In this document: positions 1 to 64,000 of the stretch, piece by piece | Numbering within the stretch: the first letter of the stretch is position 1 | Layout of the letters: every line of letters starts with the position of its first letter | Assembly (NCBI GenBank): GCA_964469895.1 | Contig: CAYYAB010000001.1 | Span: 1,695 to 65,694, forward strand | Length of the DNA: 64,000 nt | DNA from: an uncultured bacterium | GTDB lineage: Bacteria > Deinococcota > Deinococci > Deinococcales > Marinithermaceae | Reading direction: 5' to 3' | Notes under the pieces: model-generated | What the model was told of the DNA's origin: nothing | The model's database searches: none | The model's input: only the letters and a program-made list of their open reading frames with translations | Translations under genes and position numbers: made by a program

Positions 1-253
1 CTTCGAGCATCTCCTGGGCCAGAGGGTCTGAGAAGGGCTCCTCCCGTCGGTCGGTGGGGACGATGTGGTCCACGGTGGCGAAGGTCCGGTGGGGGAAGGC
101 CACCTTAAGCCCCCGCTCTTTCAGCATGGCGAAGGCCTGGGGGCTCGTCACCTCATGGATCAGGTGCAGGTCGATGAAGAGCTGGGTGCGGCCGTCGGGA
201 AGCTCGCGCACCGCGTGGGCTTCCCAGACCTTTTCGTAAAGCGTCTTTCCCAT
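1..253 (-). CDS. leuC: 3-isopropylmalate dehydratase large subunit, N-terminal part (continues beyond window start)
   Basis: Reverse-complement translation from the ATG at 253-251 gives [67 protein letters not shown]. This is the conserved aconitase-family LeuC N-terminus. An SD GGAGGGG lies just upstream. It is absent from the ORF track because it is open at the window edge. Confidence 0.85.
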
Positions 254-264
254 ATCCCCTCCAT

Positions 265-395
265 AAAAACAAAGCCCCCTCGCGGGGGCAGGCGGGCGAC
301 GCCGGCGCCTACCCCCGGAGCTTGAGGGCTAGGCTGGGCTTTGGCGTCTGCAGCATCTTGGGCGCGAGTATACGGGATGGCGTTTGCGTTGACAA
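265..395 (-). promoter_or_regulatory. candidate leucine leader/attenuator upstream of leuC (promoter, 15-codon mini-ORF, antiterminator/terminator)
   Basis: On the minus strand: TTGTCA (395-390), 17 nt, TATACT (372-367), 10 nt, then ATG..TAG at 356-309 encoding [21 protein letters not shown] (317-312) can pair with CCCCCG (288-283), which is the 5-prime arm of the hairpin GCCCCC-GCGA-GGGGGC (289-274). That hairpin is followed by TTTGTTTTT (273-265). Confidence 0.45.
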
Positions 396-417
396 GGCAA
401 AAAGAGCTCGTTAGACT
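389..417 (+). promoter_or_regulatory. sigma-A type promoter for tRNA-Pro (TTGACA, 17 nt, TAGACT)
   Basis: TTGACA at 389-394 and TAGACT at 412-417 with a 17-nt spacer. The tRNA starts 12 nt downstream. Confidence 0.6.
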
Positions 418-428
418 GATCCTTGCTG

Positions 429-508
<80 letters not shown>

Positions 509-510
509 TT

Positions 511-537
511 CCCCCGGCCGGAGGCCGGGGGTTTTTT
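511..537 (+). terminator. intrinsic terminator after tRNA-Pro
   Basis: CCCCCGGCC-gga-GGCCGGGGG hairpin followed by TTTTTT. Confidence 0.7.
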
Positions 538-555
538 ATGCGGTAAGGTAGGGGC

Positions 556-2163
556 ATGAAGCCCGTCAGCCTGCTCGACACCACCCTGCGCGACGGGGCG
601 CTCGCCGAGGGGGTGAGTTTTACCCCCGAGGATAAACTCGAGATTCTAAAGCTCCTCGATGCGCTCGAGATCGACTACCTCGAGGCCGGCTGGCCCTACC
701 AGTTTCCGGAGGATCTCGAGGTCTTTGCCCGCGCGCGGGAGCTCGGGCTCAAGGGCAAGCTCACCGTCTTCGGCTCCACCCGCCGGCCTGAAACCCCGCC
801 TTCCCGCGATCCCAATATCCGCGCCATGATGCGGGCCGAGACCGAGGTGGTACACGTCTACGGCAAGGCCTGGGAGCTCCATGTGGAGAAGGTGGTGCGC
901 ACCAGCCTGGAGGAGAACCTTCGCATGGTGCGGGATACCGTGGCCTTCTTCAAGGACCAAGGGAAGGAGGTGCTCTTCACCGCCGAACACTTCTTCGACG
1001 CCTGCCGCCGGGGGCGGGACTACCCGCTGAGCGTGGTGCAGGCGGCGCTCGAGGCCGGGGCCGACCTCATCGACCTGGGCGATTCGAACGGCTCCGCTCT
1101 TCCCAGTGAGGTGAAGAAGAGCACGCGCACGGTGGTCGAGCTGGCGGGCGAGGTGCCGGTGGGTTTCCACGGCCACAACGACTCGGGCCTCGCGGTGGCG
1201 AACGCGATCAGCGCGATCGAGGCCGGGGCCCGCCACGTCCAGGGTTCGGTGGGCGGGTACGGCGCCCGCTGTGGGATCACCGACTTCGCCACCCTGCTCC
1301 CGATCCTGAAGCTCCGCATGGGGCTTGAAGTGGTCTCGGATGAGGCGCTTAGGAAGCTCACCCCGATCACTCGGAGGATCGTGAACAAGATCGGGGTCGG
1401 CGACCTCGACTACCATCCCTTCGTCGGCTACAAGGTCTTCGCCCATCGCACCCACGCCCATATCGCCGCGGTACTCAGCGACCCCGAGTCCTACGAGCCG
1501 ATTCCCCCGGAAGCGGTGGGGAACGAGCGCAGGCTTCTGCTCCCCGGCATCGCCCAGGCGAGCTACCTGGAGGCCCTCGCCAGCCGGCTCGGGGTGGACC
1601 TTACCGAGGACACCGCCGCCAACCGCCGGATCAAGGAAGAGCTCTTAAGGCTCGAAAAGGAAGGGTATACCTATGAAGACGCCGAGGCCAGCTTCGAACT
1701 CGTGCTCGGCAAGCTCACCGGGCGTTTTCGCCCCTGGATCGAGGTGGAAAGGCTCCGGCTCTTCGAGGTAATCCGGGGCAAACTTCAACCGGTGGTCGAG
1801 GCCTCGCTCCGGGTCAAACTCGGCGGCCGCACCGAGTACGTCGCCGCGGAGGGCGAGGGGCCGGTGCGCACGCTTTTCATGGTGCTTAAAGACGCCCTCC
1901 TCGAGGAGGAGGCCGGGCTCGGTGAGCTCGCGGGTTACGTGCGGGCGCTTTCGCTCAAGGCGGTCCGGGTCCGCACCTTCTACCCCCGGGGCACCCGGGA
2001 GCTCAAGGCCCGGGTGACGATCACCCTCGCGGATGGGGAGCGGAGCTTCACCACCATCGGCATCTCCGGGGACCTGATTCAGGCGGTTTGGCAGGCGCTC
2101 TTGGACGGGATGGAGTACGGCCTCTACACCGAGGCCGAGCGGCGGAACCTCGTTTTGAGCTAG
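556..2163 (+). CDS. cimA: citramalate synthase / 2-isopropylmalate synthase family (LeuA-related, with C-terminal LeuA-dimer regulatory domain)
   Basis: The N-terminus [52 protein letters not shown] matches the DRE-TIM HMGL-like fold of the CimA-type subfamily (EGGWPGxNPKD-like motif). It is 535 aa and sits next to leuC. Confidence 0.8.
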
Positions 2164-2176
2164 GAAAGGAGGCGCC

Positions 2177-3046
2177 ATGGAGGTCCAAAAGATCGGTGTC
2201 GTGGGGGCCGGCCAGATGGGCTCCGGCATCGCCCAGGTGGCGGCCCAGGCGGGCTATGAGGTGGTGCTTAGGGACGTGGAGGAACGGTTTTTGGAGCGGG
2301 GACTTTCGTCCATTCGCCGCTCTCTTGGGAAGTTCTTGGAAAAGGGGAAGATTTCGAAGGAGGAGCACGACGCCGCTCTCGGCCGGATCAAGACGACGCT
2401 CTCCCTTAAAGACTTCGCCGACTGCGACCTGGTGGTCGAGGCGGTGGTTGAGGACGAGGGGGTGAAGGCCGAGGTCTTTCGGGAGCTGGATCGGATCGTG
2501 AAGCCCGAAGGGATTCTGGCCTCGAACACCTCCTCGATTCCCATCACCAAGCTCGCTTCCTACACGAGCCGGCCCGAACGGTTCATCGGGATGCACTTCA
2601 TGAACCCGGTGCCGCTCATGGTGCTGGTCGAGGTGATCCGCGGGCACCGCACTTCGGACGAAACCGCGGAGACCGTCGTCGCGGTCGCCCGCAAGATGAA
2701 GAAGACCCCGGTGGAGGTCAACGACTACCCCGGCTTCGTTTCCAACCGGGTGTTGATCCCGATGCTGAACGAGGCGATTCAGGCGGTGCACGAGGGGGTG
2801 GCGACGCCGGAGGCGGTGGACGCGGTGATGAAACTCGGGATGAACCACCCAATGGGCCCCTTGGAGCTCGCCGACTTCATCGGTCTCGACACCGTGCTCG
2901 CCATCATGGAGGTGCTTTACGAGGGATTTTCTGACTCCAAGTACCGGCCCTCGCCCCTGCTTAAGAAGATGGTCCAGGCCGGCCTTCTCGGGCGGAAGAC
3001 CGGCCAGGGCTTTTACAAGTACGACGAGAAGGGCCGGCGAATCTAA
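2177..3046 (+). CDS. hbd: 3-hydroxybutyryl-CoA / 3-hydroxyacyl-CoA dehydrogenase
   Basis: Rossmann motif [17 protein letters not shown] and a C-terminal [15 protein letters not shown] motif typical of the HBD/HADH family. Confidence 0.9.
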
Positions 3047-3645
3047 GCGAGTCCGGCGCGCTCAAGCACTTCCCGAACCTCGCCCTGGGATAGGCCCAAC
3101 TTCTGGGCGAGTTCCGCGAGGTAACGGCTTTCCTCCGGGGTGTCCACCCGGATCGCGAGCACGCTGGCGGCGAAGATCTCTTTGCCGAGGGCGGGGTCCT
3201 TTTGCGCCGCCTCAAGGAGCGGGCCGGGGTCCTTGGCCTCGGCCATCGCCTGGTAGACGTAGCTCCGAACTTCGGGGGAGGCGTCCACCTCGTCGAGCTT
3301 TTGGACGATCCGCTCGTATTCCTCGGGGCCGAGCTTGCCGTCGGCCTTGGCCGCGAGGATCATGGCGAGGAGTAGGGTCTTGGCCCGCTCCTCGGGGTCG
3401 GTGGCCGGGGCTGCCGGGGCGCCGCCCGCGAGCCGGGTGATGAGCTCCATGGGGTTTGGACCGCTTTTGGGGGCGCTGCCTCCGAGGAGGCCGCCGAGCG
3501 CCCCGGCGAGCCCGCCCGATCCCCCGAGGAGGCTGCCCAAAAGGTTCTCCAAGCCGAGCTTCTTGGCCGCGCCCTCGAGCACCTCCGGCCGGGCGAGTCC
3601 GGAGGTGAGGAGGGCACCTAAGAGATCCTGGAATCCTTTCGCCAT
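3043..3645 (-). CDS. TerB-like / DUF533-type protein with Gly-rich N-terminal half
   Basis: The C-terminal [29 protein letters not shown] resembles the TerB/DUF533 helical repeat. Its stop overlaps the hbd stop (convergent). Confidence 0.6.
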
Positions 3646-3706
3646 ACCGCAAGTTTAACCCAAGCCCTTTTCGCGAGGGCGGACTTTTTGCTAAGTTCTA
3701 AGGGTT

Positions 3707-5029
3707 ATGGACCGGATCGTGCACGTGATCGGCGGCGGGCTCGCCGGCAGCGAGGCCGCCCTGGCGGCGGCCCGCGAGGGGGTTCCGGTCCGGCTTTACG
3801 AGATGCGGCCCAAGAAGATGACCCCAGCCCACCGCACCGGAAAGCTCGCGGAACTGGTTTGCTCCACCTCGCTCGGGGCGGAGGGGGAGACGAGCGCGAA
3901 GGGCCTCCTCCAGGCCGAGATGCGCGAGGCCGAAAGCGTGGTCATGGCGGCCGCCGATGCGGCCCGCGTCCCCGCGGGCGGGGCGCTCGCGGTGGATCGG
4001 GAGGAGTTCTCCGAGCGGATCACCGAGGCGGTGGCGGGCCACCCCCTAGTCGAGGTGGTGCGCGAGGAGGTCACCGAGATCCCAGAGGAGGGGCCGGTGG
4101 TCCTCGCCACCGGCCCCCTGACCTCGGACCCCCTGGCCGAGGCGCTCAGGCGCCGTTTTGGCGACCACTTCCTTGCCTTCTACGACGCCGCCGCGCCGGT
4201 GGTGCTCTTCGAGTCCATCGATATGGAGAAGTGCTTCTTTGCCGGGCGGTACGACCAGAGCCCCGACTACATCAACTGCCCCATGACCGAGGAGGAATAC
4301 CGCCGCTTCTACGCGATCCTCACCCGGGCCCGGCGCCACACCCCCCACGAGTGGGAGAAGCTCGAGTTCTTCGAGGGCTGCATCCCGATCGAGGAGCTCG
4401 GCCGCCGGGGGTACCAGACCCCGCTCTTTGGCCCCATGAAGCCGGTGGGGATCCTCGACCCCAAAACCGGTGAGCGTCCCTTCGCCGTGGTTCAGCTCCG
4501 CCGCGAGGACAAGGCCGGGCGGATGTGGAGCCTGGTGGGGTTTCAGACCGGGCTTAAGTGGGGGGACCAGAAGGAGCTCGTGCGTGCGATTCCCGGCCTT
4601 GAAAAGGCCGAGATCGTCCGCTACGGGGTGATGCACCGAAACACCTACCTAAACGCCCCCCGCTTGCTTCGCGCCACCCTTCAGTTCAAGGAGGAGCCCC
4701 GCCTTTTGGCCGCCGGGGTGCTCGCCGGGGTCGAGGGCTACCTCGAGTCCGCCGCCACCGGCTGGCTCGCGGGCAAGAACGCGGCCCGCCTGGCCCGGGC
4801 CGGGCACGCCACCCTGCCCCCGGTAGAAAGCATGCTCGGAGGCCTGGTTCGGTTTCTGGCCGAGGCCAACCCCGAGAACTTCCAGCCGATGAACGCGAAC
4901 TGGGGCCTGGTTCCGGCCTGGCCCGAAAAGATCCCCAAAAAGGAGCGACGCCGGCGGATGTTCGCCCGCGGACTTTCCGCCTTCCGGGAATGGCTTCGCA
5001 CCGAGGGCTTCGCTCTCACCGCTGCCTAA
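3707..5029 (+). CDS. trmFO: methylenetetrahydrofolate--tRNA-(uracil54-C5)-methyltransferase TrmFO (Gid)
   Basis: The N-terminus VHVIGGGLAGSEAALAAAREGVPVRLYEMRPKKMTPAHRTGKLAELVCSTSLG is diagnostic for TrmFO. trmFO-hslVU synteny matches Bacillus. Confidence 0.92.
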   Translation: MDRIVHVIGGGLAGSEAALAAAREGVPVRLYEMRPKKMTPAHRTGKLAELVCSTSLGAEGETSAKGLLQAEMREAESVVMAAADAARVPAGGALAVDREEFSERITEAVAGHPLVEVVREEVTEIPEEGPVVLATGPLTSDPLAEALRRRFGDHFLAFYDAAAPVVLFESIDMEKCFFAGRYDQSPDYINCPMTEEEYRRFYAILTRARRHTPHEWEKLEFFEGCIPIEELGRRGYQTPLFGPMKPVGILDPKTGERPFAVVQLRREDKAGRMWSLVGFQTGLKWGDQKELVRAIPGLEKAEIVRYGVMHRNTYLNAPRLLRATLQFKEEPRLLAAGVLAGVEGYLESAATGWLAGKNAARLARAGHATLPPVESMLGGLVRFLAEANPENFQPMNANWGLVPAWPEKIPKKERRRRMFARGLSAFREWLRTEGFALTAA

Positions 5030-5050
5030 CCGCTCGCCGGTAGCCTCCCC

Positions 5051-5596
5051 TTGATGCCGGCGATGCACGGGACCACCATCCTGGCGGTACGGCGGGACGG
5101 GCTCACCGCCCTCGCGGGGGACGGCCAGGTCACCTTGGGGCAGACGGTGATGAAGCGGGGCGCGGTTAAGGTGCGCAGGCTCGAGGGCGACGTCCTCGCC
5201 GGCTTCGCCGGGAGCGTCGCCGATGCCTTCACCCTCTTTGAGAAGTTCGAGGAGCAGCTTAAAGCCGCCCGCGGGAACCTCCAGCGGGCGGCGGTGGAGA
5301 CGGTCAAGCTCTGGCGCACCGACAAGATCCTCCGCCAGCTCGAGGCGATGATGGTGGTCGCCGACCGCGAGCAGCTGCTCTTGCTCTCGGGAACCGGGGA
5401 GGTTTTGGCCCCGGACGAGCCGGTGCTCGGGGTGGGGAGCGGGGCGCCCTATGCCCTCGCCGCCGCCAAGGCGCTTTTGCGCGAAACCCAGCTTCCGGCC
5501 CCCGAGATCGCCGAGAAGGCCCTTCGCATCGCGGCCGAGATCGACCTGTATTCTGGGGGCGAGATCACCGTGCTGACCGTGGGAGAGGCCCGATGA
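5051..5596 (+). CDS. hslV: ATP-dependent protease subunit HslV
   Basis: [12 protein letters not shown] carries the catalytic Thr, plus [14 protein letters not shown]. The exact start is uncertain (TTG 5051, ATG 5054 or 5063). It overlaps hslU by 4 nt. Confidence 0.9.
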
Positions 5597-6849
5597 CCGA
5601 GTTGACGCCGCGTGAGATCGTTGCCGAGCTCGATAAGTACGTGGTCGGCCAGGACGAGGCCAAGCGGGCGGTGGCGGTGGCGCTCAGAAACCGCTACCGG
5701 CGCAAGAAGCTTCCCCCCGAGCTTGCCCGCGAGGTGATGCCCAAGAACATCCTGATGATGGGCCCCACCGGGGTGGGCAAGACCGAGATCGCGAGGCGGC
5801 TTGCCCGCCTCGCCCGGGCGCCCTTTTTGAAGGTCGAGGCCACCAAGTTCACCGAGGTGGGCTACGTCGGGCGCGACGTGGACTCGATCGTCCGCGACCT
5901 GGCGGAGGTCGCCTACCAGCTGGTGATGCGGGAGAAGACCGAGGCGGTGGCCGAGGAAGCGACCCGCCGGGCCAACGAGGAGCTGGCGGGTTTGCTCGGG
6001 GTAGGGGTATCCGAGGTCGCCTCGGGGCGGGTGGACGACCGGCTGGTGGAGATCGAGGTGCCCGAGGAGCCCAAGCTCCCCTTCATGGGCATGCTCGGCG
6101 GGGAGCAGATGATGCAGGGGCTCTCCGAGATGCTGACCGGGCTTTTGCCCCGCCGCCGGGTGCGCCGGCGGATGCGGGTCCGCGAGGCCCGGGAGGCGCT
6201 CAAAAACCAGGTCGCGGAGACCCTGGTGGACAAGGAGGAGGTGAGCCAGGAGGCGGCCCGGCGGGCCCAGGAGGACGGCATCGTCTTCATCGACGAGATC
6301 GACAAGATCGCCTCCAAGGACGGGGTGCGCGGCCCCGACGTCTCCGGCGAGGGGGTGCAGCGGGACCTTCTCCCGATTGTGGAGGGGACCGTGGTGAACA
6401 CCCGGCTCGGTCCCATCTCCACCGAGCACGTGCTTTTCATCGGGGCCGGGGCCTTCCACGTGGCCAAGCCCACCGACCTCATTCCCGAGCTCCAGGGGCG
6501 GTTTCCCATCCGGGTCGAGCTCAAGCCCCTCACCGCGCTTGATTTCGAGCGGATCCTCACCCAGACCGAGTCCTCGCTGATTCGCCAGTACACCGCCCTG
6601 CTCGCCGCCGACGGCACCGAGGTCGAGTTCACCCCGGAAGCGATCCGGGCGGTGGCCCGGTTCGCCCACCGGGCCAACCAGGAGCTCGAGGACATCGGGG
6701 CGCGCAGGTTGCATACCGTGCTCGAGCGGGTGCTTGAAGAGATCAGCTTCGAGACCGGCCTCGGCCGGGTCACCATCACCGAGGCCTACGTAGAGGAGCG
6801 GCTGCTCCCGGTGTTCGAGCGGGAGGACCTCTCCCGGTACATTCTCTAG
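5593..6849 (+). CDS. hslU: ATP-dependent protease ATPase subunit HslU
   Basis: [34 protein letters not shown]-loop [15 protein letters not shown], Walker [12 protein letters not shown]. Confidence 0.95.
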
Positions 6850-6858
6850 GAGGCACGC

Positions 6859-7932
6859 ATGCGGAACCGAATCGTCCCCTTACTCTTCGCCCTCCTCCTG
6901 GGCGCCGGCCTGGCGCAGAAGGAAGCCAAGGACCTCACCCCCGAGGCCTGGATGCTGCTCGGCAACCAGTATTTCGCCGAAGGCGCCTACGACGCCTCCT
7001 TCATCGCCTACAAGCAGGCGGTGAAGAAGGACCCGAACAACCCCCGGGCGCTGTACGGGCTCGGTCGGGTGCAGCTCAAGCTTGGGCTTTTGAACCCCGC
7101 GGTGGAGAACCTGAAGCGGGCGATCGCCCTGGATGCCAAGTACCTTCCCGCCTACCTGGCGCTCGCGAAGGCCTACCTCGAGCTCGCCGGCGAGAGCGAG
7201 GACCCCGCCCTCAAAAAGCTCCAGCTCGCCAAGGCGAAAAGCGTCCTCGCCGATGCCAAGCGGATCGCGCCCGAGGATCCGGCGGTCTATAACCTCGAGG
7301 GGGTGATCGAGGAGGCCCTCGGGGACCACGAGCGGGCGATCGCGGCCTTCAAGAAGGCGGTGGAGCTCGATCCCAAGAACGCCCAGATCCGCTACAACCT
7401 CGCCCTCGCCTACCTCGCGAAAGGGAAGCTCGACGAGGCGGTGGCGGCGCTCGAGGAGGCGGTCCGGACGGCTCCCGAGGAGCCCTACTACCGCGCCCGG
7501 CTCGGGGCCCTGCTCGCGGTCAAGGGGGAGCTCGACCGGGCCGAGGAGGTGCTCACCGAGGCGGTGCGCCTCGACCCCAAAAACAGCCTCGCCTGGGACT
7601 ACCTGGGTCAGGTGCGGCTGAAAAAGGGCGACTACGCCGGGGCCATCGCCGCGCTCAAGAAGGCGGTGGAGCTCGCCCCGCTCGCTTACCCCGAGGCCTA
7701 CTTCTACCTGGGCCAGGCCCACCTCGAGCTCGGCCAGGCCAAGGAAGCCCGCTTTTTCTTCACCAAGGCCGTGGTACTCGCTTCCAAGAACGCCGACTAC
7801 CGCTACTGGCTCGGGGTCGCCAACGAAAAGCTCGGAGACCTCGAGGGCGCCCGGGCCCAGTACCGGGAGGCGCTCAAGCTCGACCCCAAACACCAAAAGG
7901 CCAAGGAAGCGCTCGCGCGGCTGGAAAAATAA
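6859..7932 (+). CDS. secreted tetratricopeptide-repeat protein
   Basis: N-terminal signal-like segment MRNRIVPLLFALLLGAGLAQ, followed by multiple 34-aa TPR-like units (AxxxYxxAlxlDPxxxxA). Confidence 0.8.
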   Translation: MRNRIVPLLFALLLGAGLAQKEAKDLTPEAWMLLGNQYFAEGAYDASFIAYKQAVKKDPNNPRALYGLGRVQLKLGLLNPAVENLKRAIALDAKYLPAYLALAKAYLELAGESEDPALKKLQLAKAKSVLADAKRIAPEDPAVYNLEGVIEEALGDHERAIAAFKKAVELDPKNAQIRYNLALAYLAKGKLDEAVAALEEAVRTAPEEPYYRARLGALLAVKGELDRAEEVLTEAVRLDPKNSLAWDYLGQVRLKKGDYAGAIAALKKAVELAPLAYPEAYFYLGQAHLELGQAKEARFFFTKAVVLASKNADYRYWLGVANEKLGDLEGARAQYREALKLDPKHQKAKEALARLEK

Positions 7933-7937
7933 GAGGG

Positions 7938-8867
7938 ATGCGGCTTCGCGTCGAGCCCTGGGAACCCGACTACGGCGTTCCCGAGGGGCCGGAGGAAGCC
8001 CCGGCGACCCCCGCCGAGCCGGCCGAGCCCGGTCCCTGGGCGCCCCGCTCGGAGGCCCGCCCCCACCCCGGCCCCTGGATCTTCGTCGACGGGGTGGAGC
8101 GGGTGGATGCCTTCGTCTGGGTGGACGAGCGCTTACCCGGCGTGCTCTTTAGCTACGCCGTGGGGGCGGTGGTGCGGAGCGAGCGGGGTATTCGCCTGGC
8201 CGAGCCGGCCCTTGTGCAGAGGGTTTTCGTCTCGCCGGCGGCGTTTCCCCTCGCGCTCCCGGGCGGCCCGGAGTACCGGCCGCTCGAGCTCCCCGCATCC
8301 TCCCGGGAGGAGCTGCTCGCGGCTGCCCGGGAACTGAGGCGGAAATCGGAGTGGGCCCTCGGCCAGCGCCTCGCCGAGACCTATCCGGAGGCCCTCCTCT
8401 TCCACGACGGGCCGCTTTTCTTTCCCAAGGAGGCCGTTCCTGGCCCGCCCCGGCTCGGCTACATCAAGAGTTTTTTCCGCCGCTACCTGGACCGGGAGCA
8501 CGCCGGGATCCTCTCCGAGCTCAAACCGGGAGCGCGCACCCCGGTCTTCCGGGTACCCGCCGGGGCCCGCCGCACCCCGAGGGATTTTTTCAGCTGGTAC
8601 CAGCGCCTTCCCTTGGAGCCCTCGCCCCCCTACGCCGAAAGCGCCGGGCTGGTGCGGGTCGAGACCGACGCGCGCGAGCTCGAGGAGGCGCGGGTTCTGG
8701 CGGCCCACGCGCTCTTCGTGCTCACCCGGCTCGCCTCCTCCCCCTACCGCGACCCCCGGGCGCCGGCGAACCTCCTGCCGGTGGGGGGATTGGAGCGGGA
8801 GCTCCGGCGCCGGCTCGGGAGCCGCGACCTGTTACGCCGGCGCCTCTTCCGCCTCTTCGCCGGTTAG
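7938..8867 (+). CDS. nurA: NurA-like nuclease (putative HerA partner)
   Basis: Motifs WIFVDGVERVD and LLFHDGPLFFP resemble the NurA catalytic D-G motifs. It lies immediately upstream of the herA-like gene. The assignment rests on weak motifs plus context. Confidence 0.55.
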   Translation: MRLRVEPWEPDYGVPEGPEEAPATPAEPAEPGPWAPRSEARPHPGPWIFVDGVERVDAFVWVDERLPGVLFSYAVGAVVRSERGIRLAEPALVQRVFVSPAAFPLALPGGPEYRPLELPASSREELLAAARELRRKSEWALGQRLAETYPEALLFHDGPLFFPKEAVPGPPRLGYIKSFFRRYLDREHAGILSELKPGARTPVFRVPAGARRTPRDFFSWYQRLPLEPSPPYAESAGLVRVETDARELEEARVLAAHALFVLTRLASSPYRDPRAPANLLPVGGLERELRRRLGSRDLLRRRLFRLFAG

Positions 8868-8879
8868 GATAAATCCGCG

Positions 8880-10595
8880 ATGGAACCGGTGGGCGTGGTC
8901 CTCGGCCGGCGGGAAGCGACCCCGCTTGAGTTCTGGGTCGGGGTCGAGGAAGGGGGGCTTTTGCGCCTCGATGACCTGGTCTACGCCGAAAGCGGCGGGG
9001 TCCGCTACTACGGCATGGTGGACCGGGTGATGAAGCTGCACGAGGGCAGCCAGTTCGACTCGGACGCATTCCTCGTCCGGGAGAACGTGCTCCCGGTGAA
9101 TACCGCCTACGTCGCCCACGTCACCGTCACCCGGCTCGAGCCCGAGGACTACCTCCCCCCCGAGCCTGGTTCCCCGGTCTACCTTGCCCGGGGCGAGCGG
9201 CTGCTCGAGGCGCTCTACTACGAGCGGATGCGGGAGCGGCTTCCGGTGGGGCTCCTCAGGAACGGCGAGCCGGCCTACGTGAACCTCGAGTTCCTCGACG
9301 GGCGCCGGGGCGGCCACGTGAACATCTCGGGGATCTCGGGGGTGGCGGCGAAGACGAGCTACGCACTCTTCTTGCTTTTCTCGCTTTACCGAAGCGGGGT
9401 TTTAAAGGACGCCGCGAGCGCCCGCACGCTCATCTTCAACGTCAAGGGCCAGGACCTCTTCTACCTCGACCGGCCGAACGCCCTGCTCAAGGACGAGGAC
9501 CGAAAGGCCTACCAGGCCCTCGGCCTGCCGGCGGAGCCCTTCGATAGCGTCGGGCTTTTTGCCCCGCCCCGCTTCGCCCCCGGGGAGGGGGAGCTCGTCC
9601 CCGAGACCAGCGGGCGCGACGAGGGCGTCGTCCCCTACCACTGGGACCTGGTCCAGTTCGCCCGGGAGGGGCTTTTGCCCTACCTCTTCGCCGACCGGGG
9701 GGCGATGACGAACCTCGGCTTCCTGATCGACCACGTCACCCTGCGGCTTGCCCAGCTCGCCCGCGACCAGGAGGGGCCCGCCCTTTTGGTGGACGACTGG
9801 GAGGGGGCCGAGGCCGCGCCGGTCACCTTCGACGCGCTGGGCAAGGTGGCGCTCACCACCTTCGACGACCTCGTGCTCTACCTCGAGGCGAAACTCCTCG
9901 GCCACGAGGCCGAGGGCGAGGAGGCGAAGGGCGACCCTCGCTGGATCGCCCGCCAGCACACCGGGACGCTGCAGGCCTTCATCCGCCGGTTGCGGGCGGC
10001 GGCGAAGCACGTGCGCCGGCTGATCCGGGGCGACCGGCCGGGCCGGCCCCCCGATCCCCTGAAGAGCGACCGCCAGCTCAACGTGGTGGACATCCACCGG
10101 CTCGCGCCCCAGGCCCAGATGTTCGTGGTGGGCGCGCTCCTCAAAGAGGTCTTCACCGCCAAGGAGGAAAACCGCTACCGCGGCAAGGTCTTCGTGGTGC
10201 TGGATGAGCTCAACAAGTACGCGCCCCGGGAAGGGGAGAGCCCGATCAAGGACATCCTCCTCGACATCGCCGAGCGCGGTCGCTCGCTCGGGGTGATCCT
10301 GATCGGGGCGCAGCAGACCGCGAGCGAGGTCGAACGGCGGGTGGTGGCGAACGCCGCCCTCCGGGTGGTGGGCCGGCTCGACGCCGCCGAGGCCGAGCGG
10401 CCCGAGTACCGCTACCTGCCCGGCGCCTTCCGGGAGCGGGCGTTGATCCTGCCCCAGGGGGCGGTAATCCTGCAGCAGCCCGAGGTGCCGGTGCCCCAGC
10501 TCGTCACCTTCCCCTTCCCGGCCTGGGCCACGAAGCAAAGCGAGGTGGCCGAGGACGTCTCGGCCGAGACCCTCCGGGACGAGCTCGACCTATGA
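8880..10595 (+). CDS. herA: HerA-like (FtsK-HerA superfamily, DUF87) hexameric ATPase
   Basis: N-terminal HAS-barrel-like region, P-loop region NISGISGVAAKTSY, Walker B KVFVVLDELNKYAP, and LGVILIGAQQTASEV. Resembles the Thermus HepA/HerA architecture. Confidence 0.8.
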   Translation: MEPVGVVLGRREATPLEFWVGVEEGGLLRLDDLVYAESGGVRYYGMVDRVMKLHEGSQFDSDAFLVRENVLPVNTAYVAHVTVTRLEPEDYLPPEPGSPVYLARGERLLEALYYERMRERLPVGLLRNGEPAYVNLEFLDGRRGGHVNISGISGVAAKTSYALFLLFSLYRSGVLKDAASARTLIFNVKGQDLFYLDRPNALLKDEDRKAYQALGLPAEPFDSVGLFAPPRFAPGEGELVPETSGRDEGVVPYHWDLVQFAREGLLPYLFADRGAMTNLGFLIDHVTLRLAQLARDQEGPALLVDDWEGAEAAPVTFDALGKVALTTFDDLVLYLEAKLLGHEAEGEEAKGDPRWIARQHTGTLQAFIRRLRAAAKHVRRLIRGDRPGRPPDPLKSDRQLNVVDIHRLAPQAQMFVVGALLKEVFTAKEENRYRGKVFVVLDELNKYAPREGESPIKDILLDIAERGRSLGVILIGAQQTASEVERRVVANAALRVVGRLDAAEAERPEYRYLPGAFRERALILPQGAVILQQPEVPVPQLVTFPFPAWATKQSEVAEDVSAETLRDELDL

Positions 10596-11755
10596 GAATC
10601 CTGCACACCGCCGACTGGCATTTAGGCAAGACCCTGAAGGGAGTGGACCGCACCCCGGAGATCGCCGCCGCGCTGGAGGAGGTCCTTAAGATCGTCGAGG
10701 GAGAGCGGGTCGAGCTCCTCGTCGCCGCCGGCGACCTCTTCGACCGGCCCCAGGTCCCGGCCGAGGCGGAGGCGGTCTTCTTCGACTTCCTGATGCGCTT
10801 AAGGGAGCTCGGGGTGCCCCTCCTTGGGGTGGCCGGCAACCACGATCCCCGGGCGCGGCTCGCCGCCTGGCGGGGGGTGCTCGAGCTCTTCGGCGCCGAG
10901 ATCGAGGCCGAGCTCAGGTTCTTCGAAGAGGGCGGGGTGCGCTCCCGCGGCCCGCTCCGCGCCGCCCTTTTGCCCTTTCTCTCCGAGCGCCGCGTGGTCA
11001 AGGCCACCGAGCTCATGGAAAAGGAGACCGGGGAGCAGCAGCAGGCCTACGCCGAGCGGATGCGCAAGGTGCTTTCAAACCTCGCCCAGGGCTTTTCGCC
11101 CGGGACCGCGAACCTCCTGGTGGGCCACCTCACCCTGGAGGGGGCGAACCTCCGGCTCGGGGGCGGCGAGTTCACCTTCTATGTGGGGAATAGCTACGCG
11201 GTGAAGCCCGACGCGCTTCCTACTGCTGCGGGGTACGTGGCGCTCGGGCACATCCACCGGCAGCAGCGGGTCTCGGACGCGCCGGTCGCGTATTACGCGG
11301 GCTCCTTGATCCAGCTCGACTTCGGCGAGGGGGAGGATGCGCCCCGGGGGGCGATTCTCCTCGAGCTCAAGCCGGGTAAGCCCGCGAGCATCCTGGAGGA
11401 GATCCAGGAGCGCTGGGGAAAGCCGCTTAGGACCTTTCGCCTTTCCCTGGACGAGCTCGACCGGAGGATCGGGGAGCTCGAGCGCTTTCCCGGTTACGGA
11501 AAGCTCGTCCTTAAAGGCCGGCCGGATCCGGTTTTAAGGGAGCGGCTCCTTTCTGAAAACCCGCATTTGCTCGAGGTGGTCTTCGAGTTCGAGGGCGTGC
11601 GGGAAGGGGGCGGTACGGAGGCCGAGGTGCTTGGCGTCGAGGAGGCCTACCGTCGCTACCACCAGGAGACCTACGGCGAGGCGCCGGAGGAAGCGCTCAT
11701 GCGGGCCTTCCGCCGGGCCCGGGAGGAGGCGGAGGATGCGGCCGCTTCGGCTTGA
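10592..11755 (+). CDS. sbcD: exonuclease SbcD / Mre11-family nuclease
   Basis: Phosphoesterase motifs ILHTADWHLGK, AGDLFD, GNHD and GHIH. Overlaps the herA stop by 4 nt. Confidence 0.92.
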   Translation: MRILHTADWHLGKTLKGVDRTPEIAAALEEVLKIVEGERVELLVAAGDLFDRPQVPAEAEAVFFDFLMRLRELGVPLLGVAGNHDPRARLAAWRGVLELFGAEIEAELRFFEEGGVRSRGPLRAALLPFLSERRVVKATELMEKETGEQQQAYAERMRKVLSNLAQGFSPGTANLLVGHLTLEGANLRLGGGEFTFYVGNSYAVKPDALPTAAGYVALGHIHRQQRVSDAPVAYYAGSLIQLDFGEGEDAPRGAILLELKPGKPASILEEIQERWGKPLRTFRLSLDELDRRIGELERFPGYGKLVLKGRPDPVLRERLLSENPHLLEVVFEFEGVREGGGTEAEVLGVEEAYRRYHQETYGEAPEEALMRAFRRAREEAEDAAASA

Positions 11756-14378
11756 GCTCGAGGGCTTCGGGCCGTATCGCACCCGTCAGGCGGTGGATTT
11801 CTCCGACGTCGAGCTCTTCGTCCTCACCGGCCCCACCGGGGCGGGCAAGACCACGATCCTGGACGCGATCGCCTTCGCCCTCTACGCCAAGACCCCGAGG
11901 GGTTTCAAGAAGTACGGCGAGCTCGTTCACCCCGGCGCCGACGTGGCCCGGGTGCAGCTCGTCTTCCAGGCCGGGGACGGGGTCTACCGGGTCACCCGGG
12001 CGGTGGGCAAAAAGAGCGAGCACCGGCTTGAGCGGGAGGAGGGTGGGCGGTTCCGCACCCTTCCCGACACCGAGAAGGTGAAGGCGCTGAACGAGCGGCT
12101 CGAGCGCGTGCTCGGGCTTTCCTTCGACGCCTTCACCCGGGCGATCCTTTTGCCCCAGGGGGAGTTCGACCGCTTTTTGAAGGGGGAGCCCAAGGAAAGG
12201 AGGGCGCTGCTCGCTTCCCTCTTCGGTCTCGAGACCCTTGCCGCCATGCGCGAGCGGGCGGGGGCGCACCGCGAGGAGGTGGCGAGGCGGCTTGAGCGCA
12301 TCGAGGGCGAGCTCGCCGGGCTCGGGGAGGGGGAGCCCCTGGAGGCCCTTCGCGAGGCCCTCGAGTCGAAGCGGGCCGAGCTCAAGCGGGCGGAGGAAGC
12401 GCTCGCCGCGGCGGAGAGGGCACTCGCGGAGCTCCAAAGCCGCTTCGAGCGATTCCAGGAGCTTGCCGAGGCCCGCCGGGCGCTCGCCGCGCTCCGGGCC
12501 CGGGAGGAGGAGATGGCCGAGCTCGAAAAGCGGCTTTCCCGGGCGGAGGCGGCGGCCCGGCTGATCCCGGAGCTCGACAGGTTGGAGGAAGAGGAAAAGC
12601 GCATCGAAAAGATCCGGGCGGAAAGGGACGCCCGCAAAGGGCGGCTGGAGGCGCTCCGCGAAAGGCTCCGCGAGATCGCGAGCAGGGCGGACCCTCATCG
12701 GCTCGCCGAGCTCCTCGAGGAGGAGGCCCGGCTTAAAGGGCTTATGGAAAAGCGCCGCTGGCTTTCCCGGCTGGGCCGGCCCGAGGACGAGGGGGAGGTG
12801 CTCCCCTTCGACGCCCTTTGGGTGCAGGAGCTCCTCGAACAGCGAAGGAGCCACGCCGAGCTCGCCCGGGAGCGGCGGCGTGCTGAAAGGTTGCGATTGG
12901 AGCTCGAGAACGTAAAGCGGGCGGCGGAGGAGCTCGAGCAAGCGATGGCCGAGCTCGCCGATCAGGGGACCAAGCTCGGAGAGGAGCTCAAAGCGGCCGA
13001 GGCCGAGCTCAAGGAGGCCGAGCTCCGGGCGGGGCTCGCCGCCTACCACGTGCACCTGAGGCGCGGTGAGCCCTGCCCCCTGTGCGGTCAGGTGGTCCGG
13101 GAGCCGCCGCCCAAGCCCGAAGGGCCGGATGCGCTCGGTCCCCTCCGCGAGCGGGTCGAGGAGCTCAAGGCGCGGGTCGAGGCGCTAAGAAACGAGTACC
13201 GCGCCCTGCGCTCCGAGCGACAGGCCAAGGAGATGCACGCGGAAAAGCTCGCCCGCGAGCTTTCGGAGCTGGAAAGGGCGCTCGGCGAGCGCGAGGCCGA
13301 GCTCCCGCCCGCCTCCGAGATCGAGGCCCGGCTCGCTGCTATGGCCCGGGGGCTCTTGCGCGAGCTCGGGGAGGAGGACCCCGAGGCGCGGCTCGCCCGG
13401 GTTCGGGCGGAAGAGGCCGCCTTGAAGGAGGCGGTTTCCAAGAAGGAGGCGTTGGAGAAGGAGCAGGGGGAGCTCGAGCGTGCGCTTGCCGGGCTTTCCG
13501 AGCGGCTTTTGGAGGCCGAGCGGGCCCGCAAGGCGATGCAAAGCCTCTTCTCGGCGAGGCTCGCCGAGGCCGGGTTTAAGGACGTCGCCGAGCTCAAAGC
13601 GAGCGCCCTGCCCGAGGCGGAGCGGGCGCGGATAATGGGGGAGCTCGAGCAATACCAAAAGGCGCGGGAGGCCCTTTCCGCCAAGGTCCGGGCGCTCGAG
13701 GACGCCCTCAAAGGCGAAGCGCCCCCGAGCCCCGCTGCGCTTAAGGAGGCGAGGGAGCGTACCGAGGGCCTCAAGTCCCAGGTCCTGCGCTTAAGCGGCG
13801 AGGTGGGCGAGCTCACCGAGCGGCTCCGGCGGCTTGAGGCCGAGGAGAAGCGGCGGAAGGTGCTCGAGAAGGAGCGGGCCGAGCTCACCCAGGAACTCCG
13901 GGTCTGGGAGAAGCTCGTCACCGACCTTCGCTCCGACCGCTTCCCCGAGTACCTGATCCACCACTACCAGCGGGGCCTGGTGGACCGGGCCTCCGAGATC
14001 CTGGCCGAGCTCTACCAAAACCGCTACCGCCTGGTAGCCGAGGGGGGCGACTACTTCGTGGAGGACACCTGGACGAGAAGCGTCCGCCCGGTGCGCACGC
14101 TCTCGGGGGGCGAGTCCTTCCTCGCTTCCCTGGCGCTCGCTCTCGCGCTTTCCGAGCGGCTTTCTGGCGGCAAGCTCGGGGCGCTCTTCCTCGACGAGGG
14201 GTTCGGGACGCTCGACCAGGAGACCCTCGAGTTCGCCGCCGGGGTGCTCGAGACCCTGCCCACCCGAGGGCGGCTCGTGGGGATCGTGACCCACGTGGCC
14301 GAGCTCGCCGAGCGCTTCCCCGAGCGGCTGGTGGTGGAGAAGTCGCCCTCGGGGAGCCGCGTCTACTGGGCGACCTAG
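11736..14378 (+). CDS. sbcC: exonuclease SbcC / Rad50-family SMC-like ATPase
   Basis: The start is chosen at MRPLRLELEGFGPY (ATG 11736) rather than the ORF-track 11631. P-loop GPTGAGKTT, long coiled coil, zinc hook CPLC (13074-13085), signature LSGGESF, Walker B LFLDEGFGTLD. Overlaps sbcD by 20 nt. Confidence 0.92.
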   Translation: MRPLRLELEGFGPYRTRQAVDFSDVELFVLTGPTGAGKTTILDAIAFALYAKTPRGFKKYGELVHPGADVARVQLVFQAGDGVYRVTRAVGKKSEHRLEREEGGRFRTLPDTEKVKALNERLERVLGLSFDAFTRAILLPQGEFDRFLKGEPKERRALLASLFGLETLAAMRERAGAHREEVARRLERIEGELAGLGEGEPLEALREALESKRAELKRAEEALAAAERALAELQSRFERFQELAEARRALAALRAREEEMAELEKRLSRAEAAARLIPELDRLEEEEKRIEKIRAERDARKGRLEALRERLREIASRADPHRLAELLEEEARLKGLMEKRRWLSRLGRPEDEGEVLPFDALWVQELLEQRRSHAELARERRRAERLRLELENVKRAAEELEQAMAELADQGTKLGEELKAAEAELKEAELRAGLAAYHVHLRRGEPCPLCGQVVREPPPKPEGPDALGPLRERVEELKARVEALRNEYRALRSERQAKEMHAEKLARELSELERALGEREAELPPASEIEARLAAMARGLLRELGEEDPEARLARVRAEEAALKEAVSKKEALEKEQGELERALAGLSERLLEAERARKAMQSLFSARLAEAGFKDVAELKASALPEAERARIMGELEQYQKAREALSAKVRALEDALKGEAPPSPAALKEARERTEGLKSQVLRLSGEVGELTERLRRLEAEEKRRKVLEKERAELTQELRVWEKLVTDLRSDRFPEYLIHHYQRGLVDRASEILAELYQNRYRLVAEGGDYFVEDTWTRSVRPVRTLSGGESFLASLALALALSERLSGGKLGALFLDEGFGTLDQETLEFAAGVLETLPTRGRLVGIVTHVAELAERFPERLVVEKSPSGSRVYWAT

Positions 14379-14427
14379 GGGAACCTGCCGCGACCGGTGC
14401 ACCGGAGGTAGCCCGGGTTTTGCCCCA

Positions 14428-14838
14428 TCACCGCCCGGAATCGCAAAGCCCCTCGGCGAGGCGCAAAAGCGACTCCCGAACGCGCGCGCCCGGCCTGAGC
14501 CCAAGCGCCCTGGCTACTTCGTTCACCCGGCTTAGGACGCCGTTTTCCCAGGTGTCCCGGGCCTCGCCGATCCGGGCCGAGGTGTGGGCGACCGCGGCGG
14601 CGGCGATGCCCGCTTCCTCCAGGATTTCGAGCCCCGCGACCCCGGCTTCGTCCTTGCCGATCCCGGCGTCGTTGAAGACCACGAGGAGAGGGCGGTAGGC
14701 GAGGGCGTAGCGGGCCGCCGAGCGCCCCCCGTGGGAGCCGGTGATCACGATCGCGCCGGTTTGCTCCTCGCCGCCCTCGGTCACCGAGTCGAGGAGGTAG
14801 ATCTGAAGACCGGCGAGTTGGATTTTCGTCTTGGCCAC
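14428..14838 (-). CDS. conserved-looking hypothetical protein (136 aa)
   Basis: Protein-like composition (IVITGSHGGRSAARYAL, AGIGKDEAGVAGLEILEEAGIAAAAV). GTG start preceded by TAAAGT (14850-14845) and 6 nt, suggesting a leaderless mRNA. Family not recognised. Confidence 0.6.
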   Translation of the reverse strand: MAKTKIQLAGLQIYLLDSVTEGGEEQTGAIVITGSHGGRSAARYALAYRPLLVVFNDAGIGKDEAGVAGLEILEEAGIAAAAVAHTSARIGEARDTWENGVLSRVNEVARALGLRPGARVRESLLRLAEGLCDSGR

Positions 14839-14887
14839 GAAACCACTTTAAGAGCAGAAAATAGGGCGCGGTCCCGCGCGAGGAACC

Positions 14888-15407
14888 GGACGCGCTTTTA
14901 AAGCAAAGGTCCCGCGGCCTTGGCGAGGGCGGGGCCGGGCTCGCGCGCCGGGGGTTTGGCTTTTCCAGAGGAAGGCCAAAGGGCACCGGAGGGGCGGTGC
15001 TTCGGTTTCGGGATTGGGCGGACGAGGTGCAAAAACGTCGCCGGTTTCCCGAGGGCTGGCGCTTTCGCCGCGAGGGGACGCGTCCAGCCTGGATCCGCTA
15101 CCCCAGCCTCTTGTTTATTCATAAGCACAAGGCTGCATCCCATCCTGCCCCGCGAGGAAAACGCGGCGCTCTCAGTGAGTTCGCCCGCATGGCCTTGCGG
15201 GGACTGGATCCTCGGCTTTCCGCGGAAAAGGTGGGTCGGCAAAGGGCGCTTTTTTGCCCGGTGGTGCTCGAGGCTTGACGCCCCGCCATGGGCGCTGGAC
15301 CGGTTGCGGGGGATGAAGATGGTTCGCCCGACCCGAGATCGAGGGCGTCCGCTTTGTTCGTCCGCGGGGGCCCGATTTCGATCTTGACCGGCTTTGAGGA
15401 CGCGCTT
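14888..15407. other. hairpin-rich non-coding segment flanked by a 10-bp direct repeat (candidate MITE-like insert and/or structured RNA)
   Basis: GGACGCGCTT occurs at 14888-14897 and 15398-15407. The inner ends TTAAAGCAAAGGTC (14898-) and the reverse complement of 15384-15397, TCAAAGCCGGTC, are imperfectly inverted. There are at least seven perfect short hairpins inside and no convincing ORF. Confidence 0.3.
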
Positions 15408-15413
15408 CGCCGG

Positions 15414-15419
15414 TAAACT
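15414..15419 (+). promoter_or_regulatory. -10 box TAAACT 6 nt before the murJ GTG (leaderless-type promoter)
   Basis: TAAACT-ctaccc-GTG. There is no SD sequence. Confidence 0.45.
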
Positions 15420-15425
15420 CTACCC

Positions 15426-16883
15426 GTGGCCCGCTCGCTCCGGAAAAACGCCGCCTTGATGATGGCGGGAACGCTTGCGAGCCGCGCCTTTGGCCTCGTG
15501 CGGCAGGCGGTCTTCAATAACCTCTACCCCGACCTCGCCAAGGACGCCTTCAACGTCGCCTTCCGGGTGCCGAACCTTTTCCGCGAGATCCTCGCCGAGG
15601 GGGCGGTGACGAACGCCCTGATCCCGGTGCTGAAGGGCCTTGAGGGCGAGGCGCGGGAAGCGTTCGTGCGCCGGTTCTTTGCCTTTTTGCTGGCGGCGAA
15701 CCTGGCGGTGCTCGGGATCCTCGAGCTCCTCGCGCCCTTTTTCGCCGACCTCCTGGTGGCCGAGGGCTCTTCCCTCGACCTCGGCCTCGTGACCCTGCTC
15801 ATCCGCTGGGTGGCGCCGTTTTTGCTGGCGGTTAGTGTCTCGGCGCTTTTCTCCGCGCTGCTCCAGGCCGAGGAGCGCTTTTTTGCTCCCGCTTTTGCCC
15901 CGGTGGCTTTCAACCTTGCCGCCGTCGGCTTGATGCTCGCTTTGCCCAAGTTCGCGCCCTGGATCGCGGTCGCCTACGTCGCCGGGGGCTTCGCCCAGGC
16001 GCTGGTGCAGCTTTTCTTCCTCAAGGGGCTCGGGCTTGAGCTCGAGCTCAGCCCCGAGGTCCGCCGCGCCGGGGCCCTCATGCTCCCCTTCCTCTTCACC
16101 ACCTCGACCCGGCAGGTGGTGAACGTCGTCCTCACCGCGTTGCTCACCGCTTACCCCACCGCGGCGGTGACCGGTTTCTACAACGCCGAGATGGTCTACC
16201 TGATGCTGCTCGGCCTGCTCTCGGTGAGCCCGGCGATGGCGGTCTTCCCCCGGCTCGCCGCGCACGCCGCGCGGGGGGAGGCGGGGGCTTTTCGGGAGCT
16301 GCTCTCCCGGGCGATCTTCCAGGTGGGGCTTCTTTTGGCGCTGGCCTCGGCGCTCGCCTGGGCGCTTGCGCCCTGGATCGTGGCGGTGCTTTTTGCCTGG
16401 ACGCCCGCCTTTACCGAGGCGAACTTCCGCTTTTCCACCGAGGCCCTTCTCGCGCTCTCGCTCGCGGTCTTTCCCTGGGGTGTCTACGCTCTTATGCTCC
16501 GGGCCTATTACGCCCGGGAACGGATCTTGGAGGCGGTGCGGGTGAGCGTGGCGCTTTTCCTGTTGAACGCGCTCGGCTACTACCTTCTCGCCCCCTACGG
16601 CATGTTCCGGCTCAACCTCGCCACCGTGCTCTCGGGCTGGCTCGGGGTGCTGCTGCTCGCCTTCGGGCTGGGTCGCGGTGGCTGGCTTGAGCTCGGGGGG
16701 CTTTCCCGGCGCTTTTTGCCGGTGCTCGCCGCCGCGTTCCTCGCCGCCGGCGCGGCCCGCCTTTTTGCCGGGATCGCGGGGCCGCCGGCGGGGGCGCTTG
16801 CGAGCGTGCTTCCGCTACTCGGTGGGGGACTCGGCGGTCTGCTCGCCTACGCCTTCGTGCTGCGGGCGGCCCGGGTACTTTAG
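15426..16883 (+). CDS. murJ: lipid II flippase MurJ (MviN)
   Basis: The N-terminus SLRKNAALMMAGTLASRAFGLVRQAVFNNLYP..AFNVAFRVPNLFREILAEGAVTNALIPVL is the MurJ signature. A polytopic membrane protein of 485 aa. Confidence 0.9.
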   Translation: MARSLRKNAALMMAGTLASRAFGLVRQAVFNNLYPDLAKDAFNVAFRVPNLFREILAEGAVTNALIPVLKGLEGEAREAFVRRFFAFLLAANLAVLGILELLAPFFADLLVAEGSSLDLGLVTLLIRWVAPFLLAVSVSALFSALLQAEERFFAPAFAPVAFNLAAVGLMLALPKFAPWIAVAYVAGGFAQALVQLFFLKGLGLELELSPEVRRAGALMLPFLFTTSTRQVVNVVLTALLTAYPTAAVTGFYNAEMVYLMLLGLLSVSPAMAVFPRLAAHAARGEAGAFRELLSRAIFQVGLLLALASALAWALAPWIVAVLFAWTPAFTEANFRFSTEALLALSLAVFPWGVYALMLRAYYARERILEAVRVSVALFLLNALGYYLLAPYGMFRLNLATVLSGWLGVLLLAFGLGRGGWLELGGLSRRFLPVLAAAFLAAGAARLFAGIAGPPAGALASVLPLLGGGLGGLLAYAFVLRAARVL

Positions 16884-18148
16884 GGCGTCACCCGGTGGCG
16901 GTCCCGGGGGAAGGCGCGGGCGTAGCGGACGTTCGGGAGGCCGAGGAGTTTTTGGGTAAAGCGCTCGGCGCCGATGGCGAATCCCCCGTGCGGCGGCATC
17001 CCGTAGCGGAAGACCTCGATGTAGTCCTTGAAGGCTTCCACGTTCATGCCCTTTTTCTTAAGCTGCTCGATGATCAGCTCGGGCTGGTGGATGCGCTGGC
17101 CGCCCGAGGTGATCTCAAGGCCCCGAAAGAGCAGGTCAAAGCCCCGGGTGAGCCCGTCCCCTTTTGGCATGGTGTAAAAGGGCCGGACCTCCTCGGGATA
17201 GTCCACCACGAAGATGAAGTCGGTGCCGTATTTCTCCGAGAAATATTCCCCGAGGGCGCGCTCGGCGGCGTCGTTTAAGTCCGCGCCCATGCCGACGCCA
17301 AGCTCTTTCACGATCTTCTTGGCCTCGGCGTAGGGCACGCGGGGGAAGGTCTTCGGCACTTTGGGCCACTGGGCGCCGAGGAGCTCGATCTCGCGGGCGG
17401 CGCTCGTCTTCGCCTCCTCCAGCATCGCCTGGATGAGCGCCTCCTCGAGCGCCATCACGTCCTCCTCGTCCTCGATGAAGCCCATCTCGACGTCGAGGGA
17501 AAGGTACTCGTTCAGGTGGCGGCTGGTCGCGTGCTCCTCGGCGCGCCAGACCGGGGCCACCTCGTAGACGCGCTCGTACACCCCGACCATGATCTGCTTG
17601 TAGAGCTGGGGGCTTTGGGCGAGGTAGGCGGGTTCCCCGAAGTAGTCCACCTCGAAGAGGTTGGAGCCGCCCTCGGCGCCGGCCTTGACGATCTTGGGGG
17701 TGAAGATCTCGGTGAAGCCCTGGGCGTCGAGGTATTGCCGGAACCCCCGCACCAGCGCCGCTTGGATCTTGAGGGGGGCGCGGGCCTTTTCGCCGCGGAG
17801 GGTGACGTAGCGGTAGGTGAGGAGGGTTTCGGGGTTTGCGCGCCACTCCTCTTTCGGGATCTCGACCGGCGTGGGTTTTTCCGCCGGGGCGAGGAGCTCG
17901 AGGCCCTCGCTATGGATTTCGAAGCCGCCCGGGGCCTTCTCGCTTCGTACCACCCTACCCCGGGCCCTCACCACCGACTCGGGCAGCGGCAACCGCCCCC
18001 CACCCGGGAGCACCACTTGGACCACGCCGCTTCGGTCGCGGATCAGGGCGAACTGGATTCCACCGAGGTCGCGCCGCCAGTGGAGCCAGCCCCAGACCTC
18101 GACCTCCTCGCCCTCGTGCTTTGGGAGTTCGCTCACCAGTACGCGCAT
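16880..18148 (-). CDS. aspS: aspartyl-tRNA synthetase, archaeal/eukaryal-type (AspRS2-like, probably non-discriminating)
   Basis: Start chosen at MRVLVSEL (ATG 18148, SD GAGGGGGA upstream). About 422 aa with an OB-fold N-domain, class II motifs FRAEEHATSRHLNEY and GGFAIGAERF. The short archaeal-type length matches Thermus AspRS2. Confidence 0.9.
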   Translation of the reverse strand: MRVLVSELPKHEGEEVEVWGWLHWRRDLGGIQFALIRDRSGVVQVVLPGGGRLPLPESVVRARGRVVRSEKAPGGFEIHSEGLELLAPAEKPTPVEIPKEEWRANPETLLTYRYVTLRGEKARAPLKIQAALVRGFRQYLDAQGFTEIFTPKIVKAGAEGGSNLFEVDYFGEPAYLAQSPQLYKQIMVGVYERVYEVAPVWRAEEHATSRHLNEYLSLDVEMGFIEDEEDVMALEEALIQAMLEEAKTSAAREIELLGAQWPKVPKTFPRVPYAEAKKIVKELGVGMGADLNDAAERALGEYFSEKYGTDFIFVVDYPEEVRPFYTMPKGDGLTRGFDLLFRGLEITSGGQRIHQPELIIEQLKKKGMNVEAFKDYIEVFRYGMPPHGGFAIGAERFTQKLLGLPNVRYARAFPRDRHRVTP

Positions 18149-18169
18149 CGTTTCCCCCTCTTGGGCCCG

Positions 18170-18288
18170 AAAAAACCCCCGGTCCACGGGCGACCGGGGG
18201 GAAGCGGGTCCTTCCCCCGTCAGGCATGATCATTGCGGGCCCTGCGCATCTCGCTGCAAGCTTATGCGCCCTGCCTCCAAGGTGTCAA
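18170..18288 (-). promoter_or_regulatory. candidate Asn/Asp-sensing leader of aspS (promoter, 9-codon mini-ORF, antiterminator, intrinsic terminator)
   Basis: On the minus strand: TTGACA (18288-18283), 18 nt, TAAGCT (18264-18259), 9 nt, then ATG CGC AGG GCC CGC AAT GAT CAT GCC TGA (18249-18220). Next comes the hairpin GGGGGAAG/CTTCCCCC (18218-18197), which overlaps the terminator CCCCCGGTC-gcccgtg-GACCGGGGG-TTTTTT (18200-18170). Confidence 0.5.
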
Positions 18289-18289
18289 G

Positions 18290-18658
18290 CTACTGGGCGC
18301 TTTCCAGGTCGGGGCGGAGCTTCTTGGCTTCGCGAAGGTAGACGTGGCGGATCGCGTCCTGGGGTTTTTCGGTGTTCCAAAGCGCGAGCACCCGGATCAC
18401 CCGGGGCAGGCTCCCGGGCACCGGGACCTCGCGGGCCGAGAGCAGGGGGACGCGGTGCATTCCGATCTGGCGGGCGGCCTCGGCGGGGAAGGCGGAGGAG
18501 AGGTCCTCGGTGACGGTGAAGATGATGGCGGCGAACTCCTCGAAGCTTTCGATGCCGTTTTGCGCTACGATCGCGCGAAGCAGCTCGCGGGTAGCGGAGT
18601 GGATCGCCTCGGGGGTGTCCTCGTCCACCGTGATCGCGCCGCGAATGCCCCGGACCAT
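18290..18658 (-). CDS. aroH: chorismate mutase, AroH type (monofunctional)
   Basis: MVRGIRGAITVDEDTPEAI..IIFTVTEDLSSAFPA..VPLLSAREVPVPGSLPRVIRVL is the AroH-class signature. Start taken at ATG 18658 rather than the longer ORF-track frame. Confidence 0.88.
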   Translation of the reverse strand: MVRGIRGAITVDEDTPEAIHSATRELLRAIVAQNGIESFEEFAAIIFTVTEDLSSAFPAEAARQIGMHRVPLLSAREVPVPGSLPRVIRVLALWNTEKPQDAIRHVYLREAKKLRPDLESAQ

Positions 18659-18695
18659 GGGGCGATTTTGACCCGCCGGCGGCGCGGGGCGCAAG

Positions 18696-19907
18696 CTATT
18701 CGGCCTGCTCGGTGAAAAGCGGGACGCGGACCAGGGCGTAGCCGAGCCCTGCCGCCACCAGGGCCAGGGGGAGGATCCGATAGCCGGCGAGCTCGGCCGC
18801 GAGCGCCACCGCCGCGAGCGGCGTGCGTCCGCTCCCCGAGAGCCAGGCCACCGCCCCGGCGAGGGCCAGGGCGGCGGGGTCCAGGGGCCAGGGGAAGACG
18901 CGGGCGAAGACCAGTCCCAGGAGGCCCCCCAAGACCAGGGTGGGGGTGAGCGGGGCGCCGTAGCCGCCAAAGCCCAGGAAGAGGGCGGCGAGCAGGTAGC
19001 GGAGGAGGAAGAGCAACGCAAGAGCCTCTGTGGAGAGGAGGGGGAGGGCGCCGAGCTCGAGCCATCCGTACCCCGCCCCCAGAACTTCGGGGGCGAGAGC
19101 GGCGCTCGCCCCCAGAGCAAGCCCGATCAGGAGGTGGCGCTGCCAGAAGGAAAGCCGCTGCCCCTGGTGGAAGCTAAGGCGGATCAGCTCGCCCCAAAGG
19201 TTCGCGAAGAGGGCCACCACCAGGGTAAGAAGCGCCGCCGCCCAGAGCTCCTCCTGCCCCAGGGTACCGGGGGCGAGCCGGATCAGGGGCCCGTAGCCGA
19301 AGAGCCCGCCGTAGACCGCGAACCCAGCGAAGGCGCCCACCAGCGCGGGGGTTAGGCGGGCGGCCTCGAGCTTGAGGCTTTTGTAAAAGATCTCGGTGGC
19401 GAAAAGCGCTCCGGCGAGCGGCGCGTGGAAGGCGGCGGCGAACCCCGCCGCCAGCCCGGCGTGGCCCATGGCGGTGGCCTCGGCAGGATCCAGGGCGAGG
19501 CCGAGCCTCCGACCCAGCCAGTCGCCGAGCACCGCCATCGGTCCCTCGCGGCCGAGGGGGCTCCCGGCGGGGAGCTCGGCGAGGCTTCCGAGCACGTAGC
19601 GAAGCTGGGGTACAAGGTGCACCCGCTCGCCCTCGCGAAAGGCCAGAATCAGCCGGGAGAGCCCGCGGTTCGAACCCAAGAGTGAAGCGGCCGCGTAGAG
19701 CAAGGGGAAGACCAGCACCCCGGCCCAAGGATTTAGCTCGACGAAGGCCTGCCCGAGTCCCCCTTCTCCCGAGGGCCCCGGGGGCAGGAAGCCGAGCACG
19801 CGCCCAAGCCAAAAGGCCTCGAGCTCCCGAAGCCCATGGGCAAGCCCCGCGGCCAATAGGCCGGCGAGCGCCCCCGCGAGGGCGTAGAGCAAAAGCGCCC
19901 GGGCCAC
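18696..19907 (-). CDS. ClC-family chloride channel / H+-Cl- antiporter (short form, no cytoplasmic domain)
   Basis: Motifs GSPLGREGPMAVLG and HAPLAGALFATEI. A polytopic membrane protein. Confidence 0.85.
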   Translation of the reverse strand: MARALLLYALAGALAGLLAAGLAHGLRELEAFWLGRVLGFLPPGPSGEGGLGQAFVELNPWAGVLVFPLLYAAASLLGSNRGLSRLILAFREGERVHLVPQLRYVLGSLAELPAGSPLGREGPMAVLGDWLGRRLGLALDPAEATAMGHAGLAAGFAAAFHAPLAGALFATEIFYKSLKLEAARLTPALVGAFAGFAVYGGLFGYGPLIRLAPGTLGQEELWAAALLTLVVALFANLWGELIRLSFHQGQRLSFWQRHLLIGLALGASAALAPEVLGAGYGWLELGALPLLSTEALALLFLLRYLLAALFLGFGGYGAPLTPTLVLGGLLGLVFARVFPWPLDPAALALAGAVAWLSGSGRTPLAAVALAAELAGYRILPLALVAAGLGYALVRVPLFTEQAE

Positions 19908-19908
19908 G

Positions 19909-21018
19909 TCACCAGCCTACGACGGCGTCCAGGGGGTCGCCGGGTCGGAGCTCGGGGAGGGGAACGCCGAGCGCCTCCCGCCCCCCGAGCACCGCCCAGG
20001 CGAGCACCTCCGCGGGCGGAAGGCCCCGCTCGAGAAGGAGCCGGACCTCGTCCCACACATCGAGGCTTCCCCCGGAGAGGGCGGAGTCGGTGCCAAGGGC
20101 GAGGGGCACCCGGTGCTTTCGGTAAAGCGCGTAGGGGGGGAGCCCCGCCTCTAGGTTCAGGTTCGAGCGGGGGCAGCTCACGAGCCGGGCGCCATGGTCG
20201 GCGATCGTCCTCACGTCCGCCTCGCTTACCTGCACCCCGTGGATAAGGAGCGGCCTGGCCTCCAACACGCCGAGCTCGGCGAGGTATTCGATCGGCGATA
20301 GACCCGTGGGGTGAAGATCCCGGGGGATTCCCTTTCTTTGGTGAAACTCGGCGATCGCCCCGGTCCGGTCTTGAAAGTAGGCGAGCTCCTCGGGGCTTTC
20401 TGCGGCGTGGATCTGGAGCGAAAGCCCCTCCTCCCGTGCGAGCGCTACCGCGCCTCGCATGAGGCTCGGGGTGAGGGAATAGGGGGCGTGGGGGGAGAGG
20501 CCGAGGCGCGCCCCGCCCGGCCGCTCGAGCTTTTTGAGCCGCCGGACGGTGGCCCGGATCCTTTCCAGGTATTCCCTTTCGGCTTCCGGTGGCATGATCC
20601 CGAGCACTTCGAGATAGGCGACCCCAGTGAAGGGCGCCTCAAGCAGCCACCACTCGAGGGTCCCGTCGTCCCTCGCCACGATGTCGCCGAGGATCCTCTG
20701 GCCGGCGGTAGCGGCCGCCTCTTTGGCAAGCCCCAGTCCTCGCGCTTCGTTTCTCGGGAAGACCGCCTTGAAAACGAACTCCATAAAGGGTCCCCGGAAG
20801 ACCGGTCCCAGCCCGAGGTCGAGGTGGGTGTGGGCGTTCGCGGCGTCCGGGCCCAGGTAGGTGGAAAAGCGCCGCTCGCGGGCGTTCGGGTGCCCTTTTA
20901 AGAGCGCATCCCGCCGCCCGAGCGCGAGGATCCGCCGGCCGTCGGTGAGGAGCGCCCCCTCCGAGACGACCCCTTCCCGGCCGAAGATCGCGTAGGGGGC
21001 GCTCCAAACCTCCATCAC
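19909..21018 (-). CDS. amidohydrolase-family protein, possibly aminodeoxyfutalosine deaminase
   Basis: Metal-binding HTHLDLG motif, ...LIHGVQ..., and the GTDS motif of the amidohydrolase superfamily. Overlaps the stop of the upstream futalosine-pathway radical SAM gene by 4 nt. Confidence 0.6.
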   Translation of the reverse strand: MMEVWSAPYAIFGREGVVSEGALLTDGRRILALGRRDALLKGHPNARERRFSTYLGPDAANAHTHLDLGLGPVFRGPFMEFVFKAVFPRNEARGLGLAKEAAATAGQRILGDIVARDDGTLEWWLLEAPFTGVAYLEVLGIMPPEAEREYLERIRATVRRLKKLERPGGARLGLSPHAPYSLTPSLMRGAVALAREEGLSLQIHAAESPEELAYFQDRTGAIAEFHQRKGIPRDLHPTGLSPIEYLAELGVLEARPLLIHGVQVSEADVRTIADHGARLVSCPRSNLNLEAGLPPYALYRKHRVPLALGTDSALSGGSLDVWDEVRLLLERGLPPAEVLAWAVLGGREALGVPLPELRPGDPLDAVVGW

Positions 21019-22112
21019 GCGGGCTCGGGCACGTCTACCTTGAGGACGTTATAAAAGACGTCCCGCTCGGCTGGGATAAAGCCGGCGGCGCGGATCAGGC
21101 GCTGGATCTGGGCAACGGTGGCGTGGGTGCGGTCGTAGCCGCCCGCGGCCGAAACCACGTTTTCCTCGAGCATCGTCGAGCCGAAGTCGTTGGCCCCGTA
21201 ATAGAGGGCGGTTTGGGCGACGCGAAAGCCCATCGTGGGCCAGGAAGCCTGGTGGTTTTGGATGTTGTCGAGGGCAAGCCGGCTCACCGCCAGGGTCTTC
21301 AGGTACTCGTGGGCGCTCGCCTCCGGGGCCTTCCCGGCGTAGGCGGTGTTTTTGGTTTGGAGCGTCCACATGGCAAAGGCGGCGAATCCCCGGCCGTAGC
21401 GTTCCCTGGCCCGGTCTTCCTGCTCACGGATTCGCACCAGGTGAAGTGCCCGTTCTTTGGGCCCCTCGCCAAATCCGATCACCATGCTCGCGAGGGTGTA
21501 AAGCCCGAGCTCCTGGGCCGCGTCCACAATGCGGAACCAGTCGGCGGTGGAGATGCGGCGCTTGGCCGCTTTGTGGCGCACCTCGTCCACCAGGATCTCG
21601 GCCCCGGCCCCAGGCATCCCGTCGAGCCCCGCCGCTTTAAGCCGGGCGAGGATCTCGCGGGCGTCGAGCCCGGTAAGACGCTCCAGGCCCAGGATCTCCT
21701 CCGGGCTGAAGGCGTCGATGCGGACCTTGGGGTGGTGGCGTTTTAAGTAGCGGAGCATCTCCTCGTACCAGGAGAGGGGGAGTTCGGGGTGGACGCCGCC
21801 CTGGAGAAGGATGCGCTTGCCGCCCACCGCTTCGAGCTCGGTCACCCTTTGCGAGATCTCCTCGAAGCTCTGCACGTAGGCCTCGGGGTGGTTCTTGCTC
21901 CGCCAGAAGGCGCAGTAGGGGCAGCCCACGGTACAGACGTTGGTGTAGTTGATGTTGCGGTCGATCAGGTAAGTGACGATCTCGGGATCGGTGACCGCGA
22001 GCCTGCGCGCGTGGGCGGCGGCGGCGAGCTCGGGGAGGGGGTAGGAAAAAAGCGCCTCGATCTCCTCAAGGCTGAGCCTCTCCCCGGCGACCGCCTTCTC
22101 CAAAAGGTCCAT
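21015..22112 (-). CDS. radical SAM menaquinone (futalosine pathway) enzyme, MqnE/MqnC family
   Basis: IDRNINYTNVCTVGCPYCAFWR carries the CxxxCxxC cluster motif in the characteristic MqnC/MqnE context. I cannot separate MqnE from MqnC by eye. Confidence 0.8.
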   Translation of the reverse strand: MDLLEKAVAGERLSLEEIEALFSYPLPELAAAAHARRLAVTDPEIVTYLIDRNINYTNVCTVGCPYCAFWRSKNHPEAYVQSFEEISQRVTELEAVGGKRILLQGGVHPELPLSWYEEMLRYLKRHHPKVRIDAFSPEEILGLERLTGLDAREILARLKAAGLDGMPGAGAEILVDEVRHKAAKRRISTADWFRIVDAAQELGLYTLASMVIGFGEGPKERALHLVRIREQEDRARERYGRGFAAFAMWTLQTKNTAYAGKAPEASAHEYLKTLAVSRLALDNIQNHQASWPTMGFRVAQTALYYGANDFGSTMLEENVVSAAGGYDRTHATVAQIQRLIRAAGFIPAERDVFYNVLKVDVPEPA

Positions 22113-22155
22113 GGCTTCATCCTACCCGGCCCGCCCCGAGCCTAGAATGGGGGTT

Positions 22156-22641
22156 ATGGAACTAAAGCTGGTGCCGATCGAAAAGCCCGAAGAGGTGAAC
22201 GTCATCCTCGGCCACGCCCACTTCATCAAGACGGTGGAGGACGTGCACGAGGCGATGGTGAACGCGGTGCCCGGCATCAAGTTCGGCCTCGCCTTCAACG
22301 AGGCGAGCCAAGAGCGCCGGGTGCGCCGCTCGGGCACGGATCCAAAGCTCGTCGAGCTCGCGGTGAAAAACGCCCTCGCGGTGGGCGCGGGGCACTTCTT
22401 CATCGTGATGCTCGGGCCCGGGGTCTTTCCCATTAACGTGCTCCCTTACCTCAGGCAGGTCCCCGAGGTGGTGACGCTCTTTGCCGCCACTGCGAATCCC
22501 CTGAAGGTCGTGGTGGTTGAAGAAGGTGAGCAGCGCGGCGTTCTCGGTGTCCTCGACGGCCTCACGCCGCTTGGGGTCGAGGACGAAGCGCACGAGAAAG
22601 CACGGAAGGAGCTTTTGAGGCGTTTTGGGTACAAGTTGTAG
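22156..22641 (+). CDS. adenosine-specific kinase family protein (DUF355/PF04008-like)
   Basis: MELKLVPIEKPEEVNVILGHAHFIKTVEDVHEAMVNAVPGIKFGLAFNEAS matches my memory of this family. Start chosen at ATG 22156. Confidence 0.6.
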   Translation: MELKLVPIEKPEEVNVILGHAHFIKTVEDVHEAMVNAVPGIKFGLAFNEASQERRVRRSGTDPKLVELAVKNALAVGAGHFFIVMLGPGVFPINVLPYLRQVPEVVTLFAATANPLKVVVVEEGEQRGVLGVLDGLTPLGVEDEAHEKARKELLRRFGYKL

Positions 22642-22651
22642 CGGGTGCGTG

Positions 22652-22679
22652 GTGCGTAGTCGAGCAAACGACTACGCAC
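22652..22679. terminator. hairpin between convergent genes (bidirectional terminator candidate)
   Basis: GTGCGTAGTCG-agcaaa-CGACTACGCAC, an 11-bp perfect stem. The T tract is weak. Confidence 0.45.
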
Positions 22680-23971
22680 TACATACGCCTTTTCTCCAGC
22701 GCTCTCGCGTGCGCTTCGAGCCCTTCCGCCCGGGCGAGCAGGGCGGCGGGGCCTGCGAGCCTCTTCGCCGCTTCCGGGGAGAGGCCCACCACCGGGATCG
22801 CCTTCAAGAAGTCCCGCACCGCGAGCGCCGCTGAGTAGCGGGCGGTGCCCGAGGTGGGCATGACGTGGCTCGGCCCCGCGATGTAGTCGCCGAGCGCTTC
22901 GCCCGAGTGCTCGCCCAAAAAGACCCCGCCCGCGTTCTGCACCTGGCCGAGGTAGCGGTAGGGGTCCGCCACCGAGAGGCAGAGGTGCTCGGGGGCGTAG
23001 AGGTTTGCGAGCTCGAGCGCTTCCTCGAGGTCCCCAGCCAGCACGATGCCGCCGTTGGCGAGCGCGCGCCTTGCCACCTCTTCGCGGGGTAGGTCCGCAA
23101 GCTGGCGCTCGAGCGCCGCTTCCACCGCGTCCGCGAGGGCCTCGCTCGGGGTCACGAGCCAGGGCTCGGCGAGCCGGTCGTGCTCCGCCTGAGCGAGGAG
23201 GTCGGCGGCGACGAGCTCGGGGTTCGCGCTCTCGTCGGCGACGATCAGGGTCTCGGTAGGACCGGCCAGGCCCTCGATCCCTACGTCGCCGTAGACCTCC
23301 TTCTTGGCGAGGGTCACGAAAAGGTTCCCCGGCCCCACGATCTTGTCCACCCGGGGGACGCGCTCGGTGCCGTAGGCGAGGGCGGCGATCGCCTGGGCCC
23401 CGCCCATGGCGAAAAGCCGGTCGGCGCCCGCGGCCCAGGCGGCGGCGAGGATCGCGGGGTGGGGTTTCGGCGGCGTGGCCACGACGATCTCACCGACCCC
23501 GGCCACCCTTGCCGGTACCACCGTCATCAGCACGGTGGAAAGCAGCGGCGCGGTGCCCCCGGGGACGTAGACCCCGACCCGGGAAAGTGGCCGCACCAGC
23601 TGACCCAAGACGCCGTCCGGGCCGGCTTCGAGGAAGCCGCCTTTGGGTTCTTGCTGGTAAAAGGCTTTGACGCGCACCCGGGCTTCCTCGAGCGCCTCCC
23701 GGAGCTCGCGGGGAAGCTCGTCGTAGGCCTCGCGCCAGAGCTTCTTCGGGACCTCGTAGACCTCCTGCCCGTCGAGCCTCAGGCTCCAGGCGTTCAGCGC
23801 GACGTCGCCCTTTTCCCGCACCTCGGCGACGATCCTTCGCACCGCCTCGGCGGGGGAGAGGGGCTCGCCGAAGAGCTCGGCGAGCGCGCTTTTAAGCTCG
23901 GGCGTTCCCTCGAAGTGGAGCCGGCGGGTCGCGAAACGCGCCCGCACCTCTTCCGGTCGGTAGCGCTTCAT
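22679..23971 (-). CDS. hisD: histidinol dehydrogenase
   Basis: Full-length HisD pattern ([30 protein letters not shown]). Confidence 0.93.
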
Positions 23972-24594
23972 CGTTTCCTCCTGCGCCGCTTGCGGCCAGG
24001 CCGGCGCTCGGATTCGGTTTCGCCTTCGAAGGCCTCGAGAAGGACTGCTTCGAAAAGATGCTGCCCGAGTTTTTGCACGAACTTCACCGGCCTGCCTTCC
24101 CGGTCGTAGTAGACGTAGCTCACCCCGGGCCTCAGCCGGTAGACCTTGACCGGCACCTGGCCCCAGGGAAAGGCGAGCTCGGTGTCGGGGAGTCGGGTAG
24201 CGTGGACCCGACCGCCCACCATCGGGAGGGTAAGGGTCGCTTCTTCGCTCCTGCCCAGCTTGAGGATGAGCGAGAGGGGGTCGTGGTAGTCGACCACGTA
24301 GGGGAGCACCAGGTCCTTTCCGACCACCACGCCCTCGTCGCGCAGGAACTCGAGGTCAAGGACCCGCGTCCCCCGTCCCTCGACCCGCTCCACATAGCGG
24401 AGGGGGATGCCGCGTGCGTCCATCACGCTCTCCCACTCCTGGCGGGTCTTGGGCAGGGGGAGGGCGACGTCGGCCACGAGCCGCATCCGGTAGCCCTCGC
24501 CCTTCTTTTCCAGGGTGAGGGTCTCCTCGCCCGCCGGCATGCCGGCGTACTTGAGCTGGTAGCGGAGCCGGGTGGGCGCGCGCATCGCCCCCAT
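23968..24594 (-). CDS. DUF3108-like hypothetical protein with basic C-terminal tail
   Basis: Start chosen at ATG 24594 (MGAMRAP) so that it does not overlap lepA. There is a 4-nt ATGA overlap with hisD. The family call is tentative. Confidence 0.55.
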
Positions 24595-24639
24595 GCTACC
24601 GCTTTGGGCCCCGGGCGGCGGCCGGCTAAACTTAAGGGC

Positions 24640-26451
<1,812 letters not shown>

Positions 26452-26485
26452 CCCCTTGGGTTAGACTCCCCGTAAGGGGGTTTCG

Positions 26486-27613
26486 TTGAACCGGGAAGAC
26501 CGGCTTCGCCGAGTGCTTTTGGCCGCTAGGCGCCACCCTGTCTACGCCGATCGGTTTCGCGGCCTGGATCCCGAGCGCTTTACCCTTTCCGACCTCGCCG
26601 AGCTCCCCCCCACCACCCGCGAGGACTGGCTTATGTACCTGGCGGAAAACCCGAGAGCACCCGAGGGCACGGCACTCGTTCACTTCACCCCAAGCCCGGC
26701 GCTCGGCTGGATGCCGGAGTACCTCTCGGCCGAGGATCTCAGGCTTCAGGCCGAGGGGACCGCGGCCTACTTCCGGGAGCTCGGGCTCGGGGGCGTGGCC
26801 CTCGTTACCTTCGGCTACCACGTTTTCGCCGGCGGATGGCTCTTCACCCAGGGCCTTGTCGAGGCGGGGGTGGGGGTTTTACCCCACGGCCCGGGCGAGG
26901 CCGAGCGGGCGGTGGAGCTCGCAAGGAGAAGCGGGGCAGCGGGGCTCGTGACCAACCCCTCGTTCGCCCTCCGGCTCGCCGAGGCGGGGCTCCGGGTGCG
27001 CTGGATGCTCGGGGCGGGGGAGCCCTTTACCTCGGTGGCGGGGCTTAGGGAGCGGGTCGAGGCCGCGCTCGGCGCCAAAGCCTTCGACGTCTTCGGCACC
27101 TCCGAGCTCGGCCTGGTGGCAGGGGAGGGGCCGGAGCAGGCGGGGCTTTTGGAGCTTCCGTGGATGGCGGTGCTCGAGGTTTTGGACCCCGAAACCCTCC
27201 AGCCGGTGGCCGAGGGGGAGCGGGGCGAGCTCGTGGTCACCGCCCTTTCCCGCACCCTGATGCCGATGGTCCGCTTCCGCACCGGCGACCTCGCGGTTTA
27301 CGGGGGCAGGCGAGCCGGGCGGGTGGTGCTCCCCCACGGCGTGGTCGGCCGGGTGGATGGGATGGTCAAGGTCAAGGGGGTGAAGCTCTACCCCTCGGAG
27401 CTTGCGAGCGTGCTCCGGGCCTTTGGGATCGAGCGCTACCGGGTGGTGGTGGAGCGGAAGCCCTCGGGGACCGACGCGTTCGTGCTCGAGGTGGTGGCCG
27501 AGGCGGTGCCCGAGGGGGTGGCGGAGGCGGTGCGGGCCCGTACCGGTATCCGGCCCGACCGGGTCGTGGCGCGCCCCGAGCTTCCCGAAGGCTTGCTCCT
27601 GGATCGCCGCTAA
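26486..27613 (+). CDS. adenylate-forming enzyme of the phenylacetate-CoA ligase / coenzyme F390 synthetase family
   Basis: PaaK-like layout with FGTSELG, RFRTGDL and a C-terminal KVKGVKLYPSELASVL motif. TTG start. Confidence 0.65.
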   Translation: MNREDRLRRVLLAARRHPVYADRFRGLDPERFTLSDLAELPPTTREDWLMYLAENPRAPEGTALVHFTPSPALGWMPEYLSAEDLRLQAEGTAAYFRELGLGGVALVTFGYHVFAGGWLFTQGLVEAGVGVLPHGPGEAERAVELARRSGAAGLVTNPSFALRLAEAGLRVRWMLGAGEPFTSVAGLRERVEAALGAKAFDVFGTSELGLVAGEGPEQAGLLELPWMAVLEVLDPETLQPVAEGERGELVVTALSRTLMPMVRFRTGDLAVYGGRRAGRVVLPHGVVGRVDGMVKVKGVKLYPSELASVLRAFGIERYRVVVERKPSGTDAFVLEVVAEAVPEGVAEAVRARTGIRPDRVVARPELPEGLLLDRR

Positions 27614-27668
27614 AAGCCCCCAGGGGGCGGCCCGGCCGCCGCCCCCTGGAGACCGGGAGGTGGGGCGG

Positions 27669-28262
27669 TTAGAGGAAGCGCGCTTCAATCACCGCGCGCT
27701 CGATCTCGTAGCTTCCCGAAACCGTCGGAGTGCAGTTTTCGGTCTGGCCGGTGAGCCCTTCGAGCTCGATCCGGATTCCCAAGGTGGCCTGGCCCGAGAG
27801 GATCGCTTGGATCTGGTCCCGGTCGAGCGCGGCGCGGCCTTCGAGGACGAAGCCACCCGAGGGCTCGAGCGTGATCTCGGTGGCGAGACCACTTAGCGGC
27901 GCGTCCCAGGGCGGGGGTTTGGGCGCCAGGTAGCCGGTGGCCCGGAGGGTGCCCCCGAGCCCGCTCACGCAGTCGAAGTTGTAGTTTACCCGGGCCTTGA
28001 AGTCGAGCACCAGGCTTGCCGGGCTCGCCGGCAGGTTGGGCGCGGGAAACTCGACGGTGAGGCCGTCGTCGCTCGGAAGGTTCAGGGCGAGGTTTCCGAT
28101 CGTGCTGAGGTCGGTGTTTTGCGGAACGTCCAGGGCGTGGTGGAAGGCTTGCTGGTCGAGCCCCGCGTCCCGCAGTGCGGGCAAGAGGTCCACCGTAACG
28201 GGGAGGGGGCCGCAGGCTGAAAAAACCAAGGCAAGCGGGATAAGGAACAGGGCGCGTTTCAT
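27669..28262 (-). CDS. hypothetical lipoprotein
   Basis: Lipobox signal peptide MKRALFLIPLALVFSAC. No recognised domain. Confidence 0.65.
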   Translation of the reverse strand: MKRALFLIPLALVFSACGPLPVTVDLLPALRDAGLDQQAFHHALDVPQNTDLSTIGNLALNLPSDDGLTVEFPAPNLPASPASLVLDFKARVNYNFDCVSGLGGTLRATGYLAPKPPPWDAPLSGLATEITLEPSGGFVLEGRAALDRDQIQAILSGQATLGIRIELEGLTGQTENCTPTVSGSYEIERAVIEARFL

Positions 28263-28326
28263 TCTTTCACCTCCGACCCGGAGCGTAGAGCGAAGGCGTT
28301 AACTGGGCGTAAATGTTGCTTTTCGC

Positions 28327-28872
28327 TCAGCGCTCGGGGGAGGTGCCGTTTCTCTCTTTTTGCGGCATGAAGGGGTTGGGGATCTCGGGCAGGGGGGTGA
28401 AGCGGTCCACCGCGTCGATGAGCTTTTGCGCCGTGGTCTCCCGAAAGGCCACCACCTCGACCCGGATACCCCGGTCCATGAGGACTTCCAGGATGTCCAC
28501 GAAGTCGCCGTCGCCGCTCCCGAGCACGACCACGTCGAGGTGGTCCATCAGCCGCACCATGTCGGCGGCGATCCCCATGTCCCAGTTCCCCTCGTAGATC
28601 GGCTTGCCGTCGTCGGTGGTGTGGTGGACCTGAAGGGTCATCCGGCGGACGCGGTAGCCGATTGTCGAGAGCTTGTAGATGAAGGGCCAGGCGGAGGTGT
28701 CCCCCTCGCGCTCGACCACGTAGGCGATGGCGTGGACGAGCTCGCGGCCCTCGGTGGCGAACTTGAGGAGGCTTTCGAAGTTGATATTGGCGCCGTAGTT
28801 CTCCTTGGCGGAGTGGTAGAGGTTTTGGGTGTCGACGAAGAGCCCAACCCGGGGCAGGGCGCGGCAGTTCAC
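28327..28872 (-). CDS. NYN-domain (LabA/DUF88, PIN-like) putative ribonuclease
   Basis: VGLFVDTQNLYHS and DMGIAADMV..VVVLGSGDGDFVDILEVL are the NYN acidic motifs. 4-nt overlap with the upstream phosphoesterase gene. Confidence 0.8.
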   Translation of the reverse strand: MNCRALPRVGLFVDTQNLYHSAKENYGANINFESLLKFATEGRELVHAIAYVVEREGDTSAWPFIYKLSTIGYRVRRMTLQVHHTTDDGKPIYEGNWDMGIAADMVRLMDHLDVVVLGSGDGDFVDILEVLMDRGIRVEVVAFRETTAQKLIDAVDRFTPLPEIPNPFMPQKERNGTSPER

Positions 28873-29624
28873 GGGTGCATCACCTCCCGGGCGAGGCGGG
28901 GCACGTGGACGAAGACGTCTTCGGGGCGCTCGCCGTAGTAGCGCTGGCGGACGGTGATGCGGGCGGGCTCGAGCTCGAGCACCGCGTAGCTCGGGAGCCC
29001 CTTGCCGCGCACCCGGTTGGTGGTGGCGGTGCCCGCGTTCACGATCAGCATCCCCTCGAACCGCCAGACCCAGGGGACGTGCTTGTGCCCGGTGAGCACC
29101 AGGTCCACCCCGTGGTCCACGAGGAGCTTGAGGAGGTCCCCGGCGTCTTGCAGGATGTTCCGCTCCCGCCCGGCCCCCGGCACGGGGAGCAGGTGGTGGT
29201 GGGTGACGAAGACCTTCAGCGCCCCTTCGTCGGCGTGGGCGAGCGCCTCCTCCAGCCAGGGGTAGATGGTGCGCCCGATCCGGCCCTCGTCGAGGTCGGG
29301 CTCGGAGGAGTCGGCGGCCACGAAGTAGACCCCAGGGAGCCGGAGGGTGCGGTAGCGGGGGCCGAAGAGCTCCTCGAAGTGGACGTACCCCACGTTTCGC
29401 GAGTCGTGGTTGCCCGGGGTGACCAGGATCGGCGCCTCGATCCGGTCGATCCAGGCCTTGGCCTCGGCGTACTGGTAGCCGAGCCCCTTGTCGGTGAGGT
29501 CCCCGGCGAGGACGACGAGGTCGGGGTGGTCCGCGTTGATCTCCTCGATCAGCCGCTCGAAGAGCTCGGGCACGAAGTGGCTCGAACCCACGTGGATGTC
29601 GGAGACGTGGTAGACCCGCGGCAT
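28869..29624 (-). CDS. calcineurin-like metallophosphoesterase
   Basis: Motifs VSDIHVG, AGDLTD, GNHD and GHKH. TAGAAT lies 9 nt upstream of the ATG. Confidence 0.85.
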   Translation of the reverse strand: MPRVYHVSDIHVGSSHFVPELFERLIEEINADHPDLVVLAGDLTDKGLGYQYAEAKAWIDRIEAPILVTPGNHDSRNVGYVHFEELFGPRYRTLRLPGVYFVAADSSEPDLDEGRIGRTIYPWLEEALAHADEGALKVFVTHHHLLPVPGAGRERNILQDAGDLLKLLVDHGVDLVLTGHKHVPWVWRFEGMLIVNAGTATTNRVRGKGLPSYAVLELEPARITVRQRYYGERPEDVFVHVPRLAREVMHP

Positions 29625-29643
29625 GCGTAGGCCATTCTACCCG

Positions 29644-30405
29644 CTAGGGTTCGTCCCAGCGGTAGGGGCGGATCGCCGTGGCGCGGCCGCCCTCAAGCTC
29701 GAGCTCCACCGCTAAGAGGCTCGCCCGCCCCTTCGCCGCCCGGAAGGGCTGGGGCAGCGCGGTGAGGAAGCGGGCGAGGAAGCTCTCGGTCTCCCCGCCG
29801 ATGATCGAGTCGTAGGTCCCGGTCATTCCCACGTCGGTGAGGAACGCGGTGCCCCGCTCGCTGATTTGGGCGTCGGCGGTGGGGACGTGGGTGTGGGTTC
29901 CGAGAAGGGCGCTCACCCGGCCGTCTAAATAGTGAAAAAGGGCGTACTTTTCGCTGGTGACCTCGGCGTGCACGTCCACGAGCCGGTTTTCGGCCTCGTT
30001 TTCCGCGAGGATCCGGTCCGCCGTCTGAAAGGGGGAGTCAAGGTTCGGCTCCAAAAAGACCCGACCCATGAGCTGGAAAAGCAAGAGCCGCTCGCCCCCG
30101 GCCTCGAGCACGAGCCGGTCCCTTCCGGGCGCGCCCGGCGGGTAGTTGGCCGCCCGGAGGATGGGCTCGGTTTCGATGAACTCGAGGATTTCCTTTTTAT
30201 CGAAGGCGTGGTTTCCCAGCGTGATCGCGTCCACCCCGGCGTCCCGAAGCATCCGGTAGTGCTTCTTGGTAAGCCCCTTGCCGCCGGAGGCGTTCTCGGC
30301 GTTCGCGATCACCAGGTGGTATCGGTCGCGAATGTCGGGAAGATGCAGCCGGACCGCCCGTAGGCCCGGATCGGCGGTGACGTCGCCGATGAAGAGAAGA
30401 CGCAT
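29644..30405 (-). CDS. ymdB: YmdB-family 2',3'-cyclic-nucleotide 2'-phosphodiesterase (TIGR00282-type metallophosphoesterase)
   Basis: MRLLFIGDVTADPGLRAV..VIANAENASGGKGLT..ITLGNHAFD is the YmdB signature. Start chosen at ATG 30405, preceded by TACAAT (30417-30412) and 6 nt. Confidence 0.85.
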   Translation of the reverse strand: MRLLFIGDVTADPGLRAVRLHLPDIRDRYHLVIANAENASGGKGLTKKHYRMLRDAGVDAITLGNHAFDKKEILEFIETEPILRAANYPPGAPGRDRLVLEAGGERLLLFQLMGRVFLEPNLDSPFQTADRILAENEAENRLVDVHAEVTSEKYALFHYLDGRVSALLGTHTHVPTADAQISERGTAFLTDVGMTGTYDSIIGGETESFLARFLTALPQPFRAAKGRASLLAVELELEGGRATAIRPYRWDEP

Positions 30406-30433
30406 GTCCGCATTGTAAGCAAGTTTCACAAGC

Positions 30434-31915
30434 TTAGAGGGCGACGCTGACCCGAGGAGCGGGTACCGCCGGCTCCGGCTGGTTGAAGGGGTCGTTCCAG
30501 CCTACGGCGGCGAGGGCTTCCTTCCACCGGGCATAGTTTTCCTGGTCAGCAAGCCGCAAAGCGGCAAGCCCGACCTCGGGTCCGCCCCGGGCGATCACCG
30601 CCTCCACCCAGGCCCAGCGGGCGCTCACCGAGCGGAGCTCGATGCGGGCCCGGTGCCGCCCCAGTTTTTTCGCGATGAACTTGAGTCTTTTTTCGATCGT
30701 CTTCACCCCGGCGAAGGCATCGGCGAAGTGGGGGGTGTGGCGCTTGGGGACGAAGGGGCTCACGGTGAGGGCGAGCCGGGCGTACTGGCTGAGCTCGACG
30801 GCGAGCTCCACCATCTCCTCGAGGTCGGCCTCGGTCTCGGTGGGCAGGCCGATCATCTGGTAGAGCTTAAAGCGCTTAAAGCCCGCCTCTTTGGCGATCT
30901 TGGCGGTGCGAAGGAGGTCTTCGGTGGTGATTTGTTTTTTCAAGAGGTCCCGGATGCGCTGGCTCGGGCCGTCGGCGGCGAAGGTGAAGCTCTGCATGCC
31001 GCCGGCGCGCATGAGCTCGGCGAGCTCGAGGTCCACCCGATCGGCGCGGATCGAGGAATAGCTGAACTGCTGGCCCCGTTCCACCAGCGCCCGGGATAGC
31101 TCCTTGATCCACGGGTAGTCGGTGAGGGCGGCGCCGATCAGCCCCACCTTGGGCACATCCTCGGGGATCGCGGCAAGCACCCGGTCCAGGGGCACGTTCC
31201 GGGTCGGCCCGTACATCACCCGGGCGAGGCAAAAGGTGCAGGGGCGGGGGCAACCCCGCTCTACCTCAATCAAGAAGGTGTTCGGGAACTCGGCGTCCGG
31301 GGTGACGAACTGCGCCGCCGCCGGAAGGGTTTCCGGCCTCGCGGTGGCGAAGTGGGGCTCGCGCGTCATGCGGTCCGGGAGAAAGACCCCGGGAAGTCCC
31401 TCGATAAGGTCCAAAAACTCGGCCCTGCTCTCCGCGTTCCGGTAGGCCTCGAAGAGGGCGGGGATCGTCTCTTCCCCGTCGCCGATCAGGATCACGTCGG
31501 CGAAGGGGGTAAGCGGCCAGGGGTTGGAGGAGGTGAGCGGGCCCCCGACGATCACCAAGGGGTCGCCCTCGTCCCGCTTCGTCCGGAGCGGCTCGATCCG
31601 GCTCCGCAGGAGAAGCCGCGCGAGGTTGGTGAGGTCGAGCTCGTAGGCGATGGAGACTGCAAAGATCTCCGCCTCGCCCGCCCGTCGCCCGGACTCATAG
31701 GTGATGAGCTCGCCGGGGAGCTCCTCCAGGAACACCCGCTCGGCTACCACATCGGGTTCGACGTTCATGAGCTTGTAGGCCACCTGGAAGCCGAGCGAGG
31801 CCATGCCCACCTTGTAGGTGTTGGGATACGCGAGGGTCACCCGGATCGGGGCGTCCTTATGGATCGCCCCCCTTTCCCGGGCGCGGCGCGCGCGAATCAG
31901 CTCCAAAAGATCCAC
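30434..31915 (-). CDS. radical SAM protein with N-terminal B12-binding-like domain (TIGR03960-like, function unknown)
   Basis: YPNTYKVGMASLGFQVAYKL plus the cluster motif CPRPCTFC. GTG start preceded by TAAAGT plus 9 nt. Confidence 0.8.
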   Translation of the reverse strand: MDLLELIRARRARERGAIHKDAPIRVTLAYPNTYKVGMASLGFQVAYKLMNVEPDVVAERVFLEELPGELITYESGRRAGEAEIFAVSIAYELDLTNLARLLLRSRIEPLRTKRDEGDPLVIVGGPLTSSNPWPLTPFADVILIGDGEETIPALFEAYRNAESRAEFLDLIEGLPGVFLPDRMTREPHFATARPETLPAAAQFVTPDAEFPNTFLIEVERGCPRPCTFCLARVMYGPTRNVPLDRVLAAIPEDVPKVGLIGAALTDYPWIKELSRALVERGQQFSYSSIRADRVDLELAELMRAGGMQSFTFAADGPSQRIRDLLKKQITTEDLLRTAKIAKEAGFKRFKLYQMIGLPTETEADLEEMVELAVELSQYARLALTVSPFVPKRHTPHFADAFAGVKTIEKRLKFIAKKLGRHRARIELRSVSARWAWVEAVIARGGPEVGLAALRLADQENYARWKEALAAVGWNDPFNQPEPAVPAPRVSVAL

Positions 31916-31950
31916 TAAGTTTCTACTTTAGCAAAGGGAAAAAGCTTTGC

Positions 31951-32196
31951 CTAGCCTTCGGCCTTCGAGCCCTTTCGGGAGAGCCATTGCACCAGCAGGT
32001 AGACGATGCCCGCCACCAGGAGCGCGGGCACCAGGAAGTAAAGCAGCGCGACGATCAGCTTGGAGACCGCGAGGAAGATCTTGCCGAGGAGGACGAAGAG
32101 CCATCCCCCGAGCCAAAAGGCCACCAGGGCAACCACCGCGACCAAAAGCCCCAGCACCACCCATTCGAGGATTTCTTCCAACGTGTAGTTCGCCAC
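31951..32196 (-). CDS. small membrane protein (two or three TM helices)
   Basis: Strongly hydrophobic segments VVLGLLVAVVALVAFWLGGWLFVLLG and LIVALLYFLVPALLVAGIVYLLV. No homology recalled. Confidence 0.55.
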   Translation of the reverse strand: MANYTLEEILEWVVLGLLVAVVALVAFWLGGWLFVLLGKIFLAVSKLIVALLYFLVPALLVAGIVYLLVQWLSRKGSKAEG

Positions 32197-32250
32197 CGCC
32201 CCTCCTTTGGAGTCAGGCTAAAGCCCGCATGCGTGGTTTGCAAGCCGATA

Positions 32251-32946
32251 ATGGGAGCGGTGCGCGATCGCTACCGCAGCTACGAGGGGGTGGTTTTGCG
32301 CCGTCGGCCCCTACCCTCCGGCGATCTGGTGGTGGGCCTCCTCACCCCGGAGGGGCCGGTCGAGGCCCTGGCCAAAAGCGCCCAGCGCCCCGGCGGCCGC
32401 TCGGGCCGGATCGGGCTTTTCTACCGCGTGGATTTCCAGGTCTACCGGAGGCCGGGGCGCGATCTTTTCACCCTGACCCAGGTGGCGCTAAAGGAGGCGC
32501 TGGCCGCCCGGGAGCCGCTCCGCTACGCCGCCCAGGGCTTCCTCGCGGAGCTCGCCTGGAAGGCGGTCTCGCCCGAGGTCGCTCCCCGGGGCTACCCGGT
32601 GCTCCTTTCGGGCTTGCGCGGGGTTCGGGACGCCGAGGATCCCCGCGTCCCCCTGGTCTGGGCGGGTTTTCGCCTCTTGGTGCACGCGGGCTATGCTCCC
32701 GCGGGTTCGGGGCCCTACCTCCGGCTCGAGGGGCGGCTCGACCGGGAACCGGGACCGGGCGCGGTCTTCCTCGGCGAGGCCGGAGAGGCTGCGCTTCGGG
32801 CGGTACGCGCCCGCCCAGGAAAGGAGGCGATCGCCGAGCTGGAGAAGGCGCCGCTCGACCGGTTGGTGGAGGCACTCCTCCGCTACGCCGAGGCCCAGCT
32901 CGAGGGGCTCTTGAGTATCCGCGCCCTGCGCCGCCTCCTCTCGTAA
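32251..32946 (+). CDS. recO: DNA repair protein RecO
   Basis: Start chosen at ATG 32251. YRSYEGVVLRRRPLPSGDLVVGLLTPEGPVEALAKSA is OB-fold N-domain-like, and the length (231 aa) is typical of Thermus-type RecO. Confidence 0.75.
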   Translation: MGAVRDRYRSYEGVVLRRRPLPSGDLVVGLLTPEGPVEALAKSAQRPGGRSGRIGLFYRVDFQVYRRPGRDLFTLTQVALKEALAAREPLRYAAQGFLAELAWKAVSPEVAPRGYPVLLSGLRGVRDAEDPRVPLVWAGFRLLVHAGYAPAGSGPYLRLEGRLDREPGPGAVFLGEAGEAALRAVRARPGKEAIAELEKAPLDRLVEALLRYAEAQLEGLLSIRALRRLLS

Positions 32947-32991
32947 CGGTTTTTTCCCGGCCGTGTAAAATAACGTCATAAGGGAGGGCCC

Positions 32992-34668
<1,677 letters not shown>

Positions 34669-34720
34669 GAGTGCGTGGTCCGTCTCTTTCCCACGCACTA
34701 CGTACCACGCACCTAATAAA

Positions 34721-35146
34721 ATGAACGCAATGGACCGCAAGATCCGGGTACTCATCGCGAAGCCGGGCCTCGACGGCCACGACCGGGGGGCCAAGGTGGT
34801 GGCCCGGGCGCTCCGGGACGCGGGGATGGAGGTGATCTATACGGGGCTGCGCCAGACCCCGGAGATGATCGTCTCCGCCGCGTTGCAAGAGGACGTGGAC
34901 GCGATCGGGCTCTCGATCCTCTCGGGCGCCCACATGCACTACTTCTCCGAGGTGAAGCGGCTTTTGGACGAACAGGGGGCTTCCGACATTTTGCTCTTCG
35001 GTGGCGGGATTATTCCCGACGAGGACGTACCCAAGCTCCTTGCGATGGGGGTGGCCGCGGTCTTCGGGCCCGGCACCTTGACCCAGGACATCGTGGACTT
35101 CTTGAAGCGCGAGGTGCCCAAGAGATGGGCGAAAGCGGGCCTTTGA
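34721..35146 (+). CDS. methylmalonyl-CoA mutase family, small cobalamin-binding subunit
   Basis: [34 protein letters not shown] carries the DxHxxG B12-binding motif. Confidence 0.93.
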
Positions 35147-35703
35147 TCAGTTGGCTCCGGGTACCAGAGCCCTCCGAGCTCCCCGAGGGGCTAAAAGAGC
35201 TCGTGCGGGCGGCCGAGGAGAAGCTCGGCTTCGTGCCCAACGTGCTTCGCGCCCTGGCTTTAAGGCCGGACCACCTCCTCGCCTGGTGGCGATACTACGA
35301 TCCCCTGATGCGAGGTGAGGGAAAGCTCTCCCGGGCGGAGCGGGAGATGATTGCGCTCGTGGTCTCCCGCCTGAACGACTGCGAGTACTGCCTTGCCTCC
35401 CACAGTTCTTATCTTCGCGAGCTATCCGGGGACCCCACCCTACCCGATCGCATCGTGGCCAACTGGCGCCGGGTGGAGGAGCTTTCGGAGCGCGAGCGGG
35501 CGCTGCTTGCCTTCGCCGAGGCCGTGACCCTGGACTCGGCGCGGCTTGAGCTCGAGGACATCGAGGCGCTGCGCTCGGTAGGCCTGGACGACGAGGCGAT
35601 CTTCGAGGCCGCCGAGGTCGCCGCCATGTTCAACTACACCAACCGGCTATTGAACGCCCTCGGCGTCAAGCCGAACCGGGAGTACTACTTCCGCGGGCGA
35701 TGA
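35125..35703 (+). CDS. carboxymuconolactone decarboxylase / AhpD-like peroxidase-related protein
   Basis: The CEYCLASH (CxxC) motif is typical of the AhpD-core family. Overlaps the upstream gene by 22 nt. Confidence 0.75.
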
Positions 35704-36239
35704 TCCGGGCCCTGATCGCGGGCTACCTCCTCGGCGCCGTGCCCTTCGCGGTGCTATTCGGGCTGCTTCGGCGCAAAAACCTCCTTGTCTTGGGGTCGAA
35801 AAACCCGGGGGCCCTGAACGCGATCCGGGTACTGGGCCCAGTGCCGGGACTGATGGTGCTTTCCCTCGACCTCGCGAAGGGCTTTCTCGCGGTGGCCTTC
35901 GGCGAGGCCTACGGTGGCGTAGCGGGTGCGCTCGCCGCGGGAGCGGCGGCGGTCTGGGGACACGCCTACTCTCCCTTTTTGCTCTTTCGCGGGGGCAAGG
36001 GGATCGCCCCCGCGGTGGGGGCGGCCCTGGCAGTGGATCCGAGGCTCGTGGCTCTCGCCTTCGGGGTCTTTTTGATCTTCTGGGCCGCGACCCGAAGTCC
36101 CTACCGCTCGGCCCTGCTCTCGGCGGCGCTTTTCCCGCTGGTGGCCTTTGGCTACGCCGGCCGGCTGGACCTCGCGCTCTTCGCCCTTTTGGCGGTGGTG
36201 CCCATCGTGCACCGGCATCTTAAGGACTGGCACCGCTAG
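35700..36239 (+). CDS. plsY: glycerol-3-phosphate acyltransferase PlsY
   Basis: GYLLGAVPFA, GSKNPGALNA and FRGGKGIAP motifs. Membrane protein. Confidence 0.85.
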   Translation: MIRALIAGYLLGAVPFAVLFGLLRRKNLLVLGSKNPGALNAIRVLGPVPGLMVLSLDLAKGFLAVAFGEAYGGVAGALAAGAAAVWGHAYSPFLLFRGGKGIAPAVGAALAVDPRLVALAFGVFLIFWAATRSPYRSALLSAALFPLVAFGYAGRLDLALFALLAVVPIVHRHLKDWHR

Positions 36240-36262
36240 GGTACTTTTGCCAAACTTGGAAC

Positions 36263-36799
36263 GTGGACACCCTGTTTGGGGCCCTTACGATTTTCCTTTT
36301 GCGGCTCGTGGACGTGCCGCTTTCCACCGTACGGGTGGTGATGATGGTCCGCGGGCAGCGCCGGGTGGCGGCGGTGCTCGCGTTTTTTGAGTCCCTGGTC
36401 TGGATCGTGGCGATTAGCCAGGTTTTTGCTCGGCTGGACTCGCCCCTCAACATGTTCGCCTTTGCCGCGGGGTTCGCGAGCGGAACCGCGATTGGGATGA
36501 CCCTCGAGGCCTGGTTCGCCCCTGGGCAGGTGCTGGTCCGGGCGATCGTTCGGGAGGGAGCCGATGCCCTGGTCCGGGCGCTTCGGGAGGCTGGCTACGG
36601 GGTCACCCTGGTGCGCGGCGAGGGTCGGGAAGGGGAGGTGCCGATTCTCTTCATCGTCGTGCCCCGGCGGAAGGCGGAGGCGGTGCTCGGGCTGATCCGG
36701 GAGCGGGCCCCGCGGGCCTTCGTCACCGTGGAGGGGGTCCAGCGGGCGATCGGGGGGCATCTGCCGAGCGTGGGGTTTTGGCCGCTCGTGCGCCGGTGA
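36263..36799 (+). CDS. DUF2179 / UPF0316 (YitT C-terminal-like) membrane protein
   Basis: An N-terminal TM region is followed by the GYGVTLVRGEGREGEVPILFIVVPRRK domain. Confidence 0.65.
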   Translation: MDTLFGALTIFLLRLVDVPLSTVRVVMMVRGQRRVAAVLAFFESLVWIVAISQVFARLDSPLNMFAFAAGFASGTAIGMTLEAWFAPGQVLVRAIVREGADALVRALREAGYGVTLVRGEGREGEVPILFIVVPRRKAEAVLGLIRERAPRAFVTVEGVQRAIGGHLPSVGFWPLVRR

Positions 36800-36809
36800 G
36801 GGTTCCCCA

Positions 36810-39065
36810 TTATTTCCCCTGGTAAATCAGGGCGAGTCTTTCGGCGAGCTTGAAGGCCGCCCCCTTATCGAGATAGCGGTTTTGGTTGCCGCACTTGGGG
36901 GAGAGGATGCAGCGGGGGCATCCGGATTCGCAGGGGCAGCTTTGAAGGCGGTCTTTGGTGGCGGCGATCCACTCGGGGAAACGTTTCGCCCCTTCGCGGG
37001 CGTAGCCCACGCCGCCCGGGTGGCCGTCGTAGATGAAGATCGTGGGTCGCCCGCCGCCCGAGGGCAGGGGGTGGGGGTAGGCGGGGTAGGAGACGCCTCC
37101 GATATCGGCTCGCTCGGCGAGGACGAAGAGGGGAAGGAGGCCGATCATCGTGTGCTCGAGCGCGTGAATCCCCGACGGCAGGAGGGCTTCCATGGCAAAC
37201 GCGAGTCCCTTTTCATCGGCGAGCCACTCGGGCTCGACGTGGAACCAGACCGCCTCGGTAGCGAAGCGGATCTCGGGCATCTCGAGGGGGATCTCTTCGA
37301 TCACCGCTTCGGTGAGGTAGCGCTTTTTGACGTAGCCCACCACCTGTTCGACGATCTCCACCCGGCCAACGTAGATCCCGGGGTGGACCTCCTCGCCCTC
37401 GTGGGCGAGGACCTCGGTGGTGGCGAGCGGCTGGGTGTAGTAGTCCTCGAGGCTTGGCAAAAGCTCGATCTCCCGGCGCTCAAGATCAAGCCGCTTGACG
37501 AGGTAGGACTCCCCCTGGTGCAAAAAGACCGCGCCCGGGTGCGCTTCCCAGTAGGCCTGGCGTTCATCGAGGTAGCCGATCGTCTTACCGAAGGGGTCCT
37601 TGAGGCGGAAGGTGGCGCCGGAGCCCCGGAGCACGATCTTCCGGTGGGGGTTTTTCAGCGTGGTGTAGATGCGGCCTTCCCGCTCGACGAAGCCCTCGCC
37701 CGCGAGCTCGGGACGCCAAAGGGGTTCGGTTTTTGCTAGGGGCAGCTCCCTCGCGGCGGCGTGGGCGTGGAGGGGGTAGAGGTAGGGGTTAAAGGGATCG
37801 GCGACCGCGGCCTCGGGCTCGCCGCCGGTGAGGCGATCGGGGTGGTCCTCGTAGTAGGCGTCCAGGGGGTCTTCCCGCGGGATCCAGACCACGAGCGCCC
37901 TTCGCTCGCCCCGGCCCGCTCGTCCGGCCCGCTGCCAGAGGCTCATCATCGAGCCGGGGAAGCCGACGAGGACGACGGCGTCGAGGTCGCCGATGTCGAT
38001 GCCGAGCTCGAGCGCATTGGTGGCGACGAGCACCGAGATCGCTCCCTTTTTGAAGGCTTCTTCGAGCTTCCTCCGGTCCCTTGCCGTATAGCCAGCGCGG
38101 TAGGTGCGGATCTGGGCCGCGAAGGGCGAGCTTCGGGTGTATTTGCCGATCAACTCAACGCTTTTCCGGCTGTTGGCGAAGATCAGGGTCTTGATCCCGT
38201 AGGCGGCGGCGTGCTCGGCGAGGAGCGCGGCCTCGATGTTGGGGCTTCTGCGCACCTCGCCGGTCTGGTCGAGGGCCTTGGGTCGCCAGAGGACGAACTC
38301 GCGCTCGGTGCGGGAGCTCGTTCTCCGAACCGCCAGAAACGCCTCGCCGAAAAGCCTTTCCGCGTGCTCGGCGGGGTTTTTTATGGTGGCGCTCGCGGCA
38401 ACGATCTGAGGCCTTGCCCCGTAGTAGCGGGCGAGGCGTAAGAGCCTTCTAAAGATCATCCCCGCGTGGCTTCCGAAAACGCCCCGGTAGTAGTGGAGCT
38501 CGTCGACCACTAGATAACGAAGCCGGCCCAGAAACCCTGCCCACTCGGGGTGGCGGGGGAGGATGCCGTAGTGGAGCATATCGGGGTTGGTGAGGACGAG
38601 GCTTCCTTGCTCGCGGGCACGTTTTCGCTTTTCCGAGGCGGTGTCGCCGTCGTAGGTGAAGGTGGTGCGGGGAAGGCCGAGCGCTTTTTCCATCGAAAGG
38701 AGCCTCTGCTCCTGGTCGCGGGCGAGCGCCTTCGTGGGGAAGACGAAGAGAGCGGTTTCTCCCTCGAGCACAGCCTTCAAGGCAGGGGCCTGGTAAACGA
38801 GGCTTTTTCCGCTCGCGGTAGGGGTGGCGAGGACGACGTGCCTACCTGCCTCGATCGCCCGGAAGGCCTCGGCCTGGTGCTCGTAAGGGGAAAGGCCCAG
38901 GGCCGCGAGCACCCCCGAAAACGCCCCAGCGTACTCGGTCTTTCTTAAGGGCTCCGCCCGCAAAAGCTCGGCGTAGGCGATCTGGTCGGCGTAGCCCTCG
39001 ATCTCCTTGAGCCACGCGCGGTAGCTGCCAAAGGACTCGATCGCGGGCGGAAGTTTGGCCGGCAC
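36810..39065 (-). CDS. DEAD/DEAH-box helicase with C-terminal DUF1998 zinc domain (MrfA/YprA-like)
   Basis: Walker A TPTASGKS, DELH box, TNALELGIDIG, QRAGRAGR, and the C-terminal Cys cluster CPCESGCPRCILSPKCGNQN. Confidence 0.88.
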   Translation of the reverse strand: MPAKLPPAIESFGSYRAWLKEIEGYADQIAYAELLRAEPLRKTEYAGAFSGVLAALGLSPYEHQAEAFRAIEAGRHVVLATPTASGKSLVYQAPALKAVLEGETALFVFPTKALARDQEQRLLSMEKALGLPRTTFTYDGDTASEKRKRAREQGSLVLTNPDMLHYGILPRHPEWAGFLGRLRYLVVDELHYYRGVFGSHAGMIFRRLLRLARYYGARPQIVAASATIKNPAEHAERLFGEAFLAVRRTSSRTEREFVLWRPKALDQTGEVRRSPNIEAALLAEHAAAYGIKTLIFANSRKSVELIGKYTRSSPFAAQIRTYRAGYTARDRRKLEEAFKKGAISVLVATNALELGIDIGDLDAVVLVGFPGSMMSLWQRAGRAGRGERRALVVWIPREDPLDAYYEDHPDRLTGGEPEAAVADPFNPYLYPLHAHAAARELPLAKTEPLWRPELAGEGFVEREGRIYTTLKNPHRKIVLRGSGATFRLKDPFGKTIGYLDERQAYWEAHPGAVFLHQGESYLVKRLDLERREIELLPSLEDYYTQPLATTEVLAHEGEEVHPGIYVGRVEIVEQVVGYVKKRYLTEAVIEEIPLEMPEIRFATEAVWFHVEPEWLADEKGLAFAMEALLPSGIHALEHTMIGLLPLFVLAERADIGGVSYPAYPHPLPSGGGRPTIFIYDGHPGGVGYAREGAKRFPEWIAATKDRLQSCPCESGCPRCILSPKCGNQNRYLDKGAAFKLAERLALIYQGK

Positions 39066-39069
39066 CCTC

Positions 39070-40149
39070 CTACTTCTTTAAGGGGATGTTGAGGAAGGGC
39101 TTTTGATGGGGCGTTTCCTTGGGCTTTCGGGTGCTCGCCACCACCGCCACCCGCCTTGCGGTGTTCTCGGCGAGCTCTCGGTAGGCCTCACCCAAGGGTC
39201 CTTCCTCGAGCGCGGCGGGGAAGCCCGCGTCGGAACCTTTTCGAATCTTAGGCTCAATCGGAATCTGACCGAGGAGCGGCGCCCCGTACTTCTCGGCATA
39301 GGCGGCGAGGCCGCCGGAGCCGAAGATGTCGTGCTTCTCCCCGCAGGAGGGGCAGACGAAGTAGCTCATGTTCTCGACGAAACCGAGCACCGGGACCTCG
39401 AGTTTTTCGAGCATCGTCACCGCCCGGCGAACGTCCTCAAGCGCTACCTCTTGGGGCGTGCCCACCACGATAGCCCCGGTCAGGGGTACGAGCTGCATCA
39501 CCGAGAGGGGAATATCGCCGGTGCCCGGAGGCATGTCCACGACCACGTAGTCAAGTTCGCCCCACTCGGTCTTGGTGACGAAGTCCCGGACGAAGGAGTG
39601 CTGCAGCGACCCCCGCCAGACGATGGGCTGGCCGTCGGGGACGACGAGGCCCAGGCTCACGAGCTTGACCCCGTGGGCCTCGATGGGAAGGATCTTACCG
39701 CCCCGGGTCATGAGCGGGCGCCCCAAGGCGCCGAGCATCCGGGGGGCGTTCGGGCCGAAGGCGTCGGCGTCGAAAAGCCCCACCTTGGCGCCGAGCAGGC
39801 CGAGGGCCACCGCCAGGTTCACCGCGGTGGTGCTTTTGCCCACACCGCCCTTGCCGGCCACCACCGCGATCACGTGGTTCACCCCGGGGAGGGGTTTTTG
39901 CTGGATGGGGCTCTCGGCGTCGAGGGTGATGGTCACCTCCTTGGCGCCAATCTCTTTGACGACCGCTTCCGCGTCGGCTTTCAGTTTGTCTTTCAAGGGA
40001 CAGGCGGGGGTGGTGAGCTTTAAGGTGAAGGTCACCCGGTCGCCTTCGATCTTGAGGTCGCGGACGAACCCGAGGGTGACGATGTCCTTCTTGAAGTCGG
40101 GGTCGATGACCTTTCGGAGTGCGTCAAGCACCTGGGCCTCGGTCAACAT
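39070..40149 (-). CDS. mrp: Mrp/ApbC/NBP35-family iron-sulfur cluster carrier ATPase
   Basis: N-terminal DUF59-like domain, deviant Walker A GKGGVGKST, and the CPSCGE motif. Start chosen at ATG 40149. Confidence 0.9.
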   Translation of the reverse strand: MLTEAQVLDALRKVIDPDFKKDIVTLGFVRDLKIEGDRVTFTLKLTTPACPLKDKLKADAEAVVKEIGAKEVTITLDAESPIQQKPLPGVNHVIAVVAGKGGVGKSTTAVNLAVALGLLGAKVGLFDADAFGPNAPRMLGALGRPLMTRGGKILPIEAHGVKLVSLGLVVPDGQPIVWRGSLQHSFVRDFVTKTEWGELDYVVVDMPPGTGDIPLSVMQLVPLTGAIVVGTPQEVALEDVRRAVTMLEKLEVPVLGFVENMSYFVCPSCGEKHDIFGSGGLAAYAEKYGAPLLGQIPIEPKIRKGSDAGFPAALEEGPLGEAYRELAENTARRVAVVASTRKPKETPHQKPFLNIPLKK

Positions 40150-40217
40150 ATCGCACCTAGGATACCGGGAAACCCAAGGACACAAGTCGGCTTTGCTTAC
40201 CCTGTTAAGCTTTACCC

Positions 40218-40568
40218 GTGGCCGTCGACGAGCGCGAGCTCATCCTCGAGCTCTTCCCGGGAACCCCCTTCGACCTTTTACCCCCGGGCGAGGTGCTCTA
40301 TTACCGGGAAGGCGAGCACGTGGTCATCGAGGAAGCCCCCTTTCGGGCGGTCTTCGAACCGGTGGAGCGGCCTTCGCTCCCCCGGCCCGGGATCTGCGAG
40401 GCCTGCGGCCGGCTCCTTGGCGGCGCCTACGCGCGCTATTTTCGGGTGCGGCTTCCTGGCTCCCAGGTGGTTCGCTACGTGCTCCTATGCGAGGACACCG
40501 AAGCCTGCCGCGAGCGCGCCCGCCCCGAGGTTTTGAGGCGCATCCTGAGGAAAGGTATACTTCCCTAG
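40218..40568 (+). CDS. hypothetical Cys4 (CxxC...CxxxxxC) zinc-ribbon-like protein
   Basis: GICEACGRL and LLCEDTEACRE supply four Cys residues. GTG start preceded by TAAGCT (40206-40211) plus 6 nt. Reminiscent of the FBP C-terminal treble clef, but unverified. Confidence 0.5.
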   Translation: MAVDERELILELFPGTPFDLLPPGEVLYYREGEHVVIEEAPFRAVFEPVERPSLPRPGICEACGRLLGGAYARYFRVRLPGSQVVRYVLLCEDTEACRERARPEVLRRILRKGILP

Positions 40569-40580
40569 TTGGAGGCGTTT

Positions 40581-41057
40581 ATGGCGCGGGAAGTGCGACT
40601 GACCAAGGAAGGTTACGAGCGGCTCAAGGCCGAGCTCGAGAAGTGGCAGCAAAAGCTCGAGGAGATCACCAAGATTCTCCAGGAACTGATGGAATCCTCC
40701 GACGATTACGACGACTCCGGCCTCGAGGACGCAAAACGCGAGAAGGCCCGCATCGAGGCGGCGATCGCCCAGCTCGAGGACGTGCTCAGCCGGGCGGTGA
40801 TCATCGAGGGCGCTGAGGCCAAGGGCAAGGTCGCGCTGGGGAGTACCCTGGTGATCCAGGACACCCAGACCGGCGAGAGCTTCGAGATCCAGATCGTGGC
40901 CCCGGCCGAGGCGAGCGTCCTGGTTGAGCCCATGAAGGTCTCCGACGAGAGCCCGGTGGGTAGGGCGGTACTCGGCAAGCGGGCCGGGGACGCGGTCAAG
41001 GTCGAGGTGCCCACCGGCGAGGTCAAGGAGTACCGCGTGCTTTCGATCCTGGAGTAG
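40581..41057 (+). CDS. gfh1: Gre-factor homologue Gfh1 (anti-cleavage transcription factor)
   Basis: MAREVRLTKEGYERL...ILQELMESSDDYDDSGLEDAKREKARIEA closely follows the Thermus Gfh1 sequence as I remember it. SD GGAGG at 40571. Followed by lysS. Confidence 0.85.
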   Translation: MAREVRLTKEGYERLKAELEKWQQKLEEITKILQELMESSDDYDDSGLEDAKREKARIEAAIAQLEDVLSRAVIIEGAEAKGKVALGSTLVIQDTQTGESFEIQIVAPAEASVLVEPMKVSDESPVGRAVLGKRAGDAVKVEVPTGEVKEYRVLSILE

Positions 41058-41060
41058 CCC

Positions 41061-42557
41061 GTGCCCGAGTGGAACGAGCAGACCCGGGAGCGGCTTAAAA
41101 ACCTCGAGGCCCTGGTCGAAGCTGGGTTTGAGCCTTTTCCCTACCGCTTCGAAAAGGACACGAGCGCGGCCGAGCTCAAGGCCCGCCACCCCGACCCGAG
41201 CCCCGGGGAGGAGTGGCCCGAGGAGCGGGTGCGTCTCGCCGGCCGGGTCGTGGCGCTCCGGCGGATGGGCAAGGCGAGCTTCGCCCACCTGCTCGACGAG
41301 ACCGGTAAGATTCAGCTTTTCTTTTCCAAGAACGACACCGAAAACTACCCGCTCATCAAAAAGCTCGACGTAGGCGACATCGTCGGGGTCGAGGGCACGG
41401 TCTTCGTGACCAAGACCGGCGAGCTCACGGTCAAGGTTCACCGCTGGCAGCCGCTCGTCAAGAGCCTTCATCCGCTTCCCGATAAGTGGCACGGCATCCG
41501 GGACAAGGAGGTCCGCTACCGCCAGCGCTACCTCGATCTGATCGTGAACCCCGAGGTGCGCGAGGTCTTCAGGAAGCGGGCTCGGATCGTCGGCTACGTT
41601 CGCAAGTTCTTTGAAAGCAAGGGTTTTCTAGAGGTCGAGACCCCGGTGATCCAGCCCACCGCCGCCGGCGCCGAGGCCCGGCCCTTCGTCACCTACCACA
41701 ACGCCTTGGGACGGGAGTTCTACCTTCGGATCGCGCTCGAGCTCCCCTTGAAAAAGCTTCTCGTCGGCGGGTACGAGAAGGTCTTCGAGATCGGCCGGGT
41801 TTTCCGCAACGAGGGGATCGACGCCCAACATAACCCCGAGTTCACCATGCTCGAGGCCTACTGGGCCTACGCCGACTACCACGACGTGGCCCGGCTCGTC
41901 GAGGAGCTGCTTTCGGGGCTCGCGAAGGAGCTCTACGGTTCGTACCGGGTTCCCTACCAGGGGAAAACCCTCGACTTCACCCCGCCCTTTCGCCGCATTC
42001 GCTTCGTCGAGGCGCTCAAGGAAAAGGCCGGGCTGGACTTCGACCCCCTGGACCTCGAGCGCCTTCGCCTCTGGGCCGACGCGAAGCACCCCGAGCTCGT
42101 GGACGTCCCCTCCTATAAGCTCCTCGACAAGCTCTTTGGGATCTATGTCGAGCCTGAGCTCCAGGACCCCACCTTCGTCTACGACTTCCCGCTCGTGATC
42201 AGTCCGCTTGCGAAGAAGCACCGGGAAGACCCCCGGCTCACCGAGCGCTGGGACCTCTACGTGGCGGGGCTCGAGCTCGCCCCCGCCTACTCCGAGCTCA
42301 ACGACCCCCTGGACCAGCGGGAGCGCTTCGAGGAACAGGCTCGCCGACGGGCCGCGGGCGACGAGGAGGCGGCCGAGATCGACGAGGACTTTTTGACCGC
42401 GCTGGAGTACGGAATGCCCCCGGCCGGGGGCCTGGGGCTTGGGATCGATCGCCTTGCGATGATCTTCACCGACCAGCCCACGATCCGCGACGTGATCCTC
42501 TTTCCCCTCATGAAGCCCCGGAAAACCGGCGGCGAGGAGGAAAAAGAGGAAGGCTAG
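41061..42557 (+). CDS. lysS: lysyl-tRNA synthetase, class II
   Basis: Typical LysRS2 layout with an OB-fold N-domain, [18 protein letters not shown] and [15 protein letters not shown] start 3 nt after the gfh1 stop. Confidence 0.95.
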
Positions 42558-42559
42558 CG

Positions 42560-43471
42560 GTGAGCGCAAGCAGGCTTGCACGATGGACCCTCCTGGTGGG
42601 GGTCCTTTCGCTTTGCTTCAAGCTTTGGGCCTACTGGATTACCGGCTCGGTGGCGGTGTATTCCGACGCGCTCGAGTCGCTGGTCAACCTGGCGGCGGCG
42701 CTGGGGATGGCGGTGGCGGTGGGGTACGCCGCCCGTCCCCCGGACGAGCGCCACCCCTTCGGGCACACGAAAGCGGAATACCTCTCGGCGGTAGCCGAGG
42801 GGGTTTTGGTGGTGTTGGCCGCCGGGGCGATCTTGCGCTCGGCGTTTTCGCGTTTCGCCGAGCCGGTTTCCCTTTCCCTCTCCCCGGTCGGGATGCTTGC
42901 GCTCGCCGTGGCGGGGGCAGTGAACGGGCTTTGGGGACTCTTGCTCTACCGCAGGGGGCGGAAGCTTGCTTCTGCGGCCCTTGAGGCCGATGGGTTGCAC
43001 TTGCTTGCCGACACCGCCACCACGCTGGGGCTCATGCTGGGGCTTTTGCTGGCCTCGCAAACGGGTTGGCTTTGGCTCGATCCCCTACTCGCCCTCTTCG
43101 TGGCCGCCCATGTGCTTTGGCTTGGCTTTGGCATCGTGCGGCGTTCGGTGGGAGGGTTGCTGGACGAGGCGCTGGAGCCGGGCGTTCGGTCCAAGATCGA
43201 AGCGGCGGTCCAGGGCGCGATGGCGGGGGCGCTCGAGGTCCATGACCTTAGAACCCGCCGGGCCGGTACCCGGGCCTTCGTCGAGCTCCACCTGGTGGTG
43301 CCGGCGTCGATGACGGTAGAGGAAGCCCACGCCATCGCGACGCGGATCGAAGAGGCGGTCCAAGGGGTGCTCCCTGGGGCTTGGGTGACCGTCCACGTGG
43401 AGCCCGAGGGCGAGCTCCTTCACCGGGGAATCCGGCCCGCCCGGGACCATCCGCCCAAGGGGTCGCGCTAG
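42560..43471 (+). CDS. cation diffusion facilitator family transporter
   Basis: SVAVYSDALESLVN and HLLADTAT motifs, six TM helices, and a C-terminal cytoplasmic domain. Confidence 0.88.
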   Translation: MSASRLARWTLLVGVLSLCFKLWAYWITGSVAVYSDALESLVNLAAALGMAVAVGYAARPPDERHPFGHTKAEYLSAVAEGVLVVLAAGAILRSAFSRFAEPVSLSLSPVGMLALAVAGAVNGLWGLLLYRRGRKLASAALEADGLHLLADTATTLGLMLGLLLASQTGWLWLDPLLALFVAAHVLWLGFGIVRRSVGGLLDEALEPGVRSKIEAAVQGAMAGALEVHDLRTRRAGTRAFVELHLVVPASMTVEEAHAIATRIEEAVQGVLPGAWVTVHVEPEGELLHRGIRPARDHPPKGSR

Positions 43472-43480
43472 GCTCAAAGC

Positions 43481-43726
43481 ATGAAGCCCGACGTTCGAAT
43501 CGAGGGGAGTTCGGTCACGGTGCGGGGCCCCAGGCCCCAGGTGGAGCGGATCGCCGATCGGTTGCTTTCTGCCGATTACCCCTACCGCGTCGAGGGTAGC
43601 CTCTACGGCCACCGCTACGCCGAGGTTTGCGTGCGCTTCGAGGCCGCCGAGGCGGCTTCCTGGTTTGCCGGGGTGGCCAAGGACGAGCTTTTAGGCCCGG
43701 CGTTTGCGGAGCCCGGTTTGGAGTAG
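43481..43726 (+). CDS. hypothetical protein (81 aa)
   Basis: An ORF 9 nt after the CDF gene with reasonable composition. No family recognised. Confidence 0.4.
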   Translation: MKPDVRIEGSSVTVRGPRPQVERIADRLLSADYPYRVEGSLYGHRYAEVCVRFEAAEAASWFAGVAKDELLGPAFAEPGLE

Positions 43727-43729
43727 GCC

Positions 43730-45025
43730 CTAGCGCACCTCGAGGGTTCCAAGCCAGTGGATCCCTTCGTCGTAGGGGATCGCGGAGGCTAGGCGCAGGG
43801 CGTAGCGGGGGTTTGAGGCGAGACGCGGCGAAGGATCGGGGAAGGCGAGGCCGATCCGGTAAAGTCCCGGTTCGTTCGGGGCTTGTGCCAGGAAGTGGTA
43901 GCTTTTTTCCTTCCCGGGCGGGAGCGCGGTGAGCTCGAGCCCGAGTCGAACCAAGCTCCGCTTTCCCGCTTTTTCAAAAACCAAGTAGGCCGGACGCGGC
44001 CGCTTAAGCCGGGAAAAACCGGTGTTTTTCAGAGCCAAGCTAAGGGGGAAAAGCCCCCCGGTTTTCGTTCCGTAAGGCCAGCGGGCCTGGACGAGCTCGA
44101 TGCGATAGCCGAGCCGTCGCGCGAATTCCTCTAAGGCTCCCGAGCGTGCCCAGCTTTTGAGCACCTCCTCGTGGTACTCCGCGTTTAGGTAGTCGAGATG
44201 GGCCCGCTCGGCCTCCGAAAGGGCGTTTTCCCCGTCGGTACGGGGCGGATTCCAAGCACAGGTTTCGCCACCATAGGGCAAGCGGTCGTTCTCCGCGTAG
44301 ACGAAAGCCCGCCAAGCCTTCGGGTCTTCCTCGGGGTAGGTGCCCATGTCGGTGGCGTTCGCGAGCCAGCAGTCGTTGTGGTGGGCGATCCGGCCGAAAA
44401 GGGGCTCGCTTGGGGGGCGATCGGTGGGAAAACCGCGGTATTTCACCTTGTCCACCGGGTAGCGGATCGCGATCGGGAGGTCTTCGGGGAGTTCCTCGGT
44501 AAGCCGTTTTAAAAGCCAGGCCTTGGTTGGGGCGTCGTCGTGGCAGATCCCGGTGGCCCGCCAGCAATGCCACTCGCCCCAGCGGCCCAAAAACCCTGCC
44601 TGGAAGACGTAGACGAGGTACGCGTTTTTGCGCACGATGGGAAGGAGCTGGTCGAGGTGCGTCTCGATGACGTCGAAGGGTGCGTCGCCTTCCTCGCTAT
44701 AGCGAAAGCGGAGAATGAGCTTGAGGCCGTATTTTTCCAGGCGCTGGAAGGAGGTTTTCAAGGCCTCGAGCTCATCTCCGCTTAGCGCGCGGTCCCGTGG
44801 CAGCCAGGTGTCGTAGGGATAGACGAGCGTGACGCCGGAGGCGGCGAGCTCGGCAATGGCGGCTTCGTTGTCGGGGTCGAAGAGGTCAAGCCCGGTGCGG
44901 TAAAACCCCCGCTCGGGATTCCGAAGCGCGTCTTCCAGGGGTGCGGGACGAAGCGTTTGAAGGGGGGGCTTTGCCTGGCAGGCGGCCAAGAGGAAGAAAA
45001 GCATTAAGAGGCCGAGCCTTCGCAT
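43730..45025 (-). CDS. secreted lipoprotein, glycoside-hydrolase-like (DUF4874/DUF4832-type)
   Basis: Lipobox [16 protein letters not shown] and a TIM-barrel-like middle region. The family call is tentative. Confidence 0.6.
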
Positions 45026-45882
45026 TCGGGTTCCTTTCCCTGGAGTTCCCTGACCACCCGCCGCGCCGTGGGGGTGCAGGCGAGGCCGCCCCGGCCGGTC
45101 TCCTTGAGCTCCGGCGGCAGGAGGCGGCCGATCTTGGCGAGCGCGAGCACCACTTCATCAGGCGGAATAAAGCTCCGAATCCCGGCGAGCGCCTGCTGCG
45201 CCGCGCTCACCGCATGCACGCTGAAAAACCCGTTGCGCATCACGCAGGGCACTTCGACGTAGCCCCCCACGGGATCGCAGACGAGGCCTAGGGTGTTTTG
45301 GAGGGCAAGCGCGGCGGCGTGTACGCTAGCCTCCGCGCTTCCCCCCAGGAGTTCGGTCACCGCTGCCGCCGCCATCGCAGCGCTCGATCCGATCTCGGCC
45401 TGACAGCCCCCGGTAGCACCGGCGATGAAGACCTGCCGACTGATGATCTTAGCCACGCCGCCGGCGAGGACGAGCGGCATGACCAGCTTCTCGTCGGGGA
45501 TGCCCAGGTGGTCGGCCACGCCAAAGAGTGCGCCCGGTACGGTGCCGGCGCTTCCCGCCGTGGGAGCGGCGACGATCCGTCCCATGCGGGCGTTTTCCTC
45601 GTTCACCGCCATGGCGTAGGCCTGCACCCGCTTTAAAAGCGGGGCCTTCAGGGGATCTTCCGCTTCCCAGAGGGTCTTTGCGTTCCAACCCACCATCCCG
45701 GCGACGCTTTTCTCGTCGCTTTGGAGCCCGCGCTCGATCGCCTCGCGCATGACCTTGAGGCGCTCGCGCATGACTTCAAGGAGGAAATCGCGTTTCTGCC
45801 CGGTTTCCTCGAGCTCTTCGGCGAGGACGAGCTCCGAAGCCGGGCCCTTGGCTTGGGCGAGGTCGGCAAGCGTCAGCGGCAC
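45004..45882 (-). CDS. sdaAA: L-serine dehydratase (iron-sulfur dependent), alpha subunit
   Basis: [35 protein letters not shown] and VPCVMRN motifs. No adjacent beta subunit. Confidence 0.88.
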
Positions 45883-45929
45883 GTCCTTAGGCTACATCGC
45901 CGGATGCGCCTGTCAGAGGAGTCAGAACC

Positions 45930-47282
45930 CTAGGATTCCCTTTCCAAAAGCCGCCTCACCGCTTCCCGCCCGTCCCGCACCACCTCGGGGATTCCCACCC
46001 CGCGGTAGGCGGCGCCGGCCAGGGCGAGACCCGGGTAGGCCCTTTCGGCCTCCTCGATCCGGGCCACCCGCCCTGCGTGGCCCACGGTGTAGGCCGGCAT
46101 GCCCTTTTCAAAACGGCCCACCCAGGCGCGAAGAACCGGGGGAAGCTTGCCAAGGAGTCTTTTTAAGTCGGAAAGGGCGAGCGCTTTCTGCTCCTCGGGT
46201 TCGGCCTCCGCCTCCCTCCCTGAGAAGTAGGCCCGGGCCAGCGCCATCCCCTCCGGCGCCCGGTGGGGCCACTTCTGGTCGAGCCAGGTAAAGCCGCGGG
46301 CGGAAAACCCCTCACCCCGGGCGAAGAGGATCCCGTGGCCCTCGCGGGGGGGCATCTTCGCCTTCTCGAAGGCGAAGGTCACGGTGGCGGCGGAGTGGTA
46401 GGGGATTTCGGTGAGGGCGTCCAGCGCGTCGAAGCCCAGGGGACGAAGGAGCTCGGCGGTTTGGGGGGCCGGGGTGGTAAGCACGAGCAACCTGGTCTCG
46501 ATCGGCCCCTCGTTCGTCCTCACCCGGTAGCCGGAGGCAAGCACCTCGATGCTCTCGGCGCGGACCCCGGTTTTGAGCGACCCGCCGAGTTCCCGGGCTA
46601 GGGCCTCCGGGAGCTCGCCGAGCCCCTCCCTAAAGGAGACAAAGAGCGAGCCTTTCTCCCGGCTTGCCCGCCGCTTTTTCATCGCCTTTAGCGAGCCGAG
46701 GATCAGGCTCCGGTGCTCTTTTTCGAGTTTTTTTAGCTGGGGGAAGGCGGCGAGCAGGGATAGCGCCTCCGGGTCCCCGCCGTAAATGCCGCCGGTGAGC
46801 GGGGCCGCCAGCCGTTCCCAGACCTCTTTTCCGAGGCGGCGTTGGATAAAGCGCCCGAACGCTTCGTCGCCCTCCGGACCCCGGGGAAGGACGAGGTCGA
46901 GGGCGGCCCGGAGCTTACCCAAAGGGGAAAGGAGCGGGGTCTTGACGAGCGGTCCGAGGCGGGAGGGGATGACCACGTTCAGCCCCTCGGGTAGAGGATG
47001 GCCGCGGCCACCGGTGTAGATGAGGGCGGCGGGCTTTGCCGGTAGGGTGCCAACGATCTCGCCTTCCAGCCCGAGCTCTTGGGCGAGGGCGAGGGCCCAG
47101 GGCTTGTAGCGCACCACCGCGTCGGGGCCGGCCTCGACGACGAAGCCCGCATCCCGGATCGTCTGCACCTTGCCCCCGGGGCGGGCGGCCTCGAGCACGA
47201 GTACGTTGAGGCCCCGCCGCTTCGCCTCGTACCCGGCGGCGAGGCCGGCCATGCCGCCGCCTACGACGACGAGGTCGACCAC
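45930..47282 (-). CDS. hemY: protoporphyrinogen / coproporphyrinogen III oxidase (HemY/CgoX, FAD-dependent)
   Basis: N-terminal VVVGGGMAGLAAGYEAKRRGLNVLVLEA and a C-terminal GAAYRGVGIP motif. Synteny with hemH and hemE. Confidence 0.88.
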   Translation of the reverse strand: MVDLVVVGGGMAGLAAGYEAKRRGLNVLVLEAARPGGKVQTIRDAGFVVEAGPDAVVRYKPWALALAQELGLEGEIVGTLPAKPAALIYTGGRGHPLPEGLNVVIPSRLGPLVKTPLLSPLGKLRAALDLVLPRGPEGDEAFGRFIQRRLGKEVWERLAAPLTGGIYGGDPEALSLLAAFPQLKKLEKEHRSLILGSLKAMKKRRASREKGSLFVSFREGLGELPEALARELGGSLKTGVRAESIEVLASGYRVRTNEGPIETRLLVLTTPAPQTAELLRPLGFDALDALTEIPYHSAATVTFAFEKAKMPPREGHGILFARGEGFSARGFTWLDQKWPHRAPEGMALARAYFSGREAEAEPEEQKALALSDLKRLLGKLPPVLRAWVGRFEKGMPAYTVGHAGRVARIEEAERAYPGLALAGAAYRGVGIPEVVRDGREAVRRLLERES

Positions 47283-48235
47283 GAAAGGACCGCCTCCTCC
47301 ACGATGGCGGCGAGGGCCTGGGCGTAGTCGAGCCCGGCGTTCAAGGAGGGGGCGCGCACCAGGCGGATCCCCACCCGCTCGGCGGTCTGCATCGCCTCGT
47401 AGTCGAGGTCGTAGAAGACCTCGAGGTGGTCGGCGGGGAAGCCGATGGCGGCGACGAGCACCTCTTGGAAGCCCTCCTTCGCGAGGGTCTCGATCACCTC
47501 GTTGACGTCGGGGCCGAGCCAGGCCTCCTCGGTGCGCCCGGCGGACTGGTAGACGAGGCGGTAGCTTTCAATCCCAAGAAGGCGGGCGATACCCCGGGCG
47601 GTGGCCTCGAGTTGCTTGGGGTAGACGCCGCCGTCCTTTTCCACCGAGCGAAGCGGCACCGAGTGGGCGGAGAAGAGCACCGCCGCCCGCTTCGGGTCCT
47701 GGAGCCGCCAAAGGCCCTCGAGCACCCGCTCGGCCTGGGCCTTTAGGTAGGCGGGGTGCTCGGCGTAGCTCGGGATCATCTTGAAGGCGAAGGGGTGCCC
47801 CAGCTTTTCCAGGGCCTCCCGGGCCCGTTCCTCGTACTCGGCGATCGAGCGGGCGGAGTAGTGGGGGGCCGCGACGAGCCCCACCGCCCGCTGGACCCCG
47901 GCCTCGGCCATGGCGGCGACGGCGTCTTGGATCGTGGGGTGAGAGTGCTTGGTGCCCACGAAGACCCGGGGGCCGGTGTCCTCCCGGGGCGGGGGCGGGG
48001 TGCTAAGGCCTTTGGCATAGTAGGGATGGTTAAGGCGGAGCAAGGCCTCGAGCTTGCGCGCAAGGGCGTGGGTGATTTCATTCAAAGGGCTTTTCCCAAT
48101 GTGCCGGTAGCGGGCCTTGAGCTCTTCGAGCAGGGGTGGCGGCGGGGGGTGGCCGTGTCGGATGTCGGTGTAGTAGGGGAGGATTTCCTCCTCGCTGTAG
48201 GGCGTGCCGTAGTACATGAAAAGAACGTCGGTCAT
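47261..48235 (-). CDS. hemH: ferrochelatase (or coproporphyrin ferrochelatase)
   Basis: YGTPYSEEEILPYYTDIRHG, LFSAHSVP and GFPADHLEVFYDLD motifs. Confidence 0.92.
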   Translation of the reverse strand: MTDVLFMYYGTPYSEEEILPYYTDIRHGHPPPPPLLEELKARYRHIGKSPLNEITHALARKLEALLRLNHPYYAKGLSTPPPPREDTGPRVFVGTKHSHPTIQDAVAAMAEAGVQRAVGLVAAPHYSARSIAEYEERAREALEKLGHPFAFKMIPSYAEHPAYLKAQAERVLEGLWRLQDPKRAAVLFSAHSVPLRSVEKDGGVYPKQLEATARGIARLLGIESYRLVYQSAGRTEEAWLGPDVNEVIETLAKEGFQEVLVAAIGFPADHLEVFYDLDYEAMQTAERVGIRLVRAPSLNAGLDYAQALAAIVEEAVLSWSTSSS

Positions 48236-49248
48236 CCTTGGGTCCTTTCGTGCACGTGCTCGACCACGCGGCGGACGTTCTCCTCCGGCGTTCCGGGAAG
48301 GATGCCGTGGCCGAGGTTAAAGATGTGGCCGGGCCGGCCGAGGTTTGCCTCCAGCACCTGGTCCACGCCAGCCAGGAGCACTTCCTCCGGAGCAAAGAGC
48401 CGGGCGGGGTCGAGGTTGCCCTGGACCGGGGTCCCCCCGAGCCGTTCGCGGGCCTCGTCCAGGGGCGTGGTGGTGTCGACGCCGATGGCGTCGCCGCCGG
48501 CTTCCTTCATGAGCTCGAGGAGGTGGTTCGTGCCGGTGCCGAAGTGAATGGTGGGACGCAGGCCCTCGAGCTCCTTAAAAAGCATCGCGGTGGGCCTTCG
48601 GACATAGGTCGCGTAGTCCTCCCGGGTGAGCCGTCCCACCCAGGAGTCGAAGACCATGAGCACGTCGGCGCCGGCCTGGGCCTGGGCCTTTAGGTAGGCG
48701 GCCATGGCCCGCGCCAGGTGGGAAAGGAGCGCTTCGAAAGCTCTCGGGTGGTGGTACATGAAACGCTTGGTGGCCACGAAGTGCTTCGAGGGCCCTCCCT
48801 CGATCAGGTAAGAGGCGAGGGTGAAGGGGGCGCCGGCGAAGCCGATCAGGGGGACCTCGAGCTCGGCCTTCAGCATCCGGATGGCCTCGAGCACATAGGG
48901 CGTTTCCTCTTCGGCCGAGAACTCCCGGAGCCTTTTTAAGTCCCCGGGGCTTCGAATGGGGTTTTCGACGACGGGCCCCTTTCCCTCGACGAGCTTCGTG
49001 GGAAAGCCGAGGCCGGAAAAGGGCGTGGAAAGGTCGGCGAAGAGGATTGCCGCGTCCACCCCGAGTTTTTCCACCGGCAGCAGGGTGACGTACGTGGTGA
49101 GTTCCGGGTTTTGCACGATCGCCTCGATCGTGTATTGCTCCCGAAGCTTGCGGTACTCGGCCTGGTAGCGCCCGGCCTGGCGCATGAACCAGACCGGGGT
49201 GTAAGGGGTGGGCTCGCCCCGTAGCGCCCGCAGGAGAACGTCGTTCAC
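48232..49248 (-). CDS. hemE: uroporphyrinogen decarboxylase
   Basis: Start chosen at GTG 49248 (MNDVLLRALRGEPTPYTPVWFMRQAGRY), which avoids overlap with tyrA. Classical HemE N-terminal motif. Confidence 0.92.
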   Translation of the reverse strand: MNDVLLRALRGEPTPYTPVWFMRQAGRYQAEYRKLREQYTIEAIVQNPELTTYVTLLPVEKLGVDAAILFADLSTPFSGLGFPTKLVEGKGPVVENPIRSPGDLKRLREFSAEEETPYVLEAIRMLKAELEVPLIGFAGAPFTLASYLIEGGPSKHFVATKRFMYHHPRAFEALLSHLARAMAAYLKAQAQAGADVLMVFDSWVGRLTREDYATYVRRPTAMLFKELEGLRPTIHFGTGTNHLLELMKEAGGDAIGVDTTTPLDEARERLGGTPVQGNLDPARLFAPEEVLLAGVDQVLEANLGRPGHIFNLGHGILPGTPEENVRRVVEHVHERTQG

Positions 49249-49258
49249 GACGGCGATT

Positions 49259-50344
49259 TTACCCCGGGGAAACGACCCGGTAGCCGATGCCCTCCAAGAC
49301 CCTCCTGGCAGCGGCCTTTTCGCCGGGCTCGGCGAACCCAAGCCGGATCGCGCCGCCCGCGTCCCGGATGGTGAGGACCTCGATGTCCTTGATGTTCACC
49401 CCGGCCTCGCCCAAGGCGGTGGTGATGCGGGCGAGCTCGCCGGGGCGGTCGGGCACCTGGACCACGAGCTCGTGGCGGACCGGGAGGAGGCTCCGCTTCA
49501 CCACCGGGAGGGCATCCCGGGTGCGCTTGGCTTCTTCGGCGAGGCGGATGAATGCCTCGGGGTGCTCGAGCGCCGCCTCGAGCTCCTCGAGCACCGCCCT
49601 GAGGTCTGCGAGCGCCTCCCGCACCGCCTCCCGGTTCTCCACCACCATGTCCCGGCTCATCCGGGGGCTACCCGAGGCCACCCGGGTGAGGTCGCGAAAC
49701 CCCCCCGCGGCGAGAAACATGAGCAGGTCCTTCTTTTCGTCGCGGGAGACGAGCAGGTTCAGCGCGACCGCGAGCAGGTAGGGAAGGTGGCTCACCCGGG
49801 CAACGAGACGGTCGTGCAGCTCGGGGTCGAGGACGAGGGGGTAGGCTCCGAGCTCGTTCACCAGGGTTTCCGCCTCCTCGAGGTCGGCGGGGTCGGTTTC
49901 CTCGGTCGGGGTTAGAACCCAAACCGCGTTTTCCAAAAGCCCGGCGTGGGCGTTTTGCACCCCGGCCCGCTCGCTACCCGCCATGGGGTGGCCGCCCACG
50001 AAGCGGGGGAGGCCTTTGGCGGCCCGTACCACCGGGCCCTTCACGCTCCCCACGTCGGTAAAAAGCGTGCCTTCTCCGGCGTAGGGGCGAATCGCTTCGA
50101 TCAGCGCGGGAATCGCCCCCACCGGGGCGGCGAGCACGGCGAGGTCGAGCTCGCCCACCCAGGGGCCCAGCTCGGTGTGGGCCCGGTCGGCGGCGCCGAG
50201 GGCGAGGGCGGCCTCGAGGGCGCGGGGGTCGCGGTCGTAGGTGTGGACCTCGCCGGCGAGGAATCGGCTCTTCAGACCCAGCGCCACCGAGCCGCCAAGG
50301 AGCCCAACCCCGAAGATCCCAACCTTAGCGTACCGGGGCTGCAT
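49259..50344 (-). CDS. tyrA: prephenate dehydrogenase with C-terminal ACT domain
   Basis: Rossmann motif VGIFGVGLLGGSVALGL, HPMAGSE, and the C-terminal ACT-like VQVPDRPGELARITTALGEAGVNI. Confidence 0.9.
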   Translation of the reverse strand: MQPRYAKVGIFGVGLLGGSVALGLKSRFLAGEVHTYDRDPRALEAALALGAADRAHTELGPWVGELDLAVLAAPVGAIPALIEAIRPYAGEGTLFTDVGSVKGPVVRAAKGLPRFVGGHPMAGSERAGVQNAHAGLLENAVWVLTPTEETDPADLEEAETLVNELGAYPLVLDPELHDRLVARVSHLPYLLAVALNLLVSRDEKKDLLMFLAAGGFRDLTRVASGSPRMSRDMVVENREAVREALADLRAVLEELEAALEHPEAFIRLAEEAKRTRDALPVVKRSLLPVRHELVVQVPDRPGELARITTALGEAGVNIKDIEVLTIRDAGGAIRLGFAEPGEKAAARRVLEGIGYRVVSPG

Positions 50345-51359
50345 CGAACGCCTTGCCCACCGCCGGCAGGAGGGCCTTGACCCGGCTCATGAACTCGGCG
50401 AACTCCTCCTCGGTGAGTTGCTGGGCGGCGTCGGAGCGGGCTTCCTTGGGGTTCGGGTGGGTTTCGACGATGAGGCCGTCGGCGCCCGCCGCCACCCCGG
50501 CCAGCGCAAGCGGGGTCACCCACTCGCGCTTGCCGGCGGGGTGACTGGGGTCGATCCAGACCGGCAGGTGGGTCCAGGACTTGAGCACCGGAACCGCCGA
50601 GACGTCGAGGGTGAACCGGGTCGCCTTCTCGAAGGTGCGGATACCCCGCTCCACCAGGATCACCCGCTCGTTCCCCTCGGCGAGGATGTATTCCGCGCTC
50701 ATCAGGAACTCTTCGAGCGTCATGCTCATCCCGCGTTTTAAGAGCACCGGCTTCCCGGAACGCCCGGCCTCTTTCAAGAGGGCGAAGTTTTGGGCGTTCC
50801 GGGCGCCGATCTGGAGCATGTCGGCGTACTCGGCGACGAGCTCCACCTTATCGGGGCTCGTCACCTCGGTGACCACCGGGAGACCGGTCTCCGCCCGGGC
50901 CTCGGCCAAGATCTTGAGCCCCTCTTCGCCAAGTCCCTGGAAGGAGTAAGGGCTAGTGCGGGGTTTGAAGGCGCCGCCCCTTAGCATCTGGGCGCCGTGA
51001 TGCTTGACGTAGCGGGCGGCGGTGAGCGTTTGCTCCCGGGACTCCACCCCGCAGGGGCCGGCTGCCACCATGAAGTGGCCGCCGCCGGTTTTGCCGGTGG
51101 GAAAAGCCACCACCGTGGGCAGGGGGTGCACCTCGAGGCTCGCAAGCTTATATGGCTTCGAGATCCGGATGACCTCGGCTACGTAGGGCAGGGCCCTAAA
51201 GTGCTCCATGATCTCGGGAGTCGGGCCCTTGCCCACCGCCCCCACCAGGGTGGTCTCGACGCCCTGGGAGACGTGGGGACGAAAGCCGAAGCGCGCGAGC
51301 TCCCGCTTCAGTTCCTCAAGCGCCTCTTCCCCAGCTTCCTTTTTCAATACGATCAGCAT
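50325..51359 (-). CDS. aroF: 3-deoxy-7-phosphoheptulonate (DAHP) synthase, type I-beta with N-terminal ferredoxin-like regulatory domain
   Basis: N-terminal MLIVLKKEAG..FRPHVSQGVETTLVGAVG domain as in the Thermotoga-type enzyme, followed by AGPCGVES, GAFKPRTSPYSFQG and DPSH motifs. Confidence 0.9.
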   Translation of the reverse strand: MLIVLKKEAGEEALEELKRELARFGFRPHVSQGVETTLVGAVGKGPTPEIMEHFRALPYVAEVIRISKPYKLASLEVHPLPTVVAFPTGKTGGGHFMVAAGPCGVESREQTLTAARYVKHHGAQMLRGGAFKPRTSPYSFQGLGEEGLKILAEARAETGLPVVTEVTSPDKVELVAEYADMLQIGARNAQNFALLKEAGRSGKPVLLKRGMSMTLEEFLMSAEYILAEGNERVILVERGIRTFEKATRFTLDVSAVPVLKSWTHLPVWIDPSHPAGKREWVTPLALAGVAAGADGLIVETHPNPKEARSDAAQQLTEEEFAEFMSRVKALLPAVGKAFDAAPVR

Positions 51360-51397
51360 GGTTCAACCTCGGTTCCGTCGGGTTTTAAAAAGGGGGC

Positions 51398-51516
51398 CTA
51401 GTGCCGCGCCGTCTTCCGAGAGGGGGAATAGCCGGGATAGCCGTCTTCCACGCCCATCCCCCCTTTCCTTGCGGCGCTCATGCTGCAAAGTTATGCCTCT
51501 TTTGCGCCGGTGTCAA
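51398..51516 (-). promoter_or_regulatory. promoter plus 27-codon mini-ORF with two Tyr codons upstream of aroF-tyrA (candidate leader)
   Basis: On the minus strand: TTGACA (51516-51511), 17 nt, TAACTT (51493-51488), 6 nt, then ATG (51481) .. TAG (51400-51398) encoding MSAARKGGMGVEDGYPGYSPSRKTARH. The direct repeat GGAAGACGGC occurs twice. The stop is followed by GCCCCCTTTTT. Confidence 0.35.
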
Positions 51517-51889
51517 GCGGGACCACCGCCAGCGTCACCCGGGCGACGGAGATCCGCTGGCCTTCCTCGTCGCGGATCTCGACCTGCCACACCTGGAGCC
51601 GCCGCCCCACCCTAAGGGGATTTGCCTCGGCGTAGACCACGCCGCTTTGCTTTTTTCGTAGGTGGCTCGCGTTGATCTCGACGCCGAAGGCGGCGTGCCC
51701 CTCGGGGACGTGGAGGTGGGCGGCGAAGCTCGCGAGGTGCTCGGCCAGGGCCACGCTCGCGCCCCCGTGGAGGAACCCTAGGGGCTGGTGGTGGGCGGGC
51801 GTCACCGGCATCCGGGCCCGCGCCCGCGTTTTGGAAAGCTCCAGGATCTCGATCGAGAGCGTTTTTCCGAGTCCCCCTTCAAGGTCCAT
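51491..51889 (-). CDS. PaaI/YbdB-type hotdog-fold thioesterase
   Basis: HQPLGFLHGGASVALAEH is the PaaI-family motif. Confidence 0.82.
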   Translation of the reverse strand: MDLEGGLGKTLSIEILELSKTRARARMPVTPAHHQPLGFLHGGASVALAEHLASFAAHLHVPEGHAAFGVEINASHLRKKQSGVVYAEANPLRVGRRLQVWQVEIRDEEGQRISVARVTLAVVPLDTGAKEA

Positions 51890-51914
51890 GGGCCGATTAT
51901 GCCAGGATGGAGGC

Positions 51915-52685
51915 GTGGAAACGATCGTCTTCCTCCCCGGCTACCTAAGCCCGCCCGCGGGGTTTTCCGCCTTTCGGGAGGCCTTCCCCGCGTATCGCCT
52001 CCTGGAGGCGGAGCCCCATCCCACGCCCGCCCAGGCGGAAAAGGCGTGGCGGGGCCGGGTTCCTGAAGGGGCCCACCTGGTGGCCTTCTCCGAGGCTTGC
52101 GTCGCCGCCGTTCGGATCGCCCCCGAGGTCGGGGCGAAGAGCCTCGTGCTCTTTTCCCCCTACTTTCGGGTGGACGACGCCCTCCTCGCCCGGCTAAGGG
52201 CGCTCCGGGAGGCCTACGCGCGGGGCGGCCATTCCGCCTTCGTGACCGCCGCCGCACCTTGGTTCTTTGGTTCCTTGCTCCTCGGGCGGGGCCAGGCCCA
52301 GATCGAGGCCTGGGCCAAGGGGCTAGAGGGGCGCGACCTGGAAGCCTGGCTCGAGGGGCTTCTCTCGCTTGGCGACGTGCGCAAGTGGCTTCGCCGCCTG
52401 GAGCAGCCCACCCTCGTCGCCGTCGGCGCCGAGGACGTTTTCACCCCGATGCGCTACGGCCACGAGGTGACCGAGTGGGTACCCGAGCTTCGGGGGATGC
52501 TGGTGACGATCGAAGGGGCCGGGCACTTCGCCCCTTGGGAAAACCCCGCGGAGGCCGGTGCACTGGCCCGGGGCTTCGTGGAACGTTACGAGGACTTTCT
52601 CAAGGGGCCGGTTCACTGGCGGGAGGAGGAAGAAGACGCGGGGGGGAAGCCGCTTCTTCGCTTCGAGCCGGAGGCGCCTTCCTGA
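51915..52685 (+). CDS. alpha/beta-fold hydrolase
   Basis: Start tentatively placed at GTG 51915. Nucleophile-elbow variant AFSEA, Asp in GAEDVF, His in GAGHFAPWENP. Confidence 0.65.
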   Translation: METIVFLPGYLSPPAGFSAFREAFPAYRLLEAEPHPTPAQAEKAWRGRVPEGAHLVAFSEACVAAVRIAPEVGAKSLVLFSPYFRVDDALLARLRALREAYARGGHSAFVTAAAPWFFGSLLLGRGQAQIEAWAKGLEGRDLEAWLEGLLSLGDVRKWLRRLEQPTLVAVGAEDVFTPMRYGHEVTEWVPELRGMLVTIEGAGHFAPWENPAEAGALARGFVERYEDFLKGPVHWREEEEDAGGKPLLRFEPEAPS

Positions 52686-53044
52686 TGGCCTACATTCACC
52701 TATACGGCACCAACTTGGTTTACGACGACATCGGCGAGGGACCGGTGGTCCTTCTGCTCGGGGCCTCGGCGGAGGACTGGAAGGACCCCCTCCCCGGCGG
52801 CTTTCGCTACCTGATCCCGGACTTCCCCGGCCGCGGACGGACCGAGGGCGTGCCCCTCGGCCCCGAGGAGGAGGCGGAGTTCGTGGTGGGCCTCATCATG
52901 ATGCTGAACCTGGACGGTTATCGCGTCCTCGTGCGGGGCCACGGCGAGCGGGTGGGGGAGGTACTTCGGGATCGGATGGGGCTTGAGGCGGTTTGCCCCG
53001 CTCCCGACGCGGCCGCGATCCGGCGCTGTTTGGAGGCGGAGTAG
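52685..53044 (+). CDS. short alpha/beta-hydrolase-like N-terminal fragment protein (119 aa, probably non-catalytic)
   Basis: ATGA overlap with the upstream hydrolase. PDFPGRGRTEG is DxPGxGxS-like, but GHGER replaces GHSxG, and the cap, Asp and His are absent. Confidence 0.45.
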   Translation: MAYIHLYGTNLVYDDIGEGPVVLLLGASAEDWKDPLPGGFRYLIPDFPGRGRTEGVPLGPEEEAEFVVGLIMMLNLDGYRVLVRGHGERVGEVLRDRMGLEAVCPAPDAAAIRRCLEAE

Positions 53045-53045
53045 G

Positions 53046-54743
53046 CTACTCGCTCTCGGCCTTGCCGTTTTCGCCGAGGAGCCGCTCGACGTCGGCAGGG
53101 GCTTCCGGGGGGCCGACCAGAATCAGGGTGTCGCCGGCCTCGAGCCGGGTGTGGCCGCGAGGCACGATCACCCGGTTTGCCTTTTCCCTTAGCACCGAGA
53201 TCACCAGGACGTCGGGCGGGAGCCCGAGCTCGACGATGCGGCGCCCTACCCAGGGGTGATGTTCGTGAAGCTGCATGGCGAAGGCGATCTCGTTGCCTTC
53301 GGGGTCGAGGGGGACGGGCTGGCCGGTCTCGAGCAAGCGGGCGACCTGGGGTAGCGGCACGTCCTTGGGGATCGGAAGCCCGCGCTCGGCCAGGCTGGTG
53401 AGCGCGAGGCGGATGTACTCGTGGGCGTGGACCGGGCTGTCGATGCGCTCGGGGACTTGGGAGCGGTAGAGGGTGATCTCGGGCCGCAGGAGGATGAACG
53501 AGGTGAAGCTTGAGAGCATGAGCGGCACCAAGAGACCGTAGCCCCCGGTCATCTCGGTGACCATCACGATGGTGGAAAGGGGCGTCTTGGCGGCGGCGGC
53601 GAAGAAACTCGCCATGCCCACGAGGGCGAAGTCCACCGGGTTGAGCCCGAGCCCCGGGAAGAGCGCAGCCACCGCCTGTCCGTAGGCGCCCCCTAGGGCG
53701 GCCCCGATGAAGACGCTGGGGCCGAAGACGCCACCCGAGCCGCCGGAGCCGATGGTCAGCGAGGTGGCGACCATCTTTCCAAGCGCCATCAGGATCAAGA
53801 TCAGAAAGGGGATCTTGTTCTCGAAGACCATCTGGATCCAGCCGTAGCCGCCGGAGAGCACCTGGGGAAGGAAGGCCCCGAGCACGCCGGTAAGGAAGCC
53901 GCCGAGGGCGGGTTTTAAAAAGAGCGGAAGCTTAAGCTCTTTGAACCAGGCCTGAGTGCCGTAGAAGAGTTTGACGAAAAGCCAGGCGGCTCCGGCCGCG
54001 ATGGGCGCGAGCAGGAGATAAAGAGGGAGGACCTCCGGCTGGTTGTAGTGGTCGGCCTGGAGGCTGAAGAGCGAGCCGTAGCCGCTCACGTACCCGGCGA
54101 CCGAGTAGGCGGTGACCGCCGAGATGATGCTGGGGATTAAAACCTCGCTTTCGGAGTCGAGTTTGGAATAGAGCACCTCGGCGGCGAAGAGCGCCCCGCC
54201 CAGGGGGGCATGGAAGACCGCGCCAATGCCGCCCCCGGCGCCGGCCATGACCAGGATGCGGCGTTCGGTGTCGGAGAGCCGGAGCCAGCTTGCGGTGACC
54301 GAGGCGAGCCCGGCGCCGATCTGGGCGATCGGCCCCTCGCGGCCGCCGGAGCCGCCCGAGCCTAATGTGATCGCTGATGCCAGGGTTTTGATGATCGGGA
54401 CTTGGGGCCGAATGTAGCCGCCCTGTTCGTGGTACGAGCGGATGACCGCGTCGGTGCCGTGCCCCTCGGCCTCGGGGGCGAAGGTAAAGACCAACCAGCC
54501 GGCGATCAGCCCGCCGAGGCCGGTCACAAGGGGGATGAGGAGCCGGCTCAAGGGGCCGAACGCGGGGCCCTCGCCGGCCTCGGTCGGGGGACGGTACCGG
54601 GCGAGCCCTTCGAGAAAGAACTGATGACCGGTTTGAACCATCCAGTTGAACAGGATCGCTCCGATTCCAGCCACGATTCCAACCAAGAAGCTCAAGAGGA
54701 GAAGCCGGTACCAGTGGGTTTCGCTCGCCCGTTTCACCACCAC
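53046..54743 (-). CDS. ClC-family chloride channel with C-terminal TrkA-C (RCK_C) domain
   Basis: GSGGSGGREGPIAQIG, HAPLGGALFAAEVLY, and the C-terminal VISVLREKANRVIVPRGHTRLEAGDTLILVG. Confidence 0.88.
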   Translation of the reverse strand: MVVKRASETHWYRLLLLSFLVGIVAGIGAILFNWMVQTGHQFFLEGLARYRPPTEAGEGPAFGPLSRLLIPLVTGLGGLIAGWLVFTFAPEAEGHGTDAVIRSYHEQGGYIRPQVPIIKTLASAITLGSGGSGGREGPIAQIGAGLASVTASWLRLSDTERRILVMAGAGGGIGAVFHAPLGGALFAAEVLYSKLDSESEVLIPSIISAVTAYSVAGYVSGYGSLFSLQADHYNQPEVLPLYLLLAPIAAGAAWLFVKLFYGTQAWFKELKLPLFLKPALGGFLTGVLGAFLPQVLSGGYGWIQMVFENKIPFLILILMALGKMVATSLTIGSGGSGGVFGPSVFIGAALGGAYGQAVAALFPGLGLNPVDFALVGMASFFAAAAKTPLSTIVMVTEMTGGYGLLVPLMLSSFTSFILLRPEITLYRSQVPERIDSPVHAHEYIRLALTSLAERGLPIPKDVPLPQVARLLETGQPVPLDPEGNEIAFAMQLHEHHPWVGRRIVELGLPPDVLVISVLREKANRVIVPRGHTRLEAGDTLILVGPPEAPADVERLLGENGKAESE

Positions 54744-54816
54744 GGCGCTATTCTATGCGGATTTTTACGCACGGATGTCCCTCGCTTGGGGTAGGGTGGA
54801 GGGGGAGGTGTTGGGA

Positions 54817-55275
54817 ATGAAGCGGATTCTTTGGGCTTTGGGAATGGTTTTGGGGCTTTCCTGGGCGCTCGCCCTCGGCAACCCTCAGCCTTCGCTGGCG
54901 GTGCGGGGTGGGTACGCCGGGGGTGCAGCCTTTGGGCTCGAGGCTTCCTGGAACTGCCTCCTCTTCCAGCCGCCGGTCGGGGTGCTCCGGCCCACGCTGG
55001 ATCTCGGCTATGCCGGCGGCCTGGACGCCGCCTTCGCCATGCGCTACCTGGCCTCGTTGCCGCTCATGGAGGGGGTTCGCGCGGGAGGCGGAGCCGGCGT
55101 GGGTTACGCCGGGGGGTTTTACGGATTCGTCCGGGGCGATGCCGAGTTCGACCTTGACGTGGGGACCCTTCCGCTTCCGGTGTTCTTGGGGTTGGACGCG
55201 GGATACGCTTTCAACCTTGAGCGGGACGCCTTTAAGGGGCCTTTTGCGGCGTTAAAGCTGGGTCTCCGTTTCTAA
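54817..55275 (+). CDS. small outer-membrane beta-barrel-like protein
   Basis: Start chosen at ATG 54817. Signal peptide MKRILWALGMVLGLSWALA, alternating Gly/aromatic beta-strand pattern, C-terminal LGLRF ending in Phe. Confidence 0.6.
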   Translation: MKRILWALGMVLGLSWALALGNPQPSLAVRGGYAGGAAFGLEASWNCLLFQPPVGVLRPTLDLGYAGGLDAAFAMRYLASLPLMEGVRAGGGAGVGYAGGFYGFVRGDAEFDLDVGTLPLPVFLGLDAGYAFNLERDAFKGPFAALKLGLRF

Positions 55276-56319
55276 GCGCTCGCCAGACGTGGCCCCGGGG
55301 CCTTTTGCCTCGGGGTTTTTCTTCATCACCTCGCGGAGCAGGCTGGTGGCGTAGCTACCCTTGGGGAGGAAGAAGGAAAGCCAAACGCCACCCTCGGCGG
55401 GTTCGAGGTGAGCTTCCTCCAGGGGAACCCGGATCGGGCGGCGGGCGCCCCGGCGGGCGGAAAAGTCGGCGCGGGAGAGGCCGAAGCGCTCGAGGATCGC
55501 GTCTTCAAACGCGCGGGATTCCTCCCTGGCTTCGAAGTATTTCTTGCCAAAGAGCGGCCCGGTAGGGCTGATCTCGAGGGTCTGGGCCCGGGGGTTTTCC
55601 TGCTCGGGGTCTTCCACCCGGAACTCGCCGCCGGTCGCGTGCTTCTTGGCGATGTCGCCCTTTAGGAACCGGTCGTAGAGGCCCTGCCGGAGCCTTTCCG
55701 CCAGGTAGGCGTTGAAGAGGAGGCTTTGCACGCTTCCGATCAGGAAGCGCTGGAGCCAGGGGCGGCCTCGCCCTTTTTTCTTCTGGATGAGCTCGAGCCC
55801 CTTTTCGGGGTTTTTCCCCTGGAGCCCGAAGCGCTGGGGGCCGTAATAGTTGGGAACGCCCTTTTCGCGGAGCCGATCGAGCACGGCTTTGGCCTTCTCG
55901 AGCTCCGCCCCCACCACGAAGACCCGGAAGCGGTTGCCCCTTAGGTGGCCGGTTTTGAGCTTGTTCGTGTGGCGGCCCGTGTTTAGCACCCGGATCTTGC
56001 CCGGTTCTTCGAAGGCTTTGAGCACGTGTTCGTAGCGTACTGGGATCGAGAGCCACTGCCGGGTGACGGCGTATTTGTCCTTAAGCCCCGCGACCCCGAT
56101 CCCCACCTCGGGAACCCCGAGGGCGACGAGGCGGTCCACCAGGTCGCGGGTGGTGAGGCCGCGTTTTTCCACCCAGAGGTAGAGGTGTTCCCCCGAGCCC
56201 GAGGGGAGGTAGGCGGGGACTTCCTCGACCTGGAAGTGCTCGAGCTCCGCCCGGATTCGCTCGCCGGTTCCGGGCAGATCCTCGGTGAGGTAGGGGAGGG
56301 CGTCGAAGTCGGGGCGCAC
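55252..56319 (-). CDS. truD: tRNA pseudouridine(13) synthase TruD
   Basis: FQVEEVP, AGLKDKYAVTRQW (catalytic Asp motif) and NYYGPQRFG. Confidence 0.9.
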   Translation of the reverse strand: MRPDFDALPYLTEDLPGTGERIRAELEHFQVEEVPAYLPSGSGEHLYLWVEKRGLTTRDLVDRLVALGVPEVGIGVAGLKDKYAVTRQWLSIPVRYEHVLKAFEEPGKIRVLNTGRHTNKLKTGHLRGNRFRVFVVGAELEKAKAVLDRLREKGVPNYYGPQRFGLQGKNPEKGLELIQKKKGRGRPWLQRFLIGSVQSLLFNAYLAERLRQGLYDRFLKGDIAKKHATGGEFRVEDPEQENPRAQTLEISPTGPLFGKKYFEAREESRAFEDAILERFGLSRADFSARRGARRPIRVPLEEAHLEPAEGGVWLSFFLPKGSYATSLLREVMKKNPEAKGPGATSGERLETETQL

Positions 56320-56325
56320 CGCCTT

Positions 56326-57882
56326 ATGCTAACGCCGGTGGAGGAACGGTTTAAGGCGGAGCTAACGCGGCTGTGCCCCGAAGGGACCCTGGTCCTCGCG
56401 GTCTCGGGTGGGGGCGACTCGGTGGCGCTCGCCGTGCTCGTCCACCGCCTCGGTCGCAAGGCCGTCCTCGCCCACCTGGACCACGGCCTCAGGCCCGAGT
56501 CGGGGGAGGACGCCGCCTTCGTCCGGGCGCTTGCCGGGCGGCTTGGGTTTCCGGTGGTGATCGAGCGGGCGGACGTCGCCCGGATTGCCCGGGAAAAGGG
56601 GGAGAACCTGGAGGCGGTGGCCCGCGAACTCCGCTACGCTTTCCTCGCCCGGGTGGCGAGGCGCTTTGGCGCCCGCTGCATCCTCACCGCCCACACCGCC
56701 GACGACCAGGCCGAGACCGTGCTCTTTCAGCTCTTTACCGGTACCGCCCGTGCCCTCGGGATCCGGAAGTCCCGGGGTCCGGTCAAGCGCCCCCTGCTCT
56801 TCGCCAGGAGGGCCGAGCTCCGCGCCTATCTCGAAGCCCGGGGCTTTCCCTGGCGGGAGGACCGCACCAATCTGGATCTCACACGGGACCGCGCTTACCT
56901 CCGCCACGAGGTCCTGCCCCGCGTCGAGGCTCGCTTTCCGGGAGCGGTGGCCGCCCTCGGCCGCTTCGCCGAGGCACGCCAGGCGGAGGAGGACTGGCTT
57001 GAGGACGAGGCGAAGGCCCTTCTCCTTTCCGACCCCCGCTTCTTCGTCCCGAACTACCGAGCGCTTCCCCTTCTCAAAGCGCCGTCGCCGCTTCGGGAAA
57101 GGGCGCTCCGGCAGGTTTTGGAAGCCGCTCGGATCCGCCCCGAGGCCCGCCATCTAAATGCCTTGGAAAAGGCCCTCTTGGGCGGCAAGGCGGCCCTACC
57201 GGGCGGGCTTCTTGCCCGGGGCTACGCGGGGGCGCTTTTTTTGATTCCAAAGGAAGCTCCTCCCTTTCCGTCGCCTCGGGGCCTCGAGCCCTGCACCTAC
57301 CGGAAGGGCCTAAAGCTCGAAAAAGGCGGCCGGCTCGACGCGTTCTTTCGTGCGCGCGGCGTGCCGCCCGAGCTCAGGCCGCTCTGGCCCCTTGCCTGCG
57401 AGGAAGGGAGCGTGGTCTGGATTCAGGACCTCTATCCCGAGCCGCCCGAGGACCGCTTCCTGCGGCGGGCCCTTTCGCTTGCCAAAAGGGCGGCAAAAAG
57501 GGGCGAGGTGCCCATCGGGGCGGTGCTGGTAAAAGACGGGGCGGTCCTTGCCGAGGACCACAACCGGGTCCGGGAGATGACCGACCCCACCGCCCACGCC
57601 GAGCTCCTTGTTCTGAGGTCCGTCTTCGAGCAGGGCCTCGATCCCCGGGGGGCGACGCTTTTCGTCAGCCTCGAGCCCTGCCCAATGTGCTACGGGGCCC
57701 TTTTTGAGGCGGGAGTCGGAACCCTTTACTACGCCACCGAGAACGAGAAGATGGGGGCCTTTAGCGTCCACCGCCTGAGGCCCCCCTTTCCCGTGGTGCC
57801 TGGACGCTTCGCCGCCGCGAGTGCTAAACTTCTATCCGGGTTTTTCGCCCGTTTACGCTCGGAGGGGTGCCGGAGCGGTTGA
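56326..57882 (+). CDS. tilS: fusion protein: tRNA(Ile)-lysidine synthetase TilS (N) plus TadA/CDA-type tRNA adenosine deaminase (C)
   Basis: Start chosen at ATG 56326. The PP-loop VLAVSGGGDSVAL and TAHTADDQAETVLF are TilS motifs. The C-terminal HAELLVL and SLEPCPMCYGAL are the deaminase H(A/C)E and PCxxC zinc motifs. The last 22 nt overlap tRNA-Ser. Confidence 0.85.
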   Translation: MLTPVEERFKAELTRLCPEGTLVLAVSGGGDSVALAVLVHRLGRKAVLAHLDHGLRPESGEDAAFVRALAGRLGFPVVIERADVARIAREKGENLEAVARELRYAFLARVARRFGARCILTAHTADDQAETVLFQLFTGTARALGIRKSRGPVKRPLLFARRAELRAYLEARGFPWREDRTNLDLTRDRAYLRHEVLPRVEARFPGAVAALGRFAEARQAEEDWLEDEAKALLLSDPRFFVPNYRALPLLKAPSPLRERALRQVLEAARIRPEARHLNALEKALLGGKAALPGGLLARGYAGALFLIPKEAPPFPSPRGLEPCTYRKGLKLEKGGRLDAFFRARGVPPELRPLWPLACEEGSVVWIQDLYPEPPEDRFLRRALSLAKRAAKRGEVPIGAVLVKDGAVLAEDHNRVREMTDPTAHAELLVLRSVFEQGLDPRGATLFVSLEPCPMCYGALFEAGVGTLYYATENEKMGAFSVHRLRPPFPVVPGRFAAASAKLLSGFFARLRSEGCRSG

Positions 57883-57950
57883 ACGGGCCGGTCTCGAAAA
57901 CCGGTGTACCCGTAAGGGTACCGCGGGTTCGAATCCCGCCCCCTCCGCCA
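57861..57950 (+). tRNA. tRNA-Ser (anticodon CGA), long variable arm, CCA encoded
   Basis: Acceptor GGAGGGG/CCCCTCC, anticodon stem CCGGT/ACCGG with loop CTCGAAA, variable arm GTACCC-gtaa-GGGTAC, T arm GCGGG-TTCGAAT-CCCGC. Confidence 0.9.
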
Positions 57951-57954
57951 GGTT

Positions 57955-57981
57955 CCGCCCGCAAGGGCGGGTTTCACTTTT
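57955..57981 (+). terminator. intrinsic terminator after tRNA-Ser (shared with the convergent gene end)
   Basis: CCGCCC-gcaa-GGGCGG followed by GTTTCACTTTT. Confidence 0.6.
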
Positions 57982-58678
57982 CCAAGATTGGCTGGGGTCG
58001 AAAGCCGACGACGTCGGCGGCCACCAGGTGGAGGGGGATTCCCTTCCACTCCCGGGGCAGCTTTTCGGGGTCGGCGGTGTGGAGGTGGCCGTAGACCACC
58101 GCGTCGGGACGGGCCTCTTCGATCAGCTCGGTGAAAAGCGTGGGCTCCCCGCCCGGGCCGAAGGGGGGGTAGTGGAGGGCGACGATCAGGCGTTCGTGGG
58201 GCTTTCGCCTCGCGTCCGCAAGCGAGAGCCTGAGCCTTTCCGCCTCGCGGCGATAGATCTTTTCGTCGTGTTCGGTGAACTCGCGCTCAAAGGGGGTGAT
58301 CCAGCCCCGGCTTCCGGCCACCGCCACCCCGCCGATCACCACCGCGTCGTTTTGGATCGCGTGCATCTTCGGAGGGAGGGCCTTCCGGAGCTTGGATATC
58401 GAGGGCCACCAGTAGTCGTGGTTGCCCCTCAGAATCACCTTGAACCCGGGAAGCTCGGCGATCGCCTGGAGATCCGGCAGGGCTTCCTCGAGTCGCATCG
58501 CCCAGGAGATGTCCCCGGGGATCACCACCAGGTCGTCCTCGCCCACGGTCTCCCGCCAGCGCTCGAAGAAGACCTCGGGGTGGCCGGCCCAGGCGGGGCC
58601 GAAGATCGTCATCGGCTTTTTGACCTGGCTCCCGAGGTGGGGGTCGGCGATGGCGAAGACGCGCACGGGGGTTAGCAT
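57974..58678 (-). CDS. metallophosphoesterase
   Basis: AIADPHLG, PGDISW, GNHDYWW and GHLH motifs. Confidence 0.82.
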   Translation of the reverse strand: MLTPVRVFAIADPHLGSQVKKPMTIFGPAWAGHPEVFFERWRETVGEDDLVVIPGDISWAMRLEEALPDLQAIAELPGFKVILRGNHDYWWPSISKLRKALPPKMHAIQNDAVVIGGVAVAGSRGWITPFEREFTEHDEKIYRREAERLRLSLADARRKPHERLIVALHYPPFGPGGEPTLFTELIEEARPDAVVYGHLHTADPEKLPREWKGIPLHLVAADVVGFRPQPILEK

Positions 58679-58685
58679 AGCAAGC

Positions 58686-59114
58686 GTGGGGAAGGCCCTA
58701 AGCCGGGCGCTCGCCTTGCTTTCACGTCGGGCTTACACCGAGGCCGAGCTCCGGGAAAAGCTCGCCGAATACCCCGAGGCGGAGGTGGAGGCGGCGCTCG
58801 TTCGGCTCCGGGAGTGGGGCTACCTCGACGACCGGAAGCTGGCCGAGGCCTTCGTCCGCAGGCGTGCACGGCGCTACGGCCCCTACCGCCTGGCCCGGGA
58901 TCTGCGTGCCCGGGGGGTTCCCGAGGATCTGGTCGGGGAGCTCGTTTCGGACCTGGCCGAGGAAGAGGCGGCGGTGTCTTTGCTTTCACGGCGCTGGTCG
59001 CGGTACCGGGGGAACCGGGCCCGGGCGGTGCGCTTTCTCTTGGGGCGCGGGTTTTCGCTCGAGGCGGCGCTTTCCGCCTTCGATCGCTTGCAGCGGGAGG
59101 AGGCGCCGGGGTAG
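58686..59114 (+). CDS. recX: RecA regulator RecX
   Basis: ALALLSRRAYTEAELREKL..WGYLDDRKLAEAFVRRR shows the three-repeat RecX pattern. GTG start preceded by TAGCAT plus 7 nt. Confidence 0.8.
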   Translation: MGKALSRALALLSRRAYTEAELREKLAEYPEAEVEAALVRLREWGYLDDRKLAEAFVRRRARRYGPYRLARDLRARGVPEDLVGELVSDLAEEEAAVSLLSRRWSRYRGNRARAVRFLLGRGFSLEAALSAFDRLQREEAPG

Positions 59115-59123
59115 AACTGGATC

Positions 59124-59561
59124 ATGCCCCAAGTACGTGCGGAAGTCTTCGTTCCTAGGCCTCCGGAGGAGGTCTATCGGCTCGCCAAGGACCTCGAAGG
59201 GCTAAAGCCCTACTTGAAGGACGTCGAAACGCTGAAGGTGGTCGAGTCCACTCCTGAGCGCACCAAGAGCGAGTGGGTCGCGGTGGCGATGGGGAAGCGG
59301 GTGCGCTGGGTCGAGGTCGAGGAGTGGAACGACGCCGAGCTTAAAAACCGCTTTTACTCGCCCGAGGGCGACTTCGATAGGTACGAGGGCACCTGGGCCT
59401 TTCTGCCCGAGGGGGACGGGACCCGGGTGGTGCTCGAGATCGACTACGAGCTGAACCTGCCCCTATTTGGCGGAATTTTGAAAAAGCTCGTGCAGAAGCT
59501 GATGCAGGAAAACGCCGAGATGTTCTTGCGGGGGCTTAAAGAGCGGGCGCTCGCCACCTAG
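59124..59561 (+). CDS. SRPBCC-superfamily (polyketide cyclase/dehydrase-like) protein
   Basis: Length and pattern VFVPRPPEEVYRLAKDLEGLKPYL..YEGTWAFLPEGDGTRVVLEIDYEL are typical of the SRPBCC fold. Confidence 0.7.
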   Translation: MPQVRAEVFVPRPPEEVYRLAKDLEGLKPYLKDVETLKVVESTPERTKSEWVAVAMGKRVRWVEVEEWNDAELKNRFYSPEGDFDRYEGTWAFLPEGDGTRVVLEIDYELNLPLFGGILKKLVQKLMQENAEMFLRGLKERALAT

Positions 59562-59564
59562 GCT

Positions 59565-59606
59565 TGCTACAATCAGGGTATGGATCGCCCGGCGCGCCGA
59601 TGTTGA
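59565..59606 (+). promoter_or_regulatory. extended -10 promoter (TGCTACAAT) followed after 6 nt by an 8-codon mini-ORF ending in Cys (candidate cysS leader)
   Basis: TGCTACAAT at 59565-59573, then ATG GAT CGC CCG GCG CGC CGA TGT TGA at 59580-59606 (MDRPARRC). A hairpin CGGGG(59610-14)/CCCCG(59630-34) follows. Confidence 0.4.
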
Positions 59607-59666
59607 GGCCGGGGCAGCAAGCGGGCTCTCCCCGAAAAGCAGGTCTTTTCCTGGAAGGAGGCAGCG

Positions 59667-61112
59667 GTGGAGTTTTTCCTCTACAACACCCTGAGCAAGC
59701 GGAAGGAGCCCTTCAGGCCCAAGGTGGAAGGGCACGTGGGGATCTACGTCTGCGGGCCGACGGTCTACTCCGACGCCCACCTGGGGCACGCGAAGAGCGC
59801 GGTGAGCTTCGACGTGCTCAGGCGCTGGCTTTTGCACCTCGGCTACCGGGTGCGCTACGTTTCCAACGTCACCGACGTCGGCCATCTCACCGACGACGCC
59901 GACGAGGGGGAGGACAAGATCCAAAAGCGGGCCAAGATCGAGCGCCTCGAGCCCATGGAGGTCGCCGACAAGTATTTCTGGCGCTACTTCGAGGACATGG
60001 ACGCCCTCAACGTGCTCCGGCCCGACATCACCCCCCGGGCGACCGGGCACATCGTCGAGCAGATCGAGCTTACGAAAGAGCTCCTGCGCCGCGGCTACGC
60101 TTATGAGCGGAACGGGTCGGTCTACTTCCGCGCCTCGAAGTGGCCGGAGTACGGGAAGCTTTCGGGGAGGAAGCTCGAGGACCAGGTGGCAGGCGCCCGG
60201 GTCGAGGTCCGCGAGGAGAAGGAGGACCCCCGCGATTGGGCGCTTTGGAAGCGGGCCGAGCCCGGCCACCTGATGCGCTGGCCGAGCCCCTGGGGTGAGG
60301 GTTTTCCCGGATGGCACATCGAGTGCACGGTGATGAGCCTCAAGTACCTGGGGGACGGCTTCGACATCCACGGCGGGGGCATCGACCTGCAGTTTCCCCA
60401 CCACGAGGCCGAGATCGCCCAGGCCGAGGCCGCCGGCCACGCGTTTGCCCGCTACTGGATGCACAATAACCACGTGCTCCTCGGCGGCGAGAAGATGGCG
60501 AAGTCCACCGGGAACTTCATCACGTTAAGGGAGCTCTTTGAGCGGGTCGAGCCCTTGGTGGTGCGGTTTTACCTGCTCCAGAGCCACTACCGCTCGGTGA
60601 CCGACTTTACCGAGGAGGGGCTCGAAGCCGCGAAGAAGGGGTACTTTCGTCTCCTCGACGCCTACCGCGAGGTCAGGCGGCGAAGAAAGAATGCTCCCGG
60701 GGGTGCGGACCCCGCCCTCGACGCCGCCACCGAACGGTTGCGCGCCTCCTTCGCCGAGGCGATGAACGACGACCTCGGGACCCCGGAGGCGCTCGCCGCC
60801 TTTTTTACTTGGCTTCCCGAGCTCAATAAGGCGCTCTCCCGCGAGGTGGGTAGGGAGAGCCTCGAGCGGGCGGAGGCCGCTTTCCGGGAGCTCGGAGAGG
60901 GAGTGCTCGGGCTCTTCCCCGAGCGGGTGCTCACCGAGAAGCTCGAGGGGCCGGCGCTGGAGGGTTTGATGGAGCTCGTGCTCGAGCTCCGCGAAGAGGC
61001 CCGCCGGCGCAAGGACTATGCCCTCGCCGACCGGGTGCGCGACCGGCTCGCCGAGCTTGGGGTGGTCGTCGAGGACACCCCCAAGGGGCCTCGCTGGAAG
61101 CTGGTAAGCTAA
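59667..61112 (+). CDS. cysS: cysteinyl-tRNA synthetase
   Basis: [15 protein letters not shown] (HIGH), FPGWHIECT and KMAKSTGN (KMSKS). GTG start with SD GGAAGGAGG. Confidence 0.95.
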
Positions 61113-61127
61113 AGCTGGAGGTGGGGC

Positions 61128-61322
61128 ATGACGGCAAGGTTGATCGTGCTCTGGGTAGTGATCGCGGTGATCTTTTGGGCCCTGGCTTTCATTTTCAACG
61201 GCATCTTCTTCGGAACCTGGAGCATAACCTGGCAACAGGGCTTGATCGGCGTGCTAGTTGGTTTCTTCGCTGGCGCCTTTCTGGATCTTTTCCTGGGATC
61301 GGTCGGGGAGCCGGAAGCCTAG
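61128..61322 (+). CDS. small membrane protein (64 aa, two TM helices)
   Basis: LIVLWVVIAVIFWALAFIF and GLIGVLVGFFAGAFLDLFLG. The stop overlaps the convergent rsmB stop. Confidence 0.5.
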   Translation: MTARLIVLWVVIAVIFWALAFIFNGIFFGTWSITWQQGLIGVLVGFFAGAFLDLFLGSVGEPEA

Positions 61323-62560
61323 CGCCGCCGGAACCGGGCGTAGAAGAACCCGTCGAGGCCGGCCTCGGGGCGAACGTAGGCCCCGGGGTCCTGCTTTAGA
61401 GCTGGGAAGGGGAGGGAAAAGGGCTCGAGCACAAACTCCGGGTGCTCGGTCAGGAAACGACGAACCACCTCCATCCCCTCCGCCTCGGTGAGGCTGCAAA
61501 CGGCGTAAACGAGCCGCCCCCCGGGCAAGGTAGCGGTGGCTGCGGTCTCGAGCAGTGGGTACTGGAGTGCCGCCATGGCTTCGGGATCCCCGGGCTGGAT
61601 GCGATAGCGCAGCTCGGGGTGGTGACGAAAGGTCCCGGTGCCGGTGCAAGGGGCGTCGAGCAGTACGTAAGGGGCTTGCTCCGCGATCGGCCGGGTAAGG
61701 TCTGCAGTCTTGAACGTCACCGCGATCCCGAGGCGCTTTAGGTTTTTCCTACCGGCCTCCTGGCGCCTTGGGTTTTTGTCGTAGCTGATGACCTGGGCAC
61801 CTTGGGCCGCGAGCCAGGCGGCCTTGAGCCCGGCTCCACCCGCGAGGTCGAGGACCTGCGCCCCCGGGGGAGCCTCGAGCAGCTGGGCGGCGAAGAGCGA
61901 GGCGGGGTTTTGGGGCTGAATCCAACCCGAGCGGTAGGCGGAAAGCGCCCGGAGGGGCCCGCCCATGAGCTTGAGGCTTCCGGGCACCGGTCCCGGTTCG
62001 AAAGGTACCCCTTCGTCTTTTAGGGCTTCTTCGGCCCCGGGAAAGGCGGTGACCCAAAGGGGCGGGGGTTCGTTGAAGTGGAAGACGAAGCCTGCGTCCC
62101 CGAAAAAGCGCTGCCAGTGCTCGTAGAGGAATCGGGGAACCGAAGCCTCGATCCATGGCGGCGCCTTTTCCGCCCGTACCCGCCGGAGCACCGCGTTGGT
62201 GAGTCTCGCCTGCCCGGGTGCCGCTGCCTTGGAGAGTTCCACCCACTGGCTCACGGTCGCGTAGTCGGGGGTACGCAAAAACAGCTTTTCGAAGGCGCCA
62301 AGGCGCAGGATCCAGCGCGCGGGCTCGGGCAGGCGCTCGGGGGCCCGGAGCCAGGGTTTGAGCGCATGGTCTAAGTAGTAAAGGCGCTGGAGGGTGCCGT
62401 AGGCGAGCTGGGTGGCGAGTCCCCGATCGGGGCCACTAAGCTCGCTTCTTTCCAGGGCGAGGTCGAGGGTGGGCTCGAGGTATTTTCCCTTGGCCACCCG
62501 CAGAAGTACGCGAAGCGCGAGGGCCCTAGGGCCCTCGCGCGGCTTCCCTCGCGTTTTCAT
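61319..62560 (-). CDS. rsmB: 16S rRNA (cytosine-C5)-methyltransferase RsmB/Sun family (NusB-like N-domain plus MTase)
   Basis: VLDLAGGAGLKAAWLA (SAM motif I), DAPCTGTGTFRHHPE (motif IV) and YAVCSL (motif VI). Confidence 0.85.
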   Translation of the reverse strand: MKTRGKPREGPRALALRVLLRVAKGKYLEPTLDLALERSELSGPDRGLATQLAYGTLQRLYYLDHALKPWLRAPERLPEPARWILRLGAFEKLFLRTPDYATVSQWVELSKAAAPGQARLTNAVLRRVRAEKAPPWIEASVPRFLYEHWQRFFGDAGFVFHFNEPPPLWVTAFPGAEEALKDEGVPFEPGPVPGSLKLMGGPLRALSAYRSGWIQPQNPASLFAAQLLEAPPGAQVLDLAGGAGLKAAWLAAQGAQVISYDKNPRRQEAGRKNLKRLGIAVTFKTADLTRPIAEQAPYVLLDAPCTGTGTFRHHPELRYRIQPGDPEAMAALQYPLLETAATATLPGGRLVYAVCSLTEAEGMEVVRRFLTEHPEFVLEPFSLPFPALKQDPGAYVRPEAGLDGFFYARFRRR

Positions 62561-63243
62561 TCCTCCCGCGCGGTCGATAGGATGGCCGCGTACTGCAGGA
62601 GGTAGGCCACGCTCATCGCCAGGGCGGCGACGTAGGTGAAGGCGGCGGCGGTGAGCACCTTACGGGCCCCGGGAAGTTCCTCGGGGGAGAGCAGGTTGAG
62701 CTCCTTGAGCTTCTTGAGCGCCCGCCGGCTGGCGTCGAGCTCGACCGGAAGGGTGACCAGCTGGAAGAGGGCAGCGGCCCCGAAGAGATAGAGCCCAAGC
62801 TTCGCGAGCCCCAGCGCTCCGATCATCAGTCCGATGATGAAGAGCCAGGGCCCCAGGTTCGAGCCGATCTGGGCCGCCGGCAAGAGCTGGTGACGCACCA
62901 CCAGCCAGGTGTAGCGGCGGGCGTCCTGGATGGCGTGGCCGGTCTCGTGGGCGGCCACGGCGAGCGCCGCAATGCTAGCCGAGGCGTAGTTGGGCTCGGA
63001 GAGCCGGACCGCCTTTTTCAAAGGATCGTAGTGGTCGGTCAGCACACCAGGGACTGGCTCGACCCGAACCTGGGTGAGTCCTTCGGAGTCGAGCACGATC
63101 CGGGCGGTTTCGGCTCCAGAGAGCCCCCTCCGGTTGGGTATGCGGCTGTAGGTGGCGTAGGTCTTTTGCAGCCACCCCTGGATCAGTAGGGTGGCGGCGA
63201 ACACCAGGAGGATCAACCAGGTGAAGGGACCGAAAAGCATCAT
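62557..63243 (-). CDS. membrane-associated zinc metallopeptidase (PF04298-like)
   Basis: AAHETGHAIQD (HExxH) and flanking TM segments. 4-nt overlap with rsmB. Confidence 0.8.
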   Translation of the reverse strand: MMLFGPFTWLILLVFAATLLIQGWLQKTYATYSRIPNRRGLSGAETARIVLDSEGLTQVRVEPVPGVLTDHYDPLKKAVRLSEPNYASASIAALAVAAHETGHAIQDARRYTWLVVRHQLLPAAQIGSNLGPWLFIIGLMIGALGLAKLGLYLFGAAALFQLVTLPVELDASRRALKKLKELNLLSPEELPGARKVLTAAAFTYVAALAMSVAYLLQYAAILSTAREE

Positions 63244-63304
63244 GCTTCCCTAAGCCTAACCCAGGCTAAATGGGAAGACTGAGCGCCGGTTTCCGGTACG
63301 CGCC

Positions 63305-63577
63305 TTAGGGGTTTAAAGGTTGCGCTTTGATGGTAAAGCGCAGCGCGGTGCGCTCCTCGTTTTCGAGTTCCAGCTTGACGAAGGCCGGCTTGACGTAGAG
63401 GTCGAGGTTGTCGGGCGTGATGTAACCACGGGCGATGGCGATGGCCTTCACCGCCTGATTCACCGCTGCCGGACCGATGGCTTGCACCTCAACCTCGCCC
63501 TGGGATCGAAGGAGCGCGGCGATCGCGCCCGCAACGGAGTTGGGCCTGGATTTACCGGACACGCGTAACGTTTCCAC
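63305..63577 (-). CDS. spoVS: SpoVS-like protein
   Basis: LRVSGKSRPNSVAGAIAALLRSQGEVEVQAIGPAAVNQAVKAIAIARGY is the SpoVS family signature. GTG start with SD GGGGAGG. Confidence 0.88.
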   Translation of the reverse strand: METLRVSGKSRPNSVAGAIAALLRSQGEVEVQAIGPAAVNQAVKAIAIARGYITPDNLDLYVKPAFVKLELENEERTALRFTIKAQPLNP

Positions 63578-63612
63578 AGCAACCTCCCCACGTAGTCAAG
63601 ATTACGAAATGC

Positions 63613-63642
63613 ATCTTAGTCGGCGGCTTTTTTCGGTGTCAA
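63613..63642 (-). promoter_or_regulatory. promoter for spoVS (TTGACA, 18 nt, TAAGAT)
   Basis: On the minus strand, TTGACA at 63642-63637 and TAAGAT at 63618-63613. Confidence 0.5.
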
Positions 63643-63661
63643 GCGAAAATGCACACCGGCG

Positions 63662-63690
63662 TTGACCGGTTTTTCGTCGGCCTGTATAAT
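63662..63690 (+). promoter_or_regulatory. promoter for gltB (TTGACC, 17 nt, TATAAT)
   Basis: TTGACC at 63662-63667 and TATAAT at 63685-63690, with a near-consensus 17-nt spacer. Confidence 0.6.
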
Positions 63691-63756
63691 TCACGCAACA
63701 CGGCCGCATCTTCTTTCCGTCGTCGCCGGTATCCCCCAGGAAAACCCGGAGGTGAA

Positions 63757-64000
63757 ATGCACGAGTTCGAACGAGACGCCTGCGGTATCGTCGCGGTAAT
63801 CGAGAAGGACGGGGTTTCGCGTCACCGAAACGTGCTCCGGGCGATCGACGCCCTCTACCGGATGGCACACCGGGCTGGGGCCATCCTCGGTGAGGGCGAC
63901 GGCACCGGGGTGATGACCGATCTGCCCCGGGAGCTTTGGGTCGAGCGCTTCGACCGCGCCGGGCTCGATCCTAAGCTCCCGATGAATCCGCGGTTTTTCG
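63757..64000 (+). CDS. gltB: glutamate synthase large subunit, N-terminal glutamine amidotransferase domain (continues beyond window end)
   Basis: MHEFERDACGIVAVIEKDG carries the Ntn-type catalytic Cys. SD GGAGGTG upstream. Open at the window edge. Confidence 0.8.
   Translation, partial: MHEFERDACGIVAVIEKDGVSRHRNVLRAIDALYRMAHRAGAILGEGDGTGVMTDLPRELWVERFDRAGLDPKLPMNPRFF

Follow-up and report, generated by a model that had tools for sequence, protein, structure and literature searches.

A predicted ribosome-mediated attenuator with a single rare CUA codon upstream of leuC in an uncultured bacterium of the Thermus-Deinococcus lineage

Attenuation through short leader peptides has been described in several systems that can be set beside the one considered here. 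In the enterobacterial leu leader, rare CUA codons are the control codons and their replacement lowers the sensitivity of the response (Carter et al. 1986, as discussed in PMC1183508), and in theory a single control codon has a low sensitivity (PMC1183508), which counts against a sensor with one CUA such as that proposed below. For Deinococcus deserti, start-site maps have led to 14 leaderless leader peptides being predicted as attenuators; transcription of these leaders starts at or 1 nt before the AUG, just after the -10 box, and the short products are rich in whichever amino acid the following biosynthesis or tRNA-synthetase gene concerns (de Groot et al. 2014, PMC4007540). In mycobacteria, leaderless polycysteine short ORFs lie as first cistrons and act as cysteine-responsive attenuators through ribosome stalling (bioRxiv 10.1101/834739). 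A literature search, in which older subscription papers were sparsely covered, gave no account of a leu leader from Thermus or related bacteria, so that an earlier report is possible.

The DNA analysed here is a window of 64,000 nt (contig C1:1695-65694) from a 1.86-Mb draft assembly of 213 contigs (67.7% GC, 91.5% complete), and the element of interest lies on the minus strand before a gene identified as leuC (TIGR00170, 637.7 bits against a cut-off of 560). We propose that this leuC(D) element is very probably a four-region, ribosome-mediated transcription attenuator, the leader peptide of which would sense charged tRNA-Leu(UAG) through a rare CUA codon. In plan it resembles enterobacterial leuL, with a short ORF before a leucine operon, 1:2, 2:3 and 3:4 hairpins, an intrinsic terminator and a preference for CUA (Carter et al. 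1986, as discussed in PMC1183508). However, it gives no match to RF00512 (Rfam, E up to 10) and would work alike with no homology in sequence or structure. Whereas leuL has 28 codons and four consecutive Leu codons, the present leader has 15 codons and, in the source genus, one CUA; it also differs from leuL in having no Shine-Dalgarno sequence, a predicted 5' UTR of 0-3 nt, a stop codon inside the antiterminator arm and leuC, not leuA, as the first gene. The D. deserti leaders belong to the same phylum, and the start of the leuC leader is predicted from its -10 spacing where theirs were mapped; the choice of a rare codon and its conservation across the order, both found in leuC leaders, are not described in the main text of PMC4007540. 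The mycobacterial polycysteine ORFs differ in phylum and amino acid and consist of runs of the sensed codon, in contrast to the one rare codon here. Classical attenuators and the leaderless leaders of D. deserti make this a known kind of system, to which the present comparison would add the order-wide selection of one rare codon as the sensor.

A sequence-only reading of this DNA had placed a promoter, a mini-ORF, a hairpin, a Shine-Dalgarno sequence and the leuC ATG in this region, and all of them were found where they had been put when the sequence was read again (Table 1). It had also assigned the neighbours, tRNA-Pro and cimA, to the plus strand, as is indeed the case: tRNA-Pro(GGG) occupies 429-505 (+), divergent from the leuC leader, and the citramalate synthase gene occupies 556-2163 (+) (TIGR00977, above cut-off). 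A consensus scan over 1.2 kb returned two promoter-like sites (0.1 expected) and two terminator-like sites (0.8 expected), and the promoter and terminator of the leuC leader were both recovered independently in this way. An Rfam search of positions 1-3000 with E up to 10 matched only tRNA, and no leader or T-box family. On the plus strand, only about 19 nt separate the T-run in the tRNA-Pro terminator (511-531) from the start of the citramalate synthase gene (556), for which no separate promoter was seen between 505 and 556; the gene may be expressed by readthrough of the tRNA terminator or from a promoter inside the tRNA gene.

Table 1. Positions of the leuC leader elements in the window, predicted stabilities of the alternative RNA structures, and positions of the sister leaders
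Feature	Position	Strand	Basis or remark
-35 box TTGTCA, leader promoter	390..395	-	Overlaps the -35 of the divergent tRNA-Pro promoter; region shared by both promoters in the consensus scan
-10 box TATACT	367..372	-	17-nt spacer from the -35; consensus scan
10-nt gap, -10 to leader ATG	366-357	-	Sequence read
Predicted transcription start region, AAG directly 5' of the ATG	357..359	-	Predicted from -10 spacing
Leader ORF, 15 codons + UAG	309..356 (ATG 356-354)	-	Length and frame kept in relatives
Rare, putatively regulatory Leu codon CUA, codon 9	330..332	-	Invariant in genus g1
Region 1, GCCUAGCCCU	325..334	-	Pairs with 316-307 (1:2 hairpin), CUA pairing with the UAG stop
Region 2, antiterminator 5' arm, CGGGGGUAGGCG	306..317	-	Last two sense codons + UAG + 3 nt
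Region 3, antiterminator 3' arm, CGCCUGCCCCCG	283..294	-	Overlaps the terminator 5' arm
Intrinsic terminator, GCCCCC-GCGA-GGGGGC (289-274), then TTTGTTTTT / UUUGUUUUU (273-265)	265..289	-	Scan, fold
leuC Shine-Dalgarno GGAGGGG and leuC ATG	262-256 and 253-251	-	Sequence read
1:2 hairpin	334-325 with 316-307		-14.8 kcal/mol at 37 C; -6.8 at 65 C
2:3 antiterminator			-28.8 kcal/mol at 37 C; -17.5 at 65 C
3:4 terminator			-13.3 kcal/mol at 37 C; -7.4 at 65 C
ilvB leader	L113:1322-1500 (G000:C6)		TTGACG, 17 nt, TAGAAT, 10 nt, ATG (1361) to TAG (1441)
trpE leader, MKAFALRRWWPG, two TGG codons	G000:C28, ~1875 (reverse-complement coordinate)	-	Followed by hairpins and a terminator
aspS leader, Asn/Asp codons	Window 18149-18289		Genome-wide scan

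The leader ORF reads ATG CTG CAG ACG CCA AAG CCC AGC CTA GCC CTC AAG CTC CGG GGG TAG. The four leucines, one of them encoded by CTA, that had been counted among its 15 residues are at codons 2, 9 (CTA, 332-330), 11 and 13. The ORF ends in CGG GGG TAG (317-309), GCGCCGGCGTCGCCCGCCT separates the stop from the terminator hairpin, and the stop is 55 nt 5' of the leuC ATG with the terminator in between. Because the -10 box is only 10 nt from the ATG (7-8 nt in other families), no Shine-Dalgarno sequence is possible in the leader; the 10-nt gap implies a 5' UTR of 2-3 nt, so that the mRNA would not be strictly leaderless, and we predict from the sequence a 5' UTR of 0-3 nt without a Shine-Dalgarno sequence. 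The gap of 7-8 nt in other families would make their leaders truly leaderless. This part of the leader is well kept among relatives: TTGTCAACGC at the -35 is found throughout genus g1 (alignment A1), 17 of the 19 family sequences aligned have TATACT, as do most other families, and family f1 shows CAAGATG with almost no variation. In the source genome, the ilvB leader has the same AAGATG spacing as the leuC leader.

The leuC upstream regions of 30 relatives and then of 80 more across the order (~110 in total) were compared, the sample comprising Thermus, Meiothermus and Truepera-like genomes together with the family of the MAG itself, which holds 23 species genomes and has Thermus-like (g7) and Meiothermus-like (g11) genera in its sister families. 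A LeuC-based locus search returned mostly unrelated phyla (Verrucomicrobia, Cyanobacteria); the nearest named relative that it gave was a hot-spring 'Thermaceae bacterium' MAG, with Meiothermus granaticius and a Trueperaceae MAG further off. In 26 of the 30 relatives of the first sample and in nearly all of the 80 others, a -10 box is followed after 7-10 nt by the ATG of a CTA-bearing short ORF and then by a terminator, which was at the matching place in 81 of 97 relatives. Order-wide, the layout consists of a -10 box that is mostly TATACT, a short ORF, a GC-rich hairpin with a T-run and the leuC Shine-Dalgarno sequence. In the MAG's own genus and family the ORF has 15 codons, except for one species with 14 through a 3-nt deletion, the sole indel in the genus. 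Codon 9 is CTA in every member of the genus and codon 7 is often CTA too; family leader ORFs always end in (C/T)GG GGG TAG, and none of the 19 family sequences aligned departs from GGGGGTAG. Apart from Leu9 and a C-terminus dictated by the RNA, the peptide is free to change, and Leu codons 2, 11 and 13 show no conservation, even among members of the genus. Beyond the family, Thermus-like leaders are of the MRRGFLLDLGRAGPA type, with CTG CTA GAC CTA, Meiothermus-like leaders have one or two CTA codons, and the longer Truepera-like leaders have CTG CTA or CTA CTA near their end; the flanking codons are completely changed between genera while CTA stays. Conservation of a leucine-rich ORF in relatives had been named as a check on the attenuator reading, and alignment bore it out for the ORF, its frame and CTA at codon 9 but not for leucine-richness. 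The proposal, already made in the sequence-only reading, that the hairpin and mini-ORF before leuC are an attenuator is strongly supported by the conservation of its elements across five genus-rich families, which is its main support. In the Deinococcus-like genus g6, LeuC of this type (E <= 1e-40) was absent from 74 of 76 genomes, and this genus presumably uses another isopropylmalate isomerase; ilvB was present in all 14 of the g6 genomes searched.

Selection on the rare codon was examined in leader ORFs that had been picked by promoter quality and spacing alone, to avoid codon bias. In this order-wide set, 85 of 87 distinct leaders contain CTA, which makes up 143 of 246 leader Leu codons (58%) against 2.7% genome-wide (3.3 per 1000 codons). 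Of the CTA trinucleotides in these leaders, 143 are in frame, as against 3 in each of the other two frames, and no formal probability is attached to these counts because the genomes are related. This in-frame excess indicates both reading of the leader frame and selection for the rare codon itself; with the 3-nt indel and the constant ORF length, it provides strong, if indirect, evidence of translation. The commonest distance between the last CTA and the stop is 7 codons. Judged from these counts and the alignments, the trait that is conserved is not leucine-richness but the occurrence of a rare CUA codon, or of two, at a constant position, namely codon 9, seven codons ahead of the stop. That CTA is kept merely for pairing with the TAG stop in the 1:2 hairpin was considered and rejected as a general reason, since CTA is retained in leaders that end in TGA or TAA and persists in ilvB leaders. 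The tRNA-Leu genes found in the genome by ARAGORN have the anticodons GAG (2), UAA (2), CAA and UAG (1). No tRNA-Leu(CAG) was found by ARAGORN in the 91.5%-complete draft, although CTG accounts for 21% of Leu codons; its gene may simply be missing from the draft. Were the gene really lacking, the common CUG would be read by tRNA-Leu(UAG) as well, which would then not be a minor species.

The last two sense codons, CGG GGG, had been noted as complementary to the terminator arm. This complementarity is present and proved to be longer than described, as the 2:3 helix CGGGGGUAGGCG:CGCCUGCCCCCG extends over 12 bp, one of them a G-U pair, and contains the UAG stop. When the whole leader is folded, its minimum-energy structure has this region 2:3 pairing, which takes in the terminator 5' arm; region 4 consists of GGGGGC and the U-run. 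The likeness to classical leu attenuation that had been claimed is strengthened by a region 1:2 hairpin (CUA:UAG), found in addition by folding and backed by two compensatory pairs, which completes a four-region model. When the ribosome was mimicked by masking 13 nt, beginning with the A-site codon, before folding, a mask at CUA gave the antiterminator as the minimum-energy fold in most family members and a mask at the stop gave the terminator fold in 79 of 81 sequences across the order, so that the two alternative structures, the folding of which had been suggested as a check, were both obtained in silico. Among 8 genus sequences, 91.5% of cells in the 1:2 helix were paired, with 2 compensatory pairs (for example GCCUA/UAGGC versus CGCUA/UAGCG), against 37-69% in slid controls, and 86.3% of cells in the 2:3 helix were paired, also with 2 compensatory pairs, against 37-71% in the slid controls of both helices, the structures tested having been derived from the same leader sequence. 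The core G5/C5 antiterminator pairs never vary and therefore give no covariation signal.

Folding energies set this leader apart less clearly. The whole-leader fold was not more stable than shuffles (z = -0.6). Occupancy of the terminator 5' arm by upstream RNA, before the 3' arm is made, was 0.84 for native sequences and 0.22-0.28 with a ribosome at the stop; with shuffled upstream segments it was about 0.5-0.65. The significance for a single sequence is weak, with p ~0.2 for the leuC leader locus of this genome. Because shuffles pair almost as often in GC-rich RNA, the case rests on conservation and not on folding energies, and in such RNA, on the evidence of these models, antiterminator pairing alone would argue only weakly for attenuation. 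By plain minimum free energy the antiterminator does not beat the terminator in Thermus and Meiothermus; the terminator is stronger there, and since it is the most stable fold, control in these genera would have to be kinetic.

We propose the following sequence of events for the leuC leader. Transcription would start at or up to 3 nt 5' of the leader AUG, and a ribosome would load without a Shine-Dalgarno sequence and translate the 15-codon leader. With leucine plentiful, the ribosome would reach the UAG stop and cover region 2, so that region 3 would pair with region 4, the terminator would form and RNA polymerase would halt before leuC. With Leu-tRNA(UAG) scarce, the ribosome would instead wait with the CUA of codon 9 in its A site. 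Ribosomes cover about 12-13 nt downstream of the A site, as judged from toeprint and footprint sizes, and region 2 starts 15 nt past the C of CUA. A ribosome stalled at CUA should accordingly cover region 1 and a further ~12-13 nt, ending just short of region 2, which would be left free to pair with region 3 as the 12-bp antiterminator; the terminator would then be blocked and leuCD transcribed. In the case of no ribosome at all, the 1:2 hairpin (CUA:UAG) should form first and permit termination. The sequence-only reading had supposed that a stall at the Leu codons generally would free CGGGGG. This holds in the model for CUA at codon 9 and fails for codons 11 and 13, as a ribosome stalled at either of these would itself cover the antiterminator arm, and they could not act as had been supposed.

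Other explanations for the element have to be weighed against this proposal. One is that it is a leaky constitutive terminator or insulator beside the divergent tRNA-Pro promoter and that the mini-ORF is a chance frame that senses nothing; GC-rich hairpins and short ORFs are common in a genome of 68% GC, the overall fold is no better than shuffles, and antiterminator pairing is frequent among them. Yet the ORF has retained its frame, its length and the position of its CTA codon order-wide while adjacent codons vary, 143 CTA triplets are in frame against 3 and 3 out of frame, and ilvB, trpE and aspS are preceded by a like architecture with matched codons; we therefore hold this explanation to be very improbable. 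The position of CTA also bears on the possibility that the leader is an untranslated RNA switch, in which CUA would be read by an uncharged tRNA, as a T-box-like specifier, or by a protein, and would so choose between terminator and antiterminator. Conservation of CUA at the nucleotide level and its place within the 1:2 hairpin in the source genus would suit such a switch, and T-box leaders are known in this phylum. However, CTA is found at a fixed codon count from an ATG that lies 7-10 nt after the -10 box, indels are multiples of three, and CTA remains in frame in families with a different RNA context, other stops (TGA, TAA) and other hairpins, all of which leaves very little probability for a switch that is not translated. 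A T-box riboswitch or a known Rfam leader family was itself rejected, as Rfam (E up to 10) gave neither a T-box nor any other match in the leader, the length of which is only ~100 nt.

Another possibility is that the mini-ORF is translated for a purpose other than the control of termination, serving re-initiation at leuC or encoding a functional micro-peptide. For the Deinococcus-Thermus group among others, it has been proposed that a leader gene lying near a structural gene increases translation by re-initiation (PMC4833913), but in those cases the distance is 10-11 nt, whereas the leuC leader stop is 55 nt from the leuC ATG and has the terminator in between. A functional micro-peptide accords poorly with a peptide that is unconserved except for Leu9 and the RNA-dictated C-terminus, and we consider a role of either sort highly unlikely. 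Attenuation through a ribosome stalled at CUA remains the explanation that we prefer.

The leuC leader has counterparts elsewhere in the genome. A genome-wide scan of the 1.86-Mb assembly for short ORFs that have a -10 box before them, and a terminator followed by a long ORF after them, gave about eight loci, three of them matched in amino acid (aspS, leuC, trpE) and at least two of the rest in tRNA genes; with only about eight loci, the arrangement is not a common chance pattern. The sister leaders have the same promoter-to-ATG layout, a short ORF with cognate codons, a terminator and the Shine-Dalgarno sequence of the gene. The gene after the trpE leader is a 476-aa ORF resembling anthranilate synthase component I, and ilvB is the first gene of ilvBNC-leuA (G000:C6). 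The ilvB leader peptide, MPQGPVFSLVLGLVLISGPGAGDLRA, is encoded with Leu, Val and Ile codons, among them two CTA codons, and is followed by a strong terminator (GGCCCCCGGG-aaaaa-CCCGGGGGCC and a T-run). Across the order, CTA makes up 64 of the 123 Leu codons of ilvB leaders, the triplet occurring 64 times in frame against 4 and 3 out of frame, and the rare codons GTA and ATT are found beside it. leuS has an ordinary Shine-Dalgarno leader and no mini-ORF.

A broader proposition, the truth of which we judge to be evenly balanced, is that the branched-chain amino acid operons (leuCD and ilvBNC-leuA) across the Thermus/Meiothermus/Truepera order have near-leaderless leaders that sense a rare A/U-ending codon (CUA, with GUA and AUU in ilvB) and not runs of cognate codons, with tRNA-Leu(UAG) as a dedicated sensor; that the leuC leader of the source genus has reduced this to a single CUA that also pairs with UAG; and that the arrangement is independent of enterobacterial leuL and previously undescribed. 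With the leuC leader, the leucine operon of the Thermus-Deinococcus lineage would be added to those under classical attenuation, and the comparative statistics, which are strong, show selection on one rare codon rather than on amino-acid richness. The leader would also provide a natural and independent replicate of the enterobacterial CUA result, on which the theory of selective tRNA charging could be tested. As T. thermophilus (HB27/HB8) has a homologous leader of the MRRGFLLDLGRAGPA type, tractable genetics, purified transcription and translation systems and a structural record, an attenuator of one or two codons could be dissected there; a leader that is short (~100 nt) and needs no Shine-Dalgarno sequence suits biochemical and structural study. 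Together, the unannotated leaders of leuC, ilvB, trpE and aspS would constitute an amino-acid regulon overlooked by gene callers.

Several further arrangements were seen around the leaders of relatives. In two genera of the same family, g2 and g4, the leuC operon lies next to the ilvB operon and the two diverge (G013:C1:802197-805282, G011:C1:168831-171131), with their leader attenuators pointing away from each other within 0.5-1.2 kb; in the source genome the two operons are on different contigs. The whole spacer from -35 to -10 in Meiothermus-like leuC promoters (L011, L014, L034) is taken up by TTTGGTATACCAAA, a perfect palindrome of 14 bp. The palindrome looks like a putative repressor operator layered over the attenuator, and it is absent from the source genome's own genus. 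In leaders of genus g2 (L022, L024, L025), the terminator U-run and the bases that follow it (UUUUUCGUUGUCGGAACGAGGAG) can form a second hairpin over the leuC Shine-Dalgarno sequence, which may add translational control.

Follow-up and report, generated by a model that had tools for sequence, protein, structure and literature searches.

Genomic context and layout of the aspS leader

The window, by which we mean the whole 64-kb stretch of DNA analysed, carries on its minus strand a chorismate mutase gene (aroH) followed by an archaeal-type aspS (aspS2), with a compact candidate leader between the two. The aspS gene occupies 16880..18148, with its ATG at 18148, and encodes a 422-aa archaeal-type non-discriminating aspartate--tRNA(Asn) ligase (AspRS2), which scores 564.5 bits against NF003483, the NCBIfam model for aspartate--tRNA(Asn) ligase (cut-off 353), and 423 bits against TIGR00458 (aspS_nondisc); the product of the upstream gene scores 142.7 bits against AroH chorismate mutase (NCBIfam cut-off 82). 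With NCBIfam scores above the cut-offs, the gene identities given in the initial annotation, aroH and an archaeal-type non-discriminating aspS, are upheld. AspRS2 orthologues align from residue 1 or 2. The GTG at 18187, which opens the longest ORF, was rejected as the aspS start because it lies inside the terminator described below and because the orthologues align from ATG 18148, which has a Shine-Dalgarno (SD) sequence. A 92-aa ORF overlapping the region (17955-18233) was judged spurious.

Along the minus strand from the aroH stop codon (TAG, 18292-18290, read from the sequence), a -35 hexamer TTGACA (18283..18288) begins 2 nt past the stop and is followed, after an 18-nt spacer, by a -10 hexamer TAAGCT (18259..18264; TAnnnT), with an ATG 9 nt further on. 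This ATG opens a mini-ORF of nine codons (18220..18249), ATG CGC AGG GCC CGC AAT GAT CAT GCC TGA, which would specify MRRARNDHA and includes the putative regulatory codons AAT (Asn, 18234-18232) and GAT (Asp, 18231-18229), together at 18229..18234. A single nucleotide (C18219) separates the mini-ORF stop from a candidate antiterminator hairpin (hairpin 1) with the core GGGGGAAG (18218-18211), loop gacccg and CTTCCCCC (18204-18197); an extension pairs GAC (18221-18219) with GTC (GUC in the RNA; 18194-18192), and the element including this extension is placed at 18197..18221. An intrinsic terminator (18170..18200) comes next, composed of CCCCCGGTC (18200-18192), loop gcccgtg, GACCGGGGG (18184-18176) and T6 (18175-18170), with 22 nt from T6 to the aspS ATG. 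Between the T-tract and the SD lies CGGGCCC (18163..18169), the 3' strand of a possible long-range helix whose 5' strand is GGGCCCG in ORF codons 3-5 (18236..18242, pairing with 18169-18163), and the SD-like GAGGGGG of aspS (18154..18160) has an AGGAGG-like counterpart at the same place in relatives. When the sequence was re-read, every element was found on the minus strand where the initial annotation had located it, and the intrinsic terminator, there described as canonical, was called independently by a terminator scan.

This combination of features is rare within the window. Small ORFs (5-30 codons) containing NN, ND or DN occur only twice in 64 kb on both strands, and of those two only the MRRARNDHA ORF combines a promoter, a G-run and a terminator; likewise, only two sites match TTGAC-N16-19-TAnnnT-N5-11-ATG/GTG. 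Such rarity in the 64-kb window argues against a chance pattern.

Conservation of the leader across Deinococcota

Loci of AspRS2 relatives were taken from species-representative genomes and from metagenomes. The closest relatives of the window protein belong to uncultured Thermaceae (90-96% identity), and one metagenome contig encodes an AspRS2 protein 100% identical to it; identity to the window protein is near 80% in a second Thermaceae group, 70-74% in Thermus and ~60% in Deinococcus and Trueperaceae, and the more distant homologues are mostly from Clostridia. Upstream of the gene, 41/41 Deinococcota loci from genomes (the window among them) and 41 of the 43 metagenome loci examined share one leader anatomy: a TTGAC-type -35, a TAnnnT -10, an ATG or GTG, an ORF of 8-28 codons, a G-run located at the stop codon and, after it, a C-run hairpin. 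The two metagenome exceptions comprise one locus with only 35 nt of upstream sequence and another matching only from residue 22.

Read from these sequences, the predicted leader spans Thermaceae, Deinococcus and Trueperaceae and precedes orthologues of aspS2 in each. The gene upstream of it varies by clade, being aroH, a gene for an unrelated protein, one for a TatD-like protein or others, indicating that the leader unit belongs to, and travels with, aspS2 rather than forming part of the aroH tail. In the upstream regions of relatives, the mini-ORF, its frame, the promoter position and the Asn/Asp codons are all conserved across the phylum, which strengthens the case for the mini-ORF made in the initial annotation.

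Codon and peptide content of the mini-ORF

In the long high-GC3 ORFs of the window, Asn is written as AAT in 4.8% of cases, Asp as GAT in 15.6% and His as CAT in 13%, in agreement with the earlier impression that such A/T-ending codons are rare in the surrounding genes. Among 47 distinct leader peptides, Asn is present in every one (47/47), an NN, ND or DN pair in 44/47 and Asp in 31/47, being absent from 16/47, many of them from Thermus. In the leaders, 19-20.3% of codons specify Asn and 9.9% Asp, against 1.6% and 3.9%, respectively, in the genes of the window; read in either of its other two frames, the leader DNA has no Asn codon (0%). The enrichment is a property of the leaders taken together, the window leader itself having one Asn and one Asp codon only. 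Since Asn is invariant and Asp is missing from 16 of the 47 peptides, the sensor would respond primarily to Asn-tRNA(Asn); the proposed joint Asn+Asp sensor is thereby retained for Asn, and Asp as a signal of equal rank is not.

The 47 peptides are otherwise unalike, and their clade-specific forms cannot be aligned with one another: MRxxRN(N/D)xA in the window clade, MRGLLNNDR in the second Thermaceae group, MxPxxLNN(G/A) or ..GNDA in Thermus, M(F/I)AAxNNVNDDP(R/C) in Deinococcus and ..ADDNSRARWLGA in Trueperaceae. AAT and AAC interchange among leaders, and codon 7 toggles between GAT and AAT (Asp/Asn) among the closest relatives; these swaps point to selection on a translated regulatory codon and not on an RNA motif. 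Across 59 distinct leaders, whose ORFs range in length from 8 to 28 codons, start codon, reading frame and stop are all preserved.

Promoter and predicted leaderless start

TAAGCT matches the -10 consensus TATAAT at 3/6 positions, which explains why a consensus promoter scan returned no call here. TTGAC(A/C) lies at the same distance in 41/41 genome loci and in most metagenome loci, a looser TTGA having been accepted as -35 in the metagenome set, and the -10 of relatives reads TAGACT, TAAACT or TACACT. At the Thermus parvatiensis locus, TTGACC-17-TAAACT is the sole promoter-like match in 7.3 kb. The -10 and the start codon are 7 nt apart in nearly every Deinococcus and Trueperaceae leader, 9-10 nt apart in Thermaceae and 5 nt apart in two metagenome loci.

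The window shows the sequence features of a leaderless mRNA, with a -10 a few nucleotides before the start codon, no SD and a predicted leader of 0-3 nt. This spacing implies that the mini-ORF mRNA would be leaderless, or would have a 5' UTR of 0-3 nt at most, transcription otherwise beginning at an unusually distant start. A -10 element adjoining the ORF is described as a common expression mode in Deinococcus-Thermus (PMC12340547, PMC4007540).

Hairpin pairing, energies and covariation

As the initial annotation had noted, the 8-bp antiterminator core shares four C with the 5' arm of the 9-bp terminator, and this overlap is seen in the sequence; with the GAC/GUC extension, the antiterminator would sequester 7/9 nt of that arm. 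Predicted energies at 37 C are -16.5 kcal/mol for the antiterminator core, -18.7 kcal/mol for its extended form and -20.9 kcal/mol for the terminator, and both hairpins stay stable at 70 C, with about -8 kcal/mol for the antiterminator and -11.4 kcal/mol for the terminator. The G:C pairing of the antiterminator core is kept in 12-13 of 13 close relatives (91.7% of cells paired), and its loop is variable against invariant arms, consistent with a hairpin. In 13 relatives the terminator has 97.4% of cells paired and coincides with the RNAalifold consensus, which recovers only the G4:C4 core of hairpin 1.

The two hairpins had been described as mutually exclusive, which is an overstatement for the window, where shortened versions coexist and the alternative states are isoenergetic: the minimum free energy (MFE) fold accommodates a 6-bp and a 7-bp version side by side, and the states compared at 37 C are the full hairpin 1 with a 5-bp terminator (-24.7 kcal/mol), a 4-bp hairpin 1 with the full terminator (-24.1 kcal/mol) and a 6-bp hairpin 1 with a 7-bp terminator (-24.6 kcal/mol). 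These three ways of sharing six C differ by <=0.6 kcal/mol, and a state combining the full terminator with another, small hairpin is favoured over them by about 3 kcal/mol. Equilibrium folding with the ribosome footprint masked forms the terminator in almost every state and does not discriminate between states. Because the partition is isoenergetic and the terminator wins at equilibrium, the antiterminator must act kinetically: hairpin 1 would work by folding when the competing G-run is still about 20 nt from being synthesised. Regulation at the window locus may, on these modelled energies, be leaky or modest.

Pairing is retained in the stems of relatives, and compensatory change is the weaker part of the comparison: the G, C and G runs are invariant, so that covariation gives little support. 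Covariation tests in the window clade and in Thermus were largely uninformative, and no covariation support is claimed for hairpin 1. A strand that has to pair with either of two partners would be expected to show such invariance, which does not, however, prove the pairing. Shuffle controls for the terminator and for hairpin 2 of Thermus were not convincingly exceeded, and the whole-leader z-score of -0.36 is not significant. A compensatory GGGGCC(G)/(C)GGCCCC occurs in the long-range helix at two loci (L002 and L004), and the helix is not kept in loci L005-L012. Among the folds examined, none of the hairpin states sequesters the SD.

Ribosome geometry and nascent-RNA folds

Toeprinting places the boundary of ribosome protection roughly 12-13 nt beyond the first base of the A-site codon. 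In the window, AAT and GAT start 16 and 13 nt before the G-run, which itself begins 1 nt past the stop. With a footprint of 12-13 nt, a ribosome on AAT or GAT would end at the stop codon and leave the G-run free, whereas a ribosome on the stop would bury it. Comparable distances recur in relatives: in Thermaceae, 13-16 nt separate the codon opening the Asn/Asp cluster from the G-run, and in Thermaceae and Deinococcus the last Asn/Asp codon is found 8-14 nt upstream of the G-run, whose own start falls between -1 and +3 nt relative to the stop codon. Most Trueperaceae-type leaders have the G-run inside the ORF, within its final codons and 21 nt downstream of the Asn codon.

Nascent RNA was folded up to the terminator loop, before synthesis of the 3' arm, with ribosome footprints masked. 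The pre-terminator fold of the window reaches -18.7 kcal/mol with the ribosome on AAT, pairing 7/9 nt of the terminator 5' arm, versus -3.0 kcal/mol with the ribosome on the stop. Across Thermaceae, the corresponding folds range from about -12 to -21 kcal/mol with the ribosome on the regulatory codon versus -0.2 to -9.9 kcal/mol with the ribosome on the stop. The predicted spacing of codon, stop and G-run fits the ribosome footprint and supports ribosome-mediated attenuation sensing mainly Asn-tRNA.

Clade variants of the leader

A canonical stem and T-tract terminator is present in the window, its close relatives, Deinococcus and Trueperaceae. In Trueperaceae, CTCGGGG at the ORF end, CCCCGAGG and CCTCGGGG with T-rich tails reproduce the same logic in other sequences; in most leaders of this type the last codons, CTC GGG GCG, form the antiterminator strand, which is identical to the terminator 3' arm. 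The Deinococcus leader has an extra small hairpin with the stop codon in its loop, together with a long-range helix, and looks like the classical four-segment design, with an antiterminator that is weakly predicted by folding. In the genus Thermus the hairpin overlap is complete, and hairpin 2 (~30 leaders) is a stem of 12-17 bp whose basal pairs covary; CCAAnGCTTAGGAGG comes after it, ending about 8-10 nt before the SD. No T-tract follows hairpin 2 in the leaders of this genus, and intrinsic termination leaves their output step unexplained.

Proposed mechanism and alternative explanations

The best-supported explanation, and one that we regard as probable from the sequence comparisons, is that the leader is a ribosome-mediated leader-peptide transcription attenuator of aspS2, which most likely raises AspRS2 when charged tRNA-Asn runs low. 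The window displays a short ORF after a promoter, cognate codons, a terminator and a suitably placed alternative hairpin. Leader-peptide attenuation had been the reading of the initial annotation, and it gains support, at the level of sequence, from phylum-wide conservation, from the changing peptide and upstream gene, and from the footprint spacing.

From these features we infer where transcription would start, how the ORF would be translated, where ribosomes would stall on it and how termination would be affected. Transcription would start at or within about 3 nt of the ATG, and a 70S ribosome would load on the 5' end. With ample Asn-tRNA(Asn) and, as a secondary signal, Asp-tRNA(Asp), the ribosome would advance to the TGA and cover the G-run with its leading edge, which lies about 13 nt beyond the A site; the C-run would then pair with the downstream G-run, and the 9-bp/T6 terminator would stop RNA polymerase 22 nt before aspS. 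A ribosome stalled with AAT or GAT in its A site would instead have its edge at the stop codon, so that the G-run hairpin forms first, holding 4-7 nt of the terminator 5' arm and leading to less termination and more AspRS2. Two features of the window speak against an attenuator: there is one Asn and one Asp codon, classical attenuators usually having more, and the putative -10 hexamer is weak, with a 9-nt gap to the ATG.

An output other than intrinsic termination is an unlikely alternative, though the least improbable of those considered. Here the ORF would still sense Asn-tRNA, and the choice of hairpin would alter aspS translation, mRNA stability or processing, or factor-dependent termination. 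The ~30 Thermus leaders, with their T-tract-less hairpin 2 of 12-17 bp, are what one would expect of such an output, as is the long-range helix of the window clade, which joins ORF codons 3-5 to the stretch before the SD and shows one compensatory change; however, stem and T-tract terminators occur in the window, its close relatives, Deinococcus and Trueperaceae, and the SD is sequestered in no hairpin state examined. Somewhat less probable still is an untranslated RNA element in which the reading frame is incidental, be it a binding site for AspRS2 or tRNA(Asn) or a short terminated sRNA. The terminated product would indeed be a stable 80-nt RNA with two hairpins, and the AAY codons are complementary to the tRNA(Asn) anticodon. 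Yet start, frame and stop are maintained in the 59 leaders despite lengths of 8-28 codons, the AAT/AAC and Asn/Asp changes obey codon logic while the other frames are without Asn, and the locus has no T-box or other Rfam match (best E-value 0.15). The start codon moreover lies 7-10 nt past the -10 (5 nt in two cases), as in the leaderless genes of the phylum (PMC4007540).

The element also lies directly downstream of aroH on the same strand, and its -10 matches only 3/6 consensus positions, as might be expected if the hairpins were simply the aroH terminator and the mini-ORF and promoter-like hexamers had arisen by chance. We consider this very improbable, because the promoter/ORF/hairpin unit precedes aspS2 also where the upstream gene differs or is absent and is unique in the 64-kb window, and because aspS, although it has an SD, starts 22 nt after the T-tract, which leaves no room for a promoter of its own.

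Physiological significance

Thermus and Deinococcus are the textbook keepers of both routes to Asn-tRNA(Asn), with asparagine made only on tRNA. The second, archaeal-type AspRS of T. thermophilus and D. radiodurans is non-discriminating and, together with GatCAB, makes Asn on tRNA(Asn); both organisms also have AsnRS and belong to a group encoding neither asparagine synthetase (PMC4206432). A sensor primarily for Asn fits this role of AspRS2 in tRNA-dependent Asn synthesis (PMC4206432). In the literature searched, no description was found of how the tRNA-dependent Asn pathway is regulated in Thermus or Deinococcus. If the proposed mechanism is correct, an Asn-tRNA(Asn) sensor would boost the biosynthetic route whenever AsnRS fails to maintain the charging of tRNA(Asn), and the Asp codons would confer a further response to Asp-tRNA(Asp), another product of AspRS2. 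Asparagine would thereby join the amino acids known to be sensed by ribosome stalling.

A stronger proposal, which we put forward as a real but somewhat doubtful prospect, is that the leader represents the first Asn-specific leader-peptide attenuator, an ancient phylum-wide leaderless switch of Thermaceae, Deinococcaceae and Trueperaceae through which Asn synthesis by ND-AspRS and GatCAB answers to the charging of Asn-tRNA(Asn), with a non-canonical output in Thermus and with aspS lying outside the 14 leader peptides of D. deserti discussed below and so far undescribed. Such a switch would explain how these bacteria balance the AsnRS route and the transamidation route, and a Thermus sensor wired to a hairpin that has no T-tract would imply a non-canonical output step.

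The interest of the system lies in its Asn specificity, in its link to tRNA-dependent Asn synthesis and in a phylum-wide series that includes the unexplained Thermus variant. An Asn-codon leader before the committed enzyme is a simple, genetically testable hypothesis, and Thermus thermophilus is transformable and carries an orthologous leader. The four sequence-divergent versions provide a comparative series for minimal attenuators (8-9 codons, leaderless, three-segment) at high temperature.

Comparison with known systems

Leader peptides of this kind are already known in the phylum. According to de Groot et al. (2014), Deinococcus deserti has 14 putative leaderless leader peptides upstream of aaRS and amino-acid biosynthesis genes, mapped in that one species by dRNA-seq (TSSs); cysS and trpEGD are named, attenuation is proposed, and the cysS example is a 10-aa peptide with two Cys (PMC4007540). 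These leaders resemble the aspS2 leader in belonging to the same phylum, in having a -10 directly before a 5'-AUG, predicted in the case of aspS2, and in encoding a peptide of ~10 aa enriched in the cognate residue on an aaRS mRNA; the present analysis adds conservation across the phylum, specificity for Asn, the anatomy of the hairpins and the versions found in Thermaceae. aspS may already be among the 14 D. deserti leader peptides (Table S9). No aspS or Asn-specific leader peptide and no Thermaceae aspS attenuator was found in the literature searched, a body that did not extend to Table S9 of PMC4007540. The novelty suggested in the initial annotation thus holds in so far as no description of an aspS or Thermaceae attenuator was found, and is reduced by the aaRS leader peptides known in the phylum, among which aspS may be included. 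Outside the phylum, mycobacterial polycysteine leaderless short ORFs act as attenuators whose cognate codons tie operon expression to amino-acid supply (bioRxiv 10.1101/834739); they differ from the aspS2 leader in phylum and in amino acid. In bacilli, hisS paralogues are likewise predicted to be under leader-peptide attenuation (PMC2965389).

Like the classical attenuators (pheST, trp, his, thr and leu), the aspS2 leader has a short ORF carrying cognate codons and a candidate antiterminator, one strand of which also serves in the terminator, and the position of the ribosome would decide between the two. The classical case of leader-peptide attenuation of an aaRS is E. coli pheST, with its pheM leader peptide. 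Classical leaders comprise an SD-led ORF, several regulatory codons and four segments with an anti-antiterminator and a pause hairpin, whereas the window element is predicted to be leaderless and has one Asn and one Asp codon, three segments and a 4-7-nt overlap, and would read through when untranslated. The Deinococcus and Trueperaceae leaders look closer to the classical four-segment design.

In other bacteria, the same gene family is placed under tRNA-charging control by a different device. An Asn-responsive T-box preceding the ND-AspRS/GatCAB operon of Clostridium acetobutylicum was reportedly described by Saad et al. in 2012. Among non-Deinococcota homologous aspS loci, a T-box was found before 8 of the 12 scanned, all eight in Bacillota, and in the three inspected its specifier appears to be GAC (Asp), not Asn. 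The T-box model (RF00230), which does detect T-boxes before the clostridial homologues, gave no hit in 17900-18600 of the window even at E<=10; the best Rfam match at the locus, to anti-hemB, scored 17.9 bits where the gathering score is 49.5 (E=0.15), and in the whole window only two tRNAs reach the gathering score. A T-box is an RNA of about 220 nt that senses uncharged tRNA directly and without translation, whereas the aspS2 leader comprises 80 nt and would sense charging through the ribosome.

Variation and alternative pairing in the aspS leader

A natural variant of the antiterminator was recovered from metagenome contig Ga0256833_1011261 (locus L081), whose archaeal-type, non-discriminating AspRS2 is identical to that of the window and whose leader lies at 900-1000. 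Relative to the window, the L081 leader carries a C to T difference at 18219, the first base past the stop codon of the mini-ORF MRRARNDHA. The antiterminator is predicted to be lengthened at this position by GAC/GUC pairing, and the substitution retains pairing there as G-U.

Among the leaders compared in the genus Thermus (AspRS2 loci L013-L024 and L092-L110), hairpin 2, the terminator hairpin of the window, comprises 12-17 bp, lies ~45-80 nt past the leader ATG and has covarying basal pairs (GGC/GCC, AAC/GTT and AGGC/GCTT), with the 3' arm of hairpin 1, the antiterminator, wholly contained within it. This hairpin is followed by CCAAnGCTTAGGAGG and not by a T-tract; the exception in tail sequence is L025, the only locus in which CTTTTCC comes after hairpin 2.

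Within the window's own leader, a possible long-range helix on the minus strand joins GGGCCCG at 18236-18242 (leader ORF codons 3-5) to CGGGCCC at 18163-18169, which directly follows the T-tract and precedes the SD. Compensatory GGGGCC(G)/(C)GGCCCC occurs at this helix in L002 and L004, and the next clade lacks the helix. Its formation is possible in read-through transcripts only. Both the mini-ORF and aspS begin with ATG CGC (region 18146-18249, minus strand), and in the minimum-free-energy fold these two starts, each self-complementary and containing GCGC, are base-paired to one another, which may be a trivial result of the GCGC palindrome.

A second leaderless-type mini-ORF

Another leaderless-type mini-ORF is present in the window at 51360-51513 on the minus strand, behind a promoter-like stretch (TTGACA, 17 nt, TAACTT, 6 nt, ATG). 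Its 27 codons encode MSAARKGGMGVEDGYPGYSPSRKTARH and include two rare TAT (Tyr) codons, and its stop codon is followed by GCCCCCTTTTT. A G-run within codons 6-8 has two alternative potential C-run partners, one past the Tyr codons and the other ahead of the T-run. Read by eye, the ORF directly downstream (50325-51359) is DAHP synthase-like and a further downstream ORF (49259-50344) is prephenate dehydrogenase-like; the mini-ORF may encode a Tyr-sensing leader peptide.

Leaders of AspRS homologues in other lineages

T-box leaders (RF00230, 99-132 bits) lie ~150-750 nt ahead of archaeal-type AspRS genes of Bacillota in L041, L042, L045, L047, L049, L052, L057 and L062; three of these, L049, L057 and L062, seem to use GAC (Asp) as specifier. 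L042 carries a second T-box downstream of its aspS homologue. The T-box scan found none in Limnochordia, cyanobacterial-lineage, Fusobacteriaceae and Latescibacterota loci.

In the Deinococcus leaders compared (L027-L031, L035, L037-L039 and L118), leader ORF codons 3-4 read GCGGCC or GCGGCG and pair with a strand, GGCCGC or CGCCGC, that adjoins the terminator on its 5' side; this pairing shows a compensatory difference between species. These leaders also contain a small hairpin, TCCCC-nnTA-GGGGA, whose loop holds the TAG stop codon. With both the codon 3-4 helix and the stop-codon hairpin, the Deinococcus leaders resemble a classical four-segment attenuator.
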